Of a DNA stretch of 13,341 nt, positions 1-13,341 are shown piece by piece. The DNA lies in contig CATOCA020000051.1 in the NCBI GenBank assembly GCA_951406725.2, positions 1-13,341 on the forward strand. Reading direction: 5' to 3'. How positions within the stretch are numbered: the stretch's first letter is position 1; each line of letters begins with the position of its first letter. The position numbers and the translations under genes are program-made. The notes under the pieces were generated by a model, which made no database searches, was not told the DNA's origin, and saw only the letters and a program-made list of their open reading frames with translations. This DNA is from Octopus vulgaris (taxonomy: Eukaryota).

Positions 1-10
1 TACATATACA

Positions 11-54
11 CAGTAATTTTCATTTTCGCCGAAACGCACATGGTGCAAAAATAA
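11..54 (+). promoter_or_regulatory. Candidate LINE internal Pol II promoter (Inr-like CAGT plus downstream GCACATGG element) and a 4-codon uORF (40-54)
   Basis: CAGT at 11-14 and ACGCACATGGTG ~25-30 nt downstream loosely resemble the Inr + downstream-element layout of invertebrate LINE promoters. ATG GTG CAA AAA TAA lies at 40-54 and is repeated at 417-431. Confidence 0.3.
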
Positions 55-770
55 CTGAATCAAGTTATCTCCTGCAAGAAAGAAAAAAGAAGCATCTCTC
101 CCGAAAAAAATCCCGTAAACCAAAAAAAAAAATTTTCCAGACCACATTGTTGGATTAAGTATCAATTTCATCTATTTCATATTTTATTTATTATTCTATT
201 TTATCTTTCACTTAGGCCCACATCTTAGTTAAAGTTGCGATCGTCATTTGGTTTGTTTACATTTTCAATAACTGTTCTCGATATAATAATTTTCCAGATA
301 CTCTATCTTCTAATTAGCCTTAAGATTAAATTAAATAACGTTTAATATTGATACCGTCAAATTAGCCTTAGGATTAAATTTAAATAACGTTTAATATAGT
401 TTTCGCCGAAACGCACATGGTGCAAAAATAACTGAATCAAGTTATCTCCTGCAAGAAAGAAAAAGAAGCATCTCTCCCGAAAAAAATCCCGTAAACCAAA
501 AAAATTATCCAGACCACATTGTTGGATTAAGTATCAATTTCATCTATTTCATATTTTATTTATTATTCTATTTTATCTTTCACTTAGGCCCACATCTTAG
601 TTAAAGTTGCGATCGTCATTTGGTTTGTTTACATTTTCAATAACTGTTCTCGATATAATAATTTTCCAGATACTCTATCTTCTAATTAGCCTTAAGATTA
701 AATTAAATAACGTTTAATATTGATACCGTCAAATTAGCCTTAGGATTAAATTAAATAACGTTTAATATAG
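23..770 (+). repeat. Tandem duplication of a ~375-bp unit (23-399 and 400-770)
   Basis: Both copies start TTTTCGCCGAAACGCACATGGTGC and end AACGTTTAATATAG. The differences I could find are in or next to A/T homopolymer runs (377 vs 371 bp). Confidence 0.95.
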
Positions 771-1700
771 TTTAATATTGTTAATAATTATTGTTAATTA
801 GCCTTAAGATTAAATTAAATAACGTTTAATATTGTTTTAATATTGTTAATAATTTTTCAGATACTCTATCTTCTAATTAGCCTTAAGATTAAATTAAATA
901 ACGTTTAATATTAATAACGTCTAATTAGCCTTAGGATTAAATTAAATAACGTTTAATATTGTTAATAATTATTGTTAATTAGCCTTAGGATTAAATTAAA
1001 TAACGTTTAATATTGTTAATAATTATTGTTAATTAGCCTTAGGATTAAATTAAATAACGTTTAATATTGTTTAATATTGTTAATAATTATTGTTAATTAG
1101 CCTTAAGATTAAATTAAATAACGTTTAATATTGTTTTAATATTGTTAATACTTCTTCAGATACTCTATCTTCTAATTAGCCTTAAGATTAAATTAAATAA
1201 CGTTTAATATTACCCACACTCTAATATAATATTAACATTGCTAATATATTTTCAGATACTCTATCTCCTGATTAGCCTTAAGATTAAATAACGTTTTTAT
1301 CCACACTCTAATATAATATTAATATTGCTAATATATTTTCAGATACTCTATCTTCTAATTAGCCTTAAGATTAAATTAAATAACGTTTAATATTAATAAC
1401 GTCTAATTAGCCTTAAGATTAAATTAAATAACGTTTAATATTACCCACACTCTAATATAATATTAATATTGCTAATATATTTTCAGATACTCTATCTCCA
1501 AATTAGCCTTAAGATTAAATAACGTTTTTTTTTACCCACACTCTAATATAATATTAATATTGCTAATATATTTTCAGATACTCTATCTCCTAATTAGCCT
1601 TAAGATTAAATAACGTTTTTACCCAAATAACGTTTTTACACAAACTTTAATATTGTTAATATTTCTTTTTCAAGTACTCTATCTTCTAATTAGCCTTAAT
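291..1700 (+). repeat. Complex AT-rich minisatellite with core TAATTAGCCTTA(A/G)GATTAAATTAAATAACGTTTAATATT, 17 copies; probably the LINE 5' UTR
   Basis: TTAGCCTTA occurs at about 314, 362, 686, 734, 798, 877, 925, 979, 1033, 1097, 1176, 1272, 1359, 1407, 1503, 1594 and 1690. Recurring spacings are 48, 54, 64, 79 and ~87-96 bp. The last copy is ~70 bp upstream of the ORF1 ATG. Confidence 0.92.
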
Positions 1701-1760
1701 ATCTTCCTGTCTTCTCTCGAACATAATTAGATAGATAAACGGATAGACGGATTATCCAGC

Positions 1761-2672
1761 ATGTCCAGAGCATGGAGACGTGACGAGCTGGATTTATTCG
1801 TACGAGCATGGGAGTGCGCCGGCGGAGATAGCCCTAGCGAGGTGATTGCGGCTGCGCTGAAGAGCAGAGGCTACAAGAGGACAGCGGCTCAGATGGAGCG
1901 AAAGAGACAGGAATTCGTGCGCTCATATGCGCTTGTACGGTCGCACATTGGCGCACTTGATGCCATCTTTGAGAACGAGCGGGGCAAAGATGGCAAGAAT
2001 GGAGACGATGAAAGAAGTCACCCCCACCTGGTGGACGCCCAGGAGGAGGTTTTGAATGAGAAACCTGCCCGGGAAGTGAACCCAGGTGCAAGTTCTCCAA
2101 CCGGCAGCAAGGGCCATGGAGACGGAGAACCCGGTGAAGAGGTAGAGGGAGGAAGAAGAACTAAAAGAAGGACTGGAAGAGCTAAAGGAAAAGAAAAAGC
2201 TCAAGCAGGACCAAAGAGTGAAACAACCAGGAGTAGAAGTGGAACCGCAAAGGATGGAACCAAACAGCGCACACGGGTGTGTATGTTCTACCTGAGAGGT
2301 TCCTGCTGGCACGGAAAGGAAGGTGCAGGCTGCCGCTTTGCACATCGGGGACCCTGCCACAGAGACACGAGGCAGATGGACAAACCATCAACACAAAGAA
2401 AAGGGATGGACTACGCACCACCTGCCCCAAAGCGGAGGTACGCAGATGTTGTGCGCGCCACAAACAGCCAACATGATGTTGTCGAAAGAGCAGCTGCTGA
2501 GCAACAATCTTTTTTGTGCATGGCACAAAAGATTGTACAGCAGCTGACCTGGCTTCATCAAACCCAAGCCCGCAGGTGGGACTACCCACTATATACCAGA
2601 CCACCACAGCAAACAGACACAGGATGGACACCGCCGGCAACAACGTACACCTCACCTCGATACTCCTACTGA
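1761..2672 (+). CDS. LINE ORF1 protein (303 aa): N-terminal Myb/SANT-like (trihelix-type) domain, charged linker, CCCH zinc finger, Pro/Thr/Gln-rich tail
   Basis: Intact ORF immediately upstream of and overlapping ORF2. Residues 5-56 read WRRDELDLFVRAW...IAAALKSRGYKRTAAQMERKRQEFVRSY. A C-x7-C-x8-C-x3-H motif (CMFYLRGSCWHGKEGAGCRFAH) is at nt 2280-2345. There are basic NLS-like tracts (RRTKRR, PKRR) and a YADVV motif. Confidence 0.85.
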   Translation: MSRAWRRDELDLFVRAWECAGGDSPSEVIAAALKSRGYKRTAAQMERKRQEFVRSYALVRSHIGALDAIFENERGKDGKNGDDERSHPHLVDAQEEVLNEKPAREVNPGASSPTGSKGHGDGEPGEEVEGGRRTKRRTGRAKGKEKAQAGPKSETTRSRSGTAKDGTKQRTRVCMFYLRGSCWHGKEGAGCRFAHRGPCHRDTRQMDKPSTQRKGMDYAPPAPKRRYADVVRATNSQHDVVERAAAEQQSFLCMAQKIVQQLTWLHQTQARRWDYPLYTRPPQQTDTGWTPPATTYTSPRYSY

Positions 2673-3403
2673 ACATCAGAGGACTGCAAACACTCAGTAA
2701 CAGGACAAAGATCCCGTTCCTGAGAGACTTTGTTGCATGCAATCAAGCCTTATGCATAGCACTTACAGAAACGCACCTGAAACCGGACATAGCAGATGCG
2801 GAGTTACACATACCACAGTATGCTGTACTACGGACCGACAGGAAAGAAAGGAGTCATGGAGGTGTTGCTATGTACATCCGTGAGGACCTCACACCCCAGG
2901 TCCTCTTGTCATACTCAAACTCGGTGTGTGACACACTAATTGTACATATTAGGCAACTTGATGTAGTTGTGTGTGCTACATATCGCCCTCCAGATGCCCC
3001 AAGCCATGTGGGCAAGTTTGAAGACTGCCTTATAAAAATAGAAGAAATTCTAACCACATTAGAACAACACATAGGTGTGCTTCTTATGGGAGACTTCAAT
3101 CTGCCCAATGTCAGATGGCCCGAGGGCCTTTCTCTCCCAGGAATGACAAGATGTGAACGAGGACAGGCGAGGTCCCTCCTGAACCTCATCAACACCCTGT
3201 ACATGGAGCAGGTAATACTCCAACCAACCAGGGCAGGTAACACACTGGATCTCTGCTTCACAAATGACATGGATCTCATCCATAATGTGAAAGTGACACC
3301 GACACTACTCTCGGATCACAACATGATAGAGCTGACCATGTACGGGCCAAAAGAGAGCACGGACATGCAGCCTACAAGAAACCTCAAAATCTTTCCAGCT
3401 TGA
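2624..3403 (+). CDS. ORF2 N-terminal fragment: apurinic/apyrimidinic-like (APE/EEP) endonuclease domain
   Basis: Motifs LLNIRGL, LTETHL, DRKERSHGGVAMYI, YRPP, GDFNLP, PTRAGNTLDL and SDH are all present in the expected order. The frame is open from 2501. Confidence 0.92.
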   Translation: MDTAGNNVHLTSILLLNIRGLQTLSNRTKIPFLRDFVACNQALCIALTETHLKPDIADAELHIPQYAVLRTDRKERSHGGVAMYIREDLTPQVLLSYSNSVCDTLIVHIRQLDVVVCATYRPPDAPSHVGKFEDCLIKIEEILTTLEQHIGVLLMGDFNLPNVRWPEGLSLPGMTRCERGQARSLLNLINTLYMEQVILQPTRAGNTLDLCFTNDMDLIHNVKVTPTLLSDHNMIELTMYGPKESTDMQPTRNLKIFPA

Positions 3404-5364
3404 ACTACCATAAGGCAAACTGGAAACAAATTGAGAAAGAGATCCTCAAACAAAACTGGCCTAAATGTCTCTCCTCGCCAGACATCGACGTGAAACTTCA
3501 ACAATTCATGTCTGTAATGCAAGCCATATGCTACAAATGTGTCCCAGAGAGAAAGGCCACTGTACACAAGAACAAAATCCCCAGAGAGAGGAAAATTTTA
3601 ATGAGACGGCGTACGAAATTTTCAAATCGCCTAAACAAACAGATTGAAAGCAGTGAAAAGTCCCGCCTAAAAATAAAACTGTTGGAAATCGAAAAATGTC
3701 TGCAACTCTCCCATGAAAAAGAAAGAGCAGACAAAGAAGCCTGGGCTATAGAAAACATAAAATCTAACCCCAGAGCTTTCTACAGGTATGCCAAAGAAAC
3801 AGCTACAGTGCACTGTAGAATAGGGCCACTCCTTGAAAAGGATGGCACACTTACAGGAAAACCAATGAGGGTAAGTGAAATACTGAATGAGCAATTCAAG
3901 AGTGTTTTCACTCCACCCCTTGGGCATCTCCAAATCACCAATCCAACTGACTTTTTTACCACTGCAGATATAAAATCAGAGGCGGCGACGATAGATTACA
4001 TCGATATAAAGGAAGACGATGTAACCAAGGCTATAGATGAAATGAAAACAGACTCAGCTACTGGCCCCGATGGATTCCCGGCAATCCTCCTAAAAGCATG
4101 TAAGAGAGTCCTAGCAAGACCACTGCAGTTCCTCTTTCAGAGCTTCCTTGCAGCTGGCAAACTTCCAGGAAAACTGAAGGAAGGTAAAATATGCCCCATT
4201 CATAAAGGAGGTAGCAGAGCGGAAGCCAAGAACTATAGACCTATCTCTCTGACCTCACACATCAGCAAGGTCATGGAACGAATAGTCAGAAGGAAGCTGA
4301 TCACCTTCCTTGAAGAGAATGACTTGCTGCCCGACACCCAACATGGTTTCCGACCAGGGAGAAGCTGTTTAACTCAGCTCCTACAACACTATGACTGGGT
4401 GCTGAAACGGCTGCTCAACCACTCAAATGTGGAAGTGATATATCTCGACTTTGCAAAGGCCTTTGATAAAGTCGATCATGGAATGATATGTCACAAACTG
4501 CGTGATCTCAACATAGTTGGAAAACTGGGAGAATGGCTTCATGACTTTCTGAAGGATAGAAGTCAGGTGGTAGTAGCCAATGGGGCCACCTCCATTAACA
4601 CACAAATAGTGAGCGGTGTTCCGCAGGGCACTGTTCTGGGACCACTACTGTTCATAATGGCCCTCTCAGACATGCCCTCAGCCACGCAGAGAGCCACGAT
4701 CACAAGTTATGCAGATGATACAAAAGTCTCACAGGCAATACAGAACCCTGAGGACACTAAACACCTGCAATGTGAGCTGGACGAAATATACAAGTGGGCT
4801 GAAAAGAATAGCATGCAGTTCAATGCTGGAAAGTTTCAAGCTTTATACTATCAGCATGCAAAACTGAATGCAATACCCAATGAATACACTGGACCCGGAG
4901 GGATTGCAATCCCAGAGGCACAATCAGTGCGTGACCTGGGTATTCACATGAGTGATGACGCGACCTTTCATGTACATGTTGCTAAACTGACAATGAAATG
5001 TAGACGGCTGGCTGGATGGATTCTTAGAACCTTTAGAACAAGAGAACAAGAAACCATGATGGTCCTCTGGAAGACACTTGTCCTAAGCCACTTTGACTAT
5101 TGCTCTCAGCTATGGTCACCATCCAGTGTCAAGTTGATCACAGAACTTGAGGCGATCCAACGAAGCTACACAAAGAAGATAGCCTCTATGCAGAATGTAA
5201 GCTACTGGGAAAGACTCAAGAGATTAAAATTATATTCCCTGGAGCGTAGGCGGGAAAGATATGCCATAATATACATCTGGAAGATCCTGGAGGGAAGTGT
5301 CCTGAACTTTGGCATCGAGAGTTACGCAAATGCCAGAACTGGGCGGCCACTGCGTGGTGCCTAG
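3382..5364 (+). CDS. ORF2 central fragment: non-LTR reverse transcriptase
   Basis: Motifs NYHKANW, TGPDG, NYRPISLTS, QHGFRPGRSC, YLDFAKAFDKVDH, SGVPQGTVLGPLLF, YADD (nt 4708-4719) and RDLGI. The annotated start at 3400 is TTG, so this is not an independent gene. Confidence 0.95.
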   Translation, partial: PQNLSSLNYHKANWKQIEKEILKQNWPKCLSSPDIDVKLQQFMSVMQAICYKCVPERKATVHKNKIPRERKILMRRRTKFSNRLNKQIESSEKSRLKIKLLEIEKCLQLSHEKERADKEAWAIENIKSNPRAFYRYAKETATVHCRIGPLLEKDGTLTGKPMRVSEILNEQFKSVFTPPLGHLQITNPTDFFTTADIKSEAATIDYIDIKEDDVTKAIDEMKTDSATGPDGFPAILLKACKRVLARPLQFLFQSFLAAGKLPGKLKEGKICPIHKGGSRAEAKNYRPISLTSHISKVMERIVRRKLITFLEENDLLPDTQHGFRPGRSCLTQLLQHYDWVLKRLLNHSNVEVIYLDFAKAFDKVDHGMICHKLRDLNIVGKLGEWLHDFLKDRSQVVVANGATSINTQIVSGVPQGTVLGPLLFIMALSDMPSATQRATITSYADDTKVSQAIQNPEDTKHLQCELDEIYKWAEKNSMQFNAGKFQALYYQHAKLNAIPNEYTGPGGIAIPEAQSVRDLGIHMSDDATFHVHVAKLTMKCRRLAGWILRTFRTREQETMMVLWKTLVLSHFDYCSQLWSPSSVKLITELEAIQRSYTKKIASMQNVSYWERLKRLKLYSLERRRERYAIIYIWKILEGSVLNFGIESYANARTGRPLRGA

Positions 5365-5620
5365 GACTCCAAACCTGCCATCAAGATGTAGGACAAGATT
5401 CTGTGATAGCCTGGGCTTCCGAGGCCCACAGCTCTTCAATATCCTCCCGAAGAACCTGAGAGACCTGCATGGGGTGGATACAGATGTCTTTAAAATGAAG
5501 CTGGATCTCTTCCTGTCAGGTGTCCCAGATGAACCAACTTCACGGCAGGAGGGGCAGATGAGGGCAGCTGCATCGAACTCTCTCATGCACCAAATAGCAG
5601 TTGCTAGAAAGCCTCCATGA
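5348..5620 (+). CDS. ORF2 C-terminal fragment after the +1 frameshift
   Basis: HCVVP...[16 protein letters not shown]...[16 protein letters not shown]...SNSL matches the 'FNxLP...FKxxLD' end of CR1-group ORF2. The TGA stop is at 5618-5620. Confidence 0.8.
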
Positions 5621-5645
5621 AGTGAAACCAAGTAGCAACACCAAA

Positions 5646-5681
5646 TGGCGGTGCCCCAGCATGGCCACAGCTCATAAGCTG
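5646..5681 (+). other. LINE 3' UTR twin stem-loops (putative ORF2 recognition signal)
   Basis: TGGC-G-GTGC-ccca-GCAT-G-GCCA (5646-5667) and CAGCT-cata-AGCTG (5668-5681) lie directly before GAAACTAG and the tail. Confidence 0.65.
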
Positions 5682-5688
5682 AAACTAG

Positions 5689-5712
5689 AATCAATCAATC
5701 AATCAATCAATC
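5689..5712 (+). repeat. (AATC)6 LINE 3' terminal microsatellite tail
   Basis: Six perfect AATC units lie between the 3' UTR and the TA array. Confidence 0.95.
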
Positions 5713-12511
<6,799 letters not shown>

Positions 12512-12702
12512 GACTACAAAATTAGAGAATGGAGAAACATACTTAAATCAGTAAAACATCAACTATCCGATGATACTCAATCCATACTTTAATACACCAT
12601 TACATATGAGTAAAGGCAATATATAAAATGAAATGAGATATACAGTAATAGTAAAAGTAAAAAGATAAAGAGATATAAGTAAAAAATTTCAAATATAATA
12701 TG

Positions 12703-12840
12703 CAAATAAATCAAAACTGACAGCTGTTTCGGCAGTGAGGACAGTCATACCTCATTTAACCTATAAGCCATAAAGGCAGGTATAAATGAGGCATTAACAA
12801 GGATGCCCCACGGCCTCTTCAGAGAATTAAATTAAATTTG
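12703..12840 (-). ncRNA. Type I hammerhead ribozyme (Penelope/retrozyme-like) with extended stem II
   Basis: The minus strand reads ...AAUUCU-CUGAAGA(12822-12816)-GGC...GCC(stem II, 12815-12731)-GAAA(12730-12727)-C-AGCU-GUC^AG.... All conserved core nucleotides are present, including the G10.1-C11.1 and A15.1-U16.1 pairs. Predicted cleavage is between 12719 and 12718. Stem I is imperfect. Confidence 0.8.
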
Positions 12841-13172
12841 TTATAATAGTGAAAAATATATAATCATATACATATAAATATAAAAATATAAAAATGTAAA
12901 ATATAAAAACTTATACATCATAATGCTACACTTATATAATATAATACACATTTGTACAAAAAGGAAGGTAAACAGAACAAAATAAAACAAAATATATAAC
13001 AGTGTATATATTAATATTAATAAGTACCGATATTATACATATTTGGCTAATAGTTTTTTTTTTATAAAAAAAAAAAAAAAAAGGGCTAACACATATGGAG
13101 ATGAAAAATAATAATTAAATCCGTGGTACAGTTCATAAAATTCTAAAGCTATAAAAGTTAATAAAAATTACT

Positions 13173-13174
<2 letters not shown>

Positions 13175-13219
<45 letters not shown>

Positions 13220-13231
13220 TAATAATAATAA
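13175..13231. repeat. (TAA)n microsatellite
   Basis: (TAA)14 at 13175-13216, then AAA, then (TAA)4. Confidence 0.95.
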
Positions 13232-13341
13232 AAAATACTAAAAATAGATACAGTTAAGTTAGCACCAAGTCCATCCTTTCAAGATCGAAATAACTATGAG
13301 TTAAGAAATGCTGACCACTAGGTAAAGAAAATTTAGATTAA

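What the first reader, a model, noticed from the sequence alone, without database searches (positions are those of the whole stretch)
1767..1928. LINE ORF1 carries a Myb/SANT-like (trihelix/Harbinger-type) DNA-binding domain
Seen: W-x3-E-x3-F-x3-W...IAAAL..RGY.RT..Q...K......Y. Established: this matches my recollection of the Myb/SANT-like family (Pfam Myb_DNA-bind_4) found in trihelix factors, MSANTD proteins and PIF/Harbinger accessory proteins. CR1-group ORF1s more typically carry PHD, RRM, esterase or zinc-knuckle modules. Inference: this may be a captured DNA-binding module giving a rarely described ORF1 architecture (Myb-like + CCCH). It could bind AT-rich target DNA or the element's own repeated leader.
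Basis: partly seen in the sequence, partly recalled or inferred. Interest (0 to 1): 0.7.

Follow-up and report, generated by a model that had tools for sequence, protein, structure and literature searches.

The report
Octopus-type LINE ORF1 with Myb-like domain
A jumping gene related to elements in octopus genomes carries, at the front of its RNA-packaging protein, a small Myb-like nucleic-acid-binding domain where a related protein has a histone-reading finger, an arrangement that may help the element grip DNA and choose where it lands.

Summary
ORF1 (1761-2672, 303 aa) of a two-ORF, CR1-like LINE begins with a Myb/SANT-like three-helix domain (aa 1-75). It matches Pfam Myb_DNA-bind_4 weakly (E 5e-4, below the cut-off). 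So do 9 of 20 aligned family members, and no other family recurs. The AlphaFold model (pLDDT 90) resembles Myb/SANT/GT-1 folds, but only at Z 6-8. Five relatives share the layout Myb-like / linker / one CCCH finger, four of them with the C-terminal helix too; all named close relatives are from Octopus. A distant protein with the same CCCH finger has a PHD in that slot, and a similar triple-CCCH array is joined to a ctenophore LINE ORF2. This points to a swap between PHD and Myb-like modules. Helix 3 is basic in 19 of 20 members, but two Trp positions recalled as canonical are replaced. I found no description of a Myb-like or CCCH ORF1 in ten literature searches; Repbase and Dfam were not available. 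Binding to (TA)n or to the leader repeat, and capture from Harbinger, are untested. Verdict: new ORF1 variant of a known LINE kind, interest 0.5.

The parts
11..1760 (+). AT-rich repeated leader, probably the 5' UTR: two ~372-377 bp units (23-773) and an array of 16-17 monomers with a shared core (312-1700). That it belongs to the element is inferred; no second copy was available.
   Evidence: only two upstream ATGs on the + strand, at 40 and 417
1761..2672 (+). ORF1, 303 aa, open
1761..1985 (+).
1986..2276 (+). poorly conserved linker: acidic half (aa 76-130, net -8), then basic half (aa 131-172, net +13)
2280..2345 (+). single CCCH zinc finger, C-x7-C-x8-C-x3-H (aa 174-195)
2475..2564 (+). 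conserved C-terminal segment, amphipathic helix by its hydrophobic pattern (aa 239-268)
2501..5620 (+). ORF2 (APE endonuclease + RT). Frame open from 2501, first ATG 2624, overlapping the end of ORF1. Broken in this copy by frame changes near 3376-3382 and 5342-5346.
5621..5713 (+). short 3' UTR with two hairpins, then (AATC)6 tail
5713..12511 (.). 6.8 kb (TA)n array with G interruptions on the + strand, abutting the 3' tail
8224..8307 (+). 84-bp island inside the TA array resembling the element's 3' end (5632-5688): probable 5'-truncated related LINE or SINE tail

Best explanation
This is the ORF1 protein of a CR1-like LINE lineage whose named close relatives are from Octopus. It is modular: Myb/SANT-like helix-turn-helix domain, flexible linker, one CCCH finger beside a basic patch, and a conserved C-terminal helix. 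Shown by computation: the fold, the family-wide layout, and a basic helix 3. Inferred: the CCCH finger and basic linker coat the element's RNA, the usual ORF1p job. The Myb-like domain puts helix 3 onto double-stranded DNA with low to moderate specificity and so tethers the ribonucleoprotein to chromatin before the ORF2 endonuclease nicks. Also inferred: it occupies the slot that a PHD histone reader fills in a related CCCH-type protein, so the lineage exchanged one chromatin-docking module for another. I put domain identity at about 0.85 and the tethering role at about 0.5.
For: Domain; Atlas leads all Myb/MADF-type at 0.78-0.83, lead level only. Conserved under selection: identity to P0003/P0004/P0005 is 36/73, 23/73, 22/67 in the domain against 21/89, 9/75, 11/70 in the linker. 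Helix 3 (aa 39-61) is net positive in 19 of 20 members, mean +3.85; R40 is R/K in 20 of 20 and K48 is K in 19 of 20. Swap: P0033 has a PHD-like finger at aa 14-62 (E 0.0035, below cut-off), then three CCCH fingers; the first is 13/25 identical to the window's finger. P0081 joins a like triple-CCCH array (E 4e-17 to P0033) to a LINE ORF2 nearly identical to a Mnemiopsis leidyi protein. Metcalfe and Casane propose PHD in ORF1 for general genome targeting (PMC4120745). R2 elements use a Myb domain on target DNA (PMC12503042).
Against: All Pfam scores are below the gathering cut-off. Foldseek gave no match at E<=0.001, and Z 6-8 can reflect a common helical arrangement. Two Trp positions recalled as canonical for this family are N (13/20) and K/R (19/20), and two conserved acidic residues (E46, E51) sit in helix 3. 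P0033 has no genomic context, so it is an ORF1 only by inference; P0027 and P0081 show no PHD. Homology of the C-terminal helix between the two ORF1 types was not shown (4/500 and 161/500 shuffles score as well). The direction of the swap is unrooted. No binding data.
Confidence: 0.5

Rival explanations
1. Sequence-specific targeting: the domain reads (TA)n or AT-rich microsatellites and directs insertion there, as the R2 Myb domain reads rDNA.
For: The element's 3' tail abuts a 6.8 kb TA array. A second, related 3' end lies inside the same array in the same orientation (score reached by 2 of 1000 shuffles). R2 precedent (PMC12503042).
Against: Only two events in one window. No target-site duplication is visible, and the 10 nt 5' flank reads TACA whereas the array has 428 TATG to 1 TACA. 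TA arrays are very common in octopus genomes (recalled). In APE-type elements target choice is usually set by the endonuclease (recalled).
Confidence: 0.15
2. Autoregulation: ORF1p binds the 16-17 monomers of its own leader DNA and acts as a repressor or activator, as Harbinger Myb/SANT proteins bind their own transposon.
For: The leader holds 16 near-perfect copies of an 18-nt core. Harbinger Myb/SANT proteins are described as acting on their own transposon DNA (PMC11893794).
Against: Membership of the leader in the element is inferred. Recalled c-Myb and GT-1 site motifs are not in the monomer array: 4 c-Myb-type hits, all at or before 641, and 0 GT-1-type hits. Relatives' leaders could not be examined.
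Confidence: 0.12
3. The domain is Myb-derived but repurposed for RNA or protein contacts inside the ribonucleoprotein (RNA chaperoning, oligomerisation, or recruiting a chromatin enzyme as SANT domains do).
For: Loss of two recalled core Trp and acidic residues in helix 3. Top fold hits include the SANT domain of DNAJC2. SANT domains serve as histone or enzyme interaction modules (PMC11893794). This ORF1 has no RRM and only one CCCH finger, so it may need a further RNA-binding surface.
Against: Helix 3 is basic in 19 of 20 members, which fits nucleic acid better than histone tails, although it does not separate RNA from DNA.
Confidence: 0.17
4. Not a Myb homologue: a generic three-helix bundle that resembles the family by convergence.
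For: Sub-threshold Pfam scores; no Foldseek match at E<=0.001; no Myb chain recovered from the PDB by sequence or profile; TEA and homeodomain folds tie with Myb.
Against: One Pfam family recurs in 9 of 20 members across helices 1-3, and the ranked fold lists are dominated by Myb/SANT-type domains.
Confidence: 0.06

Closest known systems
CR1/L2-lineage ORF1 types I-V (Metcalfe and Casane 2014, PMC4120745)
   Same: Two-ORF APE+RT element; modular ORF1 with an N-terminal chromatin-type module; domain shuffling is documented in these lineages.
   Different: Their table lists PHD, RRM, CCHC, transposase-22, esterase, zf/lz and coiled coil only. Myb, SANT and CCCH do not occur in the main text. No cephalopod element is in their list. 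This ORF1 would fall in unclassified type V.
PHD + triple-CCCH proteins (P0033, P0027; P0081 joined to a Mnemiopsis-like ORF2)
   Same: Same CCCH finger pattern (13-14 of 25 identical for P0033 and P0027), similar length and order of modules; the ORF2 of P0081 is a distant endonuclease relative (36%).
   Different: PHD-like finger (P0033) or no recognised N-terminal domain instead of the Myb-like domain; three fingers instead of one.
Myb/SANT-like domain PF13837 (trihelix GT-1, MSANTD, PIF/Harbinger accessory proteins, MADF relatives)
   Same: Three-helix fold, helix-1 W-x3-E motif, G-[FY]-x-R-[TS]-x2-Q motif before helix 3, long basic helix 3 ending in Tyr.
   Different: Below the Pfam cut-off; short loop between helices 1 and 2; helix-2 and helix-3 Trp (recalled positions) replaced; sits in a retrotransposon ORF1.
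R2 retrotransposon N-terminal zinc finger + Myb module
   Same: A Myb-fold domain in a non-LTR element, used there for target DNA binding (PMC12503042).
   Different: R2 has a single ORF with a restriction-like endonuclease and is site-specific for rDNA; here the domain is on a separate ORF1p of an APE element. No R2 chain appeared in the listed fold rows.

Membership tests
Myb/SANT-like domain PF13837 | Pfam score at or above the gathering cut-off (27 bits) | tested here: not met
   20.8 bits, E 5.1e-4; best family member E 1.1e-4
Myb/SANT-like domain PF13837 | Three-helix Myb/homeodomain-like fold with long helix 3 | tested here: met
   AlphaFold pLDDT 89.8, H7-20, H25-35, H42-60; RAD MYB Z 7.2, rmsd 2.5, 58 aligned; GT-1 Z 6.6, rmsd 5.4, 71 aligned; Zeste Z 5.9, rmsd 2.1, 57 aligned. 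These Z values are middling.
Myb/SANT-like domain PF13837 | Core Trp in each of the three helices (positions recalled, not from a call) | tested here: not met
   W5 kept in 13 of 15; position 26 is N in 13 of 20; position 49 is K/R in 19 of 20; W17 (15 of 18) may compensate
Myb/SANT-like domain PF13837 | Sequence-specific dsDNA binding through helix 3 | not testable with these tools
   Helix 3 is basic in 19 of 20; no binding assay possible
PIF/Harbinger accessory protein origin | Domain groups with Harbinger Myb/SANT proteins rather than host factors | tested here: inconclusive
   The family profile found only 3 family members among 7999 scored candidates of 161-2000 aa, and no Harbinger or host protein; that search is weak by its own note
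CR1-group LINE | ORF2 with APE endonuclease and RT | tested here: met
   Exo_endo_phos_2 E 1e-12; RVT_1 E 1.2e-30
CR1-group LINE | No C-terminal CCHC knuckle; 3' tail of short tandem repeats rather than poly(A) (criteria recalled) | tested here: met
   No CCHC pattern in 3 of 3 close ORF2 relatives checked; (AATC)6 tail
CR1-group LINE | RT tree placement within the CR1 clade against labelled references | not testable with these tools
   No labelled reference RTs were available. The endonuclease tree (41 rows: the window and 40 of 120 hits) shows only a 5-row octopus-like clade at 100/99. CR1 is the class left by elimination among recently active O. vulgaris LINEs (PMC13282606).
CCCH zinc finger PF00642 | C-x(7-8)-C-x(5)-C-x3-H at Pfam cut-off | tested here: inconclusive
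   Four ligands present with spacing x7-x8-x3; 16.8 bits against cut-off 20.5; kept in P0002-P0005, P0013, P0016

The most novel reading that the evidence does not exclude
An APE-type LINE whose ORF1p is a sequence-specific DNA-binding protein, gained by swapping a PHD histone reader for a transposon- or transcription-factor-derived Myb/SANT domain. It would steer insertion into (TA)n arrays and/or regulate the element's own repeated leader, giving ORF1p a role in target choice that is usually credited to ORF2.
Probability: 0.22. Interest if true: 0.8.

Novelty: new variant of a known kind. Interest (0 to 1): 0.5.

Why it matters
The role of ORF1p beyond RNA chaperoning is open (PMC12503042), and the idea that PHD-bearing ORF1s dock the complex on chromatin is an untested proposal (PMC4120745). 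A natural exchange of PHD for a small Myb-fold domain on a CCCH-type ORF1 gives a clean test: a 75-residue domain for EMSA/SELEX, and a young, abundant LINE class in octopus (13 CR1 families with 787 recent insertions in O. vulgaris, PMC13282606) whose flanks can be scored. It would add an ORF1 type, add CCCH fingers to the ORF1 repertoire, and, if targeting is shown, help explain how these elements settle in microsatellite-rich cephalopod genomes.

Tried and rejected
PDB by sequence: 0 hits for aa 1-75. The family profile gave no Myb chain; its best hit was a partial match to ribosomal S8 at E 0.026, taken as chance. Foldseek gave nothing at E<=0.001 for either model; no R2 or Harbinger chain was among the listed rows, which does not exclude them. 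The profile search among longer proteins found only family members. The scan of bacterial and archaeal genome contigs with the RT region found no relative (115 pattern matches, none confirmed). Rfam found nothing in 1-5750. The sigma-70 scan of 1-400 is not relevant to an animal element and was at chance level. A trimer prediction for the C-terminal helix (aa 234-274) returned no answer, score 0.03. A C-helix profile against PHD-type proteins was not convincingly above shuffles. The LisH match (aa 28-47) occurs in 1 of 20 members and was rejected. The idea of a recent Harbinger fragment inserted in this one copy was rejected: the domain is in frame and shared by 20 of 33 relatives. Multi-CCCH proteins P0012, P0023 and P0031 were treated as unrelated finger matches. 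P0024 and P0026 were left out of alignment A4 as degraded or partial. No inverted repeat was found in the 3' flank with exact 11-mers.

Full report
Anatomy. The window holds one near full-length LINE on the + strand. It has an AT-rich repeated leader (11-1760), ORF1 (1761-2672, 303 aa) and an overlapping ORF2 with APE endonuclease (E 1e-12) and RT (E 1.2e-30). A short 3' UTR and an (AATC)6 tail follow, then a 6.8 kb (TA)n array. ORF1 is open. ORF2 changes frame near 3376-3382 and 5342-5346 relative to an intact relative that is 81-89% identical (P0035); these may be mutations or sequencing errors.

The observation. A search of 1.84 billion representatives gave 33 relatives at E<=0.001. A profile of the domain scores 20 of these 33 above 70 bits (19 are in the profile by construction), 2 more partially, and none of 120 ORF2 proteins. 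In the 20-row alignment A4, 9 members match Myb_DNA-bind_4 at E<=1 (best 1.1e-4) and no other family occurs twice. The members are related, so these are not nine independent tests. AlphaFold gave helices 7-19, 26-35, 42-78 from the single sequence (best model pLDDT 82.5, others 59-68) and 7-20, 25-35, 42-60, 63-75 with the alignment (all five models 87.9-89.8). Foldseek found nothing at E<=0.001. For the second it ranked DNAJC2 SANT (Z 7.3, rmsd 5.2, 68 aligned), TEAD4 (7.2, 6.9, 73), RAD MYB (7.2, 2.5, 58), LUX, ARR1 and GT-1 (6.6, 5.4, 71) as ties. The tool warns that such Z values can reflect a common arrangement. The Atlas gave Myb/MADF-type clusters at 0.78-0.83, lead level only. Together these support a divergent Myb/SANT-like domain, nearest PF13837 but failing its cut-off.

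The family. Five relatives span the Myb-like domain and the finger region: P0003, P0004, P0005 and P0013 with an intact CCCH finger, P0007 with two ligands lost. The other domain-bearing hits are fragments of 69-166 aa, as expected for decayed copies. Conservation is modular. For P0003/P0004/P0005 the identities are: domain 36/73, 23/73, 22/67; linker 21/89, 9/75, 11/70; finger 14/25, 12/25, 15/25; C-terminal helix 22/30, 15/30, 16/30. The only named ORF1 relatives are Octopus vulgaris proteins (P0002; P0013). The nearest named ORF2 is from O. sinensis (62%); after four hits at 62-86% the identity drops to about 42%. The window's endonuclease forms a 5-row clade with these (100/99; 40 of 120 hits used). 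An octopod host is therefore likely but inferred. The CR1 label rests on architecture and elimination, not on a labelled tree.

Residues. Helix 3 (aa 39-61) is net positive in 19 of 20 members (mean +3.85). R40, Q44, K48 and Y56 are nearly invariant. Against a canonical Myb reading, the positions I recall as helix-2 and helix-3 Trp are N (13/20) and K/R (19/20), and E46 and E51 are conserved. That mapping is from memory.

A probable module swap. P0033 (329 aa, unnamed) has a PHD-like finger at aa 14-62 (E 0.0035), a linker and three CCCH fingers; its first finger is 13/25 identical to the window's. P0081 carries a similar triple-CCCH array (E 4e-17 to P0033) joined to a LINE ORF2 that is nearly identical to a Mnemiopsis leidyi protein (525/572 with one gap) and is a distant relative of this endonuclease (36%). 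So CCCH-type ORF1s appear to go with this broad ORF2 group, and the N-terminal slot holds either a PHD or the Myb-like domain. Limits: P0033 has no genomic context, P0027 and P0081 show no PHD, C-helix homology was not shown, and the direction is unrooted.

Mechanism. Most likely the CCCH finger and basic linker (net +13) bind the element's RNA, and the Myb-like domain docks the particle on DNA or chromatin, the role proposed for PHD in ORF1 (PMC4120745). All functional steps are inferred. For (TA)n targeting the window offers two hints. The tail abuts the array. An 84-bp island (8224-8307) resembles the last 57 nt of the element (2 of 1000 shuffles score as well) and can form the same terminal hairpin with one U-A to C-G pair change, seen when 8250-8307 is folded alone (two sequences only). 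Against it, no target-site duplication is visible and the 5' flank has the opposite repeat polarity. For autoregulation, the leader has 16-17 monomers, but nothing links them to the domain.

Literature. Ten searches listed no paper describing a Myb/SANT or CCCH domain in the ORF1 of an APE-type LINE; most results were seen as listings and abstract openings only. Read more closely: PMC4120745 (parts 1-3 of 6, term search, supplement 1 whole) and PMC13282606 (part 1 of 3 and passages). Passages only: PMC13343379, PMC5203782, PMC11203168 (supplement motif search 71), PMC4758252, PMC12503042, PMC3708506, PMC10294476, PMC11893794, PMC9115989, PMC10027918. 'Myb' had 0 occurrences in the ORF1 or octopus repeat papers searched. 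Khazina and Weichenrieder 2009 is cited only through PMC4120745. Repbase, Dfam, subscription papers, bioRxiv supplements and the curated O. vulgaris library were not seen and could already note this architecture.

Verdict. The feature is real. It is a new ORF1 variant of a known LINE kind. Its function is untested. Interest 0.5.

Noticed in passing
window 8224-8307 (+): 84-bp island in the TA array resembling the LINE's 3' end, with a possible shared terminal hairpin: a 5'-truncated related LINE or a SINE tail that could use this element's RT.
   Followed up: partly
window 23-1700: Leader built of two ~372-377 bp units plus 16-17 copies of an AT-rich monomer, reminiscent of monomer-array LINE promoters; only two upstream ATGs.
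   Followed up: partly
window 2501-2672: The ORF2 frame is open across the last ~57 codons of ORF1; relative P0035 aligns in this overlap from 2516, so the overlap looks conserved.
   Followed up: partly
window 5713-12511: The TA array is strand-asymmetric (464 G against 26 C on +; 428 TATG against 1 TACA), whereas the 10 nt at the window's 5' end read TACA.
   Followed up: partly
protein P0011: A lipin N-terminal domain protein ends in a stretch 62% identical to ORF1 aa 71-138: probably a gene model that has spliced in a fragment of this LINE.
   Followed up: no
proteins P0027, P0033, P0081: Triple-CCCH proteins that look like an undescribed ORF1 type of marine-invertebrate LINEs; the Atlas has unnamed clusters of 79 and 68 members like P0033.
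   Followed up: partly
window 12512-13341: Unique AT-rich flank with a (TAA)n run at 13159-13246; no ORF of 80 aa within it.
   Followed up: no

Follow-up and report, generated by a model that had tools for sequence, protein, structure and literature searches.

The hammerhead ribozyme motif on the minus strand near the end of the window (the whole stretch analysed, which is one entire 13,341-nt contig of the 2.8-Gb Octopus vulgaris genome) is, near certainly, a pseudo-LTR (pLTR) hammerhead of a Penelope-like element (PLE). With a probability of roughly 0.7, we read it as the pLTR hammerhead of a protein-coding, recently amplified PLE, likely of the Hydra clade, that likely cleaves only when two copies pair via stem III; judged from the copies in the assembly, the element is an autonomous, young PLE, most likely of that clade. 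Hammerheads in PLE repeats are to be expected and have been published, as has the Hydra clade; what differs from known PLEs is a long covarying stem II, a larger element, and a tail of ~180 nt.

The hammerhead motif and its long stem II

Re-reading of the window sequence shows the minus-strand hammerhead core to be complete, as the original prediction had it (Table 1). The same reading agrees with its predicted cut, with the G-C closing pair of stem II (G10.1-C11.1), and with a stem I laid out as two proximal pairs (CU/AG), two U-U mismatches, UUAA/UUGA, and then CAAAU/AUUUG. Positions such as C3, A9, G10.1, and C17 follow the general hammerhead numbering. The motif has the CUGANGA / GAAA / NUH core of a type I hammerhead, a three-way junction, and an open helix I. 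Distal stem I is weak, conservation ending after 2-3 pairs and covariation support being absent there; the 85-nt length of stem II had been passed over in the original prediction, and terminal loop II would lie too far out for the canonical loop I-loop II contact.

Table 1. Features of the window at and beside the hammerhead motif
Feature	Position	Strand	Basis	Remark
Type I hammerhead motif, including weak distal stem I	12703-12840	minus	sequence and fold	
Stem I proximal pairs, 5' strand	12823-12824	minus	invariant in 11/11 subfamily representatives	pairs with 12718-12717
Core box CUGAAGA (C3-A9)	12822-12816	minus	sequence	
Stem II, long hairpin, 85 nt	12815-12731	minus	11-row alignment	28 consensus pairs, 4 with compensatory changes
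Core box GAA (G12-A14)	12730-12728	minus	sequence	
Stem III palindrome ACAGCUGU, 8 nt	12727-12720	minus	sequence	
Predicted cleavage site GUC^AG	12719/12718	minus	sequence and hammerhead consensus	C17 = 12719
3' pLTR of ~5.6-kb Penelope-like element	12513-13341	minus		cut off by contig end at 13341
(TA)n-rich microsatellite (TA/TG)n, 6.8 kb	about 5713-12512		repeat scan	element's 3' end adjoins it; insertion target

From 47 distinct family copies we chose and aligned 11 with less than 96% mutual similarity. A core conserved above its flanks had been set beforehand as the yardstick, and in these 11 rows conservation was 0.976 in the core and 0.894 in stem II, as against 0.70 and 0.78 in the flanks. 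Across the 32 named pairs, 98% of cells were paired and 14 cells were compensatory, and the covariation score was 0.181, each of these values being as high in 0 of 500 shuffles; the count of 4 covarying pairs lacks significance, 189 of 500 shuffles reaching it, and the 11 rows are related. Stem II and stem III of this type I hammerhead are supported by covariation and palindromes, and the alignment indicates that stem II is under selection as a helix.

Similar motifs are abundant in the genome. A pattern with the cores 55-85 nt apart gave 4,366 genomic matches and 2 in the control. The hammerhead motifs in the fetched loci fall into 15 clusters, which are unrelated and whose stems have no common sequence (long stem II was selected by the search itself, the genome patterns requiring 40-110 nt, and 3 of the 15 clusters are singletons without folding signal that may be chance). 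The commonest stem III tetranucleotide is self-complementary, with G-U allowed, in 14 of the 15, which points to dimer function, and 8 different perfect stem III palindromes occur across the clusters, although the outer R/Y positions of stem III are partly imposed by the 55-85-nt search pattern. Rfam gave no hammerhead match in 12512-13341 even at E<=10, its scan of the whole window being dominated by microsatellite and miRNA artefacts; a related long-stem cluster reached 29.3 bits with Hammerhead_1 (RF00163), against a cut-off of 34. Core and topology are like those of RF00163, yet the model misses the present motif, and, as the long stem II makes plain, many hammerheads of animals escape the standard models. 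Judged by its sequence and that of its relatives, the hammerhead of 12703-12840 is real and probably functional.

A protein-coding Penelope-like element

The original prediction had proposed a genome search for copies, tandems, and neighboring RT/GIY-YIG ORFs, and all three were found. For the 17-nt core across the cut site, 1,754 exact matches were counted in the genome (879+875) and 0 in the control, and a 441-nt query returned 1,494 first-look candidates, of which the 40 scored were 99-100% identical. In the fetched loci, the segment 12513-13341 is 94-99% identical to terminal repeats at both ends of ~5.6-kb elements, and the cut-to-cut spacing is 5,571-5,634 nt in all 12 tandem loci measured. 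From the cut site, the ATG is 518 nt downstream and the stop codon about 2.2 kb upstream, the 3' UTR being long. Most genomic copies are truncated; among near-full pLTR copies, 77 of 99 differ from the window by <=8 mismatches, in loci biased to the best matches, so the family is young. The element is arranged as full-length partial tandems and head-to-head inversions, and we found no short tandem arrays of this pLTR family in the loci examined. The window's own pLTR is of the "short" end type, without tail, its 3' end lying about 206 nt past the cut. It had been claimed that no ORF marks the hammerhead; this holds within the window only because the contig breaks off 605 nt upstream of the cut site, and intact genomic copies encode a 947-aa protein.

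A query with the RT half of this protein gave 87 matches, three of which extend over the entire query, with open frames 955-962 codons long. Unbroken frames that reach the normal C-terminus occur at loci L041 (960 codons, 947 aa counted from the ATG) and L043 (955 codons). Most assembly copies lose the frame at homopolymer runs, one run being kept in frame in 4 of 18. We considered and rejected a programmed RT-EN frameshift, because the breaks fall at differing runs in each copy and natural unbroken copies exist; assembly error or decay is the more likely cause. Short-read contigs of the runs X1 and X2 (putative RNA) agree with the unbroken state of the ORF; one X2 contig, of 3,512 nt, covers 2074-5200 of locus L045, and no intron-like joint was seen within the 4.2 kb compared with these putative RNA contigs.

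For the 947-aa protein we found 75 homologs, nearly all of them unnamed and 31-45% identical to it. Pfam found no domain in it and a PDB sequence-profile search gave 0 hits; an AlphaFold model built on the homologs (pLDDT 79) has telomerase RTs as its top 4 Foldseek matches in the PDB, as expected for a PLE, and Atlas look-alikes include GIY-YIG/RVT clusters, with PF01541 on 26-50% of members. By position the motifs are RWR37, DKT138, YRDD376, CNCRNKNKC809, YIG843, CSLC907, and CIH935, and the C-terminal VVY...YIG motif is conserved in the homologs. Set against the Hydra clade as defined in section 11 of PMC8557442, i) DKT, not DKG, stands at residue 138, and in 56 of the 75 homologs; ii) a CxCX5C linker (809-817) is present, as are CxxC (907-910) and CxH (935-937), the latter two flanking the E/N residues; iii) CCHH is absent from the GIY-YIG core, residues 818-906 holding only C823, C832, and H858; iv) insertion is into (TA)n, at 104 of 107 ends; and v) the RWK position is RWR, the homologs having RWK in 32/75 and RWR in 15/75. 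To judge from these motifs, the protein matches the Hydra clade save for RWR in place of RWK and for its larger size, and it resembles by eye the named Hydra proteins of the PMC8557442 supplement. Its ~250 aa in excess of typical homologs reflect two Asn-rich disordered inserts (residues 507-626 and 716-804 in the L041 protein); shorter inserts occur at the same two positions in some homologs. As in EN+ PLEs generally, a single ORF joins a telomerase-related RT to a GIY-YIG region, the pLTR carries a hammerhead, pLTRs arise from partial tandems, arms are inverted and 5'-truncated, and a tail marks one end.

Insertion ends, folding, and a possible cleavage cycle

In 64 loci we located 107 arm ends. 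Going by where the alignment stops, 46 lie at +198 to +216 from the cut (true end about +205) and 53 at or past +375 (true end about +385), the other 8 falling elsewhere; the tail that separates short from long 3' ends is ~180 nt, and TA-rich sequence adjoins 104 of the 107. Of 46 head-to-head pairs in 70 loci, 44 join a short end to a long one. Because many of these loci had been selected as close pairs, the junction positions are biased, whereas the end types are not. No insertion 3' end among the 107 lies at the cut, and the insertions carry intact ribozymes, so the template would have to span the cut; as proposed in PMC4209133, it might be a re-ligated circle or an uncleaved multimer. Nor are 5' ends enriched there: genome-wide, (TA)n-flanked copies begin at the cut in 5 loci, and in 9 and 6 loci at the two positions used as controls, the first of which is itself TA-like. 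Among the first 100 listed copies that carry the 25-mer downstream of the cut, of which 99 were traced, 6 start at -7 to +5, only one of them exactly at +1, and 2 between -47 and -8.

In the inverted insertions of loci L091-L130, a sample biased to close pairs, head-to-head junctions fall at short palindromes or hairpins and cluster at about -500 to -595 and in stem II (-61 to -86). Such junctions suggest snap-back template switching.

The predicted fold of the 143-nt segment has -44.1 kcal/mol (z = -4.44; 0 of 200 shuffles as low). In this lowest-energy monomer fold, stem III is mispaired with the CUG of the core, and the fold of the active monomer, at -38.9, lies 5.2 kcal/mol above it. Within a monomer, stem III offers 2 bp and a tetraloop, and between two copies an 8-bp duplex of -11.1 kcal/mol. 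A rough estimate for the active dimer is -90.7, as against -88.2 for two monomers, and an unconstrained two-strand fold, at -95.3, is an inactive pairing below the active-dimer estimate. In these models folding favors dimer over monomer function, activity itself being a prediction. PLE hammerheads are described as cleaving at low, dimer-dependent levels (PMC4209133, PMC6765202). A natural U4C core (CCGANGA) occurs in several subfamilies (L031:8077, L057, L058, L112, L090), and the CCGAAGA form of this box is common in a sister subfamily; the predicted CUG/CAG mispairing would be weakened by it.

On our preferred reading, transcription reading through a partial tandem would yield an RNA with two hammerheads ~5.58 kb apart; these would swap stem III strands to form the 8-bp duplex and cut at GUC^A, freeing a unit-length RNA; this RNA would be re-ligated into a circle, or else the uncleaved precursor would act as template; and the RT/endonuclease of the element, having nicked (TA)n, would copy beyond a single unit, so that insertions would carry an intact ribozyme and end at +205 or +385 past the cut. 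As for stem II, its most likely role would be to serve the protein encoded by the element as a platform for binding or spacing.

The same element could also be one whose hammerhead hardly cleaves in vivo, being a folded RNA signal (for protein binding, RT pausing, or priming) or a passenger while the uncleaved precursor transposes. We consider this unlikely, though it accommodates the placement of all sampled insertion ends away from the cut, the want of 5'-end enrichment there, the mispaired folds predicted for monomer and dimer, and the U4C cores common in a sister subfamily, as well as the slow cleavage of PLE hammerheads in vitro (PMC4209133) and the spread of Naiads without hammerheads (PMC8557442). 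Against it, 15 unrelated clusters have retained the palindrome and the GUH triplet along with the catalytic nucleotides, beyond the needs of a merely structural signal. Somewhat less probable again is that cleavage serves chiefly to release element RNA from read-through transcripts, the uncapped 5' end then serving to start translation of the ORF. In the UTRs of chrysoviruses, hammerheads are reported to aid cap-independent translation, as are HDV-like ribozymes in retrotransposons (PMC13725137), and the 518 nt from cut to ATG would suit such a role; copies of more than one unit are left unexplained by it, and it would fit as an added role beside the cleavage cycle outlined above.

Two further readings concern what the motif is rather than what it does. 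The original prediction was right about a type I hammerhead, its tiny palindromic stem III, the Penelope link, and probable dimer function; its proposal of a non-autonomous element or retrozyme has the absence of an adjacent ORF in the window and the truncation of most genomic copies in its favor, and nevertheless we regard it as very improbable. Near-identical repeats flank RT and GIY-YIG ORFs at ~5.6-kb spacing, so the "non-autonomous" part of the claim fails, and the unit is coding and ~5.6 kb long where non-LTR retrozymes are short non-coding tandem repeats, of which the pLTR family shows no arrays in the loci examined. A chance match to a short consensus, to which the silence of Rfam might be thought to point, we reject as having next to no probability: the core pattern is present as a single copy in the window, as originally stated, where 0.01 is expected (2 of 200 shuffles had one), and both the excess of genomic over control matches and the covariation speak against it.

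Known relatives and other loci

The named Hydra-clade PLEs (for example Hydra-1_Obim, Hydra-1_Amil, and Penelope-n_HM; Craig et al. 2021, PMC8557442) share with the present element a single ORF with RT and C-terminal GIY-YIG, DKT, CxCX5C, CxxC, CxH, and no CCHH; insertion into (TA)n, partial tandems, and arms that are inverted and 5'-truncated; and, close to the 3' end, a type I hammerhead on the sense strand whose stem III is nearly palindromic. Hydra elements are there said to carry hammerheads "universally", although the function of hammerheads in PLEs is given as unclear. The tandem, inverted, and tail pattern is that of section 6 of the same paper. The differences are of size and detail: the unit is ~5.6 kb, whereas Hydra PLEs are generally <3 kb (1.1-3.0 kb in the table of PMC8557442); the protein has 947 aa against a median of 701 among the 75 homologs; RWR replaces the RWK that PMC8557442 gives for the clade; the tail is ~180 nt rather than the 30-40 bp of PLE insertions in section 6; and stem II with its loop takes 85 nt, against at most ~26 nt in the 26 Hydra rows of File S2, a spike-moss PLE that is marked in that file as deviating having ~53 nt. 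Compared by eye, Hydra-1_Obim differs from the present element in hammerhead and in length.

Among the PLE hammerheads of Cervera & de la Pena (2014, PMC4209133) the closest is the D. virilis type with palindromic helix III. Common to these and to ours are the pLTR site, G10.1-C11.1, a short helix I, the palindromic helix III, tandem and opposite-strand pairs, and the proposed dimer cleavage and circular template; "large" helix II there means 6-8 bp, against about 28 bp here, and unlike those hammerheads ours has no extra nucleotide between A9 and G10.1. Non-LTR retrozymes, as described in PMC7229834 and bioRxiv 10.64898/2026.07.22.740005, are also type I, with a weak palindromic helix III, and related to PLE pLTRs, but are short, non-coding, and tandem where the present element is coding and ~5.6 kb. 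A full-text literature search found no hammerheads with a 50-100-nt stem II described for animal PLEs; the "long helix II" of PMC13725137 has 6 bp, and the passages of PMC13282606 that list recently active Penelope families of one cephalopod make no mention of ribozymes.

A young high-copy family with intact coding copies, fixed ends, and U4C and palindrome variants provides material for the dimer and circle model. We wish to raise, as a speculation that we think rather doubtful, that thousands of hammerheads with 50-100-nt arms have radiated in this genome invisibly to Rfam, the arm being a functional RNA domain on which, for example, the telomerase-like RT encoded by an enlarged Hydra-type PLE may bind or prime. 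If true, an active, intact family with two fixed 3' ends (+205 and +385) would be an unusually clean system, able to settle whether PLEs transpose via a ribozyme-cut, re-circularized RNA.

Other hammerheads occur elsewhere in the genome. Loci L076-L079 and L088-L090 (G000:C1) hold a long-stem family (ACGUACGU) in ~594-bp tandem arrays that are retrozyme-like and distinct from the 12513-13341 pLTR. Its unit is 88-89% identical to locus L069, where it stands head-to-head with a Hydra-like RT fragment; this one locus suggests that the ~594-bp retrozymes may derive from a Hydra-type pLTR. Another cluster (ACAAUUGU), with 536-nt spacing, lies at 86-700 of L060 beside a rearranged copy of the main element.

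In the rest of the window, positions 23-1700 hold two copies of a 372-bp repeat (98% alike), a unit that contains GCCGAAAC and in which no hammerhead was recognized; beyond the two copies lie AT-rich arrays whose periods are 54, 87, and 91. A separate LINE occupies 1731-5600 on the plus strand, with an ORF1-like frame that has weak Myb/SANT and CCCH matches, and with an APE endonuclease (2501-3403) and an RT (3286-5364) in different frames, which amounts to one frame break. Its 3' end passes into (AATC)n and then into the microsatellite, inside which a short non-repetitive island lies at about 8230-8310.
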